Positions 1 through 64,000 of a DNA stretch of 64,000 bases are shown piece by piece. The notes under the pieces were generated by a model. It ran no database searches. It saw only the letters and a list, made by a program, of their open reading frames with translations, and was not told where the DNA came from. Each line of letters begins with the position of its first letter. Within the stretch, counting starts at the first letter, position 1. A program made the translations under genes and the position numbers. Source of the stretch: Auanema rhodensis (Eukaryota > Animalia > Nematoda); contig OZ059894.1 of NCBI GenBank assembly GCA_964057225.1, positions 10,850,001 through 10,914,000 of the forward strand, in the 5' to 3' direction.

Positions 1-351
1 GTATAAATCCACAAAATGTTGTTGAATATCTTAATAATGGTCAATATAAGAATTGTATGTATAACCAATGCTCATCAGGTTATAACTGTGAATATAGTCA
101 GCTAGCTCAGCAATATATTTGCTGCGGTTTTGGTCCTGGCTCAACCAGACAGTATGATGATTCATTAGGTAATTTTATTGAAACTTATGAAAACAATATA
201 AAAACTTAAAGGAAGAGTTCGATTATATCCAAGAACAACAATGCCATTGCAATGCAGCACAAAGAAAGGATGTATGTTTGATGATACTCCAAACTGTGTA
301 TATTCATCAAGATATGGACATTATGTTTGTTGTACAACTTTTAATTGTTAA
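1..351 (+). CDS. 3' end (last two exons) of a cysteine-rich, lustrin/WR1-repeat-like protein; 5' part lies outside the window
   Basis: Frame from nt 3 reads INPQNVVEYLNNGQYKNCMYNQCSSGYNCEYSQLAQQYICCG...; intron 169-211; then RVRLYPRTTMPLQCSTKKGCMFDDTPNCVYSSRYGHYVCCTTFNC* (TAA 349-351). The C-x-C-x-C...CC spacing is typical of nematode Cys-rich modules. Confidence 0.7.
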
Positions 352-489
352 TTTTATACAAAAATTATGAATTTTGAGGAAATTGTTTTGAAACAAAAAA
401 GAATTCAAATATAGAGTTTGTTGTCTGTTTTCTATCTGAAATATAAAAAATGTATTTAATGATGATGATGATGGCGTTTCTTTACATCT

Positions 490-770
490 TTATCCGGAAG
501 TATAAGTGTTATAACCGTTGTAATTATATCCATAACCGTTATATCCATTTGTATTATAACCATATTGACTATTGTAGTTATTATATCCATTATAGCCATT
601 ATTATATCCATTATATCCATTGTTTGTATAGCCTGATGTTCCTGAAAATAAATAAGAAAATTGAAATGCTAATCAAATACCATACCACATCCAGATTCAG
701 TAGTTATTGTAGGCAAGAAGAAAGCACAAGTGCTCATGATTACCATTAGGAAAACGAAAAGAAAACGCAT
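490..770 (-). CDS. Small secreted Gly/Tyr/Asn-rich peptide (2 exons)
   Basis: MRFLFVFLMVIMSTCAFFLPTITTESGCG | TSGYTNNGYNGYNNGYNGYNNYNSQYGYNTNGYNGYGYNYNGYNTYTSG*. Hydrophobic signal peptide, GT..TTTTCAG intron at about 642-685, NGY repeats. Confidence 0.8.
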
Positions 771-1808
771 GATTATCATAACAATTGAAGAAAATCTGTT
801 ATCTACTTCTCCTGTTTTTCAGGGGTTTTATATAGCCAAATCTTTGATTAGTTTGAACTTGTATATTAGCTAAATTTTGACTGATTTGTTTATTAGGAAA
901 CTTAATTCTTTCATTTGTGATGATTAAAAAATTATGAAACATAGAAAACATGGGTTAATTTCAACTATATGCTTCATTTCAGGTGGTAATATACAATAAT
1001 GTTTATAATTTTTAATGTTCGACCTCTGTAGTACTAGATACCTATGTAGATTGCCAAACGTTTCGTCCAATTTGTAGTGCAAGTCACCTTTGATTAATAT
1101 CCCTTAAAAGAGAAAATAACAAAAAAATAACTTTTACAAAGTGTTAAAATATATTTAACTGATATATACATATATATCTAAACTATATTGATTTAATTTC
1201 AACTTTTTATTATATTTTAAAAAAAAAAATTTAAAAATAAATGAATAGTTTGGTTAATAATTGAAAGTATTTCCATGAGAAACTATATTTTCGTATTTGC
1301 AAAACTAGTATTTGCAACAATATATCGTTGTATAAATAGTTCGTATGAATCTTATGTTAAAGTTTTTTTTGGTTAATGTTTCAACCTTAGTGCTTAATTT
1401 TGACCGTTAATTCCGATTCCGTTTTTGTTTTTTTTTTCGGTCTTTACATTTTAATAAAATAATTCTGAAAAATAGTTAAATATACATCTGTTTCCCACAT
1501 CAATTCAAGTTTTTGCTGTCTTAAACCATGTAATGAATTTTCAATCTCAAATTATTTTCTAATATCTGTAATCTAAAAAACAAAATAAAAAATAATTTTT
1601 TAATCATTTTAAGTGAACTTTTGATTTTTTATAATTTTTACTTATTCTGATTATTAAATATTAGATTTATATATTTATTTCAATGTTATTGATATATTTA
1701 AAATTAATTAAATTGAAAAATATTTATTATACATATATATAAGATATTTCAGAATAAAACATATATTTCCAATTAGATAGCTCAAGAAGAATGGGAAAGA
1801 AGTATTGA

Positions 1809-2080
1809 TTACTTTCCATACCAACCTGGAAAAACAATTTAATGAAAAAGTTATTCGTTTTTCATCGAAGAATCAAATGATTGTTCATGCTCATACCTCT
1901 GTATCCGCCTCCCCAAGGACGTCCATATCCATATCTTCCATAACCTCCATATCCTCCGCCATATGGACTATACATTCCGTATGGGCGCATCATGCCATAG
2001 CCCCCACCAAATGGCATTCCCCACTGAGCAGAAACAGAAGCAATAAAGACAAAAGCAAATAGTATTTTGATTAAAATCAT
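1809..2080 (-). CDS. NLP-29-family-like Gly/Tyr-rich antimicrobial peptide precursor (2 exons)
   Basis: MILIKILFAFVFIASVSA-QWGMPFGGGYGMMRPYGMYSPYGGGYGGYGRYGYGRPWGGGYRG|WYGK*. Intron 1826-1896 (GTATGA..TTCCAG). Mature peptide starts QWG, has YGGYG motifs and ends in a GK amidation signal. TATATAAA at about 2184-2191. Confidence 0.88.
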
Positions 2081-2814
2081 TCTGAAAATATATTTTTGAA
2101 CAATTGAAAAAGAAAAAAAAAACGTAACGATGACTATTAAGGAGATTTGGAAACAAAAATTAATATTTCTTTCTTTGTTGCTCTTTATATAACACCTCTC
2201 ATGTGATGTTGTTAGACGAATTGTTCTTACGATATATATAATCATATGATTCTCAATCATCTATCAAATTATTCTTTTAAATAGTAATTTGGCATGTTGA
2301 GAACATTAAGTAATGACCTATCTATGTACACTACTGTTCGTAAAACTTGAGACACCTTGATTGCCATATTTCTCTTTTTTGTTTGCCTAACTAAAATTTT
2401 AAAATGCTTAGTTATAAACAACATATTATAATTGTTTAATTCAAAAATAATAAAACAAACAAACTTATAATATTTGATCATTTGGTATTTGTTTTTATTG
2501 TAGGTTTTAGCCTATCTTTAACCTTATATCATATATTATAATTTGAAGTTATAACATAAATAATTTTAAAAAATTATATGAAAATACCTGTAGTTTAGAC
2601 AAAGAACTTCTTATCGATTTATTCTAATGAAACGTATTTTCAACGATATTTATTCATTCCAAGGAACTATTTTTTCAAAAGTTTCAGCAAATCCTTACAT
2701 CTGAATTTCTGAAACAGTACCCTGAGCCTCCATGAAACACCCTGATTTTCCAAAAACTCTAGGCAGTGGATACGCCTAAGCCTATGTCTACATATGTTAC
2801 ATCAGTACTACATA

Positions 2815-3735
2815 CAATACCGGACAAAAAGGTATAGCCTTTTCGAAAAATGTGTTTTTTTCTAAAAATTTAATTCTAACAAAATTGAAAAAAAAAACTA
2901 GATAATGTATAATCTTCAAAAAAAAGAATATATAAGAATGATTATCACTTTTAGCATTTTAAAAACACTTTCTTTTAATTTTTTAAACCATTCATTGATT
3001 AAAAGCTGTTACATCTAATGTTAGATACATATCAAATACTATTTCTATTTCTTTTTTTCCACTGTTCTCGTCTCCAATTTAGATGTTCAGGAGCTCAAAG
3101 CACACGGGCTTCATAATTCTTCGCAGATATAAGCGGTTTCTTCACTGGTCGTCTTCCGTTCAGTCCAGAAGCACAAAGACGTCTACGCATAGTCCTAACT
3201 GACGGTCGTTGGTTTTCTGGAAGTTGGAGATCCAGCTGAATCTGAGTTGCATCTTTTCTTGGGTCATTCTTTCTTGGGCTTTTTTTCTTTATACTTCTTG
3301 GACTCCACCTCTTCAATAAGTAGGTTTTTCTACTGATACCAAACTGAGTTGGCAGTTCCTGCTGTGTCATGCCCTGACTTGTCCCTCTAATTATCGTATG
3401 TTGAGCTTCTTCGGACAGATTTTTCGTTCATCTTATTCTTGCTAAGAAGAATAAAAATTGTCAAATTTCAAAGATTATAAAAAACTTTGATAAAGACTTT
3501 AAAAAATTGATAAAGAAAACCAAAACTTATAAGTAATTAAAATGTGTTTTTAGCGTGTTTTTAGCGTATTTTCAGTTTTTATTCAATATGTCAAACCTTT
3601 CTGAAAATAATAATTTTTCATGTTTTTATAATTAAGACCTTCATATTTATCTAAAGTATAATTAGTTTTGGTAATGATCCAAGAAAGTTATATCAACTAT
3701 TTACTCAAAAGACTATTTCTTTTTGTCCGCTACTA
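2815..3735 (-). mobile_element. Internally deleted, degenerate Tc1-family element (921 bp), relative of the intact element at 60598-62232
   Basis: Diverged TIRs (caataccggacaaaaaggtatagccttt / gactatttctttttgtccgctacta) flanked by TA. Residual ORF 3095-3370 (QFGISRK..PRKDATQI..DLQLPENQRPSVRT.RRRLCASGLNGRRPVKKPLISAKN) matches the N-terminal half of the 60895-61926 transposase; the DDE domain is absent. Confidence 0.92.
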
Positions 3736-3998
3736 TACATGTACTACGTACATGTTCTGTATATGTTTGACTTACATCAATTCATTAAACTCGCTTTCTT
3801 AGAATGAAAGGTACTTCATGGTATGAAACCGATAAGAGCTGACAAACATGATTTTTTCTCTTCTATTTTCTATTTTTATTATTTTTTTCAATTCATTATC
3901 ATATAGTAAATCTATTCCTTTGTAAAATAAGATTTAAAAAAGTTTAAATTAAGTATTTATTATGTTTTGATAACATTGTTATTTACATATGATATTGT

Positions 3999-4357
3999 TT
4001 AACCGAGCAGAGCAGGAATTAGTCCTGGGCGTCCTACAAAGAAAATAATTTTATTATTTTTTAATATTTGTTATAATAATTACCGTATCCATATCCACCA
4101 CCATATCCACCACCATATCCACCGGGATATCCACCATATGGTCTACCGTATCCTCCATAAGGGCCACGTCCATATCCGTATCCACCTCCGTGTCCATAAC
4201 CATATCCAGGTCCTAAATTTTTTTATTTTATTAAATGAAAGTCTATATTTTCTTTTAGTGGATTTGAGTTTGTATATTCTAAAAACATACCACCACCATA
4301 GAATTGGGCGGCGGCTACAGCAAGAATAGCGGCTACGAGGATAAGACGGAAGATCAT
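3999..4357 (-). CDS. Caenacin (CNC)-like Gly/Tyr-rich antimicrobial peptide precursor (3 exons)
   Basis: MIFRLILVAAILAVAAA-QFYGGG|PGYGYGHGGGYGYGRGPYGGYGRPYGGYPGGYGGGYGGGYGYG|RPGLIPALLG*. Introns 4213-4290 and 4034-4083. The RPGL-hydrophobic-G C-terminus resembles caenacins. TATAAAA at about 4524-4530. Confidence 0.85.
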
Positions 4358-5522
4358 TCTGTAAGCAAAGTCAAGATTCAGAATCTATAATCTTAGGAAT
4401 CAAAGAATATAAAAAACAAAATTGCATATATAAGATATTAGAATAGAATTGTGACGAAAACTCTTGGGCTCGGTTGGTAGCTGAATTAACTCCTTGGTCT
4501 TGTCATCTACCTTTGGGAGACCATTTTATAGGCTTGAACCAGACTAAACCAGCTTTTCTCCTCCTTCTTTTCTTCCTATCACTATGAAAATATTGTAACA
4601 CTGTCTCTAGGCATGAGAGAAAAGCAAAATTTCGGGTCTTATGCTGTCTCCCACCTCAACTATCTCTTTCTCTTTTTATCATTTCCATCTTTTTTTTTCT
4701 TTTTCAATCTCTGAAACGAAGACAATATTTAGATCATCTTTCATTTTAATTGTCTATTATTGTACATTTTTCATACTTGTTCTTTTCTTTTTTTTCCTCT
4801 ATATCATAATTCCAGTCGATGTGTTAAGTAATGAAGCGCACAAACAGCGAGGTTGGCCAGTCTTTGTCAATGATAGTAATATGACTTTGCTACTCTATAC
4901 ATCACGCACGCTGCCACACCTTGACTTGAGAAGAAGAATGGGCAACCGACGTCATCGACCCGGTGTATTCGAAGTGATGAACGGATGATATATGACGTGA
5001 TATATGACGTGATCTAAGTCAAGCGACACACATAGTTATAAGGAAAACGTCGTCGAGAATCAATTTTCATAACCTTGAATGAAGAAAGCAGATTGTTGGA
5101 CATTTTTTGAACTTTCTTCGTCAACAAAATAATTTCACGAACAAACCGTTAGATCCAATTATGGCTTTCTCACAATATTAATTTATATTCGACTTTATTT
5201 CATATAGAACAAAGTTTTTTATATTGACTAGGTCAAAATCAAAAGTTTTCAATGCATATTACAACATTTCTCATTTTTTAAATTAAAATTTATTATTTTT
5301 GGGATGATGAATGATGTCTATGTATGTATTGTCTTTGTATTCATGTATATGAAAGCAAGTACGATATTCTCTTATGCACAATAGAAAAATTTTATTTTAT
5401 TATTAAATTACAAATTACATTTTCAATTTTGATCACGTATATCTTCACGTGAGAGTCTTCACACGTATAAACTGCTACTCAATGCTATTAGTGTACAGAT
5501 ATAGGAGATGATATCATATCCT

Positions 5523-6649
5523 TTATCGAATAAGCTTTGTACTGTCTTTGCAATATCCCACACAACTGTAGAAAGATGGGAAATTATTATAATTTCCACT
5601 AGCTCCATAATAACTAAATCTATCGCAAGCTTGAGTTTCATGGTTCCATGAAAACCTAAAAGAAAATTACTTCCTTTATATGTTACCTTCAATATCTTTA
5701 AACTGACCTTGGGCGATCTTCAATTCCTGCTTGGAAATGACCGTTGTCATATCGTAATGAGCATAAATAATCTAAATATAGTGAAAATACTAAACAGTTG
5801 CATCCTATTATATAAACCTTTTGTTGGACAACAAACTCCGTTCACGCAATTGTGGAAATTTGGGCAGGCAGGAGAACATTTCTCAAATTTACCGTTTGGA
5901 ACCAAAAATTCACCTCCGCATTCCGTTGCTCAAATAAAATAATGTGATCATGTTTAGATGTTTGTTTTCTTTTATTTTTATGTTTTTTCAAACTACTTTT
6001 AAAAAAATCGAAATGTCTGTGAACTGACTCATGCAATACTCTATGATCTATATTTCCTATTCAGTAGAACCTGTTGTAAAGATCGAAAAGAAACAAAGAA
6101 TCATATGGACGTTTTAGCAACGCATTTTCAGATTGAAATATTAATATTAATGAACAAAAAACTTTCTTCTTCTTCCATATTTTGAACTTAAATCATTATA
6201 TTGTGTTTAAACTTTGATTACCTTTTCTCCATTGATCATGACTGTTGCCACGAGGAACAAATGCATCAACTTCAGAACTATTAGAACTTGCGGTTTGTGT
6301 TTTATGACCACCGGATATGCATTTTTCCTGAGAAATATAAAGATATTTTCATAATGATTATAGTTAATTACCTTGCATTCCTCCATTGTTTTAAAATTAT
6401 TGCCATTACCTCCACATCCTTTATATTGAAAAGGTTGACATTCTTTAATTTTAAAATTAAAACTTTAAATATTTTTTAAAATAATTGAATAGTAATAATC
6501 TTCAATCAAAAGTACTTACTGTATTTTACATCAAAGTAATAACGCTTTTCACCAGCTTCAGCACAGACATTACCCAAATGTTTTGGAGCGGAACAATCCG
6601 AAAGAACAACAGTAACAAGAATGGAAAATAATATTATATGTGAAATCAT
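5523..6649 (-). CDS. Secreted Kunitz/BPTI protein: Kunitz - Cys-rich linker - 4-Cys Kunitz
   Basis: MISHIILFSILVTVVLSDCSAPKHLGNVCAEAGEKRYYFDVKY|KCQPFQYKGCGGNGNNFKTMEECK|EKC...|ECGGEFLVPNGKFEKCSPACPNFHNCVNGVCCPTK|DYLCSLRYDNG...|FSWNHETQACDRFSYYGASGNNNNFPSFYSCVGYCKDSTKLIR*. Contains the F-x-Y-x-GC-x-GN-x-NNF Kunitz signature. Confidence 0.88.
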
Positions 6650-8183
6650 CTGAAATATATAAAGTTTAAGAGGTTAATGAACTAAATTTATATGATTATA
6701 AGATATAAGAATAAATATAAGAAAAGTTAATAAATTACAAAGATAATTAGAAATCACAAAGATAATAAAGTCCTGTTATTGAAGTTCATGATATTTAAAG
6801 TTTCAAATCAAATTCAATTAGTACTTCATCATAAGTTATTTAATGAAATAATTTCTTCAATAAATATATAATAGATTATATATATATATATATATGTGAT
6901 GTGATAAATTATAGAATTACAAAGATGGTGTAGACAATTTTCTTCTACAGATGGAATGCCTGAAACTTGGAGTTTTTCATCGATTTATCATCAATGATAT
7001 GGATTGAAATATTTACTAAAGATACATTTATTTTTTTTTTGGAAACAAGAACCTTTTGATGAAGTTGATGCTTGATAGCAAAATCAATTAAGAGGTTTTT
7101 CATTATATTATTTATAACAGCAAACGATTCGAATATCGTTTTTTCGGTTAAAACGAGAAATCGATAAGAAAGGCTAAAACAATGCGTGAAGTTCTATATA
7201 CAACGAAATATGTTTTTCAAGTTCAAAAAATTTGTTATTTTAATTTTTCAAAAAATAATATTGAGATTACAGAAGATTTTTAGCATTTATTACTGGTACA
7301 GAAAATCAGAACAGTTTTACATTGAATTCTAGGCAAACAGAAAAAATGGGACAAAAATGACGAAAATCGAGGCATTAAGTACTCGGAGTAAGACAGTTTG
7401 TTTATTTGTTTGTTACGTCATTTTGTACAATAATAACAAGCTTTCAATGAATGTAATGCTTCTTTTCTAGGTTTTCAAAGAAGATGGCTGTTTTGCCATA
7501 TAATATTAGTAAAAAGTTAAAACGACACATACACACATACACGCAGCTCTCTCTCTCTTTCTTTAGACACACATAGTATGTTGAAAAATGCGCTTCCAAC
7601 ATGTATATCAGAAGAAGAAAGATGAGGAATGATTACGAAAAGACTTGGCGATTGGAGTATAAGACTACTGATATGTTGATATACTTTCTAAAGAATTTTA
7701 AACTACTCCCACTCGAACACTAAAATTACAAAATCTTTCAGCAAATCCGTTGAGCACACTTTCCTATTTGCTCAAATTCTCAGGATATCATTGTGAATCT
7801 GTTTCTATGCAGGTCATAGTGCGCTTCTTATGTCCGCCAGAAGGAACGGAACTGAATTGAACCTGTCTATCAAGGAATACGCTGGCATTTCCTGACTCTT
7901 TTAATATCTTTTCGTTTTCTTTCATATATATTTCTTATAATATTTGCTCGACCGGAGTGCCAATTTGCAAGCTACTGTTTGAAGACAAACAACTTCTTCC
8001 AAACAACTTTCTGTGCTTAAATACTGCTCCTCATCACCTCATTTGGAGACTTCCTGCCCACGAAATTTCAGATTAGCAGCAAAGTGTTAAACACTCTTGT
8101 TAAAATTAAATTTACTTGAACATTACCTTCATAAATATATTAGTTATTACCAAGAATACCTTAACTATATAATCTATTATAGA

Positions 8184-9188
8184 ATGGCTGGTTTATTTGT
8201 CTTTTCCTTAATCTGTCTTGTCCAATTGGTAATCTGCCAACCTCTTAATACTACAACTTCATATGAGAAAGACTGTTCTCTTCCTCGGTTACGTGGTGAT
8301 TTCTGTCAAAATCCTCAAACACAAATGTTTTTCTATTCTCAGCAAGGTATTGTTTAAGAAAGAAAAATTTGAACTAGAGATCATTTTTAGGAACCTGTCA
8401 GCCTTTCATGTATAACGGATGTAATGGAAATGGAAATCGTTTTAGTACACTAAATGAATGCCAAGAACATTGCATTCGTGGGCCTGGGTCTCAAAAGTTA
8501 CAGAATTCTCCTATAACTAGTGAATCAAGCTTGATGAAAGGTATATTTGTAATTCTGAATCAATGTTAACCTTCGTATAGATGCTTGTGCATCTGATTAT
8601 GACACTGATCATCTTACACCTCAAAGATGTAGCAATGCTGATCAATGTGGAAATGGACACTTATGTTCAAACGGATTCTGTTGTCCAACTGCTGGTATAA
8701 TACCAAATTCTAATGTTTGCGGAATAAAAACATTTCAGAACATATCTGCAACTTAAACTATGACTCTGGGAAATTCTCTGTAGGAGGTGTGAAAAGCGAT
8801 AAGTACTTCTGGAATCAAGAATTCAACGTCTGTATGAGGTGAACAGAAAAGAGAAACGTCTTTATTTCAAATTAACATAGTAATGTCAATCATATACAGC
8901 AGTTTCATTTGAGAACATTTATAACAAAAGAAAAAAAAGTGAAAAAACAGGTTAATTCAATCGTTAGTATCAATGTCTGTAATGCCGTGATGATCAAAAG
9001 CTAGACAACAAAAGTTCATGATTTAACAAGAAACATGCCAAAAGAAAACTTGTTATTATATTCAAATTTAAAAAAAATATTTATACGCATAATAAACTTA
9101 CTTCAGGTTTTCATTCTATGGAACTCTTGGAAATGCTAACAACTTTCCCAATTATAATAGTTGTATGAAAGTTTGTGGAAACCACTAA
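8184..9188 (+). CDS. Secreted Kunitz/BPTI protein, paralog of 5523-6649 with the same architecture
   Basis: MAGLFVFSLICLVQLVICQ..DCSLPRLRGDFCQNPQTQMFFYSQQG|TCQPFMYNGCNGNGNRFSTLNECQEHC..|..CSNADQCGNGHLCSNGFCCPTA|EHICNLNYDSGKF..|FSFYGTLGNANNFPNYNSCMKVCGNH*. Confidence 0.9.
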
Positions 9189-10363
9189 AAACCTCAGTAA
9201 GCTTTAAGAAATCTCATGCTTCTTCAACATCATGATGGAAAATTTCATTATATTATATGTAAATATGTTGTTTACCTTATTCTGTAGCATAATCGTGAAA
9301 AGAGTTTATCAATAGTATTATCATATGGAATACAAGTAGATTAATACAATTTTTTTCTGTTTTTCTCTTCACATTTCATTAATTCTCGGGTATTTCCAGT
9401 TTTTTCGCTTATTGTTTTAAAAACCTACCAACTTCCTTCATGAGCATTTCTACAATTCATTATTGATACACAATCAAACTTCAAAACACTTGTAATTGCA
9501 TTTAGTTAGAATGAGACAAATAAAAAAAGAGATTTTTGTTTGTTCTAAAGAAATAAAACAGTTTTGAGAAGAAAGGTTTTCATCCTTGCAACTTGAGCAT
9601 TGACAACTAGCTTTCACCCCCCACGTGAATTCCGGTTCGTTGTTTAATAGAACATCAAGCGTAAACATATAACGTTTGTCAGCGTCAATCACTTGACATT
9701 AGGAGAAGATACTTAGCTCCTCTGCATATACCAAAATTCCTCATAAGGAATAAATTGATAATCATAAGGTACATTGAAATATATTTTTGAAAACATAATT
9801 AATCTAATAGATTAATAAAAAAATTTTTTTCTTATAATAACTATAAAACTATTAATTAATATACAAATATTAAATAATAAGAGGAAAAGCTCGAATAAAA
9901 TTTAATTAAATAGACATATTGATTAAAAAAGATTATAGATTAAAGTATGAATTTATCATAGTACGGTTATTTAGAAATGAAAACAAAAATATATAGATAA
10001 ACAAGATTAAACTATAAATTGTAGAGACCTGTGTTCATTTCTTAGGAAAACATATTTTATCGTCTAATTTATATACTGATAACGTCAAGAGCATGACATG
10101 TTGTTCATTTCCATTATAAGAAATTTCAGAAAAAGGTATTTTCTAACTGTATAAAATCCTTTATCTTAAAACTTAAAAGTTGTTTCTTGATTATTCTTTA
10201 TAATACGCTTCAAACCTGACGATTAATTGTAGGTTCTTTGGTTTTTTCTTTAATTTCTTCAAACAATTTACTTACATTAATGTATTTCCGTATATGAGCT
10301 TCTTTTCTTATTTTTAAGTTTAGTTTCCATATTCAGAAGGTAAGTCTAGCTCCTGTTAACGGC

Positions 10364-13300
10364 ATGGTTTGCTGCTTATATTGGCTGCTTATTATACCTG
10401 TTTATTATATATTGAGGTTTTTATTACATTTATATTTAATCAATATTATATAATATTTGAGATTCCTGTGGGAATTAGTGCCCATTACTGATTTAAAATC
10501 AAAAGCAGTCTTCATTACCGGATGTGATTCGGGATTTGGACGAGCTTTAGCATTAAAATGTGCCAAACAGGGTTTCACAGTATTTGCTGCATGTTTTTCC
10601 TCAAAGGTACCGGTTATTAACATTTTGAAACTTTTAGATTTTGTGTAAATTGCAGGGAGAGGAATCTTTAAAAGATGAATATCCAGAAAAGAATTTAATA
10701 ACCTTACCATTAGATGTAAGTAAAGATGATAGCGTGAAAGCTGCAAAAGACTTTGTTATTGCTAACCTACCGTCAGGAATAAGTAAGCTATTTTACTATT
10801 TTTGTGTATAGATTGAACTTTATTTCAAATCTGAAACCATTAATTATAATTATTTCGTGAACGGAATTCATTAATTTCACTTTTGTGCCTTCATATCCTT
10901 TTGTTACCCTTTTATAGAGCTTTGGGGAATCGTTAATAATGCGGGAGTTTTCTCTTGCTATGGACCGGATGATTGGCTACAGATTAGTGATTATCAGGAC
11001 TCTCTTGATGTCAATACTCTTGGAGTGATTCGTGTAACTCAGGTACGCTTTTCAGGATTAGAAGATTGTTTTCATTGATTTTTATTATTAAAAAGCGAAA
11101 AGTATAATTGAAATTGAACAATGGGGGCCTAATAATTTTTTTTTTTAATTGAAATTGAAATTTTAAAAAAATAGCAGGAAATCATTCTTGTTTAACTGTG
11201 TCATTATAAAATAGAACTAAAGGAATCTTTCAATGATTAAATTATTACTATGTTAGTTAATATTCCCTTTTTATTCCCAATTCTCATATAATATTCGCAC
11301 GTAGATTATCTGATTCCGATTAAGTGTTCTCATTCACCTGGTTTTTAAAATTGTCATTTCTTAGATCATCAGAATTGATTTAGTTTTAAAAAATTTATTA
11401 ATACTCTACGTAAACTATAAAGATAGATCTAGAATAAGTCCCAATTTTAGTTTATATACCTTTATCTTATATGACGAGACAACAAGCGTAAGCAGAAAAA
11501 TGCCCTTTCAAAGAATATAGTTGGCAATTGAGCACTAGCTGGATTACCACCAAGGTTGTTCCGCTTTCCGATGAAGTTCAAACATTGGACAAGTCCCTCA
11601 ATAGAGTGAACTGAAAGTACATGCTGTCAAGTATGGCATAAAATCAGCAAAGTAAAAATAGAAAGCAAGAAATGTTCAACTGCAGCTTACACCAGAGTGC
11701 AAACTGAATTATGAAAGAAATTCGCATTGTTTGTGCTGAAAATTACGAGATGAAAAGATTTATCAAGATAATCTGTTTTAAACTTTTAAATGCATATTGC
11801 CTGGTTACCATCTGATGATCCTATGATTACAGATTATTTTACTATTATTACTTTTATTCCTTAAAAATGTGGTTCTGAGTTTTATAAGTAATCTTTGTCA
11901 CATAAGTTGTCTCATATAAAAGTTATAAGATGTGCTATATTATTGATAACGCTATTATTGAGATACACTATTTTATATTTCCTTTTATGCTGAGAGAAGA
12001 GCAATAATGAAGAATTGCAAAGAAAATAATAACTTTGTACTATTTCAAATATAATCATCCGTATTTCAGGCGTTCAAATCGTTAATAAAAAATTCTGAGG
12101 GTCGTATTGTTACTGTCACATCGGTTAACGGAAGAATTTCTAGTCCTGCTGCTGGTCCATATGTTGTTGCTAAGTATGGTACCGAGGCATATATGGATGC
12201 ACTCAGGTTTTGTTTCCATATTTTTCAGTTTTTACTCTCATGCTGTAGACAAGAACTCTACAACTGGAATGTAAAATGTAGTATATTGGAGCCTGGAGTA
12301 TTTCGTACTCCTCTGTTAGATGAGACAGCTATGCTAGCTCGTGTAGATAAAGTATGAAATTTATTATATTGCTAGGCGATTAAACACGTTTTATAGGTTT
12401 GGGCTAAAGTTCACCAAGATACTCGAGAGGAATATGGGGAAAAATTCAAGAACTATTGCAAGTTTCCTAACATTTGGACATGAATTTGTTTGTTACTTCA
12501 GTTGGCCGAAAATGGAACGAAACATATTTGTCAATGAGTTCTAGCAACATTAATCTAGTTGTGGACAACTATTATCATGCTTTAACTGGCAGATTTCCAC
12601 GACATCGGTAGGCTGCATAGTATTTTGACTGCAATCCGAAGATGCGAATGAGTGTTTACAAAGAAACTGAATGCTATTTCTTCAGTGTCCTTGTACTTAT
12701 ATAACTTTTATTTTCCCAACTATTTGCAGGAATAGTGAGTGAACTATATAAGAGGCTAGAAAACAATACATGGTTTTGATCATTGGCTCACTTCATGCAA
12801 AATGATCAAATTTCTCTGTACTCGTGTGATAATCAAATACAAAATTTAGTTGTTTCTTCATGATGTAACATATATCTCAAGATATAATTATTTTTGATTG
12901 CTTCACAAGTCTGTCGGTTTGTTAAGTTCACCGAAATATTTATTTGGTTCTCAGCTATATTGCGTTTTTCGTCGTATTTCTATCAAGGAACCATTAACCC
13001 CTCTCTGTCTCTGCCAGGGCTCCTTAGCTTCTTAAAATATAAAAATTAATTGAAAAGAGGGAGATTAAAGGATACAAAATGTTTAGTTAAATATATGTTA
13101 ATATAAAAGGATCATCGGTTATTTAATTCGGTTTGTTGAATGAATTAGTTTCAGATACTATTGTGGATGGGATTCAATTTTATTCTTTGTTCCCCTTTCA
13201 CTACTCCCTTCTTGGCTGACAGATGCCCTGATTCGTATCATTGCTAAGCAAGAAGTGAGTTTTCATATTATTATGTCATTTTTCCATTATCTTTTTCACC

Positions 13301-13916
13301 AGAATTCGACATAGTTTTTGGCGTATATATTCAAAAACTTAAAATTAATTTATCTTTTTGTATATGCAAAAAAAAGATAAACAATTTTTACATTTCAAGA
13401 AGCATATGCAAAATTTCTGATAAAAACTATTAATCTGGCACATGCACGTAAACTTCCTTTATTTTTAATTTTGTTTTCCAATATAGGATACACTATGAGA
13501 GTTGTTTTCTATCAAATTGACGAATTTTCATTAATTATGGAAAATCGTTCATTCTCTTGCATATTGCCATTTAAACTATTTTCTTACAATTTTTATTTGT
13601 TCATTAGGACTCTCTTTTGTAAAATCTTTTATACTGTTTATTACATTTTATGATTTATGCCTTTTGCTTATATCCTAGCTCAACCATCAAATTAGAATGC
13701 TGCTTCTGAAGTTTAATGTTTATAGTAGGCATGAGTACACCAAAGATCGGAAGTGTAGAGAACACAATCGATTCTTTTATTTATACTGATATCTCCATAT
13801 TTTCAGATCTTTTCTATTGTACGTTGTATAAAAAGATTTCCTTACAACGCGTATATGTAATATTGTTTTTTTAGATTCTTCCCGCTTGCCAAGAGAATAA
13901 ATGTAAATCCAGCTGA
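10364..13916 (+). CDS. Short-chain dehydrogenase/reductase, retinol/hydroxysteroid dehydrogenase-like (dhs-2/16/20 group)
   Basis: N-terminal hydrophobic anchor; [12 protein letters not shown] (TGxxxGxG); LWGIVNNAG; catalytic YxxxK in GPYVVAKYG; [10 protein letters not shown]; [17 protein letters not shown]; last exon [13 protein letters not shown] (TGA 13914-13916). Confidence 0.92.
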
Positions 13917-15529
13917 AAGTTCAAATGTTTGAAGTTCAAGTAATAAGATGGAAGGAAAACATTATTACTAATTTTATTTAACAGTTTCCAGCATTAATTA
14001 CTCCTATATATATACTTCTTTATGAGTCGTTGTAATTCCCTACTATTTAACGAAAAAACTTTGTGACAAATTATCAGTTATCATTGTAAACAATAGTTTC
14101 TATACCAATATTAGTTAGTAATATGATAAATATTTAAAGATTTTTATGTTATAGTCAGAAAAGTAGTACAACTGCGAATTTTAATATTTTCAATATTCGA
14201 AGAATGGTGTCGTTTTAATATTTGTAGCATCTATGTCTCCACTGAACTCAACATCTTTTGACGTGAACAAAATGATTTTTGAGCTCAGAAATGCCACATA
14301 AATCAGATTCTTAGTTGCTAGGTCAGTACAAATTATAGACTTTGAACAAGAAAATGGAAAATTAAGAAAACTCTTCTTCTAATCGTTTCTAAGCAATATG
14401 TTTTTATCAAAATTGGAAATCAAGGAAATAGGGAAGAGAAGTAACAAATCTTATGTTTATGTACATGAGTGCTATATATTCAAAACTTTGCATGAGTGTA
14501 AGAATCACTATAGATCAAATGTGCTAGAAGGTTCAAGCGTACTTAACAGAATCAAGGAAAATACACAATTTTGAAAGAGAAAAATAAAGAGTAACAGATA
14601 TACAGCATATCCAACTAGTTGGAACATCTATGTTGAAAACAAAAAGTGCGTCTGTACCATGGTTCTATTGTTTGGCTTCAGAATGATGACATACATTGTA
14701 AACAAACTCGAGCTGATTCAGTATTTAAACGAAAACCCGAAGAGTATATAGATTGGTCTTTTAACAGTGTTCTAAATTAGAATAGAAGTTATAAACTATA
14801 AGATAATAATAAATAAGTTTCATGTGAATTCTTAATAATCAATATAACAAACATTTTGCAGACGGGAAAGAATATTTATTTTTCTAACTTTTACAATAAT
14901 TAACATTTCCGAGATTGTTCATAGTTTAATAACAACGGTCACATGTCTCAAGTGAATCAGTTACGGTCAGGATAAAGTACAAATACAACAACAGAAAAGA
15001 CAGCAAATCGTCTAAACGCGCCATTCGTTCTATTATACAAATATAATATGCTTCGACCCACTATTCAACAATAACGTGTATAACCCGAGGTATAGATGGA
15101 ATCAAAAATGATGATTGACGGGGTGACCAAAATGAGTGGCAAAACAATGATTCACGAGGACTTGCCTAGTAAATGCCGTCTTCTAATGTTATGAACAATT
15201 GAAAGGACACTAAGAAAGCCAACAAAGCGATCAATGAGGAATCTACATTGTAACTAACTAATCTATGTGAAATCTAGAGGTAAAGAATTTTCAGGTCCTA
15301 CACTTTACGGACAGGAAAGAAGTAACGTAGGACATTCATCACCAAAAAAAAGGTCGAACATCTCAGACAAAGATAAAACGATCGTACGAACCAGTCGTTT
15401 GAGGTGATAACTAACAAATATGGAACAAGATATGTAAATAATCATAAAAGAAAAGGTTTCGAAGCGCCTACAGTTATACAGACAATTCAGAGTCTAAGAC
15501 TCTAAGGAAGGAACAAGAAAACCGATAGA

Positions 15530-18500
15530 TTAGCTAAAATGTGATGCTGCAGGTTCCTAGATATATAACTATGTACATGTTTCTCCTACTTTAGATTGAA
15601 GTCTTTCTTATTTAACGCGAATTGTGGAAGACCGAATATATATATATATAATTTAAACCTTATCTACGGAAGTGGGGTTAGGATTTGCCCAAATATTTTC
15701 CAAGCCTTTCAATAATTTGCCCATTTCAATATCTTCTGAGTCAGGATTAGCAAGTCCATAAGTACCCCATGTAGGTTCTTCATGAGAACTACGTGTTCCA
15801 AAACCAGAGATCTGAAAACATTTTTTCAAAATAGAGGAAATATAGAAAACAAAATACCTTGCTATAGTCTATCCCAGAAAACGAGAGATCTTGAATAAAT
15901 TTATCAGCATTGAATGATGGTAATATTTGATCGTTGGTGTCTAAGTTCAGTGAATCCGGTCGGAATAGTCGTTCAACCATGAGAAATCCGGAATCCAAGC
16001 CGAATGGATCCTACAAGGAAACATTATTTATATATCCAATAAATGGGAAAAACCTGAGAAGGATCTTCACTTACTGATGAGCTAGCGCTGCTATCATCAA
16101 TAATACAATTTCTCGGCATTTGTCCCTTGGCCAATGCAGCACCATAGCTTGTAGTAGAAGCAGATGCACGAGGAGACATAGGCTGTGCACGTGATGATGT
16201 CTGTGGAGGTAGCCGCTTCTTCCAACCATCAACAGATGCCATTTCGTAGAAATATCCATCGGAGGATGGATCATAATATCTTAAAATTAAAAAATTAAAA
16301 AACTGCAATTAAGAAGAAAATTACTTGAAAGGTGTGTGATTCATGACGGCAGCTTGAAGCAAAGCACGTGTTGCAGCAGCTTGAAGTTGAATTTGTGCAG
16401 AGGAACACTTGGCACCATTGATCTTCGATTCCATTTCCTGGAAAAAAGAAATAATTCAACACATTTGATACTAGAATAAAGTCCCCGAAATGCACTTTTT
16501 CATTTGAAAATGAGAATTGAGAAGAGCCTGAAGGACGAATGTACTATGTTAGGTTGGCCTCAATTAGCTGCCGACCTAAGCTCAGGACATACTATTTGGT
16601 GTAGTGCAACTACACTTAAATCTTATTTTCAAAGATCGACAGGGTTAACAACTCGTTAGTAACAAGAATCTAGCAAACCAGGCAAAACACATATTAAAGA
16701 GGCAAATGAAGCTTCAGAAAAATAATACTTTAAGTAGTACAAAACTACAAAACTAAAGAAAACTTTTCTGCGAGCGAGACAAAAATAATATAGAATTAGG
16801 TGATAGTTCAAAAGCAGTGGGAAAAAAGCCTAAGCTCAATCCTTGAATAAACTGAAATGTATTTTTGATCAGCAAATAACAAAAAAAAACAGGACAGAGC
16901 CCCTAGCAATATATATGAGGCGAAGCCGAAAATTTGCGAGATTATCCAATTTCTCAATAATATAATACGTTTCTTGTATATCTCGAACAACTGAACCGAA
17001 ACAGATAAGAGATACGAAAAAAAAACAGTGAAAGCAAAAAAAATATTGATAAGGAACCATGTAGCGAAGAAAAACAACAATTCTCGATAAAAGAGGGAAC
17101 ACCGACCTGTTCTTTAACCTTTTGCTGAAGTACTGGAGGAATGGATTGACGTCTTCGCCATCCCTTGGCACTACCTTGCTCGTAATAATAACCATCAGAG
17201 GCAACGTCATATACAAAATAATCGTCTTTAGTGTTAGCATAATCGCCGGCCATGCCATGTTTACTCATGTCATCCGCACAATCTTCGGAAGCAACTAAAA
17301 AAAAAGAATAAGGATGGAACACACAAATTCATGATACCACTTCCTTCGCTGACTACATCAGCAGTTTTCTTGAGAACTTTTTTCGGGCCCCTTCGTTTTT
17401 TCTTTTCTTCGGAGGTTTTATTCGAGGACGATTCAGTTTTCACTTGATTGCCTGAAATAATGCAGGATTAGCTATTATCCGATACTGTCGAGAAAAGATC
17501 CTAATCGATGACAAAAAGATCACAATAACTAGTAGAGAAGTGATACAAACGGTCGGAAGAACTAACATTTCGCAAAAGATTGTCAATGATTGATGAATGA
17601 ACGAAACTTCATAAATAGGAAATATTTCGTTCGTTCAATGTGGTTGAGCAGATCAATTGCAAAATTATAGTTGTGCATGCAGATATCAAACAAAAATTAT
17701 ATGAAAAAAGAATTCCGAAAAGGAATAAAAAACAAACCTTTTTTCTCAAAAATATCGTTGTCCAAAAACCATCCCAGAGTTTTACTTCCGCGAGCAACTG
17801 ATGTTGGAACAAAAGCCTTGTTGCATGAGGGTTGTTTGCTGAAATAAGGACAATGGAAAGTTTAATTATATAGAGAAAAAATTCAATATTTCTTCTTTAT
17901 TTTGACATACCTAGCGTGTGATCGCATTGCCTTTTCGACGTCGACTACAGCTTGAGCTGCGTCTTCAGCCGTAACACTTCGATGCTTTTCACGTGCCGTT
18001 TTGAATATAGAGTTAGGAGATGAACCTCCTGAGATATCAGCTAAACAGAGAGAAAGTCCTGAAAAAATTAAGATAAGCAAGATAAAATATATAACAGAAA
18101 ACATTAACAGATGATAAGGGTCGAAAAGTTAATACGTACCAAAATGCGATCAAAAGAAGAAAACTATAGACAAGCGAAAAAAAACGAATAGATTAAATCA
18201 GAAAGAGAACCAGAGAGGAAACACCCGCGAAGTGATGAAAGGGGAAAAAACAGTGTGGGAAAATGAGATACGCAGAGAAACAGGATAGGTGTTGAACACA
18301 CAGATCATGCTTTCAACACACCCAATCATCCCGAATAATGGCAAAGCATGTTTGCGAGTAGTTAGTCATAGGGAGAAATTTTTGGAGAACTCATTTACCC
18401 TTAGCAAATAACTGTAAACTATAAAATATCCTCCACATTTAACAAATCTTTGCAAGAACAAGTTATGTTTAATGAAAATATATTTATTTATTTCATACAA

Positions 18501-20494
18501 ACTAAACTATGAGATATGATTTAAGCAAAGAAAAAACATGAATAAAATATAAGATGCAATATAAACGTGGCTATTGAAAAAATTGGATGAGAAAAAGAAT
18601 GCGGATCAACATGTATTCACGCGTAAGCAGGCCATCAAAAATCTAGCAGTAGGAAAGAGAAATCTGCGGGAATTCTCCAGGGCAAATTGGGACAATCCTT
18701 GCAATAACAAGAAAGTAAAGATGAAAAAGAATGGAGGAACAGGGAGAAGCAACAGGTTTGCTTGTACGTGCACACACATGAAAATGGATCGAATTTGTTA
18801 TTGTCACATGGGTTCTTAGCCCACTGATAACACATGATTCATCAGCTGACCATTTAATGTGTCACTCATTTGTTAGACTTCAAGGGTCTAAAAGTTGGAA
18901 CATTTGAAAGTAATATTAATGCAAGCACAAGCTTAAAATAAAAGAAAAGGCTGTATGTATAAGAATTATCAAGAATTATATAATTTCACCGCAGTTTCTT
19001 TCGTGAATGCAAAGATATAATGTAGAAATAAAATCTTTAAAAAGAAGGGTGATTTATCATTTAATGACCTGAACAGCCGTTTTCAATCAAAATATCCACG
19101 GTTGAGTTCAACTCCGTTCATAGATTGCACGAAAAAAAGAGCTTATGCAAGCTATCAAAACTAGGATTAGTATCTTATATCTTTCAAATTGAAAAAATCA
19201 AGTTCATATTACGCGGGATTACACGAGATAAGAGGAACAAAATGAGATCAGAAGGAAACCGAAGAAGGAACAGGTTTATAGCCTCGAGGAACGGCTTGAA
19301 CCTTATATAGTTAGTATATAGCTCCGCCCAAGTGCTCAAAGTCGAGAACAAGGGCACGTGTCCTGGCTCAGCTGACTATGCTCCGCCCAGCATTTCATGG
19401 CAACCATACGAAAACAACTAGAAAAGAAAATAAGAATGAACGGAAGAACAAGAACCTGATCCAAGTACAACCGAGTTCACGTTTCAAAAACCTTGGACTA
19501 AAAACATGAACTTGGATCAACATTCGTTTATTCACTTTCCACTATATAGAAGGACGAAAACAATGTAATGCATTTCTACTTTTGAAAAAGCACTAACACG
19601 ACAACAAAAGTGAAGCTTGGGAATCCAAACAAACTGTTATTATGAATAAATCGATACGTTATCAATGAAATGTACAGAAAAGTAAAAGCTAATCGTTGGA
19701 CTTCAAGAAACAAAATGCAAATTAAAGTGCTGCAATATAGCTCTGTTGCCACTAAGCTGAAAAGTAATCAATAACGGTCCTCTCATGACTTACTCGTCAC
19801 ATAATTAAGTATACGAAAGATCTTTCTTCATTAACTTTTTTCACCGTTCCGCCTGCTATTGAATGCATGCAAGAAATCATGATGACAAAACATGAAAATG
19901 GAACGATTTAAGGACTTTCTTGTCAATTCAGCTTCAGAATATATGAACAATAGATTTTGAACGCGGTTCGGAGTTCTTAATGCATGGAAAGTTAGTACAA
20001 GTTCAACGTGACTACATCAGAATTTAGTCATTGAGCAATTCCCTTGAGCATTATTAGGTTTTAGTACACGAAGACCAGTTCAATAGTACATGTATTACAA
20101 AAGTGCAAAAGAAGGTCGAAAGCAGCAAAAAGAACAAGAAATACGATTACTAGTGAGAAATCTGCAAAGTAGAGTTAATTTTTTATTTCAAAACGAAATA
20201 AGATCAAAACGATAGTGAGCTCTCCCATCACCACATAACAACCTTTCAGATGAAAACGGCTAGGCTCACCATCATTTGTGCAGCCAAACATGTAAATAAT
20301 TCAGAAATCTCTATTTGATCAAGAACCAAACAGCGAGGTTTTGTTTTCATAAACAAAACGGTATTAGGCTGCGATATGCACGCAATGCGTTTTCTGTTGA
20401 CAATAATGGACACAAAACAAGAAGCTCGCTAAGAGGAGACGTGAGCGAAGAAATAGAAAACAACATCTCTACCTCGAGATAGTTGAACGCACAT
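15530..20494 (-). CDS. Uncharacterised multi-exon protein with two copies of a YDxxSDGY(Y/F)YE..S..GW(R/K)(R/K)R motif
   Basis: Phase-compatible exons: MCVQLSRG (20494-20473) | LSLCLADISGG.. (18060-17911) | ... YFVYDVASDGYYYEQGSAKGWRRRQ (about 17220-17150) ... YYDPSSDGYFYEMASVDGWKKR (about 16280-16213) ... GKLLKGLENIWANPNPTSVDK. The first and last exons are uncertain (stop at 15530 or about 15587). AATAAA at about 14875-14880 implies a 3'UTR of roughly 650 nt. Confidence 0.65.
19300..19390 (-). promoter_or_regulatory. Candidate internal promoter: two GC boxes, an E-box and a TATA box
   Basis: GCTCCGCCCA at 19321-19330 and 19380-19389, CACGTG at 19355-19360, and CTATATAA on the minus strand at about 19303-19310, inside intron 1 of the 15530-20494 gene. 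Confidence 0.4.
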
Positions 20495-23400
20495 ATAGAT
20501 CGTTAATGCGAACACAGCGTGTTATACAGACATGTCGTCAATGCGGACACGGCGTTTCACCAAGAATGACTGAACAAAAAATAACAAGCATGAGTTCCAA
20601 CAACATAATAAAAAGATAATCAACAACAGCAATATAAATAAAGCACAAACAGTTGATATGTCCAATTCTTCAATTAGAATTAGACATGGAAAATGGAGCA
20701 ACAAACAATGCTGCATAGGAAAGTTTATCAACATATAAAATATAAATACGCACATGACAGCTTATTAAAGCGAACACCGAAAAAAAGGTGAAAAGGTATA
20801 TTGAAAATAGGGAAATGAGAAAATAAATCAATGTCCCAATAAAAACTAGAAGAAATGGTGATGAAAAGAAAAATTGCGAAATCAAGCGAGGGAGAGCCCG
20901 TACTCTGAGTGAAACTGAGCGACAACATGTCCTATCAGCTGATTCACCTCTGCTTGAGACGACATAATCGTAACACCACGACACCAACAGGTGAAGAATG
21001 GACAGGTTTAACCATAGGGAGTAGGGTTAAAAAAGTAAAAAGTGATGAGAGAGCAGCAGCAATCGAACACCCATAAACAACAACAGAAAAACCGTAGCGT
21101 TGTTCGACCCAAGAAAACAAAAGGAAAGTGAGACCACTAGCCACAGGCGATCATTTTAGCACTGAGATTATCTTAAAGAAATAAATATGATGAAGGAAAA
21201 ACACTAGTTAATGTTTGCACACTACCAATTCTCTGTTATCTATTAGAATCAAATAAAAAAAAATGAAACAGAAAACCAGTTCCAACTCTCGAAAGATTTA
21301 CTGACTGCCTAATTAGTGAGATCGATCCATGTTTAATGGATCGAAATTCTTATCAACTTTAAGAGTATAGTTGAGAAATATATGCTCAAGCATTTTAAAC
21401 AATAAATAATAATTTTAATCAATCCCTTTAAAATTTGAACGAATAATGAACAAAAATGAGATAAGTAACTGAACATATCTGATAAAAGGTAAGCACTCTG
21501 AATACTTGAAAAACTATCAAACAGCTGATTACTTCAAAACAAGCTATACTTTTTTGGAAAGATTATTTACTTCAGTTCACTGATTGACAAAAACTCTTAA
21601 ATGAATACAGGACAAGAAAATCAAAGCAATTAGTCAATATGCAGATCAGATATAAACAACGCTCATGGAACACATAATTGTGTTATAAAAACTTGATAAA
21701 GTAGCATACATCGGAAAAAAACTTAACTAAACAAGTTCTCATAAGGGCTATAACTTCAACCGAGCTATTTCCAAGATTATATGAGAATGGAGAAACAAAA
21801 TGAAAAATTGGATAACTTAAGAGGGCAAACGCAGAACAATAAAATAAATCGAGAATCTATGAATACGAGTACATACATGGGATGGGGACACCTGTATCAC
21901 CTAGTACAGGCTAATACATGAAGCTTTTTTATAATTACTCTGAATTGGTAAATGAAAGTAGTTCGTAAAGTGGTGACGGTCGATAGGAAGAATAACACTA
22001 CTACCCCTTTTCATGGCATAACACTCAAATACACGGTGACCTTTAATGCGAGAAGGCCACGACTGGTACGAGAAAACAACCGATGAGCCATAGGGGGTAT
22101 GGCGAAACATTTCGAAATGCGGCGCACTATGTCGTCTTCTCCCTCATAGACGTACGTAAATTTACATCTATCTTGCTTTCTCATTCTCTTTATTTCCTCA
22201 CCCTCCCCATCACTGTCTTGTGAAGGCTGGTGTATCAACATCGACAAAAACGCGAGCGGTTCCCGCGCGAACATCACACCGAAATCGAAAGAGGAAAAGA
22301 TAAAACATTGTGAATCATAGTCAAGTGAATACGTCGTCTAAATGGTCGCAAAAGGAACAACTAAAAAATAGTAATGGCAACCAACAATGAGAAAAATTGA
22401 GATAATATTGAGGTAAAATAATTAAATTAAAACAAAAAAGATATTTCGTATTGTTGAAACCAACTGCTGCTTTATTGACATTAACATGCATTGCTCATTA
22501 AGCCATTGCAAGCATTGCGAATGAATAGCGATTGCTGGGCAAATGCAAGCCACGCGGGTCAGCTGGTGGTAACATTCTGGACCGGCGCCAAAAAAGACAG
22601 AAAACAGCCGATGACGCGTGGGTGCATGTGCGCTAAAGATTCTCGCGAGGTCACGACACATTGACTGTAGAGGTATAACCTTTATAAAATGATGAAATGA
22701 AACAGATAGACATAAAAAATAGAATGTTTAAAATAGATCTTTTTTGGTACGCGTCATCGGATATTTCGAAATAATGCTAACTATGAAATATTTGTCACTA
22801 TACATATGTATTACGTAACGTGGATATCCAACTTTTGAAAAATAGTAAAACATGTATGTTAAGCTTATTAATAATACTAATATGAAAAACTGTTTTCTCG
22901 TGTTAACATGCCTAGATTTGATGCAATCGAGTTAATAAATATGTTGTGAAACCGAAAATGAAAGGAACAAGCTCGTGAACAAAAGACCGTTATAAATGGG
23001 ATGAAAACGGCTGCAAACAAGTATGACATTTGTTAAGAAAAATGAGAATGAGAAACAATTCTTTTGGACATCCAAGCATGCATATTTGAACGTGAACCTT
23101 ATGAAGTTATTGTCACGATTTTAAACACAGAACTGTACATTTTGTACTTGATATCTTTTCTATGTTCATGTGATCGCATCGAATAGAAATAAATAAATAA
23201 GAATCAAATAATTTCGTAGGCATTATAAAACCTCAAGAAATTGACACAGCATCTTTAAAAGGCATAAAACAAAAAGAAACATGATAATCATATTCAAATG
23301 ATGATAACAGTTAATTAAAGGAATCTGGAAGTTTAGAGCGATAAAGAGTACACATGTTTGGTATATCGCAGCGTAAACAATGCTTAGGCGAATGACACAA

Positions 23401-24271
23401 CATGGCGAAGAGGGTGTGTTCATCAAGTCTAGGTTTATAGCAGCATCTGGCAGAAATCAGGCAACAGATGTTCTATAGGTCAATAACTATATCAACGTGA
23501 ATATGGTTTAGGATGGTTTTCGCTTATTTTTTGGATACAATAAAAAGCGGAACCCTTCATAGAAAATACACATATCTCTAAACTGTAAACAAAAAATTGA
23601 ACGCACCAATCACCGCCTTTCTCGACGAGGATCCTTTGAATATCTGGTTTTTATTATGATCTAAACATAAGGAGTGAAGATAACATTGAAATTTGACCAA
23701 ACTTGAAGACACTTCTTGAACAATAAATTTAGGCGGAAGGGCAGATTTCATTTTTAGATTATGAGTGTATATAAATTTTACAAAACTAGAATTTCAAATT
23801 AATATATTCGCGCATAAAAATGCTAATGAAGTGATTCGCGCTTCTACCTCAGATTACATAAATTCAATCAATAATTATTTGATTCTATTTCTCAAATAAT
23901 ATTCCTAAACTTTTGTTTGTATCCATTGTGAGCAAAACGGTCAAAAAATTAATCTTATTCTTTCAATACAAGTAATTCTTTTAACAAATTGTAAACATGA
24001 AACGTACACAAAGTTTTAATCGTGAGATTACATTTTTTTATCACAAAAGTATAGGCGCCATGATTCGGTTATTTATTTAATGAACGGCAAGTGCCTCCTA
24101 ATTTATTTATGCCACTTTAAACTCAGAACAGTCCACATCTTGCGTCAATTACTCTATTGGTGATTATGAGCTAGCAATTAGATAAGGAACCCTTATATAC
24201 ATATATATATATTCATATATCCTTGCTGCCCTATTCCATTTAATAAAAATGTTGTAACATGAAGCTGAAGC

Positions 24272-25475
<1,204 letters not shown>

Positions 25476-25755
25476 CGTCACACTAAATTCAATCTTTTAT
25501 TTAACAAAACATTTAGATCAACGAAAAAAAAGAAACAAATTTTAGTAAAAATATAAACTTAATTCTTTGAACAAGAAGTGAACAACTGCGCGCAAATTGC
25601 GTATTTTTCCCACGTTGGAGTTAAACTGTGCGCCTATTGCAGCATTATACAACTGTCCGAGATTGTTGACATCTTTATGCTAGAGATTCATTGTCGCTAA
25701 TTTGTTTAAAGATTTCATTGTTATTCTTGATATAATAAATTTCAATAGTTTCAGG

Positions 25756-26551
25756 ATGTTGAAATACGGGGGAATTATTTTGCTACTGATTCCAGCTGTT
25801 TGTGCGATACGGTTTAGTATAAATGCCAATCAGAAAAAGTGTCTTAAAGAAGAAATTCATAAGAATATTGTTGTTACGGGCGAATATGAATTTAGCGAAG
25901 GTGTAGGATACTCAGGGAGTGTAATTGTAAGCTTAAGAATATTTTAGTTATAAACGATAAGTATATATTAAGGTTTCTGATACTCGTGGACATATCCTTT
26001 ACAAGAGAGAAAATTTCCAAGATTTAAAAGGAAAATTCGCTTTCACCGCTGACGAATATGATATTTTTGAGATATGTATTTCTAATCACGGACCTGGACG
26101 TAATCTTTTAGATCTAATTTGATTAATACTTTTTTTTTTCAGCTCAGGGTGGTTCTGCCAGGGAAGTTACTTTAACGATGAAGCATGGAGTTGAAGCCAA
26201 AAATTATGATGATCTAGCTAAAGCTGAGAAACTTAAACCTTTGGAGGTAATATCAATATTGAATTTCTGCAATAATCTTGATCTAGGTTGAACTAAGACG
26301 ATTAGAAGATCTTTCTGATTCCATAGTTAAAGATTTTGCTTTTATGAGGCAGCGAGAGGAAGAAATGAGAAATACTAATGGTATTTTTTTTATTTCAAAA
26401 GTTAATGTTGTATATTTGTTAAATTTAAGAATCAACAAACAGTCGTGTTCTCTACTTATCAATCTTTTCTATGCTGTGCCTTCTTGGTCTTGCTGCATGG
26501 CAAGTTCTGTTTCTACGAAACTATTTCAAAGCCAAAAAACTTATTGACTAA
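25756..26551 (+). CDS. tmed-10: p24/EMP24/GP25L GOLD-domain cargo receptor (TMED10/p24-delta)
   Basis: Signal peptide; [18 protein letters not shown]; [15 protein letters not shown]; KHGVEAKNY; [15 protein letters not shown]; [19 protein letters not shown]; TM helix; tail YFKAKKLID*. Confidence 0.95.
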
Positions 26552-26788
26552 AATGGAACAATGGTTTTCCGTGGTTTTTATGAAGTTGTGCTTAAATCAG
26601 TATAATTTTTTATATTTTCTATTTGTTCAATTGTTATTACTGGGAACATTTGATTTAATTTATTTCGTTTCATAAATAATTTTCTTTATGTTATCTATTT
26701 TAATTTGCGGCTGTCCATGCAGATATACACATATTTTTCTTAAAATTTACATACGTATATATAAAAATTATTTTACTAGATTTTGTAA

Positions 26789-29700
26789 ATGGATAAGAAC
26801 CCCCTAGATTGTAATATATGTAGAAAGGTATTAAATGGATAACAATTATTCAAACGTTACGTTTTTAGGAATTAGTAAATCCTGTAGTTCTAACTTGTTT
26901 ACATACTGTTTGCAAAGACTGTTTAACTGCAAAGTGTTCGATCTGTCCTGCTTCAGAATTAGGTATTTGAAGCTAAAATAAAACTTTTTGCAGTTTCCTT
27001 ATCTATATTGATAATATTTACTGATTGTAAAAGTCAGACTAACTTCGAACAGCATGCAAATTTTATTTAGGAAACATTCGCGTAGATGAGGAGGAGGAAT
27101 ATCGGGAAGATCCTATCGCTACATTTTTATTGAAAACTTCACATGAAGAAGTAGAAAAATGTGCGAACTGTGAACAGGTTTGCTTTCTGTTTTTTTTATT
27201 TTTGATTCAGTTGTGCAATTCAGATTGTGCATCCAATGTTTTACTGTGAGACATGTCGTCAGTCACTGTGTCAAGAATGTAAATTAATTACCCACAAGGT
27301 AAAAATGAAAATCAATTTTATTAGCATGAGAAGCTTATTTACAGGCCAGAATGTTTGAAAAACATAAAATTTTAAAATCAGAAGAGCGATTAATGGTTTA
27401 TTCCAACGGTACTTGTAATGAGCATAACGAACCTCTCATTCTTTATCACGGAGTACAGAAAACTCTAGCTTGCATCCAATGTTTTAATATAGCTCAATCT
27501 GAGGACAAGTATGAAATGAATTTATTCAATTTATATTGTTACATTTAAGACTTCTTTTTGTATCGATTGATACTGCCTATAAAAATAGTATAGAATTAGT
27601 TGAAAGGCATGCCATTACCTTAAAGAAATATCAAGTAAGATTAATGTTGTAGTTTTTGTAATCTTATTTTCTTTTTATTTGTAGGACAATCAACAAGAAG
27701 AGTTAAGAATAAGACAACGTATCTTGCAAGAGAGCAGTAAAACATATGAAACGGAAAAAAAAGAGTACTCATAGTTTATCTGGTTTCTTATTTCGTTTTA
27801 TAGTTTATATCACATATGCCAACTAATGGTGGACGCTGTTCATTCTACACGAGATCTATTTCTTGCTAATCTTGATAGGGAAAGAGCTGCAGCTGAATCA
27901 GCGTGTCTTACTCAAATAAGTACAATTAACACATACCTTGTGGGTATTTTTTTTGTATTTTAAAATAGTTTATCTGTAACAGGACCCTATTCGTTTATCA
28001 TTAATGGCATCACGGATAATGTGTGCATCTGCTTCAAAATTAGATGTTTTACAATTGATCCAAGTTTTATCGGGAAGAGTGGAGGTACGCAATTATTTTA
28101 TAATTAAAAAAATGTATATTATAGAGGATATGCTCTCGATGTATTGATAAGGTTCCAACTTGGCGAAATTCTAATGCATGTATTGAGTTTCGTTCAGAAG
28201 TTGCAAAAGCTTTAGAACCACATATAGGTTTATAAATTTTTAAAGATTATTACTGTAATTTTTGAATAGGTCTTTCTGCTGCTTTTTGTCCTATTTCTGC
28301 CGTTAAAGAAGGTTCGAAAGAGGGTACCGGGAATTCTTACAAGACTTTATCTGGATCGCAATCATTGTGCAAGCCTCAAGTCTTGCCTAAATTTCAAGCC
28401 CTTATAGATTTGTCGGGTGCATTCGGGCATCTTCTTAATCGAATAGAAGGTTATAAATTTTCGAAATATTTATATATTGTATTTTTTCAGGTCCTCTCTG
28501 TGATATAGCAGTTGAATTGACTAGTTTAAGTACACGAGTGCAGGAAATGCAGCGTGATATCACCATGAGACGTTGTCTTGTTAAACCAGATAGTATTAAT
28601 ATTCTCGCCAAAGAGTAAGCTGAACATATATTTTTTTTTTTGCATGTTTTATTATTAAGATGTCAAAGTTTGGAGGCAAAATTAAGTCTTCATACAAACC
28701 TGATCGAGGAGCTACAACCTGAAATGCAAGAAATATGGCAAGAACAACTTGATAGAATTCGGAGACAGCAAATAATTTTTCGAGAAAAGGTTTATAGTAT
28801 TTATAAGATGTAGTTTAAAGGGAAACATACAGGTTAATGAGTGTTCAAATCTTCGTTGCATAGTTCGCGATGTTTTAAATGCTTCGAAACAACTAGGACC
28901 CTTTGCTGTGTGTATTGAACAAATGAGTGCTCTTATAGATCCACGGTATTATTTTATTTTTTGTATATTCTTGTTATCTTTTTATTATACATTTTAGTCG
29001 GTGTCATCCTCCGGATCCTGCTCCAATGGAAAGTATATGTCTTCAAATTTCGACTATTGAGCCAGATAGTGAAGGAAGAATAGCTGCAATCGAGAAGGTT
29101 TATTGTTGAAACAATGCCTTTTTTACTCATTATTTTTTAGGAGGAACAAAACAGACGAGCTGTCTTAGAAGCAAAGAAAAAAGCGGAGGAAGCTGATAGA
29201 GGCTCGGTAGTGAAGGGATTAAAGCATGGAAAGACAAAAAAACGAGAGCACTCACGGTTTCTTGTTAACACTAACCGCGAACGAAGTCCCGGCGGCACCG
29301 ATTCAGCACTCCTGTCCCCATTCACTCGGCGACCGTATGCTAATTACCTTTTTTATATTAATTATAGTTAGTTTTATAGAATAATTTCTAATCTGCGAGA
29401 TGATTGTGGTTCTGATTGTGAGGAAACATTTACTGATGAATGTTTTGATTTATGGGCTAATGATAGTTGCTCGGAAGCTGGATTTTCATTTACTGATCAA
29501 GTTTGTGTTTATAGTGTTACTAAAACAAAATAAATTTTAGGCACGATGCTCGTCTTCTTTATCTTTAGTAATACCATCTCGTACAAACTCTCCTGATAAT
29601 CCTATTGTTGTTAAACCAGCTTGTGTAGTCATAAATGAAAATAAATCAAGTGGTTTTCTTGCAGCAGTAGAAGAAGGTATTTTTCCAAAATATACTTACA

Positions 29701-30258
29701 ATACAAAAAATATTCAGAATCATCTCGAATGGTAATGATACAATCCCTTCATGATTTATTCGCTTCGCAAAAAGTCAGTGATGATGAAAAGGATTGCAGT
29801 GTTCTAGCTAGCGCTGTAAAATCATCTCAAAAGGTTAAAAAAATTGACAATGGTTCCAAGGATAAAATTATAAAGGAAACTATAACTTTGCTTGAAGTGA
29901 AAGAAAAGTGCTTAAATGAAACAAATAAGTAAGTCTATATAAAAAAATAAGTAAGTCTATATGTATGTGTGTTTTTAGTGCCGGAGACTCAGCCTACCCT
30001 AAGGTAATGAAACGCTCACGAAAAACCAGGAAATCAAGCGAGGATATCTCTATGAATGAAACTAAATATATTTCTACTCAATCAGTATCCTCTTCTTCGG
30101 ACCAGACAAAAGTTCCTGTAGTGCCTTTTGTGCCAAACAGCATATTTGAATTTGAAGACTCTGGAAAATTAAGTGGCTTTGAAGCTAAAGAGAAGATGTT
30201 ACAGTCCTTGAAAGAAAGAGTTCGTTCTAGAGCAAACAGTGATTTAGAAAGGGAATAG
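26789..30258 (+). CDS. RNF207: RING + B-box + coiled-coil E3 ligase, RNF207-like
   Basis: RING CNIC..LTCLHTVCKDC..CSIC; B-box CANC..FYCETCRQSLCQECKLITH..RMFEKHKI; CNEHNEP; MQRDITMRRC; MQEIWQEQLDRI; RERSPGGTDS; many short introns. Confidence 0.8.
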
Positions 30259-32340
30259 CGAAAAAATTTTATATGTATAGATTTAAAATTACTCATATAA
30301 TGAGACTAGTCTTTTGAACTGCATATTTTTATATTTCTTATTGAGAAATTTGCTTTAATTACTATTGTTACGAGTTATTAAGTAGATAATCTGCTTTATT
30401 TCAATGTAATTTTTTGTTTTAATAAGAGTTAATACTTTTTATTAATAAATATTTACGTTTTAATATCTTTGCAGTGCTTCAAAATTACATGTTATCTAAA
30501 AAAACAGTATAAGTGAAGGACCTGGAAGTTATTTCCTTTTTAAGAACATGAGTAACAAGCGTTGTCGAAACTGAATATAAAGTTTTGCTTTCACATGCTG
30601 ATGATTAATTTGAATATTTTTCAACAAAAAATATTTTTTGACACTGATATTGATTGAATTTTTCATATATTTATCTTAACGTTCTTATATACAAAAACAT
30701 CAAATACCTCATAAATTTATTTTTTATTTTCAGTGAATAGTGTACAGAATGATGAATACAAATTTAGATGAGCTGTTCAAATAGGCTCTTTGATTTGAAA
30801 CTATCACAAAAACGGAAATCTAACTTCGAAAACTAAATTTCGCAATGATTTTATAGTTGTATCATTCTCATCCCATTGGCTTTGACTGTTAAGCTCGTCG
30901 AAAATTAAGGATTTATGTCCAGTTTCATTGCATGTATAGTTTTAATTTAATTTTGTGAAGGATGATTCAACAAGTTTTCTGATTTATTCTTTGACGCCTC
31001 TCTATTTTTTTCAAAAACTATGGGAGATGCTAAACGATGAGACACCAAGTTTTAAAGATAGCTGACAAGCAGCTGTTTCCTTTTCATTTCTTCTTATCCA
31101 TTTAGTTAGCATTTAGTTATTTTCCTCTTATTTTCTCATATCTGTCTTCAATTTTCTTGCATTTCTTAATTAATTCAAATTTTTACCTAATATTTTTTAA
31201 AAATCTTGCAGATTAGATATTTTAGTGTTGTTGAATACCATTAAAGCTGGAAATATAGACATTTATTTTCAGTCTATTTTTCCATAACAAATTGAAAAAT
31301 TTTGGAAACCCACTTAACTTTACAATCGCCATGTGGTCAAAGTTAAAAGACAGCCCCATTACACTCGAGTGTTAGTCATACAAACTACATAATACGCCAA
31401 ATACATGGTTTTTATGTATCTTCCAATTTTCTTATATTTGCTATACAAATCTAACTCGTACTGCTATTGCTCTGAAGTAGCAGTTTTATCAATACCCATT
31501 GACGACTTCTTTACTTCGAATAACTTTCTTTGAACTTTGCGAACAAATATTTGGTAATTCGATCATTGTTATATCGATTTCTGTCAGATTATATCCTTGC
31601 TATCTGCAAACAATATTCCTGAGCTATGATAATGGATCAGCTAAACTAGCTGAGTCGATCCAGCATTTCTTAAACTTCAACATTTGCCCTTGCCGTGTAA
31701 AAAGTATTCCCAAAACGAGTACGCGTAATATTATATTGAAGTGTACGAGTTGTTTCATTTATCGCTCTTCTATCTTAGATATTTCGCCTGGATGACATCC
31801 GTTTTTAAATTAGTTGTAACAAACATTAAACATATGTGCTGTAACTTATAGTGGTATTAAAAGAGGATATTTGTAGCATCAATGTATCTGCCTCTATATA
31901 CCCTTAAAATATTTTAAGAATTGTTAGAAGAGGCAAAAGGCTTAAAAGAACGATTCTTGCTAACTTTTATACATTTCAAAAGTAAAACCCACGAATGAAG
32001 GAAACTTCCGCAAAATTATTCAGTTTTGCTCATATGATCAAATTTTGGTATGATGGATAGCATAACTTTGTTAAAAACAAATTTGTTGTGTAAATCCTTC
32101 ATTGATTCGTCGGTATTGCCTTTTTGTTGAACTATGCTCTTTGATCTGTGTATTAGAGAGGATTAAGAGTGCGTTTATTAAGAGTTTTTTGAAGTTCTTC
32201 ACAACACGTCTGCATATTAGTTGTATTCAATCTAAACATTTATCGGTTTTAAATCGTCGTTCTTTATATATAATATATAATCAAATCCTGGAATGTGTTC
32301 ATTGATTTTTCTTCATAAACTTTTTTTTATAGAAATTAAA

Positions 32341-34909
32341 ATGGAAGAAGAGTCTGTACTTGAACAAGTTAGTAAAAATTTGGTTGAATCTATTATACCA
32401 GCAGCACTAGAAGTAATTTTTTTGATTAAATTTTGTTTTTTTATTAATATATTTACTCTAGAATTTAACTGCTGATAATAGAGATGATGATATTCAATGT
32501 ATAAAAGATAACTTGAGTAACTTGGTAAAATATATTATTTATTGTAGAATATATTATTGTTATAGGAATCTATCGTTCAAAAGACACCCCCTCCTTCTCC
32601 AAATGAAAAAAGTGAAATTGAAAATTGCGACATTGCCGCCGATCAAGCTGTGAGTGTTTAAAGCTGTTTTTTCGAGATTATTTGATATCTTCTTTCTCAG
32701 TTTCGTTTATCGTTTATCGTATTTCATTTTTCTATGTTTAGGAAGCTGTTTCTGAAGTAGAGAAAGATAATCATGCCGATTTACATGATAGTTCTACGGT
32801 TGAAGGCTTATCTGAGGTAGCTAAGTTTGTAACCATAACCTTTTTTTAATTGTATGTATTCAGTTAGCAAACGATGATTTGAAGATAGACGGTGAAGTTG
32901 AATCTTCAGAGCCTGTTAGTTTTTCACCAGAATACAGTTCACCAAATAATTTCTAGGAAGCTTGTGAGCAGGAAGTTTCAAATAGTTTACAACAAGATAG
33001 CTGTATTGTGGACTCCAAAAATGCAAATGAGTTTTCTCCATCTGAAATGCTATCGGAAATTGAAGAAAATTCTGCAAAATGTCTTGAGAATGTAACTGGT
33101 TTTGCAAAAGAGGTTTGTTTAAATATTCTTTTAATTTTTTATAAATGATATCTTAGGTTATTGAAAATGTGGAGAGCAGGATTGATGAAATCAAGACTGA
33201 AAATCTGCCTTCCTTTGATGATGCAAAAAATGAAGTAATCATATAAGATGAAATTATAAATATTGTTTAAATTCTCATTAATATTAGGCTGAAGCTATTG
33301 TGGACCATATCATCGAAAGCGAGACTGTGGAAAACGTAAAAGAGAAAATGAATGAAGTATTTCAAGTTTATACTTTGAATACTTGTTATTGATTTTGTTC
33401 GTAGGTTTATGATAACGTTGAAACATTCTTGGAAGAGGCTAAAACCGAATCTGAATCGGTTATTGAGGAAATAAAACAAGACGTAAATAATACTGACTTA
33501 AAAGTGGAAGAAGTTCTTCCTGTCGAATCAGAACAAAAAGATCTCTTTGATTCCGATTTTTCAATTAAGGAGGTATTGATATAATCATTTTTTCTTCACT
33601 TGGAAATTTATATCAGAACAATGAATCAACTATCGATGTTGACAATAGTAAGGACGAGCATATGAGCAATTCAACTGAGTTAACAAAAGATTCCAACGAT
33701 ACAAAGGAAGATCATGCCGATAACAATGAGGATGACAAGGTTTATATTAGCTATTGTGAAATGCTCTTCTATAAGTTTCTTTTTAGAAAAATGAGTCAGA
33801 GGATAAATCAGTTGTCACTGAAGTAACTGGTAAAAAAACTACTCTTATATCAATGAAATTAATTAATTCATTTCTAGAAACTGTTGTTGAACAGATAAGC
33901 AACATCTCTAATACTCAGGAGCCATCGTCTACATTGAGCCTTGGAAATGTCGCTGGAGAAACAGAAGCACATGAAGAACATGTTACCGAAGAGACAGAAG
34001 CACATAAAGAACATGTTACCGAAGAGACTGAAACACAAGAAGAACATGTTGCCGAAGAGACTGAAACCCAGGAAGAACAATTTACCGAAAAGACTGAAAC
34101 CCAGGAAGAACAATTTACCGAAAAGACTGAAACCCAGGAAGAACAATTTACCGAAAAGACTGAAACCCAGGAAGAACATTTTACCGAAAAGACTGAAACA
34201 CTTAACGAGCAAGAAAACAAGGTATTAAACGTCTTGAAATATGCATTAATTTATTTTGTTTAGGAAACCGTTAACTCAACTTTGGAAGATATTACGGACA
34301 AAGTAGGAGATTTAGCATCAACTGTCGATAGCGCCGTTCAATCGACAATGTCTGAAGCCAAAAGAGCTTTTCTTGAAGGGAGGGACATGGTTACTGAAAA
34401 AATTAATACACTCATGGAACAGGAAACAGATGTAAAAAGCGACAATGATAATTCAAGTTGCGTTGCTCCAACTGCTGAGGTAAATTTTTATTTATTTATT
34501 TTTTAAAATTAAATAACCAATTTAATCCAAACGTTTTCCTTTTTCCAATAACATTTTAACATATAGCCTTTTGCTGAAAGATTCGCAGCTTCTACGCTAC
34601 AGGAAGCGTTGCATAAGGCTGCTGAAGTGAGTTTTAGGATTTCGCGTGCTTGCCAGTTGGGATATGTTCTCTTAAATCTTTTCTTCTTTACAGTCATCTG
34701 CTGAAGCTGCCGTTGTTGAGTCCACTGAAGTGAAATCATCAGAAATCCCACAAGAGGATGCTCCTCAGAATAATGAGGTTAGAAAATTTTTGAACCTGTA
34801 CGTTCACTTAACCATTTTTTCTTTCTAGGACAAAGTGAAACCTGTCGAACCTTCACCACCGGCATCAAAAATTGATACTACTCCAAAACGACGTTGTACT
34901 ATTCTATAA
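32341..34909 (+). CDS. Acidic Glu-rich low-complexity protein with 11-aa tandem repeats and a C-terminal CaaX box
   Basis: Starts MEEESVLEQVSKNLVESIIPAALE; multiple short GT-AG introns; ends ...TPKRRCTIL* (TAA 34907-34909). Confidence 0.75.
33958..34200 (+). repeat. Coding 33-bp tandem repeat (about 7 units) encoding ETE(A/T)(H/Q)EE(H/Q)(V/F)TE
   Basis: Units such as actgaaacccaggaagaacaatttaccgaaaag repeat near-identically; the period is visible in four overlapping ORF translations. Confidence 0.95.
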
Positions 34910-35133
34910 ATTCTACGCGACAATTACATAAGCGCATATATCTATTTATTTGTTGTAATGTTTCAATTTGAGCTTCACATTTTTTAGCGTTTTATCCTTG
35001 TTTTGATCTAATTTTATGTATAATCGAGATATATCTAGATTGTTACTTGCATAGATACATAAACAAATCATTCGATTTATTATTGTTCAGTTATTTAGGC
35101 AGCAAAGTCTTTTTTTGGTATAAATATTTTATG

Positions 35134-36543
35134 TTAAGCTGTAGATGCTGTAACTGCAGCAGACCCATTCTTGGCATTATGTAAGGGATTTCCATTTTGT
35201 TCCCTATTTGTTCCTTCTCGATTTGAATTGTGTTGAGTTGGTTTGTTGTGCAAAGGAGCCTGAAAGAGCATGTGTTAGAGAAGACATTTAAAAATCATTA
35301 CCGCTGTAGTGGAAGTCTGGATGACATGTGTATTCTCTCGCTTTTCAATTTTTTTATTTGCATGATTAGTGGATGAAGTGGAAGTTTTCACCACATGATC
35401 TTCTCTTTTCTTTCTGGGTGGTAGTGTCTGAGACAATAAATCAATTGTATCAAAAAGAAAAGTGGAAAAACTTTTTCTGATGTATGATTGGAATAATTCC
35501 ATTGCTTAGTCCTGGGAACGCTTTTGGATGGAGCTCCTCCCGCTTTGAACTGATTATAGGTTCCTTTTTGATTGAATTAAATTTCACGAATGTAATGTGT
35601 TCAGTTACCTTTTTTGATTTGTTTAGGTGTTGCTTCTCCCCTCACGATATGAGTTCGTTTCGCTGGGATTGAGTTTGATAACCTAAACAAATCGTTTTCA
35701 ATTATTTTAAATTTCAAAGAACTACCGAGGTTTGCAATTGTCGACTTCATTGTTGCTGCCTTTATCTATATCAATAAAAACTCTTTGGAGAATTTCTTCG
35801 ACCGAGACTTCAGTATCATCTCGCATTCTGACAGGTAGTAAAGGGATAGAACAAGAATTTAATTAATATTTTGATCTTATTCATTTTATAATTTTTATAT
35901 TTTTTGGTATCAACTTAGTTTACTTACGTTATTCGTTTTTCACCTTCATTTGTTTGAATTATGTTTTTTCCAGCATTATTATTCGGAGCCGAGCAATTAA
36001 TCTCACGTGAGTCATCGTTGACTTCATTAGTACTCTATATTTAGAAAATTAGAACGAAAAATATTATTTAAATTTGAATTATGACTACCTCACAAGGTAC
36101 GTATTCGTTAGGTTTTACTACCATTAACTCAACATCCAATGCGTTCACAGTACTTTGTTCACTTTCCGCTATATTAAACGTTGTTAGTTTTCTTATCTAA
36201 GATTATCACAAAAATTCTCTTAAAAAATTAATTTTGAACTTCTTCAAACGTTTCCTCGTATGGATGAGTATCTTTTGAATCTTCAACGTTCTCTTTAATG
36301 GTTACATGATTTTCCTTTTCTGAAACCTTAAAAAGAATTTTGTTTGAACTCGTGGTTCAGTAGTTTACTTTTACAGGTGGTAAAACAGCTCTTTTTATCA
36401 TTGGGCCACTATTTTTCTGCAATTCTGAAAGTTATTAACATGTAAACAAATTAAAATCCATAATTACTTGCTTGTTTACTTGGTGCTGAAGATTTATCAG
36501 CAACACGTGAAGAAGATTTTCCTGATGCTTTAACAAATGACAT
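35134..36543 (-). CDS. Hypothetical low-complexity protein (multi-exon)
   Basis: MSFVKASGKSSSRVADKSSAPSKQA|KLQKNSGPMIKRAVLPPVK|... last exon APLHNKPTQHNSNREG...AVTASTA*. Splice phases are consistent at the checked junctions; no recognisable domain. Confidence 0.55.
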
Positions 36544-37159
36544 GACTATAAAGTACATTAAGTTTGGTTACAAATTCATCTTCAATTGATTAATAAAAAG
36601 AAATATAAAACATGATATTCCATATTAGTAAGACATTTCATAGTTCTTATATGATTTACAATGATGAAAAGATGTAAATATTATAAAGGCTAAAACTCTT
36701 TAAGAATTTGGCTCAGCACAAAATGATGTTTCTGAGGACTATTTTTTGTTGTTAAGGATGGGAGATAAGATCGCTATATTCAATGCATGAGCACGACATT
36801 AATACATAAATAAACAGATGTTTTACATCATTCATATTTTTAGCCGAGCCATTTTTTGCTTCTAAGAATACTCTGAACTTCAAGAACAACTTGGATGAAC
36901 AAAAATGATATACCCAGTTTCTATGTGAAATACTGAAACTTAATTATTGGTAGACAGATAGATAGATAGATATTTATTTATTTTTGAAAACAAAATTCTT
37001 TTGAAAAGATTGAAAGTTGTCTTTCTTTTATAAACAGAATACAGCACAACATGTTTAAAATACTGTTCAATGACATTTAATTTAAATGAAACATTGAGGA
37101 TAAGATGGATATACATAAAGATATCCATATATATGAGATACAATGGTTATTCTTTATGA

Positions 37160-39789
37160 TTATGGATAAATTGTATTATTGTTATTAGATGGTCCAGAAA
37201 TCAAGGATAAAATCAGACGAAGATAATCACCTGAGCATGTCTGTTGAATATCATACTCAAGAGAACGATGATATTTTCGTTTATACTCTTCGCATATATC
37301 AAATAAATCAATCTGAAATTCAATTTATCTATTTATGGTATTTTTTGAAAAGAATCACCTCACTGCGACTAACACAGATTCGAATTATTGTCGAATGATC
37401 AGGTCTGTCACCACTCATTGATGATCTCAATTTCTCAGCAAAAAACAGCTGCATATTTCGAGATGCCCTAACTAAATTTTAAATATTTAAAATAACGTAT
37501 TATTATAAAAACAAATACCGCAAGTTAGCATAATAATTTTTATCTCTGAATGAATTGTTTTATTTCGGCGTATCAATGTTTCCAAATCTTTTTCATCTTT
37601 TCTCGTATCGTCTACCTGAAAAATAAATACTGATAGCATATATTTTCAATAGAATCAAGAATATGACCTTATCAAAAACCATAGACATATGTTTCCATGA
37701 ATGTCCGACAAAAAGTTGTTCAAAAGTTTGCTGATTCTTAGCGATATCATCTAGAGAGTTCTAAAATACTTTTCAATAGTTTATGTTATTTATTAATGTT
37801 TTTACTTTTAATAAAATTTCTACATGTTCATTAACAAGTTGCTCATCAACTATCTTTCCTGGTTCATCTCGAGGCTTAGTTAAAATAGATGTTAACATTC
37901 GTCCAACTACTCCTTCCACCTGAACAAAAGGTTCTACGTTAGAAAAGTAATATCACGTGAAATTTTACTTTAACTGCAATATCCTTCTCAACTGATTTCT
38001 TATAGTCAGTCATATATGTTTCACGAATAACTCTTAATTGCTGAAATATTCCGTGAAATAGCTTTATGTTCTGTAACTTACCCTAGATGATCTAGTGCAA
38101 GCTATTTCTATTGCCACTGAACGATCTCCATAACGGTTCTTAAATTAATGAATTGTACTTTTAATGAAATATTTCAATTACCGAAATGGATTTATACAGA
38201 TTGTGTGAATCGTAATGATGAGCTGGGCGTAGAAGAGCTTGAACCATTTCAAGAAAATATCCCCCACACTCTTCTTCCAAATCATCCAATAAGCTCTTAA
38301 TAACCGAATCATTTACATGAAATTATTGAAAGTTTTTTACTCTTCCATATAGATCTTCATAAGCGTTTATAATTTTTTGTCGTTGAAAATTATCATGGAA
38401 TAGTATTGTTTGTATTATAACTTGATCATTCGTTTCTAAAACTCATCATAACAGATATTTTAATTGGAATTGTATTACCCAAACCACTGAAAGATTTTTT
38501 CAAAATTTCGCATGCTTGAACTGGATAAAATTCTGGTGAATTTGGACCGTATATAGTTCCTCGGAGATCGTCATACTGGAATTTGGAGAATATGTTTGAG
38601 TATATGAAAAAACTAATTACTTGACTTTCATACATCTGATACATCATCGGCATATTTCGACGCCGTGATATATGGCTTGATTGAGAATCAACTGATGAAG
38701 CCGTGCTGTGCTGAAAAACATTCAGTTCAAACATTTATATTTTTATAAGTTTTAAATTGATTGAGGTAGAAAAGGATAGAAATATATTATTTACAAAAAA
38801 CAGGAAACATTGTTGATATATTTTTAAAAATATTATTGAAATTAACAAAATAGAAAATGATTTCATAGCAAATGGAAAATATTTCTCAGTAGAAATTTCT
38901 CTTGAGCTTTTAGAGAACGATCTAGCCAAATATTTAAATGGAGATTCAATTTTCTCCGGGGAGATTTCAAACATACATGTAACAGCTTATTGGAAATAAC
39001 AGTATTCAATTCAATATTTCTTGTCACAAGACTTATTACGTAGAACGATAGGATACATCTTAAGCTTTTTATATGCTTATGGTGTGTTTTGAAATAAATT
39101 AGATCTAAATCCTCTCGTTCTTGAAATTCATTGATATTGAAAATGAAAGCATACTAACATCTTTCACAAAACTATATCAATATTGAAAAAAAAAACGTAA
39201 ATATTTTTATTGCATTATTTTTATTATGAGAATTGATATCCAAAGAAGAAATAAAAATAATACAAAGTTGTCTACATCACGAATGAAATGAATTGCAAAT
39301 AAAAATTGGGAAACTTTGAATACTTTTTGATGCATGGACCTGGATCTAGATCTACATTTATTCATATGTATCTAGTAGTGTGTTTAAGTTATCTTTATAT
39401 ATATATATATATGAGTATATATGTATATAAATTGCTTTTGACATAATAATTTATTCATTTTCTTAAAGTTAATGCGGTTTTGACCACGAGACAACTTTTA
39501 AATAATTGAAGATGAAATAATAAGAATTCCGAAAGTCTTGAATTTGTTACATAAATTAAACCTTCATAAGATAAAGCTGCTATCTCTATATGTATATATT
39601 TATTTTCAAAACTACTACCTTCAATAGTAATAGGTTTAAAGATTTTTGTATTGAAAAACTGTTTTGTTTACCTCTCAATATAGTAAATAAAATCTATTTA
39701 TTATTTTTAATTTTGTTTTTTAAACGTACAGTGAGTTTACGGCGTTCACGGTTAACCTGGAGAGGCTCGGAATCATATTCTTCTGACAT
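37160..39789 (-). CDS. Annexin with N-terminal extension (nex-4-like)
   Basis: First exon [20 protein letters not shown], then [10 protein letters not shown]...[19 protein letters not shown]..; [15 protein letters not shown]; [11 protein letters not shown]; IEIACTRS; [43 protein letters not shown]. Annexin repeat pattern. Confidence 0.88.
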
Positions 39790-41277
39790 TTGGAGAAATA
39801 TATAACTGAAATATAGGTTATAATACAAACTAAATAAATTATATTTAACTAATAATAATAATAATAATAATAATAATACATAACAAGTTAGAATAGTTAA
39901 GAAAAGATGAACAATGGAATATAGGGATGGTTCTACAAATATGAAGCCTACATTGGATCCATCTCTGTCAGCGTATAATCTCGACTTTATAGGAAAATAT
40001 AATATTTAAAATGAAGCTCTTCAATAAATTATTTCATTTCGAGAACTATTCTAAAACTTCTTACTGGAATATAAGAACTATGTTTTCGGTGTTCTACGAT
40101 GGCTCAAGAAATTACAGAGGAAATAGCTAATTGTTTCATTCAACTTAATATGCCGGAAGCATATTTAGAAACAAATTCCTCAGGCAATCTCTAATACTCA
40201 AGTCCCAATAAACAATATCATTGGAATAATATTACTTATTTATTTTTTTGCAGCATAAAATGAGTTTGTCTTGATGATAGCGATAATGGCTTCTAATGAA
40301 CACAGTAAAACTAACCAAGATTGATTTTCAACATACTAATAGAGGTAAAAAGTGATAACTGGTTAAGTGGTATGCTGTCAACTATTTGAAAAACATATAT
40401 GTATATATCTTCACGTTTTGATGAGATGAGATTGCAATGAATCAGGAAACACGTCAAATAATTTATGTATGTCACATGTTTTGTCACCTTTAAATCAGTA
40501 GGCGAAGGAAACACATCAATTAGCTTTCATTGATGTTGAAGCTTTAGAAGGTTTTCCTCGGAACTTGAATATGATTATCAGAAGCTCATCATAATGTGCT
40601 TCATAATTATGAAATAAAAAGTACAATTCTGGAATTTCAATTGTAGTATTTTAAATTTTGAGAAGAAAATAGATAAATATAATATTTCAAAACCGCCTGT
40701 GCATATCAATCGGACTATATCGCTTAACACGTAAACTATTATGTAAATTGAGGACTATAGTTATTATCTTTAGTACACCACACAATTTATCTGCTGACAT
40801 TAGGGATTCAAGATAATGTATTATTTTATTCACAATTCGTGTTATCTTTATTATAATATTTAAAGCACATAATTCTTATTTCAAATTAAACGAAATAATA
40901 GAATAATTTTTAAAAAAAAGAATTAAAATACATCAGTAATATATAGTATGTATATATATATATATATATACATTAAAGGCAATCGCAATGAAATGAACAG
41001 TCTCTTACAATTCTCAAACTATTCATATAAACATTCTCAACAGATAGATTACGTCAGAAGATTTACTATCGAATTGCTACTAATAGATATCATAAAATCT
41101 CTGGTATCGAGATAAGCTCTTTCTAATCTGAATGGCGGTCGGATTACTCCGTATAATCTTTTGTCGACAACAAAACAATATGAATACGAATAGAAGTGAG
41201 CTCTCAACATAAGCTCTTCTAGAATTGGGAGAAAATTATTTAGACTGCTAGATTTATGTTAGAAAAACGATATGGAT

Positions 41278-42834
41278 TCAACATAAGCTGGTCCCAATGC
41301 CTGTTATTGAATAAACTTGATTTTGTACAATTGGAATGATATGATTTGTAAATTGATAATATGAAGATGATCGTATTTTTGAGTTTCCATCACTGATTTC
41401 CTTCAAGAGCCTGAAATACATGACTTTTCTGATAGCATTTTCATACTTACTGTTCCGCTTGTTGATTTATGCTCGGGTAATGAAAACATATTCTCTTTAC
41501 GTTATCCTTAAAATGAAGTATTGTTTCCAAGAGAACAGCTTTAGATATCGGCTAAATTCAATTCAGGTTGTTGAAACTGAGAAAAACGTATAACATACCA
41601 GCGACAATGCATATAGTGGACAGACAATCAAGTTTTTTCGATCAGAAGCTCTTCGAATACAGCATAAACCCACAACTTTATCATTTCCATCTAGTACAAC
41701 CGAAAAAAATGTGAAGTGGTTTTGCTACCGAACGATTGGCATCTTACTTTACATATATTTTCTGAGTTAGTTAGCCATCTTTGTAGAAATTTTCCACGGT
41801 TTCTAGGACAAATATTCTTATCATATAGCAGAATATCATCAAAGTTTACATCGTTAATATCCTTATTAAATTATTATTTATTTCTGAATGATATAAGAAA
41901 ATAATTTACCTTAATATTGTAAGGATGAATTATATCAGTTTTCAAATCAGCTCTGTATATATATGCTGAAATATGTGCAAACGGAAGCACTCTATGAAAT
42001 CCATATTTAGTTCTATATTTTCTACATAAATTAGGAACTGAAAAAAAAATTGAGTCACATATTATCGAAATACTAAATGATTAAATATATATTATATGTA
42101 TATAACGAATACACACATTATATAAATATTCCATTGGATGATTTATGAGAATATCACTAACCTGCGTGTAGCACTATATTACTCTCGCCTGCTATTCGCA
42201 TAGCCTTCTCAAAAAGATAGGCACGGAGTCCCAGACCTAGCCATTGCTGATCACAATAAAACCAAGTTATAGCATATAAAGGATTTTTCCCTTCATAATC
42301 TGTATCACATACCACAAAAACAGAAGCCACAGGTGTATTCGTAGCTAAAACAAAATTATGTTAACGATTAATAAAATAATGATAAAGAAAAGGGTTCCGT
42401 TTAATTTGATATGACTATATCGTGAAGCAGAGAAAAAAGAACATTTATGGAGTTTATGTTTATAATAAGCTTTGAAATGAACCTACGACCTTTTTCGATA
42501 GCGAATAGAAACCAGTAGTCCTCATAATTAGATATTCCAGAATATCCGTTAAATGAATAATTGCTCCATCCTTCCGTAGCTGAGAACTTAATGTATTATT
42601 TAGACAGGTTTATAAGTTGTATCGAGCAATAATCTTTTATTTTCAATTACGTACTTGCTCTATGATCTCTTCGAAATACTTTCCTTCCTTCGGGTTTTGT
42701 ACGAATTCAATATTCGCAGGAAATTGTTCACTTGTCTTGGTCCGCCCGTGGCATTCTGAAGCGCGGCCATTCCAAACGTTTAACTGCTTTGAGTTCAAAA
42801 CTTTTTTTTTATGAGCGATGCGGGAGTGCAACAT
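41278..42834 (-). CDS. Nematode GNAT-like acetyltransferase (DUF1248/YitH-type); start codon uncertain
   Basis: IEFVQNP..YFEEIIEQ; WFYCDQQWLGLGLRAYLFEKAM (degenerate GNAT motif A); KYRTKYGF; DVNFDDILLYDKNICPRNRGKFL; KVVGLCCIR; VCPLYA; C-terminus QFTNHIIP..VYSITGIGTSLC*. Confidence 0.6.
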
Positions 42835-43249
42835 GGATGTGAAAGAAGAATAGTGAAGCTTATCTGTTAAATGTTTTACAGGGAGAGAGACATCTAGGTT
42901 TCCTCGCACCAATTGGTACCCAGTGCTTCCTGATAACAGACGGAACAAAAATAAATTTCTCCTTTTCTTTGGTCCAAGTGCAGGCTCAAAAATAAAAACA
43001 CGAACAATGTGTTCAAAAGTGAATAAATATTATAGTATAGTGAATTCTATTCATGAAAGTAATGTTTTTTCATTCGTAATCTTTGCAGTTTTCCGAGCAA
43101 AAATATTTTATTATCAGATTCTTTCAAAATACATATTTATATATTATCACATTTATTGATATAGCATTCAATAGCTTAAAAAATACCCTAACAGTATTCC
43201 TTACTCTGATTTGTACAAAAAGTAAAACATTGTAATAGTAAAATAAATA

Positions 43250-46200
43250 TTAAGATATATAAACAAACATGTTCATATCATTATCCTTTCGCTCGATAAA
43301 CCTGTAATTTATATATAAATACTTTATAAATGCAGCAATCTAACTTGTTGTCTATTAGCCAATCGATTTGCTCTTTGATTAGTTTCCGATTAGGAAGAAA
43401 CATAGGTTTGAGCATTTCAACCAATTCTGTTTGCAGCTGAGCGGAACTTATAGACTTCCTCATTTTCATTATCTGAATTTATAATAAGTAATAAGCACAA
43501 TATCAATGAGTCTTACTTTCACTACAGCTTCTTGAACTCTAAATTCTCGCAAAGCAACAATGTCATCATGTTCCCTAGAGGCATTAGGCTCCATCGACAA
43601 CTGTAACCTACCTATCAAGTTGATACGACCGCGATTTTGAGCTTTACCATTCTATATAATATGTATCTCGAATCGAATTATAAGTATTATTCACAAACCT
43701 TCACCAAATGGAAATCGTGGTTCACCCAAAATACGGTAGAATCATTGAATTCTCGAGGATTAATCGGCTGACATGAGTCGCATAGCAAAATTTGTGACTT
43801 CATTTTAGGGTATGCTACCAGAGACTAGAAAAAGAAAATTAAAAAATTAATAATTTGCAAATTAAACAAACGTATAATGTCCGAATTAACTCAGTATCTG
43901 GAAGCTCGGTGGCTAACCGTAGCGTTTCCAGAGACATTTTTTCTTTAGCCTTTTCATTAAAAGCAAATAAAACAGACATTTGAAAAGTAGTGACGTCTAA
44001 ATCGAACTTTCCTCCACTATTTGTTACAAAAATCATCTGTACATTACATTTTTAAACATATACAACATTATAAATTTACAGTTCCACTGCTCCAGTGATG
44101 CATCCAATTGAGCTTTCTACCACTATGTTGTTTTTTATAAAACGACTCAACCTGACAAAACTCAGTAGTTTCAGAAAATCCATTACAAAAATTTACCTCG
44201 GGTACAAAATCTTCCAACTCTCTTGGCAAACTAACCCAAACTTTATCAGAACCACCTCTTCCCCAAGCACCACCATTTAGTACTTTCAGATTAATCAAAT
44301 CTAAACCAAGTATAAAAACAAAAATTAAAAATAATTTACCAGATAGAGCTTTATTGTTATTATTTCCAAGACTTCGCTTGAAAGCATTGTTCATATCTTT
44401 ATTGAGTTCAATATCTTGCAACATCCTAGATAACTTGTTAACATGCTCCGCTGGCATACCAGCCTCCTAAGGAAAAACAAAATAATAAATTGCAATTAAA
44501 ATTTTAAAAACGAACTCGTAAACGATTTACAACCGTCTCTTCTTTTTCTTGATCAGCACTAACATCTAAGATTAACCTTCTGGATAAATGAGCTTTATGA
44601 AATCTCATAAAAACATCTTTGTTTGCAACATATTTTAGAACTAATAACTAAAAAAATAATTATTAATTTTGGATCAGATGCGATATAACAACCAAGTTAT
44701 TTAATTTTTCATCAATTTCGTCAGAAGATAATTTTTTACTTAGCTGTGTTTTGCGAAGTAACAGATCGCAATAATTGGCCAAAAGTTCAGGACACTTTGA
44801 CTCAACAGCAATGTTTCTTCTAAATACATTAATTACAATTCCTAGGCGCATTTGCAATATAATTTCAAACCCCTTCTTATTGATTGATGTAGGTAGTTCC
44901 ATTTTGAAAATAGTTGTGTCATTAACAATTTCACGAAAAGCCTAAAGGTATAATAAAAATAAGAAAACTATTCTCTCTGATTACCTTATCTCGAGCAGTT
45001 AAAAGTCTAGCATCGTCATAGAAACCTTCCTTAACTAAAGCACTGAATTTTTCAAACATTGCCAACAACTGAGATACATATTTTTCCGGATCCTAGAATG
45101 ATGTGAGCCTTGAAGATATACTTAGAATATACAATACCACTGTTATGGTTTCAGCGTTATTTTTCATATCATTCAAGCCCTCATTTCGAATGTGTTCATC
45201 AATGCATTTGAGGATAGTATCAATACCAGTAGGTGTTCGCTTCACCAATCTGTAAAGCATTTGCAATTCTGAAATATAATAAAGTGCATCAGCTGTAGTT
45301 AAGTTTCTTACTATCCACATCATTTCTCTCGATCAAACCAGGGCACACAGCTAAAATTTGTTCATCAAACTCCATAACCAGAACTCTAACACAACTTTCC
45401 ACTAACTAAAAAACTTTTTTATTTGCATAATTTATATTGAAATAAGTTCCTACTTTTGCCAAACTTTCTGGGTTTGGATCAAGATATTTTCTACCTCGAT
45501 TTTCTTCTTCATCTAGTTTTTTGTCAGCATAGAACATATAATTTATAACTCCATTTTCTTGTAAAAACTAAAAATCAAAGTTAAAATCAAATTATCCTCT
45601 TCTTGGAACCTCTGAAGCCCTCCTTTTATAATAATTAACAGTATCATCGATATAGGCCTTTTCGAATGTATTACGATAGACCGCCAATCTGTCGTCTCCC
45701 TCTTCACCTTTGTCGTGTAGAGCAACTGTAACTCTCGTGTGCAAGAGACAAAATTAACAAATACTTACCAAAGCTTTCTCGAACTCCAATAACGAGAAGA
45801 GCGTTTAAAGACTCTCCGTTTCTTTCCTGCTCAATCAGTTTTTTCGCTGCGCATAGCAAATTATTAGAAATAGCAGAAAACACTTTCTCATTCCAGCAAT
45901 CAAGCATCACCTTAATATAAGAGAATACAATACTGTTTTCAAATAATTAAGAAACAACCTCTCGCACAGGTTTATCTTTATTAGTATATATTGAATCTGA
46001 ACGGCTCATGGGATGAGATTCATCATTATTTTCAATTATCTGAATTACTAAAATATCAAAGAAACCTAGAAAAACTACCTTAAAGGGGAGAGGAAGGATG
46101 TTTGTTTGAGTATAGTATCGTGTCCATTCTTCAATATAAATACTTAACAGCTCATATTCCTCGGTTTTCTCGCTGATTCGCTAGAAAACAAGACCAGTAA

Positions 46201-46609
46201 ACCAGAAAAATTACAGATATACTTACACGCTCAACATCACTAACATAACTAGAAATATCCGATGACAAAGCTGTGCGTACATGAGCAGCTCCATCTTGAA
46301 CCCATGAGTGAATGTTGTAAACTATGCAGAACAAATCATGCCATTCCGATTTACTTACATTCTATAATAATACAACATGTTAAAAACAAATAATATCACA
46401 AAATTTACGTGTTGCTTAAGCAGTCGGAGAATAGTAGGATGTGCCTTGGGCCATTCTTCTTCGAAAGGAACTTGATCTTTTGGACGCGAACTCTGAAAAT
46501 GCACATAAATACACTTACATCTCAAATAGCTATAGAAATAAATATAAATCTATATATATATATATATATATCAAAAACATAAAAATTATACCCCTAGCAT
46601 TGTTGCCAT
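43250..46609 (-). CDS. cul-5: Cullin-5
   Basis: FEEEWPKAHPTILRLLKQ; ESKCPELLANYCDLLLRKTQLSKKLSSDEIDEKLN; KDVFMRFHKAHLSRRLIL; MPAEHVNKLSRMLQDIELNKD; SLPRELEDFVPEVE.FYKKQHSGRKLNW; neddylation region RVQEAVVKIMKMRK; C-terminus FVYIS*. Confidence 0.96.
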
Positions 46610-46682
46610 CCTCGTGAGAGATAAAACACTCTAATTTATAGGTGATGAAAAATAGAATCCTTTGAGCAAATACTTAAGCGTA

Positions 46683-46719
<37 letters not shown>

Positions 46720-48161
46720 TTAGCAATTTATATATTTAACAAGAAACATCAGCCAGGACATTGACTTTAAAGCGCTCGCCTTTAACTTTACCACTTATTA
46801 GTGGTGAATTTGTGCAAAATGTCGTAAGTTAGCTTTACTATATATTTCACGTATTCATAGTGAATCCTGGATCTACTGATAAATAATAATGGAGATATTT
46901 ATATGTTTTTAAATTAAACGATTAAGTATAACCATATTTTTGTGAAGAACTTAAATGCTAAGTATTTATGCGTTTTTGCAAAATTCTATAAACTGACTTA
47001 TTAAAGTATATATACTAAAACGTATAAGTTGTGATGTATATATATATTTATCGCAATTAGTACCTTTTAGTCTCTTTTTCAATAACCGAATTACATTTTT
47101 ATATAGACGCTATTGAATTAAGTTGTAAAATTATTCGTAAATTCCAATAACTGATAAATCAGTTCTTCTAGGCAAAGACCCGAAAACAGTTGAAGCATGT
47201 GTTTGAAACCGAAAGGAATTATAATTACTCGTTAGGAGAGTAGTTGATTTAATATAATTTTTACATCTCAAATTATTCAGGTGCTTTATAATCTCTCGTT
47301 AGATTATATCACTGACTGTTGCTTCTAGTTTACTTATAAATAAAATCATATCTTACATTGGGGTTATTTTAATTAATAGAATGGGGATCGATATAGAATT
47401 TGTGTAATAGAGATTATTAATAGTGCAAATGAATGAAATCTGTTGACCTGAAAAGCTATATCATTGAAGTATCTATTGTATTATGCAGGGCAGACTATTG
47501 AGAAAAATTAAATAAACAATTGCTGAAAATAGAAAATATATTCGTATTAGTGAAGCTGGTTTTAGATATCAAATTTACCATGTTCCTGAACCCATCGTTT
47601 GATTTTTGAACAAATTAAGCTTTATTAAAATAAAGTTCATACATATCTGTTAAGTCTTATTAGATGTGATACTAATTTCTATTATTGGTTCATTTTGAAT
47701 TTCAAGCTAATTCTCGGAAATAATTTTTTAATAGTTCGTTTCATTAATGATTTCTAATCTTTCGAAATTTTGAAAAAAAATATTTTAAATTAATCATTCG
47801 TGGTTCCCTCATAATGTGCATAAAATCAAAGTTAAAAATTCATTCATTTTTAGTAAAAAGGTTTATACGGAGAAAGTAGTGATTTACTCAGTTTATTCTA
47901 TTATTTTTTTAATTCTATGGACAACTTCATTGCTCGAATATTTAAACTTGTAAACAAATTACAAAAACATTCGTAACTTTTGAGTTAAAATGACATTCAA
48001 ATTGCGTATTTTTCTTTACCATAGTTTCTCACATGATATTTTCAGCCAATCTTCTTCGATGTGTTGAAATAATACGCTCTCATTGATACTGTCACGGTTG
48101 GAGTGATTTTGCTAGGAACACCAGCTATAACTTTTATGCTCATTATTTTATCAAAGGATCA

Positions 48162-50242
48162 ATGAACTTCACTAATTTAGAAAAGTTCGTTTCGGAAAGA
48201 GAAAGCGGTCAAGGGAAATCAGTTAGTATACATGATGGTGAATGTTAAAAAAAGTTCATATTAACTTTTGACAGGTTCGCACAGTTGCTGCTGAGCAATT
48301 TACCTATCAAAAAGATTTGAGAGGACATGACGGTTGCGTAAATGATATTGCTTTCAGCAACAATCAAGACTATTTTTTAAGTGGTGGGTAAAACAGGATA
48401 GATATTTCTCACTCTGTGTTTTAGGCGGCGATGATAGACATGTATTTATGTGGAATACCTCGGATACATTGCTAGCATCTAAGCCCGAGCCCGTTTTAAA
48501 AATGGAAAAAAAACATCTGTCTAATATCTTTGCCGTCGAATTTAATTCAGAGTTGTTTATAGTTAATATACCTTCACAAATTGTATAATTTAGAAGAAAA
48601 GTAGCATATTCTGGAGGAAATGACTGTATGATTCATTGTCATGATTGTCTTACAGGCAAAGAAATCACGAGTTATTCCATTACATGCTCTATATATGATT
48701 TAGATTCTCATGTAGAATCTTAAGTAAACATAAAACTCTGAGCTTATTCATTTCAGTCTAATAATCCTAATGTTTTTGCCAGTTCTCAAGCAAATGGTGC
48801 AGTAGAGTTTTTCGACATACGGGAAAAAAACAGTACACCTATATTGTCTATTCGGCTACCTCTACGTATATCCCAGAAATCTTTAATATATGTATTACTT
48901 TGTATCACAGATGAACGAGTTTATACCGGGCGTTATAACCCTGTGATTACCACGCAATTTCTTATAGCTACAAGTCGCGATTTGCAAGTGCATGATTTAA
49001 GGAATTTAGCCATGTAATTATATTGAACCATAGTATATCATATGTCTTTCTTTGTAGGAAAGATCTATATTGCGGAGCACTTTCAACTGTGCTTAAGAAC
49101 AATGCTATGTTTGCGGATTGGAATTCCAAAGGCTCAGCTTTGGCTGCTCTAGAAGCTGGTGGCCAACCTTTATATATGGATGTTTGATTTATTGACTGTA
49201 CCAGAAACAAATTCGATATTCCAGCTCATTGACAAAGAAGTCATTCGACTTGCTGACGATAGATATGCGAATGAGCACACTGTTAAATCTGGTGCTATTA
49301 TAGCTGATCGTTTTATTTTATCAGGGAGTGATACTTTTGATGTTTTTGCTTGGGATCTAAACACCAAAGTCTTGGCAGGTATCAAATATACTCAGGGTAA
49401 TATATCTTTATCTTGTTAAGAGAATACTTTAATTAATAATGATAGTTTTGAAGAATATGTTGTACAAAGTGCGGCTTTTCTATTAGAGGTTACTAATTGA
49501 TAAGATTTCATATAGTATAAATATATGAAAACTCATTTCCAGGGTCATCGTTCTATTGTGAACAATGTTTGTTACAGTGAATTGAATCAGATGATAATAA
49601 GTTCTGGGGTTGAGAAAATAATCAAGGCTAGCAAATTAATTTATTACCCATATCTTCTATATTTTAGGTATGGTCTCCTTATGTTCTACCCGCTTCTTAT
49701 GACAAGCCAAGAAAAAGACAAATTGGGTCTACAGTTAGCGATATTCGGTAATAAAAAGTTATCAACCATGTAAAACCACGCTTGTAGAGAAGAAGGTAGT
49801 GAAGGTGAGGATATGGAGACTTTGCTGTATTTCGATAGTTTATTGATGGATTCAAACCCGAGTGTTTGCTAAATTTTATAAAATTCAAAAAGTTATTGTT
49901 TTAGTTAGCTGGACTGCCACATCCACGATTGTGGAATTTGGATGGTTAGCTATGCGCTAATCATGGTGGCCAGGTTTTTATATTATTTTTGCAGATGCAC
50001 TTTTTTCTGATGATTCTGACAGTAATAGTTCTGTTGATCTCGATGAATATGTTAATTCAAGTAGTGATGTAAGCAGTAGCAATTCGGAATCCGATGTTTA
50101 TGAAGAAAGAAATGAGTTATCAATAGAAGAGTTTTTATTAAATAGAAGTAGTGAATTAAGGGAGGACAGCAACGGTTCCTATAATAGTCAAGTGAGAAAT
50201 AGCTCAGAAGATGAAGAAATGGATGATAACGATATTCAGTAA
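48162..50242 (+). CDS. DCAF5: WD40-repeat DDB1/CUL4-associated factor, DCAF5/WDR22-like, with acidic tail
   Basis: YQKDLRGHDGCVNDIAFS..FLSGGDDRHVFMW; HLSNIFAVEF; YSGGND; YANEHTVKS..FILSGSDTFDVFAW; LEGHRSIVNNVCY..IISSGVEKIIKVWS. Confidence 0.8.
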
Positions 50243-51331
50243 AAATAAACAAAGACAGAAAAAAACTACTTGAAATCACATAAGATGTATAGAGATTGTA
50301 TATTGATTTCGAACATTTAACAATTCCATGTATAATAAAAGTTGATTCCTTCGTAATCGTGATTTTTTTCATTTTTGTTTCACCGTCTCTATTATCTAGT
50401 TCAAAGAAATAATTGTTTTTTTTCCTCAAAAGAAAGAATTTCGGTTTTGAAAGATTTATATATAGGTGACCTTTTCATATCTTGACAACTTGGAATGTGT
50501 CGATTAAATCGAAATGTTTTGACATGAAATCCAAGATCCTGCACTTTCTACTTTTTTCTATAATTACTATGCAACCAACTCTACTTTGTTGTAAAGTTGA
50601 TGTTTGAAAGATTGTAATTCAGTGTTTTCATTGATTATGAAGGTTGATCAAGTATCTAATATTGATCAAAACCATAGTTTGTATCTTGAAATATTGTTAT
50701 TTGCTACTATTTTTTATAACCTGTACTATTGCGAATCTGTATTTATTATTAGTTGGGTTTCAGCAACTATGGGCTTTCGGGTATAGGTTATCTCAATTGT
50801 TTCTCTTTAGACTTTTAATGTAAATCTATTCTAGTAGTTTATCAAATCTTATGTTATCATATTTATTTAAAGGCCAGGCAGAGATATTTTTCATTTCTCT
50901 ATTTTCTCCCTGCACTTCCTGATATCTTGTTGAACGCTCTTTAGAGTAGACCTGTTTGCGAGGAATGAACTGTTTTTTTACTGATAACAAGTTGTTTGGT
51001 GTTTCCTATTTATCAGTCACTAATTTTATTGTTCCATTCCTGGATCGTATCATATATCTTTCTCGTGTTCTGTTATCAATTCATATTCATTTTATTTGTT
51101 TTGGAAATCCATTGATCGCCTTGTTAGTCAATATCAAAAATTTAATACTTCGCTCCCATCTAAGAACATTTTATGCATTAGTGCAAGAAGTTAGCCAGTC
51201 CAGGTTACAAATTCCTCATGTTTATATGAATCGACTGATTGGGGCAAATTTGTATTTCATTACACTATTTATGTTTCACTATGGTTTCAATTGAATCGTC
51301 TAAAGATATTCTGAATATTAATAATTTTTAG

Positions 51332-54300
51332 ATGGGGATTCTTAGATCCCAATCTTCCACATTGTTGCGATGTCGTCGCTTCTTGTCTAATGCTATCGTT
51401 CCGCGAAAAGATTTCAAAAAAGTTAGTTACTGTTTTCTCTGAGCCTAGCTGATTTTAAGTGTACAGGTTATGGTTGCGAACAGAGGTGAAATAGCAATAA
51501 GAGTATTTCGAGCATTAACAGAGTTAAACATGACTTCTGTTGCTATATATAGTGAGCAGGTTTGAAGGAAGTTATACTACCTATAGGCTTCTGTATTTTT
51601 TAGGATAAGCATTCGATGCATAGGCTGAAAGCTGATGAAGCCTTCATTGTTGGAAAGGGACTTCCACCAGTTGCAGCGTATCTGTCAATTGATCAGATAA
51701 TTGAAACTGCTCTTAAAGTTTGCAAAGTTGTTTATGACCCTTCACACGACATTTTAGCATAACATTGATGCAATACATCCTGGGTATGGCTTCCTTTCCG
51801 AACGATCTGATTTTGCGCAAGCTTGTAATAATGCGGGCATCGTCTTTATTGGACCTAGTCCAGATGTTATGGCTAGAATGGGTGATAAGGTAGCAATTTT
51901 CACATGAGCATCGAAACAAGCTGTGTTTTCAGGTGGCTGCTCGTCAGGCTGCTATTGAAGCTGGAGTTCAAATTGTTCCTGGCACTCCTGGTCCTATTAC
52001 GCGAGCAGAGTGAGTTGTGGAAAAAAAAAATATATATATATATATTACGTAATCATTATATAGAGAAGCCATCGAATTTGCCAAGCAATATGGTACTCCA
52101 ATAATATTAAAAGCAGCATATGGTGGTGGAGGTCGTGGAATGAGAAAAGTAAATCACATAAATGAGGTGGATTTTAATTAACAAGTCAGAGAATTGTTAT
52201 GTTGCTAGGTAGAAGAGGCCTTTACACGTGCCTATTCAGAGGCACAGGCTGCCTTTGGAGATGGGAGTCTATTTGTAGAAAAATTCGTAGAGAGACCAAG
52301 ACATATCGAAGTTCAGCTTCTCGGTTTGACGCTGAATGTGTTTTGTATTACGTTGGTTTGATTTAGGTGATAATCATGGTAATCTTATACACTTGTACGA
52401 AAGAGACTGTTCTGTTCAACGGAGACATCAGAAAGTTGTTGAGATTGCACCGGCTCCTGCACTTCCTGAAGGAGTACGGGAAAAAATTTTAAATGATGCA
52501 GTCAGGCTAGCCAAGCATGTAGGATATCAAAACGCTGGTAAATAAATTTTCTCAGATTTTTAAAATAAGTTTTATTTAAGGAACTGTTGAATTTTTGGTT
52601 GATCAGAAAGGAAATTATTACTTCATTGAAGTGAATGCCCGACTTCAAGTTGAGCATACAGTAACTGAAGAGATTACTGGGTATTCAATCTGATCAAAAA
52701 TGAGTAATATTTTATTAAAGGGTCGACCTGGTTCAAGCTCAAATTCGCGTCGCTGAAGGAAAAACTCTGAATGATTTGAAATTGAGTCAAGATGCCATTG
52801 TTCCTCATGGATCAGCTATCCAATGCCGCCTGACTACTGAAGATCCCGCTCGTGGATTCCAACCGGATTCGGGAAGAATTGAAGTTGTTCAGAAGCAAAG
52901 TGAAAATAATTATTACTAACCTAGGTATTCCGATCGGGAGAAGGAATGGGCATACGATTGGATTCTGCTTCCGCTTATGCTGGTTCAGTGATCACTCCTC
53001 ATTATGATTCTCTTTTAGTTAAAGTAATAGTTTCACGCCTGAAATGGTTGATTTAAAATTTGTATGCTTGATTAAGGTAATTGCATCAGCAAGAAATCAC
53101 CCAAATGCTGCAGCAAAGATGATCAGAGCATTGAAAGAATTTAGAATTCGGGGTGTCAAGGTAGCACATAAAATGATTTGTTCATTTATACCTACTATTC
53201 AGACCAATATACCTTTTCTTCTTAATGTTCTCAATCAACCCTCTTTTCTTGATGCATCGGTCGACACATATTTTATTGACGAACATCCAGAACTTTTCCA
53301 GTTTCGACCCAGTCAGAATAGAGCTCAGAAGCTTTTAAGTTATCTTGGAGAAGTTCAAGTAAGATACCACTCTTGAAGAATGAATATTAGATTTTAGGTA
53401 AATGGTCCTACCACACCTCTGGCCACAAACTTGAAGCCAGCTTCTGTTGATCCTCCTGTTCCACATATCCGAGCTGGTAAGTTTTAGACAAATTATGTAA
53501 TACACAAAGAAATAGGCTGTCACCCCCCTCCCGGTTTGCGTAATGTTTTACTGAAAGACGGGCCAGAAGCATTTGCTAGAGCTGTTAGAAAAACGCCAGG
53601 CTGCTTGATCACAGATACAACCTTCCGGTACTCTAAATTAATGACAAATTATGGACTATAGTTTTCAGTGATGCCCACCAGTCTCTCTTAGCTACTCGTG
53701 TACGAACCTATGATCTAGCGAAAATATCTCCTTTCGTTAGTCACGCTTTTCCACAACTATTTTCTATTGAGAATTGGGGAGGTGAGCCAAATATTTGGAG
53801 CTTAAGAATTGAATATTATAAGGTGCCACATTTGATGTCTCCATGAGATTTCTTCATGAATGCCCTTGGGAGAGACTACGTACTTTAAGAGAATATATAC
53901 CTAATATTCCTTTCCAATGTCTTCTTCGGGGTGCGAATGCGGTTGGTTATAGTAATTATCCTGATAATGTCATTTTAAAGTGAGTAGTTTGTTATTAATT
54001 GATTGGGAAAGCTTTATTTCACTTATTGCAGATTCTGTGAACTTGCCAAGAACAATGGAATGGATATTTTTAGAGTATTTGATTCCTTAAATTATCTACC
54101 TAATCTGTTAGTTGGAATGGAAGCTGCTGGCAATGCCGGTGGAGTGGTATTTTATCCTTCAACTTAGTGTGAACACAATCAAGTAAAATTAGGTTGAAGC
54201 CGCTATTGCTTATACTGGAGATGTATCCGATCGATCTCGGACTCAATACAACCTTCAATATTATTTAGATTTGGCAGAGCAACTAGTTAAAGCTCAAGCG

Positions 54301-56033
54301 CATATCTTATGTATTAAGGTAGTCATTTTTATTCCGTTTGGAAGAATTTACTAAGTAAATATCTTCATAGGACATGGCAGGAGTTCTCAAGCCCGCCGCA
54401 GCGAAGCTGCTAATTACAGCTCTGAGAGACAAATTCCCTGACATTCCGATACATGTTCATTCACATGATACATCAGGTGCCGGTGTGGCGGCAATGTTGG
54501 AATGTGCCAAGGTACCTTTATAATAAGTTCAAAGTAATTCAGAAATTTTAGGCAGGAGCTGATGTTGTGGACGCAGCCGTTGACAGCATGAGTGGTATGA
54601 CTAGTCAGCCAAGTTTAGGAGCTGTGGTTGCTTCGCTACAAGGTACTCCACATGATACAGGTAAGAAGAATATTGCAAAAGACCATTCTTATTTTCAAAT
54701 TAGGTCTTTCTCTCGATAATATATCTAAATATTCTGCATATTGGGAGTCCACTCGGCAGCTCTATGCTCCTTTCGAATGCACTGTTACTATGAAAAGTGG
54801 TAATGCGGACGTATATAAACACGAAATTCCTGGAGGACAATATACAAACCTTCAATTCCAAGTATATTTAGGCAATGAAAAGCCTAAATCTTATCTTTAA
54901 TTAAGGCTTTTTCACTGGGCTTGGGCAATCAGTTTGATGATGTTAAGCGTATGTACCGTGAAGCAAACTTAGTATTAGGTGATATCATCAAAGTTACACC
55001 TTCTTCTAAGATTGTTGGAGACTTAGCCCAGTTTATGGTTCAAAATAACCTAACCAGAGAAACCCTCGTAGATCGAGCAGATGATTTATCATTTCCCAAA
55101 AGTGTTGTCGACTTTATGCAGGTTGGAAAAAATGCCTACAATCCTATCATTACTTTTGAAGGGCAGTATCGGACATCCTCCTTATGGTTTTCCTGAACCA
55201 CTCCGTACCAAAATTCTTCGTGGAAAAAAAAAAATTGAAGGAAGAGCTGGAGAACTTTTAGCACCCTTGGACTTAAACAGTTTGCGAAAGAGTTTGGAGG
55301 AAAAGCATGGACGAACATTGAGGTAAAGAAGGTTTTGGTTTACTAGTTTAAATGTGAATGATCCAGCGAAGAAGATGCTATGTCTTATGCCATGTTCCCT
55401 GATGTTTTTGATAAATTTGAGCAGTTTCGCCAGCGATATGGACCGGTGACCAAACTCCCAACTAGAATTTTCTTTACTGGTCTGGATATAGCGGAAGAAG
55501 TTGATGTCAGTATATAAATATGAATATACATATAAAAAACGCAAATGATTTAGGTTGAGCTTGAGGAGGGAAAAACTTTAGCTGTTCAATTACTCGCTGA
55601 GGGAAAACTTAATACACTTGGAGAAAGGGAAGTTTTCTTCGATTTGAATGGTCAAATGAGAAGTATTTATGTTCAAGATAAGGAGGCCAGCAAGGTTTAC
55701 GAGTATGATTCTATATCAGTACATATATATTAATTCAGGAAATTGTATCAAGACCTAAAGCTCTCCCTGGCGTTCGAGGATCCGTTGGAGCTCCGATGCC
55801 TGGAGATATTCTAGAACTTAGAGTGAAAGAAGGAGAAAAGGTTGTGATTATTTCAACTCCTATGATTACGATTAATGATTGAGGTTTCCCCTAAGCAACC
55901 GCTTTTTGTCTTATCAGCGATGAAGATGGAAATGGTTATTGATTCTCCAATTTCTGGTACTGTTAAAAAAATTCATGCCCTTCAAGGAACGAAATGTGCC
56001 GCTGGTGACCTAGTGGTAGAAATTGAACCATAA
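51332..56033 (+). CDS. pyc-1: Pyruvate carboxylase, mitochondrial (about 27 short introns)
   Basis: Arg-rich presequence; [12 protein letters not shown]; HPGYGFLSE; [11 protein letters not shown]; [13 protein letters not shown]; [16 protein letters not shown]; [11 protein letters not shown]; [11 protein letters not shown]; biotin-attachment AMKM at about 55918-55929. Confidence 0.98.
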
Positions 56034-56198
56034 ATTTTTTTTTTTTTAATCAAAACACATTATTAATTAAAAATAAATATTTTTAAACTTTAATGTTTAA
56101 TAATTCAATGAAAATAATACGTTTGGTCAGAGAGATATCTAATACATGATATATAGTAAAAACAGAACAAGTGTGATATTCCTTCCGTAACAACTATA

Positions 56199-58481
56199 CT
56201 AGATCATTTTTTTCAATCTTACTTCTAGTGTTTTGGTAACATGTGCACATGAAGCAGATGATAAGTTGTGAGAGTTAGTTGAAGAATAAATGCTTAATGT
56301 TTTTTCTCCAAATATCTGTAAATCAGTTATGAAGAGTTTTAAATGATATGCAACCTGATATCCAGTCTTGAATGAATTTCGCGTACGAATTACTAAAGCT
56401 ATACCCATGTCTTCCAGTCTTTGATTATACTCCTGATCAGATCCGTTGAAATACCACCCACGAGCACCTACAGTTCTAATGCTCAATATAACTTGATTTG
56501 ATACATACCTGGTATGGGTAGATCTATGCTGGCTGCCTGGCTGAAGACTATATCGCTGGCCGGTGTGTTTTTCTCTAAGTCATAGATCGGTCTCGAAATG
56601 TCACGAATGTTATCCAAATGTTTGATCTAAGCGGTAAAAGTTCGATAATTCAATTATGATTTTTTTTATTCACACTAAGTGGTAAACCTCCGTGTACGCA
56701 TAATATTCTTTCTTCGATGAGTGCACCAAATGGTAAATAGCCACATGCTCTCTGAATTATGTGTTCCACACATTTCGAAACTCTTCGTGTAAATCGTCCC
56801 TGAGAATACTAAAATAGAATTTAAGAAATTGGTCTAACTTGGATATTTATATTATAAACTTCTGTACTCCCGCGAAGAATGTAAACATGCTCTGGCAATT
56901 TTTGCTGAAAGAAAAATTATAAACTTATTAAAATATGTTTCGCAAATAACTTTTAGTGCGAAAATAAGTGCTAGTACTTCCAAAGAATATTCTGAAGATT
57001 CTTCAGTAATACCACCAAGAAACACTACTTTCTGACGTGGAGGCCAACCATTTAACAAAAACCAACGAAAAAGATCTCTGAATGAGAGAAGTGTGTGTAT
57101 TGAACTTTATGAAGTAATACTAACCCATAGTTGCCATCCAAATTCCCATAAATGTAGACATCTCCCGGTAAGTCTATCAATGATGATTCAGATCTCAAAA
57201 TATCTGCGACATTATCAAATAAATCGCCCAGCTATTGAATATATTTATATAAGAAAATAATGCACATATATATATATATATAAATATACCTCACAAGGGT
57301 CAAAGTCGAACCTGAAGGGGCCATGCTCGACAAGACGGGCAACTAGCGAATGATATTGACTGGGAAAATTTCTAATAACCTATAACCAACCCATTTTGTA
57401 AAGAAATGCCCTGATAAAACTTTTAACATACTGGTGCAGGATGTTCAAAATCTTTGCGAAATACAGATACTTCTGGAGAAATTTTTACCGTCTTATTTAT
57501 ATTTTTACGCGAATCATCTCTGATTGTAGCAATCTGTTTACAGTCATATAAAATTATTTTCAAATAAGTTCTCACATTTCCTTTATCAATACGCTTGATA
57601 GTTTCATTCATGGTTCTCAAATCTAGAAAACGAGGACTCAGACCTACTTTATTAGAAATTTGCCGCTCCTAAAATAAATTAATGAAAAACAAAAAAAAAA
57701 TGAATTTTATGTACTTGAAGAGCTGATTGTTTCTCTCGCAAGCAGTGAGCTTTTTCTGCTCTACGTAAACTAGCTGCACGGCGTTCTTTCAATAATCTGA
57801 ATGGTTTGGTAGAGTTTTCAAACCGTTTGAAATTTTATAAACTCATTCATGAAAGGTATCACAGAGGCGACAATTAGAAAGTATATTACTGTAGATGGCC
57901 ATACCCATTCCAGACTAACAGAATGCACTTGGTCATAGACTCTAATCTAATAAGAAAGTTAAAATGATAAAAAGATCAATAATCTTAACTCCTAAAGCTG
58001 TAAAGAGTGAGTTACAAAGATCATATGTACAACAAAAAAGTGAGCCTTTGTAACTTGTTGTCTAAATATATACTTCACAAGCAACTAGTTGATACTATGG
58101 TTACGCTATCATTATGAATAGTAGCCGATGTTAAGTAGTTTTGAAATCCTGTACCACATTTTGTTGGCAATGCCTCAGATGGAAAACAGCCATACATATC
58201 GTTTCTAACACCATTTTCATCAGGGCTATTTGAAATAAATTTTAAAAATTAACTAATTAAACTCTTACGTTTGCACGAGGTGAACACAAACAGGACTACT
58301 TAAATATGAGTTTCTATCATCGCAAGTTATAACTGAGTCCTCACCGTTGTAGCATTTCAACTAAAGCCAATTATTTAAAGTAAAACGCGAAATATCGTAG
58401 ATTACTAAAACTAACGTTGAATGCAATGGTGTTTACAAATACTCCAGAAGCTAGAAATAACGATATCAGGAACAACCGCAT
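56199..58481 (-). CDS. Type I membrane protein: signal peptide + 8-Cys three-finger (Ly6/activin-receptor-like) ectodomain + TM + degenerate PPP-family phosphatase domain
   Basis: One spliced frame: MRLFLISLFLASGVFVNTIAFN|LKCYNGEDSVITC..PVC..YGC..TKC..FCCTYDLCN..|WVWPSTVIYFLIVASVIPFMNE|LLKERRAASLRR..|..ILRSESSLIDLPGDVYIYGNLDGNYG|DLFRWF..GWPP..VVFLGGITEES..SLEVLALIFALK|..HVYILRGSTE..LPFGALIEERILCVHGGLP..LVIRTRN..GY..LSIYSSTN..*. Confidence 0.8.
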
Positions 58482-58834
58482 CCCTGGATGAATTAAATAA
58501 AAATGATTTTTTCCAATGAAACGATTTAAGTCGACAATTATGATAATTACAATCATATAACAGCCTTTGCTACCAAATATCATCATTTGTTCATTATTTT
58601 TACTATATAATATCAGTTTCATATTTTGTTCAGGCTAAGCCTAAAACAAAAGAAATCGTATACTTTAACAGAGGAGTGAAAAGTGAACATCAAAGAGCGC
58701 TAGCTTTCATTCGAGGTTAGCCCTGTTGATATATTGTATATTAGAAAATAAAGACATACAAAAAGGATTCAACTCGTAATTCTTTCGTGGTTTATTAATG
58801 TGGAGATCGGTGCAAAATTTACAACAACTGTCGT

Positions 58835-59350
58835 GGACACATAGGTGAAAAAAATATTTTTTTTTGTATATATATATAGTCATGTGCGATGAAAGTCGGA
58901 CACCCACTAGAAACCCTTATATCTGACAAGACAAACTACAAAAATTCAGAAAAAATATATTTTGGGTGTTAAAAAACGATAATGAATTCAGAAAAAATCT
59001 TAAAAATTTTTTAAATTATGTTTAAAAGTAATTTCTGAAGTCTCCGAAATTTTCATAAACTGCTTGAAGTCTTCTTTCTTGAATTTCAGAAGTTTCATCA
59101 AGGTTTCAGAAATAATTATTTGATAGAATGTTAGGAGTACACTAAACGTCTATTTTTCTTTTAAACGGAAGAATTTGGTTTACGTCAACCAAGTTCTCTT
59201 AACGTAAAATAAATAACGGTAAAATAAGCCAACTTGTAAGCGGAAAGTCGAAAATTGCAAAAAAGGGAAATCTGACTATCCCAAGACTAGAACTCAAAAC
59301 AACAGGAACAGTAACAATAACAAAAAAAAATTTTTTTTCACCTATGTGTC
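58835..59350. repeat. Inverted-repeat pair about 500 bp apart (possible MITE remnant)
   Basis: gacacataggtgaaaaaaa at 58835-58853 is the reverse complement of tttttttcacctatgtgtc at about 59332-59350. Confidence 0.45.
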
Positions 59351-59789
59351 TAAAGGTTAGCCATGTATCCGTTTATATATATATATATCAACAGTAAAAA
59401 GTCCAATCAAGAGAGAAATTTTTTCAACACATAGTTGTATCGGTGCTCACACATGTTAAACACAAAAATAATAAAATTAAATTGATTGGAAGAATTCTTT
59501 TTCAACTTTTTTTTCACATCTAACAATCACTGTTTTTGCTCATAACTTTTTTAATTCGCAATTCGTGATCATATATAACAAGTTTCCATCAATATTGATT
59601 CTTTTAAAATTTTTTTTTCATCAATTTTGTACTTACTTACTTCTCTGAAAAATGTTTTACCATGTATCCATTTGGATACATGTTACCAGTTAAAAGAACC
59701 ATCATGTTGGAATCATCTCAAACTACGTTTTTATAGGTTTTCCAACATGCTGGACACAAATATTACATTTTTAGAGCAATTGGAACAAT

Positions 59790-60560
59790 TCTTTTTTTTT
59801 AACATTCTTTAACATAAGGGTCCCCCCTACCTCCTTACTTACTTTTTTAAATATCATTGTTTTTCCTCATAACTCGGTTTAAACTCGTTCTAACCCGTTG
59901 AAATACGTCTAGAAAGTCTTTATAACATGCATATGTATGATAGAACTTCATATTTATTGTAATAGAAAATTTTATTTTCAGACGTCTTGGTTAACAATGA
60001 TATGTTTTACCCCCTTATAATTTTTATCATAATGTTCCTTATACGGAACGCTCAATGAAACTTGCTTCCAGAAAAATTTCTTTCTATTTTTTCTTCATAT
60101 GTACGTAGATACTATAGAGAACTATGATAGAAAACTTTAACATTCACGAAATCATCATTTCTCATTACGCTACGGAGGTTTAAAAAGCTGTGTTTTACCT
60201 TATAATAGACCGGAAAACCCTTGTGTTAAAACTGGACCGTTTTTACACATATAAAAATGTCCCGTATTCGGGACCCTAATGTAACTTTTGATTCCCTATA
60301 TTTTTTTTCATGAAATTTACAATCTACTGTAGAAAGAAGAATTATTTTTATAAAAACTGTAAATTTTTGAAAAATGAAAACAAAACGAAAACAAAAACAA
60401 CTTTTTTTTGAACATTTTCTCACACAAGGGTCCCCCCTTACCTACTTTTTTTCTCATTACTCGTTTCAACCTCATCCGATCACTCTGCAAACATGTTTAA
60501 TCGTTCTAACTTGTTGAAATACGTCTTAAAAGTCTAAACAACATGCATATGCATAATAGA
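59790..60560. repeat. Two diverged direct repeats of about 160 bp
   Basis: About 59790-59946 and 60400-60560 share aacatt..aagggtcccccct.. and ttctaac..gttgaaatacgtct..aaagtct...aacatgcatatg.at.atagaa. Confidence 0.6.
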
Positions 60561-60597
60561 AACCACCCGAATAGGCCCCCACGCACTAAACGAGATA

Positions 60598-62232
60598 CAG
60601 TAGCGGACAAAAAGATATAGCCTTTCTGAAATTTGTGTTTTTTTCATTCTATTTTTTTCTAACTATCTTGAAAAAAACTAGTTAATGTATTTTCTTTATG
60701 AGAAATGAATATATAAAAGTTATTATTACTCTCAGAACTTCGAAAACTTTTTGTTTTTGTTTTTTAATCTTTTATTGACCATATGCCCTTTAACTCAATG
60801 TAACATGCATATCAACACTAACTAGAATTATTAAAAAAAAAAAATTTCCAAAACTAAATTACATAATGATACTTCATAAAACATTAATGCACTCCTAATA
60901 CTTTGTAGCAAACCCGTTTGCTTCAATCACCGCCCGACAGCGTTGAGGCATTGACTCCAGCAAAGCATCGATTCGATGCTGTGGAATACTTCTCCATGCT
61001 TCTTCCAATTGTGAGAATTTTTCTTCTTCATTTCTTGCATGTCTTCCTGTTAAACATCTGCCGAGCTCTTCCCAAAGATGTTCTATGGGGTTCAAGTCAG
61101 GACTTTGACTTGGCCAGTCCATTCGCTGAAGGTTCTTGTCTTCGAACCACTTTTTCACGTCATGGGAGCGATGTTTCGGATCATTGTCGTCTTGGTAAAT
61201 GAAATGTTGTCCGATGTTTTCTTCAGCATACGGCAACATTGAGTCCTCCAGAATCTTCAAATAGTCGAATCTTGTCATGATTCCTTTAATGTGGACCAGA
61301 GGACCGACTCCATTTGCGGAGAAACAACCCCAGACAAAACAGGAACCTCCGCCATGTTTCACTGTTGGAGTTTGGTACTTCGGGTCATACCGTTTCCCGA
61401 TAGGTCTTCTTATATAGTGTATACCGTCTGTTCCAAACAGGGTATACTTGCTCTCGTCTGAGAAGACGACCTTTTTCCACTGATCCTGTCCCCAACTTAG
61501 ATGCTCACGAGCCCAAAGCACACGGTCTTTACGATTCTTTGCAGAGATGAGCGGCTTTTTCACGGGTCGTCGTCCGTTAAGTCCAGATGCACAGAGACGT
61601 CTTCGAACAGTTCTAACGGACGGTCTCTGGTTTTCTGGAAGCTGTAGATCCACCAGAATCTGTGTTGCATCTTTTCTGGGATCGCTTCTGGAGATCCTGA
61701 TGATGTTTCTGTCGGTTACTCTGTCCGTAACCCGTGGTCGTCCTGTGCTTTTTTTATGAATAAAGCCTCCTTGAACTGTCCACCTTCTTAACATGTTTGT
61801 AACAGTCTTTCTACTGATTCCAAATTGAGCAGCGAGCTGTTGATGCTTCATCCCTTGGCTTCTCCCTCTGATTATCGCATTTTGAACCTCCTCGGACAAG
61901 TTTTTTGAACCTCTTTGTCTTGCCATGCTGAGAAGATGAAAAATTATGTATTTTTTAATGAAATATAGAAAAAAAATGATAAAGACTTAGAAAACTTCAA
62001 AAAAAAACCAAAAAATTATTGTGGTTCAAATTGTGTTTTCAACGTATTTTTAATATGTTTTTAGTTTTTGCTTAATATGGATGTCAACATCTTTCTGAAA
62101 ATATTTTTTTTACATGTTTTTATATTTTAAACATTATTATTATTATTCATCTAAAGTGCAATCAGTTTTGGTAACGATCCAAGAAAGTTATATCAATTTA
62201 CAGAAAAGGCTATATCTTTTTGTCCGCTACTG
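60598..62232 (-). mobile_element. Intact Tc1-family DNA transposon, 1635 bp
   Basis: Perfect 28-bp TIRs CAGTAGCGGACAAAAAGATATAGCCTTT; TA target duplication at 60596-60597 and 62233-62234; single transposase ORF. Confidence 0.97.
60895..61926 (-). CDS. Tc1 transposase, 343 aa, DD34E
   Basis: Paired-like HTH, GRPR, VFSDESKY, TVKHGGGS..VWGCF, DNDPKH...SPDLNPIEHLW. There are 34 residues between the second D and the E (counted). Confidence 0.97.
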   Translation of the reverse strand: MARQRGSKNLSEEVQNAIIRGRSQGMKHQQLAAQFGISRKTVTNMLRRWTVQGGFIHKKSTGRPRVTDRVTDRNIIRISRSDPRKDATQILVDLQLPENQRPSVRTVRRRLCASGLNGRRPVKKPLISAKNRKDRVLWAREHLSWGQDQWKKVVFSDESKYTLFGTDGIHYIRRPIGKRYDPKYQTPTVKHGGGSCFVWGCFSANGVGPLVHIKGIMTRFDYLKILEDSMLPYAEENIGQHFIYQDDNDPKHRSHDVKKWFEDKNLQRMDWPSQSPDLNPIEHLWEELGRCLTGRHARNEEEKFSQLEEAWRSIPQHRIDALLESMPQRCRAVIEANGFATKY

Positions 62233-62242
62233 TATATACATT

Positions 62243-62571
62243 ACCAGTATAGTAATAGAACACATATTGAAGATTAATTCGATAAGAACAATTTATTGAC
62301 GTAGAGAATGTTTGTTCCGAAAAACTACAATATTAAACTATAAAAGTAACAAAAGCGTAGAGGCAGCAAAGACATGAATAAACATAAATGTAAATACAGA
62401 ATTACCAGGTAGTACATAAGTATGACAAAAAATTATAAGAAAGCCATGAAAATAGAAGGTTTGTGAACAAATGAGAGGTACATCTTTGATCGTATAGTCA
62501 TTTCTAAACCGTTCGTATGCTGCAGCATCGTCATAAGCGTCACTCAAGTTGAATTTCCATGTGTACTACAC
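62243..62571 (-). mobile_element. Second, degenerate U2-element junction: element 3' end + U2 nt ~39-78 fragment + start of another element 5' end
   Basis: Minus strand: ttgtagtttttcggaacaaacattctctacgtcAATAAA-ttgttcttatcgaattaatcttcaatatgtgttctatt-actatactggt, matching 62757-62795, 62716-62756 and 63601-63611 respectively. The 5' boundary (GTGTAGTA at 62564-62571) is tentative. Confidence 0.7.
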
Positions 62572-62610
62572 GATTTTCATTCTTATTGTTACATTCTTTC
62601 CCTGAGGGAA

Positions 62611-63700
62611 TGGGCCGTTCCCGCCAGCAGTGCAAGAGCGGGTCGACCCGTGAGGTGGAGCTAGCAAGCCAGCATCTACCTCAAGTCTCAAAAATCGGTT
62701 AACCTTATTGTGAACCAATGGAACACATATCGAAGGTTAATTCGATAAGAACGATTTATTGAAGTAGGAAATGTTTTGCCCCGTAGGACTACAAGTAAAT
62801 ATTATCTAGCACAAGGCTATTAGAGAATGATAAGATACTACCTGCACTAAGTGCGTCGCATCGTAAAGGGAAAAAAAATTAAACAATGGGAGTTTAACAG
62901 CATGAAATTGAGAGAAAAGACATATCCGAGTGTGAATAAAATTACGGGTGAACGGAACATGGAGTACGAGAGACATACAAAACGAGACTAAGTGAAAAGA
63001 AAAAGTCTTGTATCACGTTCATGAAGGTTCGACGGATCCGGTAAGAAGCTGCGGGTTCAGAAGGTCAGCTTTCATCTCGTAGTCGTGGCGCATCAGGAAT
63101 TTGTGAAGCTTTCCGGCTTTGCAGACGGCTGTATTGGTCCTCGTAGGATGGTGGAAGATGTTGTCGCTTAGTGATGTTACACATAAAGATATGCAAAAAT
63201 AGAACAATTCAAAGAAAAAGAGCACAATTAAAACGAGATTTGGAGAGAAGAGAAGTCTTATATCACTTTCGATGGTTCGGAAGCTCCAGTCTGCTGCTGC
63301 GGTTTAGGGGGTGCAACTGGCATGTCGGAGGCGTAGCACATCATAGGTCAAGCTTGCTGGACTCCCGGCTCGGCTGGTGGCTGTGAGTTTTCCTTGTGCT
63401 TGTTCTCGGTGGTGGTCCCTGGGCTGTCTCTTCACCAAAAATTACTATACTAATTGCACATTTCATTTAAACGACCCATTTCAGAAGCTTTAAGAGGAAA
63501 AGCTACAATTAGCATAGGACCGCCTCAAGGCCTGGTGGATCATTCAATTTAGTTTCAATCGCCAAGTATAGCGGCCTGGGCCCTTGGGTCAATTCACTGA
63601 ACCAGTGTAGTATCGATTGTTCAATGGAACACATATCGAAGGTTAATTCGATAAGAACGATTACTACACTTTGATCTTAGCCAAAAGGCCGAGAAGCGAT
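62611..63700 (-). ncRNA. U2: U2 spliceosomal snRNA gene (about 184 nt) split by an 865-bp insertion; probably inactivated
   Basis: 63700-63662 = ATCGCTTCTCGGCCTTTTGGCTAAGATCAAAGTGTAGTA (stem I and branch-point recognition GUAGUA). 62755-62611 continues with GTTCTTATCG.., Sm site GATTTTTG (62689-62696) and stem-loop IV TTGCACT..GGCCCA. Confidence 0.95.
62757..63621 (-). mobile_element. Non-autonomous U2-snRNA-targeted insertion element (Utopia/Keno-like target site), 865 bp
   Basis: Flanked by an exact 41-bp direct repeat (62716-62756 = 63622-63662, U2 nt 39-79); ends in AATAAA at the 3' junction; no RT or endonuclease ORF. Confidence 0.8.
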
Positions 63701-64000
63701 ACAGCATAGCCATGAGTATCAAAGACATCAAGCAAATGTATCGTACTTGTTACGAGTGCACTCTCTCATTTGAATATAAAAGTGTGGTTTGACAATCTTG
63801 ACTGTACAGGTCATAAATGGCTCATATAAACTGTGGATTTACTCAACTTTTGGACTTATTTTTTTCTTATTCGAAGCGCTGCACTTTTTTCTATTCTTTT
63901 TATTCAAATACTTGTATATAGTTTTATATGTACGGTTGCAAAGTTTCCGAATATTTTATATATTTTTATACAATAATTAGGAGAAGGTTAATACAATGAA

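Follow-up and report, generated by a model that had tools for sequence, protein, structure and literature searches.

Does a cysteine-rich, membrane-anchored ectodomain belong to the same gene as the PP1-like domain encoded next to it on the minus strand of this locus, and if so, what could a PP1 fold stripped of its catalytic residues do at a membrane? PPP phosphatases, among the most conserved eukaryotic enzymes, owe nearly all their regulation to soluble partner proteins. Receptor-type members exist among the tyrosine phosphatases and the Ser/Thr kinases. Joining a three-finger ectodomain across the membrane to a dead PP1 fold would be a new use of the PP1 scaffold, and the gene would make a tractable example of how a pseudoenzyme can arise when two neighbouring genes fuse. 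PPP-type pseudophosphatases have only recently been recognised by experiment (PfPPP8, 2023; PMC10317984).

Reading of the minus strand and scripted exon assembly yielded 16 exons between 58481 and 56199 in the 64,000-nucleotide stretch of DNA analysed here (the window). As the initial annotation had claimed, these exons join in a single frame, giving a CDS of 1,596 nt (531 codons and a stop) for a protein of 531 aa. All 15 introns are of the GT..AG type, 39-58 nt long, with a GC content of 23.9% against 38.2% in the exons.

Transcript evidence came from assembled spliced contigs of four runs of one study, a form of data in which minor isoforms are hidden and transcript ends and strand do not show. 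Each of the four assemblies contained one spliced contig record for the gene, 1,608-1,688 nt in length. Fourteen of the 15 junctions match the model exactly, 13 of them in all four runs, while the exon 1-2 junction is present in three, the X4 contig ending before it. The exact junctions include the two that flank the TM exon, 57990>57946 on the side of the Cys-rich domain and 57843>57796 on the cytoplasmic side. The remaining junction (57290/57231) lies within a skipped TA repeat and is implied by the arithmetic of the contig records: in X4, one piece ends at 57233 and another starts at 57430, and the 86 letters that separate them equal the 90-nt exon 9 minus two ambiguous letters on either side. 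The assembled mRNA carries 16-21 nt 5' of the ATG and 71-78 nt 3' of the stop, and the start codon of the model is the first ATG of the transcript. This is a real, expressed nematode gene, one gene with one mRNA. The initial annotation had looked to two separate transcripts as the outcome contrary to its reading; a single fused contig was found in all four assemblies. Coordinates are collected in Table 1.

Table 1. Positions in the window of the exons, the transcript and the protein features of the gene
Feature	Position	Strand	Basis
Assembled mRNA; 5' end ~58497-58502, 3' end ~56121-56128	56121..58502	-	RNA contigs
Exons 1-4	58481-58416, 58360-58269, 58225-58105, 58061-57990	-	Gene model, RNA contig junctions
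Exons 5-8	57946-57843, 57796-57715, 57668-57576, 57533-57432	-	Gene model, RNA contig junctions
Exons 9-12	57379-57290, 57231-57125, 57077-56951, 56904-56839	-	Gene model, RNA contig junctions
Exons 13-16	56799-56674, 56626-56509, 56467-56355, 56315-56199	-	Gene model, RNA contig junctions
Predicted signal peptide, exon 1, residues 1-22 (MR, hydrophobic core, NTIA/FN)	58416..58481	-	Hydropathy peak 2.17; starts at first ATG of transcript
8-Cys ectodomain, exons 2-4, residues 23-110, LKCY to CCTYDLCN	58011..58360	-	Cys positions, CC....CN
Stalk, 20 residues, ahead of TM helix	58010-57908	-	Between ectodomain and TM helix
Intron 4; in exon 4 frame a 15-residue hydrophobic, GPI-signal-like tail, stop just past the intron	57947..57989	-	Hypothetical isoform; none in RNA contigs
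Predicted TM helix, exon 5, residues 131-150	57848..57907	-	Only internal hydropathy peak
Predicted cytoplasmic basic juxtamembrane stretch and linker, residues 151-255	57347..57847	-	Charge; open bridge exons 5-6
In-frame Met199, within linker	57611-57609	-	Translation
PP1-like, predicted pseudophosphatase domain, residues ~256-531 (aligned core 273-507)	56202..57346	-	phmmer, PP1 profile, exon-level PDB matches
GNLDG replacing GDxHG (D64N, H66D)	57133..57147	-	PP1 alignment
GGITEES replacing GDYVDRG (D92G, D95E, R96E)	56996..57016	-	PP1 alignment
GSTE replacing GNHE (N124S, H125T); RGNHE>RGSTE	56860..56871	-	PP1 alignment
HGG kept (His173 equivalent, model H410); HGGL kept	56686..56694	-	PP1 alignment, PDB match
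RTRN replacing RAHQ (H248R)	56376..56387	-	PP1 alignment
SSTNS replacing SAPNY (Y272S)	56271..56285	-	PP1 alignment

The N-terminal part of the protein has the layout of a type I membrane protein. Hydropathy peaks occur at only two places, the predicted signal peptide and the TM helix, and five Lys/Arg residues fall in the 15 positions after this helix against one before it, in keeping with the positive-inside rule. Hydropathy, Cys positions and charge thus all agree with the annotated order of signal peptide, eight-Cys ectodomain with a three-finger pattern, and TM segment followed by basic residues. The eight cysteines lie at residues 25, 35, 47, 66, 76, 103, 104 and 109 (3, 13, 25, 44, 54, 81, 82 and 87, then Asn, in mature numbering), and there is one N-glycosylation sequon (NDS, residue 91). 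Ly6/uPAR (LU) domains are recognised by 8-10 Cys with conserved spacing and a C-terminal CCxxxxCN box, and the ectodomain has these features; the CC....CN pattern occurs in the six-frame translation of the whole window only here. Judged from the translation, the Cys spacing and the CCxxDLCN box are those of the three-finger fold of Ly6/uPAR proteins and TGF-beta-receptor ectodomains. Searched against the PDB, the CC-box exon matched only the SLURP-1 and BMPR2 ectodomains (two proteins, three PDB sequences), at a non-significant E of 2-9, aligning to residues 70-80 of SLURP-1, the best match, and residues 84-97 of BMPR2. Exons 2 and 3 alone matched no three-finger protein in the PDB, and exons 2, 3 and 4, submitted singly to Pfam as pieces of 24-40 aa, matched no family at E up to 10, including UPAR_LY6 and Activin_recp. 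The three-finger fold, to which the Cys pattern and the weak CC-box exon matches point, is not established.

The C-terminal part is related to PP1. In a local phmmer comparison with 25 real PP1 ORFs the spliced protein scored 95.6 bits (E 4e-30), while 50 shuffled controls reached at most 6.3 bits; against a PP1 profile it scored 109 bits. Significant similarity to the catalytic core, the mark of PPP superfamily homology, is present at ~28% identity to PP1. At exon level the PDB gave matches to PP1, calcineurin and BSU1, covering PP1 residues 70-110 and the HGG region; searches there with exons 10, 15 and 16 singly gave nothing meaningful. In Pfam, exon 13 alone, a single-exon query, scored 12.7 bits for Metallophos against a cut-off of 21.5, and ten single-exon pieces gave nothing beyond this sub-threshold match.

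Most catalytic motifs had been described as substituted, and the alignment bears this out, with the substitutions falling in aligned PP1 columns. Of the six metal ligands H173 alone is left, D64, H66, D92, N124 and H248 all being replaced, and the replaced residues outside the ligand set are H125, the general acid, its partner D95, R96 and Y272. The claim that only HGG is kept was right as to HGG and too narrow otherwise, since Arg221 (model R458) is also retained; N271 is kept as well. The PPP signature, GDxHG, GDxVDRG and GNHE with six metal ligands, is absent. Because these ligands and H125, D95, R96 and Y272 are lost, the domain is, by its sequence, a pseudophosphatase, a family homologue without catalytic competence that would be unable to assemble the two-metal centre.

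Relatives of the gene were sought with exon pieces. An 88-aa piece from exons 15-16 had no match in a representative library of 1.8 billion proteins, for which the query is too short and divergent, and a second homologue search with the same piece gave no candidates. Composite queries, in which a stop-free metagenome "shadow" ORF served as length carrier for 15 exon pieces (A2) or for one (A4), returned no matches. Local tests put the score of the exact protein at 173 bits for A2 and 65 bits for A4; because both searches were blank, the exact protein seems to be absent, at 222-707 aa, from the database searched with these carrier queries, a result that bears on the exact protein and is not informative on divergent orthologues. 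Scores of exon-piece queries in the ESM Atlas were at most 0.82, which is noise. The exon-piece searches thus found no orthologue or paralogue, and support for conservation or purifying selection consists of the intact frame. As far as the literature was searched, neither a PPP of membrane or receptor type nor a fusion of Ly6 with a phosphatase was found, and the layout is without a found description for the PPP superfamily.

The locus could instead be read as two genes, or as two main products: a GPI-anchored Ly6-type protein from exons 1-4 and the intron 4 tail, and a soluble, 333-aa PP1-like protein running from Met199 to the stop, the fused mRNA being a read-through or chimera. The length of the latter fits an ordinary PP1, and intron 4 read in frame gives a 15-aa tail followed by a stop, whose mean hydropathy of 2.09 makes it the most hydrophobic among the longer read-through tails. 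Rare variants are dropped from contigs, so such isoforms could exist unseen. However, the fused form is the only one assembled in all four runs, with exons 4>5 and 5>6 joined exactly, and introns 4-6, at only 43-46 nt, are too short to accommodate an intercistronic region along with a poly(A) site. Bridge exons 5-6 are open in frame over 62 codons (chance ~0.006 at 0.08 stops per codon), whereas the two alternative frames contain 5 and 6 stops, and these exons encode a textbook TM helix with a basic stop-transfer stretch. Hydrophobic tails are also partly expected from T-rich introns, as the read-through tails of introns 3 and 9 illustrate (1.8 and 1.6). GPI-anchored Ly6 proteins have a GPI signal directly after the LU domain and no cytoplasmic domain; here a GPI-like tail appears only when intron 4 is retained. 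We regard two separate products as decidedly unlikely. In the single-gene reading that we prefer, the same features may be traces of an origin from two ancestral genes, one a Ly6 gene of the GPI type and the other an adjacent PP1-like gene, joined by splicing through the two bridge exons, with the GPI-signal-like tail in the intron 4 frame left from one and the Met199 start from the other.

Granted a single gene, it might be a young, lineage-specific chimera in which nothing but the Ly6 and TM part is of consequence, the PP1-like portion being an inert cytoplasmic tail drifting to loss. The low identity to PP1, the loss of nearly every catalytic residue and the blank exon-piece searches fit this account, but ~275 codons over ten exons are still open with all splice sites canonical, the PP1 profile score fits a still-folded domain, and 32 of the 80 PP1-invariant columns (40%) are kept, including the core motifs LPxxAL, HGG and RG. 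Because these columns are kept and all 16 exons and their splice sites are intact, the domain appears to be maintained rather than decayed, and an inert tail is unlikely. An active but atypical membrane-bound phosphoesterase with a different ligand set is highly improbable. In its favour, H173, R221 and N271 are still present, and carboxylates near the old site are supplied by H66>D, D95>E and R96>E. Against it, the general acid and all metal ligands but one have been exchanged, for residues that include G, S, T, N and R, and in PPPs a single change at one of the metal-site aspartates already abolishes activity, as summarised for PfPPP8 (PMC10317984).

On balance, we favour one expressed gene of two-gene fusion origin that encodes a 531-residue type I protein with an 8-Cys ectodomain, a TM helix and a dead PP1 acting as a docking module. 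The signal peptide would be cleaved, placing the 88-residue 8-Cys domain in an extracellular or luminal position. From there the chain runs through a short stalk and a single TM helix to a basic juxtamembrane stretch; a linker of ~100 residues then leads to a PP1-type PPP domain of full length. The dead domain would retain the PP1 fold and might serve as a non-catalytic docking module at the membrane, binding the usual PP1 binders or partners of its own and recruiting or sequestering them. The ectodomain, by analogy with Ly6 and receptor ectodomains, could be the binding site for an extracellular or luminal partner; the ligand sensing proposed in the initial annotation would be conjectural.

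The RVxF docking groove, with its residue list taken from PMC9582199, bears on the docking step. I169, L243 and Y255 are kept and F257I and R261K are conservative, an identity of three in eight that is no better than the background retention of PP1-invariant columns; an enrichment of conserved residues in the groove was therefore rejected. Because groove retention is no better than this overall level, the docking function is a guess from sequence. A phospho-Ser/Thr "trap" was likewise rejected, and the phospho-Ser/Thr-binding scaffold proposed in the initial annotation is unlikely, because the metals that hold phosphate in PP1 and Arg96 are gone.

A bolder reading would make this the first receptor-type PPP, a conserved nematode surface receptor resembling the TGF-beta receptors, with a dead PP1 in place of the kinase and with ectodomain binding controlling the capture of PP1 interactors at the membrane. 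We consider it rather unlikely. Possible sites of action would include sperm, in which the PP1-like proteins of nematodes are concentrated, and neurons, in which channels are modulated by Ly6 proteins. If limited to one genus, the gene would be a curiosity of gene birth; if conserved across rhabditid nematodes, parasites included, it would represent a new surface-protein class.

PP1 catalytic subunits are soluble proteins of ~300-330 aa, represented in nematodes by GSP-1/2, the sperm proteins GSP-3/4 and a large PP1-like expansion. PP1 is homologous to the core of the gene product, residues 273-507, with identical motif spacing and an alignable N-terminal helix and C-terminal strand, whereas the gene product differs in the metal ligands and catalytic residues given above and adds a signal peptide, ectodomain and TM helix in front. 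Ly6 proteins are either secreted or attached to the membrane by a GPI anchor, and they lack a cytoplasmic domain. The ectodomain shares with Ly6/uPAR proteins (SLURP-1, CD59, Drosophila Sleepless/Boudin, C. elegans ODR-2/HOT) the LxCY start and the CCxxDLCN end, and its 8-Cys core maps onto the four conserved three-finger disulfides, but it is without the extra loop-1 disulfide typical of Ly6, and the spliced mRNA goes on to encode a TM helix with 381 cytoplasmic residues behind it.

The TGF-beta/activin/BMP receptor kinases (BMPR2; nematode DAF-4, DAF-1 and SMA-6) have the same signal peptide, three-finger-type Cys-rich ectodomain ending in CCxxDLCN and single TM helix, and their cytoplasmic domain also belongs to the world of phospho-Ser/Thr signalling. 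These receptors carry a cytoplasmic kinase domain, with a GS box in type I, whereas the gene has a dead, PP1-like PPP fold and no GS box, and its ectodomain opens with LxCY in the manner of Ly6 and contains 8 Cys where the receptors have 10. IA-2/PTPRN and C. elegans IDA-1 are type I membrane, receptor-type pseudophosphatases of the tyrosine-phosphatase family, with an inactive cytoplasmic phosphatase-fold domain, and plant KAPP is a membrane-anchored Ser/Thr phosphatase (PP2C). These resemble the gene in concept, but their folds (PTP and PPM against PPP) and ectodomains are unrelated to it. Plasmodium PfPPP8 is a PPP-type pseudophosphatase with mutated metal-binding motifs and a proposed non-catalytic role. 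It is a cytoskeletal protein of the basal complex, lacks both ectodomain and TM helix, and has one changed motif (GDxxDRG>GNLINRG; PMC10317984). Mutated metal-binding motifs in a PPP domain are common to both proteins, but the gene described here has changes in all three signature motifs as well as in RAHQ and SAPNY, and its product spans the membrane.

The Cys-rich, transmembrane (TM) and cytoplasmic exons of the minus-strand gene are joined in one mRNA. Assembled contigs from four RNA runs of a single study (X1–X4) were placed on positions 55900–58900; such assemblies lose rare isoforms and leave the ends of molecules invisible. Each run gave one contig over the locus, of 1,608–1,688 nt and with zero mismatches to the genome, and these represent RNA since the introns are absent from them. 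Fourteen of the 15 splice junctions occur in the contigs exactly at the modelled positions, 13 of them in every run and the exon 1–2 junction in three, as the X4 contig ends before it. The remaining junction, between exons 9 and 10 (57290/57231), falls in a TA repeat that is skipped in contig placement; in X4, 86 letters lie between the piece ends at 57233 and 57430, corresponding to the 90-nt exon 9 minus 2+2 ambiguous letters. The initial annotation had read the locus as one gene, and this is borne out by two junctions spliced in the contigs of this one study: 57990>57946 connects the final Cys-rich-domain exon with the TM exon, and 57843>57796 connects the TM exon with the first of the cytoplasmic exons. 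The contigs begin 16–21 nt ahead of the transcript's first ATG (58481) and end 71–78 nt beyond the stop codon.

With a GC content of 32%, the window is AT-rich, and it has the character of a short-intron nematode genome. All 15 introns are of the GT...AG type and 39–58 nt in length, and the spliced coding sequence is a single open frame of 1,596 nt (531 codons), with a GC content of 38.2% in exons versus 23.9% in introns. Exons 5 and 6, which bridge the Cys-rich and PP1-like parts, contain 62 codons without a stop, while the alternative two frames contain 5 and 6 stops; at 0.08 stops per codon, the rate in non-coding frames, the chance of such an opening is about 0.006.

Coordinates of the gene, internal elements and neighbouring features
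Feature	Position	Strand	Description
16-exon gene	58481-56199	minus	exons assembled from sequence
Intron 4	57947-57989	minus	
Met199 codon	57609-57611	minus	exon 7, in frame
TA-dinucleotide repeat	57257-57295		inside intron 9
Tc1/mariner-type transposase ORF	60895-61926	minus	343 aa, intact; HTH_Tnp_Tc3_2 and DDE_3; 2.4 kb upstream of gene
Last exon of convergent neighbour gene	55875-56033	plus	biotinyl/lipoyl carrier domain (Pfam Biotin_lipoyl, E 2.5e-12)

Hydropathy analysis of the spliced protein revealed only two peaks, which sequence rules identify as a predicted signal peptide (residues 1–22) and a predicted TM helix (residues 131–150). Of the 15 residues preceding the helix one is Lys/Arg, as against five of the 15 that follow it; therefore, the C-terminal 381 residues are predicted to be cytoplasmic, and the same rules assign the protein a type I topology.

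The putative ectodomain (residues 23–110) opens with LKCY, closes with CCTYDLCN and contains eight Cys, at positions 3, 13, 25, 44, 54, 81, 82 and 87 of the mature protein. These positions match the four disulfides at the core of the three-finger fold, as in CD59 and snake toxins; most Ly6 proteins have a further disulfide in loop 1, which is missing here. The CC....CN pattern occurs once in a six-frame translation of the entire window. Comparison of the 24-residue exon encoding this box with all PDB sequences returned three matches, SLURP-1 and two BMPR2 ectodomains, each falling on its own C-terminal box at E values of 2–9 that are not significant alone. Exons 2 and 3, searched singly against the PDB, returned nothing relevant, and a Pfam scan of the ectodomain exons one by one returned no family. 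A three-finger fold is thus a well-motivated but unproven assignment. Ly6 proteins and receptor ectodomains have other surface proteins or ligands as partners.

For the cytoplasmic region, 119 metagenome loci with a PP1-specific motif provided full-length intronless PP1 ORFs, 25 of which were compared locally. Using phmmer, the spliced model matched these 25 ORFs over residues 283–507 (95.6 bits, E 4e-30), with a maximum of 6.3 bits among 50 shuffled controls, and a PP1 profile matched residues 273–507 at 109 bits. PDB searches with single exons point the same way: exon 11 aligned to residues 70–110 of PP1-alpha, and exon 13 matched calcineurin, BSU1 and PP1 in their LPxxAL...HGG region. The model is about 28% identical to an animal-type PP1 and retains 32 of the 80 columns invariant across the 25 PP1s. 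By these alignments, the predicted cytoplasmic domain is shown to be a PP1 homologue.

With sites numbered as in PP1-alpha structures, the alignment reveals nine substitutions (D64>N, H66>D, D92>G, D95>E, R96>E, N124>S, H125>T, H248>R and Y272>S), in agreement with the motif changes listed in the initial annotation. Its statement that only HGG is kept holds for HGG itself (H173) but overlooks Arg221, which is retained as well. With five of its six ligands replaced, the two-metal centre cannot form, making the domain a pseudophosphatase with a destroyed active site. The dead domain would still fold, since ten exons are intact and core motifs are retained, and may act at the membrane as a docking module. 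In the RVxF groove (residues listed in PMC9582199), I169, L243 and Y255 are unchanged, with conservative replacements at two more sites (F257>I and R261>K); this retention is no better than the invariant-column background, so the groove is not singled out. A role as a phosphate 'trap' is unlikely, as the metals and R96 are lost.

Two putative relics suggest that the gene arose by fusion of neighbouring genes. Intron 4 would continue the reading frame of exon 4 for 15 hydrophobic residues, with a stop just beyond the intron, so that its retention would give a hypothetical 132-aa Ly6-type protein; the tail resembles a GPI signal as found in ordinary Ly6 genes and could be a relic marking where an ancestral gene ended, or belong to a minor isoform. 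The stretch from Met199 to the stop, 333 residues, matches an ordinary PP1 in size; this Met may have been the ancestral start of a phosphatase-like gene, or a trans-spliced short isoform may begin there. The same relics define the main alternative, in which the locus yields two separate products: a GPI-anchored Ly6 protein plus a soluble pseudo-PP1. We consider this improbable: the fused form is the only form assembled, introns 4–6 (43–46 nt) leave no intergenic space, and the bridge exons code for a clean TM helix and a stop-transfer stretch.

A single fused membrane protein would combine known kinds. It is homologous to PP1 yet falls outside the catalytic definition of that family; it shows the Ly6 (LU/three-finger) motif pattern but not the GPI anchor, and the layout of TGF-beta receptors but not their kinase domain. 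The nearest concept is that of receptor-type pseudophosphatases such as IA-2, whose PTP fold is unrelated. Full-text searching of the literature turned up no PP1-like protein that is receptor-type or TM-anchored, and sequence searches with exon pieces, some as unorthodox length-carrier queries, found no relatives. Because local controls indicate that the exact protein would have scored as detectable in the length-carrier searches, it is probably absent from the database searched. That result covers the exact protein and hardly its divergent orthologues, and we therefore do not call the protein categorically new.

The convergent neighbour gene has an RNA contig word depth of ~292 in X1 and X3 versus 8–13 in X2 and X4, indicating that the four samples are of two kinds.

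What the first reader, a model, noticed from the sequence alone, without database searches (positions are those of the whole stretch)
62611..63700. U2 snRNA gene interrupted next to the branch-point recognition sequence by an 865-bp non-autonomous element with a 41-bp target duplication
Seen: U2 nt 1-79, then 865 bp of foreign sequence ending in AATAAA, then U2 resuming at nt 39/40 through to its 3' end, so nt 39-79 is exactly duplicated. Known: the non-LTR retrotransposon families Utopia and Keno insert site-specifically just after U2 GUAGUA. Inference: this is a SINE-like or deleted passenger of a U2-specific retrotransposon that could be transcribed from the U2 promoter. The identical 41-bp repeats suggest a recent event, and 41 bp is long for a target-site duplication.
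Basis: partly seen in the sequence, partly recalled or inferred. Interest (0 to 1): 0.8.

Follow-up and report, generated by a model that had tools for sequence, protein, structure and literature searches.

The report
Non-coding rider in U2 snRNA gene
A roundworm U2 snRNA gene is split by an 865-base protein-less mobile element that sits exactly where the U2-specific retrotransposon Utopia integrates, and most likely borrows both that element's enzyme and the U2 gene's own promoter.

Summary
On the minus strand, U2 nt 1-79 (63700-63622) is followed by an 865-bp insert (63621-62757) and then by U2 nt 39-190 (62756-62605). An exact 41-nt repeat flanks the insert.

The genome holds 12 almost identical copies ("A"). 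All 12 lie at this same U2 position, inside a 1.3-Mb U2 array. That array also holds 324 intact U2 genes, two sister non-coding families (B about 786 bp, C 745 bp; 35 copies together) and 47 full-length copies of a 3.7-kb Utopia-type element ("X"). X encodes an intact 1092-aa protein with zinc fingers, a reverse transcriptase and a restriction-like endonuclease.

A has no coding remnant. It shares with X only the insertion site, a terminal 3' box of about 21 nt, and a short 5' motif antisense to U2.

Two X copies carry a U2 leader that starts exactly at U2 nt 1 but is joined to non-U2 DNA. The template RNA is therefore a transcript from the U2 promoter. The "41-bp TSD" is then most likely an RNA-borne leader overlap, not a staggered cut.

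Fresh jumps were not shown, and array recombination clearly contributes to copy number.

Earlier notes of this scan describe the same element families elsewhere in this genome. I found no published non-autonomous partner of Utopia in the papers searched.

The parts
63622..63700 (-). U2 snRNA gene, nt 1-79 (5' half, ahead of the insert). Includes the U6-pairing region, the branch-point box GUAGUA (nt 34-39) and stem-loop IIa.
   Evidence: Rfam U2 match; identical to the first 79 nt of intact U2 genes.
63622..63662 (-). Upstream copy of the 41-nt repeat (U2 nt 39-79).
   Evidence: Exact direct repeat D1.
62757..63621 (-). Rider element A, 865 bp, non-coding.
   Evidence: 12 copies at >=99.9% identity, all at this U2 position. 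Longest ORFs are 41-68 aa, with no similarity to Utopia proteins.
63604..63617 (-). Anti-U2 box (A nt 5-18, CGAUACUACAC core), complementary to U2 nt 32-43 including GUAGUA.
   Evidence: The MFE fold of U2(1-79) plus A head pairs U2 31-43 with A 6-18; z = -3.2. Duplex energy was reached by 29 of 2000 shuffles. The same motif, interrupted, lies in X's 5' UTR.
63496..63610 (-). Conserved head (A nt 12-126), 83% identical to families B and C.
   Evidence: No Rfam family and no HDV-like topology found.
62879..63270 (-). Family-specific middle (A nt 352-743), unrelated to B, C or X and to anything else in the genome.
62757..62878 (-). Conserved tail (A nt 744-865), 73% identical to B and C.
62778..62789 (-). 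Tail hairpin GUCC-UACG-GGGC (UNCG-type loop).
   Evidence: Pairs in 16 of 16 cells in A, B, C and the spacer relic, with one compensatory C-G to U-A change and two wobble changes. Weak statistics (40 of 500 shuffles).
62755..62775 (-). 3' terminal box AACATT..TA..TTCAATAAA, shared with the autonomous element X.
   Evidence: The best match of the rider's last 24 nt anywhere in the 3.7-kb X is X's own 3' end (nt 3699-3722 of 3729); 1-9 of 1000 shuffles reach that score. Alignment A3.
62716..62756 (-). Downstream copy of the 41-nt repeat.
62605..62756 (-). U2 snRNA gene, nt 39-190 (3' part with Sm site and 3' stem-loops).
   Evidence: Rfam U2 match; identical to intact copies.
63701..64000 (-). 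U2 upstream (promoter) region. It is shared with array units for 551 bp and runs past the window end.
   Evidence: blastn against array units. The proximal 30 nt are identical to 55 of 58 sampled U2 genes. Promoter function is inferred.
62239..62340 (-). Relic in the array spacer: rider-type tail (62292-62340), decayed U2 nt 41-78 (62254-62291), and the first 15 nt of a rider head (62239-62253).
   Evidence: Present about 310 nt downstream of the U2 gene in array units.

Best explanation
The insert is a non-autonomous, non-coding retroelement (family A of at least three sister 'rider' families). It lives only in U2 snRNA genes, at the integration site of Utopia-type retrotransposons.

Proposed cycle:
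1. The interrupted gene keeps its U2 promoter, so RNA polymerase II makes a co-transcript: U2 nt 1-79, then the rider, then downstream U2.
2. The enzyme of the resident autonomous Utopia-type element X (1092 aa: zinc fingers, RT, CCHC finger, restriction-like endonuclease) nicks the bottom strand of another U2 gene just after GUAGUA. It then reverse-transcribes the rider RNA, recognising the shared 3' terminal box.
3. The cDNA runs to the RNA 5' end, so it carries a copy of the U2 leader. This leader anneals to the 5' half of the target gene and sets a uniform 5' junction. The new copy therefore reads U2 1-79, rider, U2 40-190.

On this model the '41-bp TSD' is the overlap between the RNA-borne leader and the remaining target. 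Each insertion rebuilds a complete target site upstream, which allows stacks.

Shown: site specificity, copy number, absence of coding capacity, the shared 3' box, the co-resident intact autonomous element, and a leader starting at U2 nt 1 for X. Inferred: that riders use X's enzyme, that riders also use a leader-bearing co-transcript, and that they still move.
For: - **Site specificity.** 12 of 12 A heads follow U2 ..CCATTG. 35 of 35 B/C heads do the same. All 46 rider-type 3' junctions abut U2 nt 40.
- **Same 3' junction as X and as published Utopia** (PMC4640811). Metagenome relatives of X are also followed by U2 from the same nucleotide.
- **X looks active.** At least 42 intact 1092-aa ORFs and 47 full-length heads, all in the array. 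It has an RVT_1 domain; the CCHC finger and PD..D..K motifs are conserved; the closest solved structures are R2 proteins.
- **Riders behave like non-autonomous families.** Head and tail are conserved between A, B and C, while the middles are unrelated.
- **Shared 3' box** with X.
- **Leader is RNA-borne.** Two X copies have a leader starting exactly at U2 nt 1 but joined to a spacer relic (C1:11203172) or to promoter position -40 (C1:11211698). Metagenome relative L070 has target U2 1-55, a 10-nt filler, a diverged U2 1-70, then the element.
- **Duplication length is a family trait.** It is 40 for A, B, C and the relic, and 57 for X, as expected for an inherited leader and not for a single enzyme's fixed stagger.
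- **Precedent.** R2 RNAs that retain upstream 28S sequence give uniform 5' junctions (PMC3774820).
Against: - No new insertion, RNA or polymorphism was seen.
- The array is homogenised. Flank haplotypes cannot separate transposition from unit duplication.
- B copies lie in a 3.3-kb periodic block, and the 4-copy A stack alternates two variants. Both show that DNA-level amplification contributes to copy number.
- Similarity between riders and X is short (about 21 nt at the 3' end), and X carries 3-7 extra nt after the box.
- No 5'-truncated rider was found in the sample.
- Leader-at-nt-1 junctions were found for X only, not for riders.
- No insertion was seen in the dispersed U2 genes on other contigs.
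Confidence: 0.7

Rival explanations
1. The 41 bp is a classical target-site duplication. The endonuclease nicks the bottom strand after nt 39 and the top strand after nt 79, and fill-in duplicates nt 40-79. The rider RNA carries no U2 leader.
For: Long real TSDs exist in this superclade: 20 bp for reptile Utopia (PMC4640811), and an 'exceptionally long' TSD for rotifer R9 (Gladyshev & Arkhipova 2009, reference 38 in PMC3774820). Relative L070 shows a true overlap of about 17 bp (target U2 1-55 upstream, U2 39-190 downstream) in addition to its leader.
Against: Riders (40 bp) and X (57 bp) differ although only one enzyme family is seen in the genome. Two X copies carry U2 nt 1-39 where the target had none. 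A stagger cannot produce that.
Confidence: 0.2
2. There was one (or very few) ancient rider insertion. Today's 12 copies and all stacks arose only by unequal crossing-over, unit duplication and gene conversion within the tandem array. The rider is no longer mobile.
For: Copies differ by at most 1 change. The 4-stack alternates wild-type and G549A variants, as a duplicated dimer would. B shows a periodic 3.3-kb higher-order repeat. The 41-nt repeats can mediate every observed stack order by recombination. The window copy shares 2,020 bp at 99.9% with another A-bearing unit. All copies are confined to one array.
Against: Three rider families with conserved ends and free middles imply selection on cis-acting ends, and therefore repeated replication through RNA. 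X is clearly active-looking in the same array. A sits in varied contexts: solo, X-A, X-A-B, A4-X.
Confidence: 0.25
3. Riders are mobilised by a second Utopia lineage with a rider-type 3' end, not by X.
For: At C1:10961683-10961769 an 87-nt rider-like tail (83% identical to C) ends in a regular U2 junction. It lies about 57 nt beyond the predicted 3' end of a stop-containing X-like ORF copy. An earlier scan note (s1-407086) makes the same claim.
Against: The 57-nt gap equals X's leader overlap, so this may be a stack of X followed by a 5'-truncated rider. All 49 scored ORF matches to a distant query are equally about 56% identical, which points to one lineage. No other ORF-bearing element ends in the rider tail: the 46 junctions equal 11 A plus 35 B/C. 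The letters could not be read.
Confidence: 0.15
4. Assembly artefact, or a spliced-out intron of a functional U2 gene.
For: Tandem arrays are hard to assemble. Removing the insert plus one repeat copy would restore an intact U2.
Against: 12 copies have identical junctions in different contexts. There are no splice-site-like boundaries (CCAUUG|AACAAU ... CAAUA|AAUCG). 324 intact genes supply U2.
Confidence: 0.02

Closest known systems
Utopia (U2 snRNA gene-specific non-LTR retrotransposons with restriction-like endonuclease; Kojima & Jurka 2015, PMC4640811)
   Same: The autonomous element X has the Utopia layout: N-terminal zinc fingers, RT, CCHC finger, PD..D/ExK endonuclease, no Myb. It has the same 3' junction directly after GUAGUA. 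It forms tandem stacks in U2 genes, as in Nasonia, and shows strict U2 specificity. The rider uses the identical site.
   Different: That paper reports no TSD for arthropod families, 20 bp for reptile families, and loss of the U2 5' part in oomycetes. Here there are uniform 40-bp (riders) and 57-bp (X) duplications that appear RNA-borne. The paper describes no non-autonomous partner (the word does not occur). About 20% of roughly 410 U2 genes are occupied here, whereas disrupted genes are the majority in Nasonia and Phytophthora.
R2 SIDEs (short internally deleted elements of R2 in 28S rDNA; Eickbush & Eickbush 2012, PMC3414825, as summarised in PMC3774820)
   Same: Both are protein-less parasites of a site-specific RLE retrotransposon. 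Both sit at the same target nucleotide, are co-transcribed with the host RNA gene, and rely on a 3' end recognised by the partner's enzyme.
   Different: SIDEs are evident deletion derivatives that keep the R2 5' ribozyme and a long stretch of the 3' UTR. Rider A shows no ribozyme and no internal homology to X, and shares only about 21 nt at the 3' end. Its host gene is transcribed by Pol II from an snRNA promoter, not by Pol I.
R2 elements whose ribozyme cleaves upstream in 28S (PMC3774820)
   Same: Host-gene sequence kept on the 5' end of the template RNA is copied into cDNA. It is proposed to anneal to the target and give uniform 5' junctions.
   Different: In R2 the leader is at most 36 nt and is produced by self-cleavage. 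Here the leader appears to begin at the host gene's transcription start and is 79-96 nt long, so it overlaps the target and produces a visible duplication.
SINEU (crocodilian SINEs with U1/U2-derived heads; PMC4494074)
   Same: Non-autonomous retroelements whose 5' part is U2 sequence. They have no internal promoter.
   Different: SINEU copies are dispersed, are mobilised by Tx1-type elements, and their transcription is unexplained. The rider always lands behind a real U2 promoter, because it inserts into U2 genes.
Keno (Tx1-clade, APE-type, U2-specific)
   Same: Same U2 nucleotide.
   Different: Keno encodes an AP-endonuclease. X has none and carries a restriction-like endonuclease instead.

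Membership tests
Utopia (applies to the autonomous partner X) | C-terminal CCHC zinc finger plus PD..D/ExK restriction-like endonuclease | tested here: met
   Translation shows CRRC..H...C followed by RPD..D..E..K. R972, P973, D974, D989, E995 and K1011 are nearly invariant across 12 relatives.
Utopia (applies to the autonomous partner X) | Central reverse transcriptase domain of the R2/NeSL-type superclade | tested here: met
   Pfam RVT_1, E = 5e-28. The best PDB sequence matches are R2 proteins, E = 1e-67 to 1e-50.
Utopia (applies to the autonomous partner X) | N-terminal zinc finger(s) and no Myb domain (criterion used in PMC13188248 to separate Utopia from R2) | tested here: met
   C2H2-type motifs lie in residues 17-66. 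No Myb family was found at E <= 0.01.
Utopia (applies to X and to the rider) | 3' junction immediately after the U2 branch-point box, with U2 resuming at canonical nt 39 | tested here: met
   Met for all A, B/C and X copies examined, and for relatives L066, L068, L070 and L075.
Utopia (applies to the autonomous partner X) | RT phylogeny inside the Utopia clade | tested here: inconclusive
   No named Utopia reference sequences were available. The best named hits come from taxa listed as Utopia hosts (Dendroctonus, Daphnia, turtles, nematodes), and the U2-flanked metagenome relatives fit. No tree was built.
Keno (Tx1 clade) | Apurinic/apyrimidinic-type endonuclease N-terminal to RT | tested here: not met
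   No Exo_endo_phos-type domain was found.
SIDE-type non-autonomous derivative | No coding capacity; same target nucleotide as the partner | tested here: met
   no ORF remnant; same site.
SIDE-type non-autonomous derivative | Derived from the partner by internal deletion (both ends homologous to the partner) | tested here: not met
   blastn finds no A/X similarity. Only a 21-24-nt 3' box and an 8+6-nt 5' motif are shared.
SIDE-type non-autonomous derivative | 5' self-cleaving (HDV-like) ribozyme | tested here: not met
   No Rfam ribozyme at E <= 10. A topology scan found none in A, and none conserved between A and B. Cleavage itself cannot be tested here.
Classical SINE | Head derived from tRNA, 7SL or 5S with an internal pol III promoter | tested here: not met
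   Rfam finds only U2 in 62500-63800.
Non-autonomous retroelement (general) | Demonstrated mobility (polymorphic, de novo or 5'-truncated copies) | not testable with these tools
   There is one assembly and no reads. All sampled copies are full length. Flanks are homogenised.

The most novel reading that the evidence does not exclude
U2 genes here host a small ecosystem in which both the autonomous Utopia element and its protein-less riders replicate through snRNA-promoter co-transcripts that begin at U2 nt 1. The RNA-borne U2 leader guides 5' joining and rebuilds a full target site at each insertion, which allows self-extending stacks. A 5' box antisense to GUAGUA masks the branch-point-binding sequence of the chimeric RNA, or alternatively marks it for processing. 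This would be a Pol II snRNA-gene counterpart of the R2/28S co-transcript strategy, with a template-encoded 'homology arm'.
Probability: 0.3. Interest if true: 0.7.

Novelty: new variant of a known kind. Interest (0 to 1): 0.55.

Why it matters
Utopia is known, but I found no description of a non-autonomous partner for it in the papers searched.

The system offers natural evidence on how a site-specific RLE retrotransposon completes its 5' end. Two X copies whose inserted DNA begins exactly at the host gene's transcription start show that the template is a host-promoter transcript. They also show that the long 'target duplication' can be template-encoded.

That is the same principle now being explored for R2-based transgene insertion, where the 5' end of the RNA template influences joining (PMC11331408).

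The case also shows how a multicopy spliceosomal RNA gene family tolerates heavy parasitism: about 90 of roughly 410 genes are occupied, and relics are built into every array spacer.

Tried and rejected
- **Ribozyme at the rider 5' end.** Rfam at E <= 10 gave nothing but U2. My own HDV-like double-pseudoknot scan found no hit in A; the single B hit is not conserved, and the X hits span the start codon. Shuffles give similar counts.
- **Deletion-derivative origin.** blastn and tblastn of X and 118 relatives against A and B returned only noise.
- **Internal repeats in A.** The 25-nt pair is not supported by self-blast.
- **Relatives of the rider elsewhere.** An exact 21-nt core of the conserved head found nothing in metagenome contigs.
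- **Flank haplotypes to separate transposition from unit duplication.** A-bearing units all carry the majority haplotype, so this was uninformative.
- **Anti-U2 complementarity.** Modestly significant for A (29 of 2000 shuffles) but not for B or X by the crude duplex test.
- **Tail hairpin covariation.** Consistent but weak.
- **Second autonomous lineage with rider-type ends.** Not found among scored ORF hits. One ambiguous locus could not be read.
- **Whole-array census by fetching 1.3 Mb.** Counts come instead from pattern searches and a 196-kb sample.

Full report
**Observation**

Rfam finds U2 (RF00004) twice on the minus strand of the window, at 63700-63583 and 62777-62605. Read on the minus strand, the locus has three parts:
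- U2 nt 1-79 (63700-63622);
- 865 bp of unrelated sequence (63621-62757) ending ..TTCAATA;
- U2 from nt 39/40 to nt 190 (62756-62605).

The repeat finder reports a single exact 41-nt direct repeat, 62716-62756 and 63622-63662, spaced 906 nt. This U2 has one extra A ahead of GUGUAGUA, so GUAGUA ends at nt 39. Because the insert ends in A's, the duplication is 39-41 nt. With the canonical Utopia site (GUAGUA|) it is nt 40-79.

Intact U2 genes with exactly the same sequence exist, and 324 of them match exactly across both junction positions. The empty site is therefore documented.

**Genomic setting**

The window is G000:C1:10850001-10914000. From about 10.91 to 12.22 Mb this contig carries a tandem array of U2 units about 2.46 kb long.
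- The window copy is the terminal, partial unit. Homology to array units runs from window 62233 to beyond the window end.
- A full-length SL1-like RNA array on another contig (sub-threshold scores) and nematode top hits for the element's protein fit the 'nematode' label given in earlier scan notes.

**Copy number and specificity**

- **Family A.** A DNA search of the whole assembly finds 12 copies of the insert at about 100% identity, and a 27-nt head pattern finds exactly 12. All 12 are preceded by U2 ..CCATTG and followed by U2 nt 40 onward. Eleven full copies differ from the window copy by at most one change. The twelfth runs into N's.
- **Families B and C.** Two sister families share A's ends. 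B is 785-790 bp and C is 744-745 bp. The head (A nt 12-126) is 83% identical and the tail (the last 120-150 nt) is 73% identical. The middles are unrelated.
- **Junctions.** All 35 B/C-type heads follow ..CCATTG. The 46 rider-type 3' junctions in the genome are accounted for by 11 A plus 35 B/C-type. None lies outside the array.

**The autonomous element at the same site**

Between copies of the same U2 repeat lies a 3,729-3,747-bp element, which I call X. It has a 1092-aa ORF with this layout:
- N-terminal C2H2-type fingers;
- RVT_1 domain (E = 5e-28);
- a CCHC finger;
- an RPD..D..E..K restriction-like endonuclease motif;
- no Myb domain and no AP-endonuclease domain.

Other facts about X:
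- The closest solved proteins are R2 proteins.
- The genome holds at least 42 intact ORF copies and 47 full-length 5' ends, all in the array.
- Its 3' end abuts U2 nt 40, like the riders. Its 5' end follows U2 nt 96, so its duplication is 57 bp.
- Relatives recovered from metagenomes at 31-41% identity are likewise followed, on the same strand, by U2 resuming at the canonical nt 39.
- Kojima & Jurka (PMC4640811) define Utopia by exactly these features, and they note that Keno uses the same nucleotide. X is therefore a new Utopia-type family. RT phylogeny against named references was not done.

**What the insert is**

- **No coding capacity.** A has no ORF longer than 68 aa. It shows no similarity to X or to 118 relatives at protein level, and no blastn similarity to X. 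It is therefore not a simple internal-deletion derivative.
- **First shared feature: a 3' terminal box.** The box reads AACATT..TA..TTCAATAAA. The best match of the rider's last 24 nt anywhere in X is X's own 3' end, and only 1-9 of 1000 shuffles reach that score.
- **Second shared feature: a short 5' motif.** The motif is AATCGATA..CTAC, antisense to U2 around GUAGUA.
- **A conserved tail hairpin.** A UNCG-looped hairpin lies just upstream of the 3' box in A, B, C and an old relic, with one compensatory change. The statistics are weak.
- **What the pattern means.** Conserved ends with free middles across three families is the signature of cis-acting sequences kept by repeated replication.
- **No ribozyme found.** Neither Rfam nor a topology scan detected one.

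**How the duplication arises**

If one enzyme made a fixed staggered cut, riders and X should show the same duplication length. They do not. It is 40 bp for A, B, C and the relic, and 57 bp for X, and it is uniform within each family.

Two X copies in my sample settle the point for X:
- At C1:11203172 the spacer relic (..CTCTACGTCA) is joined directly to ATCGCTTC.., that is to U2 nt 1, followed by nt 1-96 and X.
- At C1:11211698 promoter position -40 (..AAGTACGAT) is joined to U2 nt 1, followed by nt 1-96 and X, which is a 39-bp deletion.

In both cases the inserted DNA begins exactly at the U2 transcription start, in a context where the target could not have supplied nt 1-39. The cDNA therefore ended at the 5' end of a transcript from the U2 promoter.

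A distant metagenome relative shows the same logic: target U2 1-55, a 10-nt filler, a diverged U2 1-70, the element, then U2 39-190.

The R2 literature offers a precedent. 28S sequence retained on the RNA 5' end is proposed to anneal to the target and give uniform junctions (PMC3774820).

By extension, the rider's '41-bp TSD' is most likely the overlap between an RNA-borne U2 1-79 leader and the remaining target. This step is an inference for the riders, because no aberrant nt-1 junction was seen for them.

**Stacks and DNA-level amplification**

Every order of A, B, X and U2 tail occurs across the repeat, including a stack of four A copies followed by X. Each insertion leaves a complete site in the upstream leader, so stacking is expected.

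Recombination between the repeats can produce the same structures, and it clearly acts here:
- the four-copy stack alternates wild-type and G549A copies;
- B sits in a 3.3-kb periodic block;
- flanks are homogenised.

Copy number therefore overstates the number of transposition events. Current mobility is not shown.

**Age**

Every array unit carries a relic about 310 nt downstream of its U2 gene. The relic consists of a rider-type tail, a decayed U2 nt 41-78 and the first 15 nt of a rider head. In the window it lies at 62239-62340. The family therefore predates the amplification of the present array unit. The identity of the 41-nt repeats says nothing about age.

**An unresolved locus**

At C1:10961683-10961769 an 87-nt rider-like tail (83% identical to C) ends in a regular U2 junction. 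It lies about 57 nt beyond the predicted end of a stop-containing X copy.

**Comparison with known systems and novelty**

- X is a new member of Utopia.
- The riders work like R2 SIDEs but fail two SIDE criteria: they are not deletion derivatives and have no detectable ribozyme.
- They resemble SINEU only in having a U2 head (PMC4494074).
- The Utopia paper describes no non-autonomous partner, and full-text searches found none.
- The long, family-specific, apparently template-encoded duplication differs from the 0-bp and 20-bp TSDs reported for Utopia.

I rate this a new variant of a known kind.

Earlier notes of this scan describe the same rider families at other places in this genome. I re-derived the counts, junctions and leader evidence independently here.

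**Limits**

- No RNA or population data were available.

Noticed in passing
window 62239-62340 (-), and about 310 nt downstream of U2 in array units (e.g. L034): Every U2 array unit's spacer contains a decayed relic: a rider-type tail, a degenerate U2 nt 41-78 and the first 15 nt of a rider head. The present 2.46-kb unit was amplified after an old rider insertion.
   Followed up: partly
L063/L010 (G000:C1:11203172) and L061 (G000:C1:11211698): Two autonomous-element copies have a U2 leader that starts exactly at U2 nt 1 but is joined to non-U2 DNA. One joins the spacer relic; the other joins promoter position -40 with a 39-bp deletion. Both junctions have 1-2 nt of microhomology.
   Followed up: yes
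G000:C1:10961683-10961769: An 87-nt rider-like tail (83% identical to family C) ends in a normal U2 junction about 57 nt beyond the predicted 3' end of a stop-containing X copy. It is either a 5'-truncated rider or a second Utopia lineage. The sequence could not be fetched.
   Followed up: partly
G000:C1:11633705-11637287 (L002, L003, L007, L008): A four-copy tandem stack of rider A spaced 906 bp alternates two variants (wild-type, G549A, wild-type, G549A). This suggests duplication of a dimer rather than four separate insertions.
   Followed up: partly
window 60895-61926 (-): An intact 343-aa Tc1/mariner-type transposase ORF (HTH_Tnp_Tc3_2 E = 3e-21, DDE_3 E = 1e-12) lies just outside the array boundary.
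   Followed up: partly
L070 and L068 (metagenome contigs B570J13881_100227, B570J13886_100133): Distant Utopia relatives sit in a compact cluster of U2, U1, tRNA, U4, U5 and 5S genes. Their upstream U2 leader copies are diverged (65/71 and 62/69 identity) while the downstream U2 part is intact.
   Followed up: partly
window 63658-63661 (-), U2 nt 40-43, and all 324 intact U2 genes: This species' U2 reads GUAGUA-AUCG-UUCUU where the canonical sequence is GUAGUA-UCUG-UUCUU. The four nucleotides right at the Utopia nick site differ. Whether this relates to pressure from the element is unknown.
   Followed up: no
L064 (G000:C1:12052747): One more diverged X copy (about 97.7% in the last 1.4 kb) ends ..AATAAACCA instead of ..AATAAACCATTAA before U2. 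This is 3'-end microheterogeneity of 4 nt.
   Followed up: partly
G000:C3:6.74-7.10 Mb: A large tandem array of full-length SL1-like RNA matches (54-62 bits, below the 75-bit cut-off).
   Followed up: no
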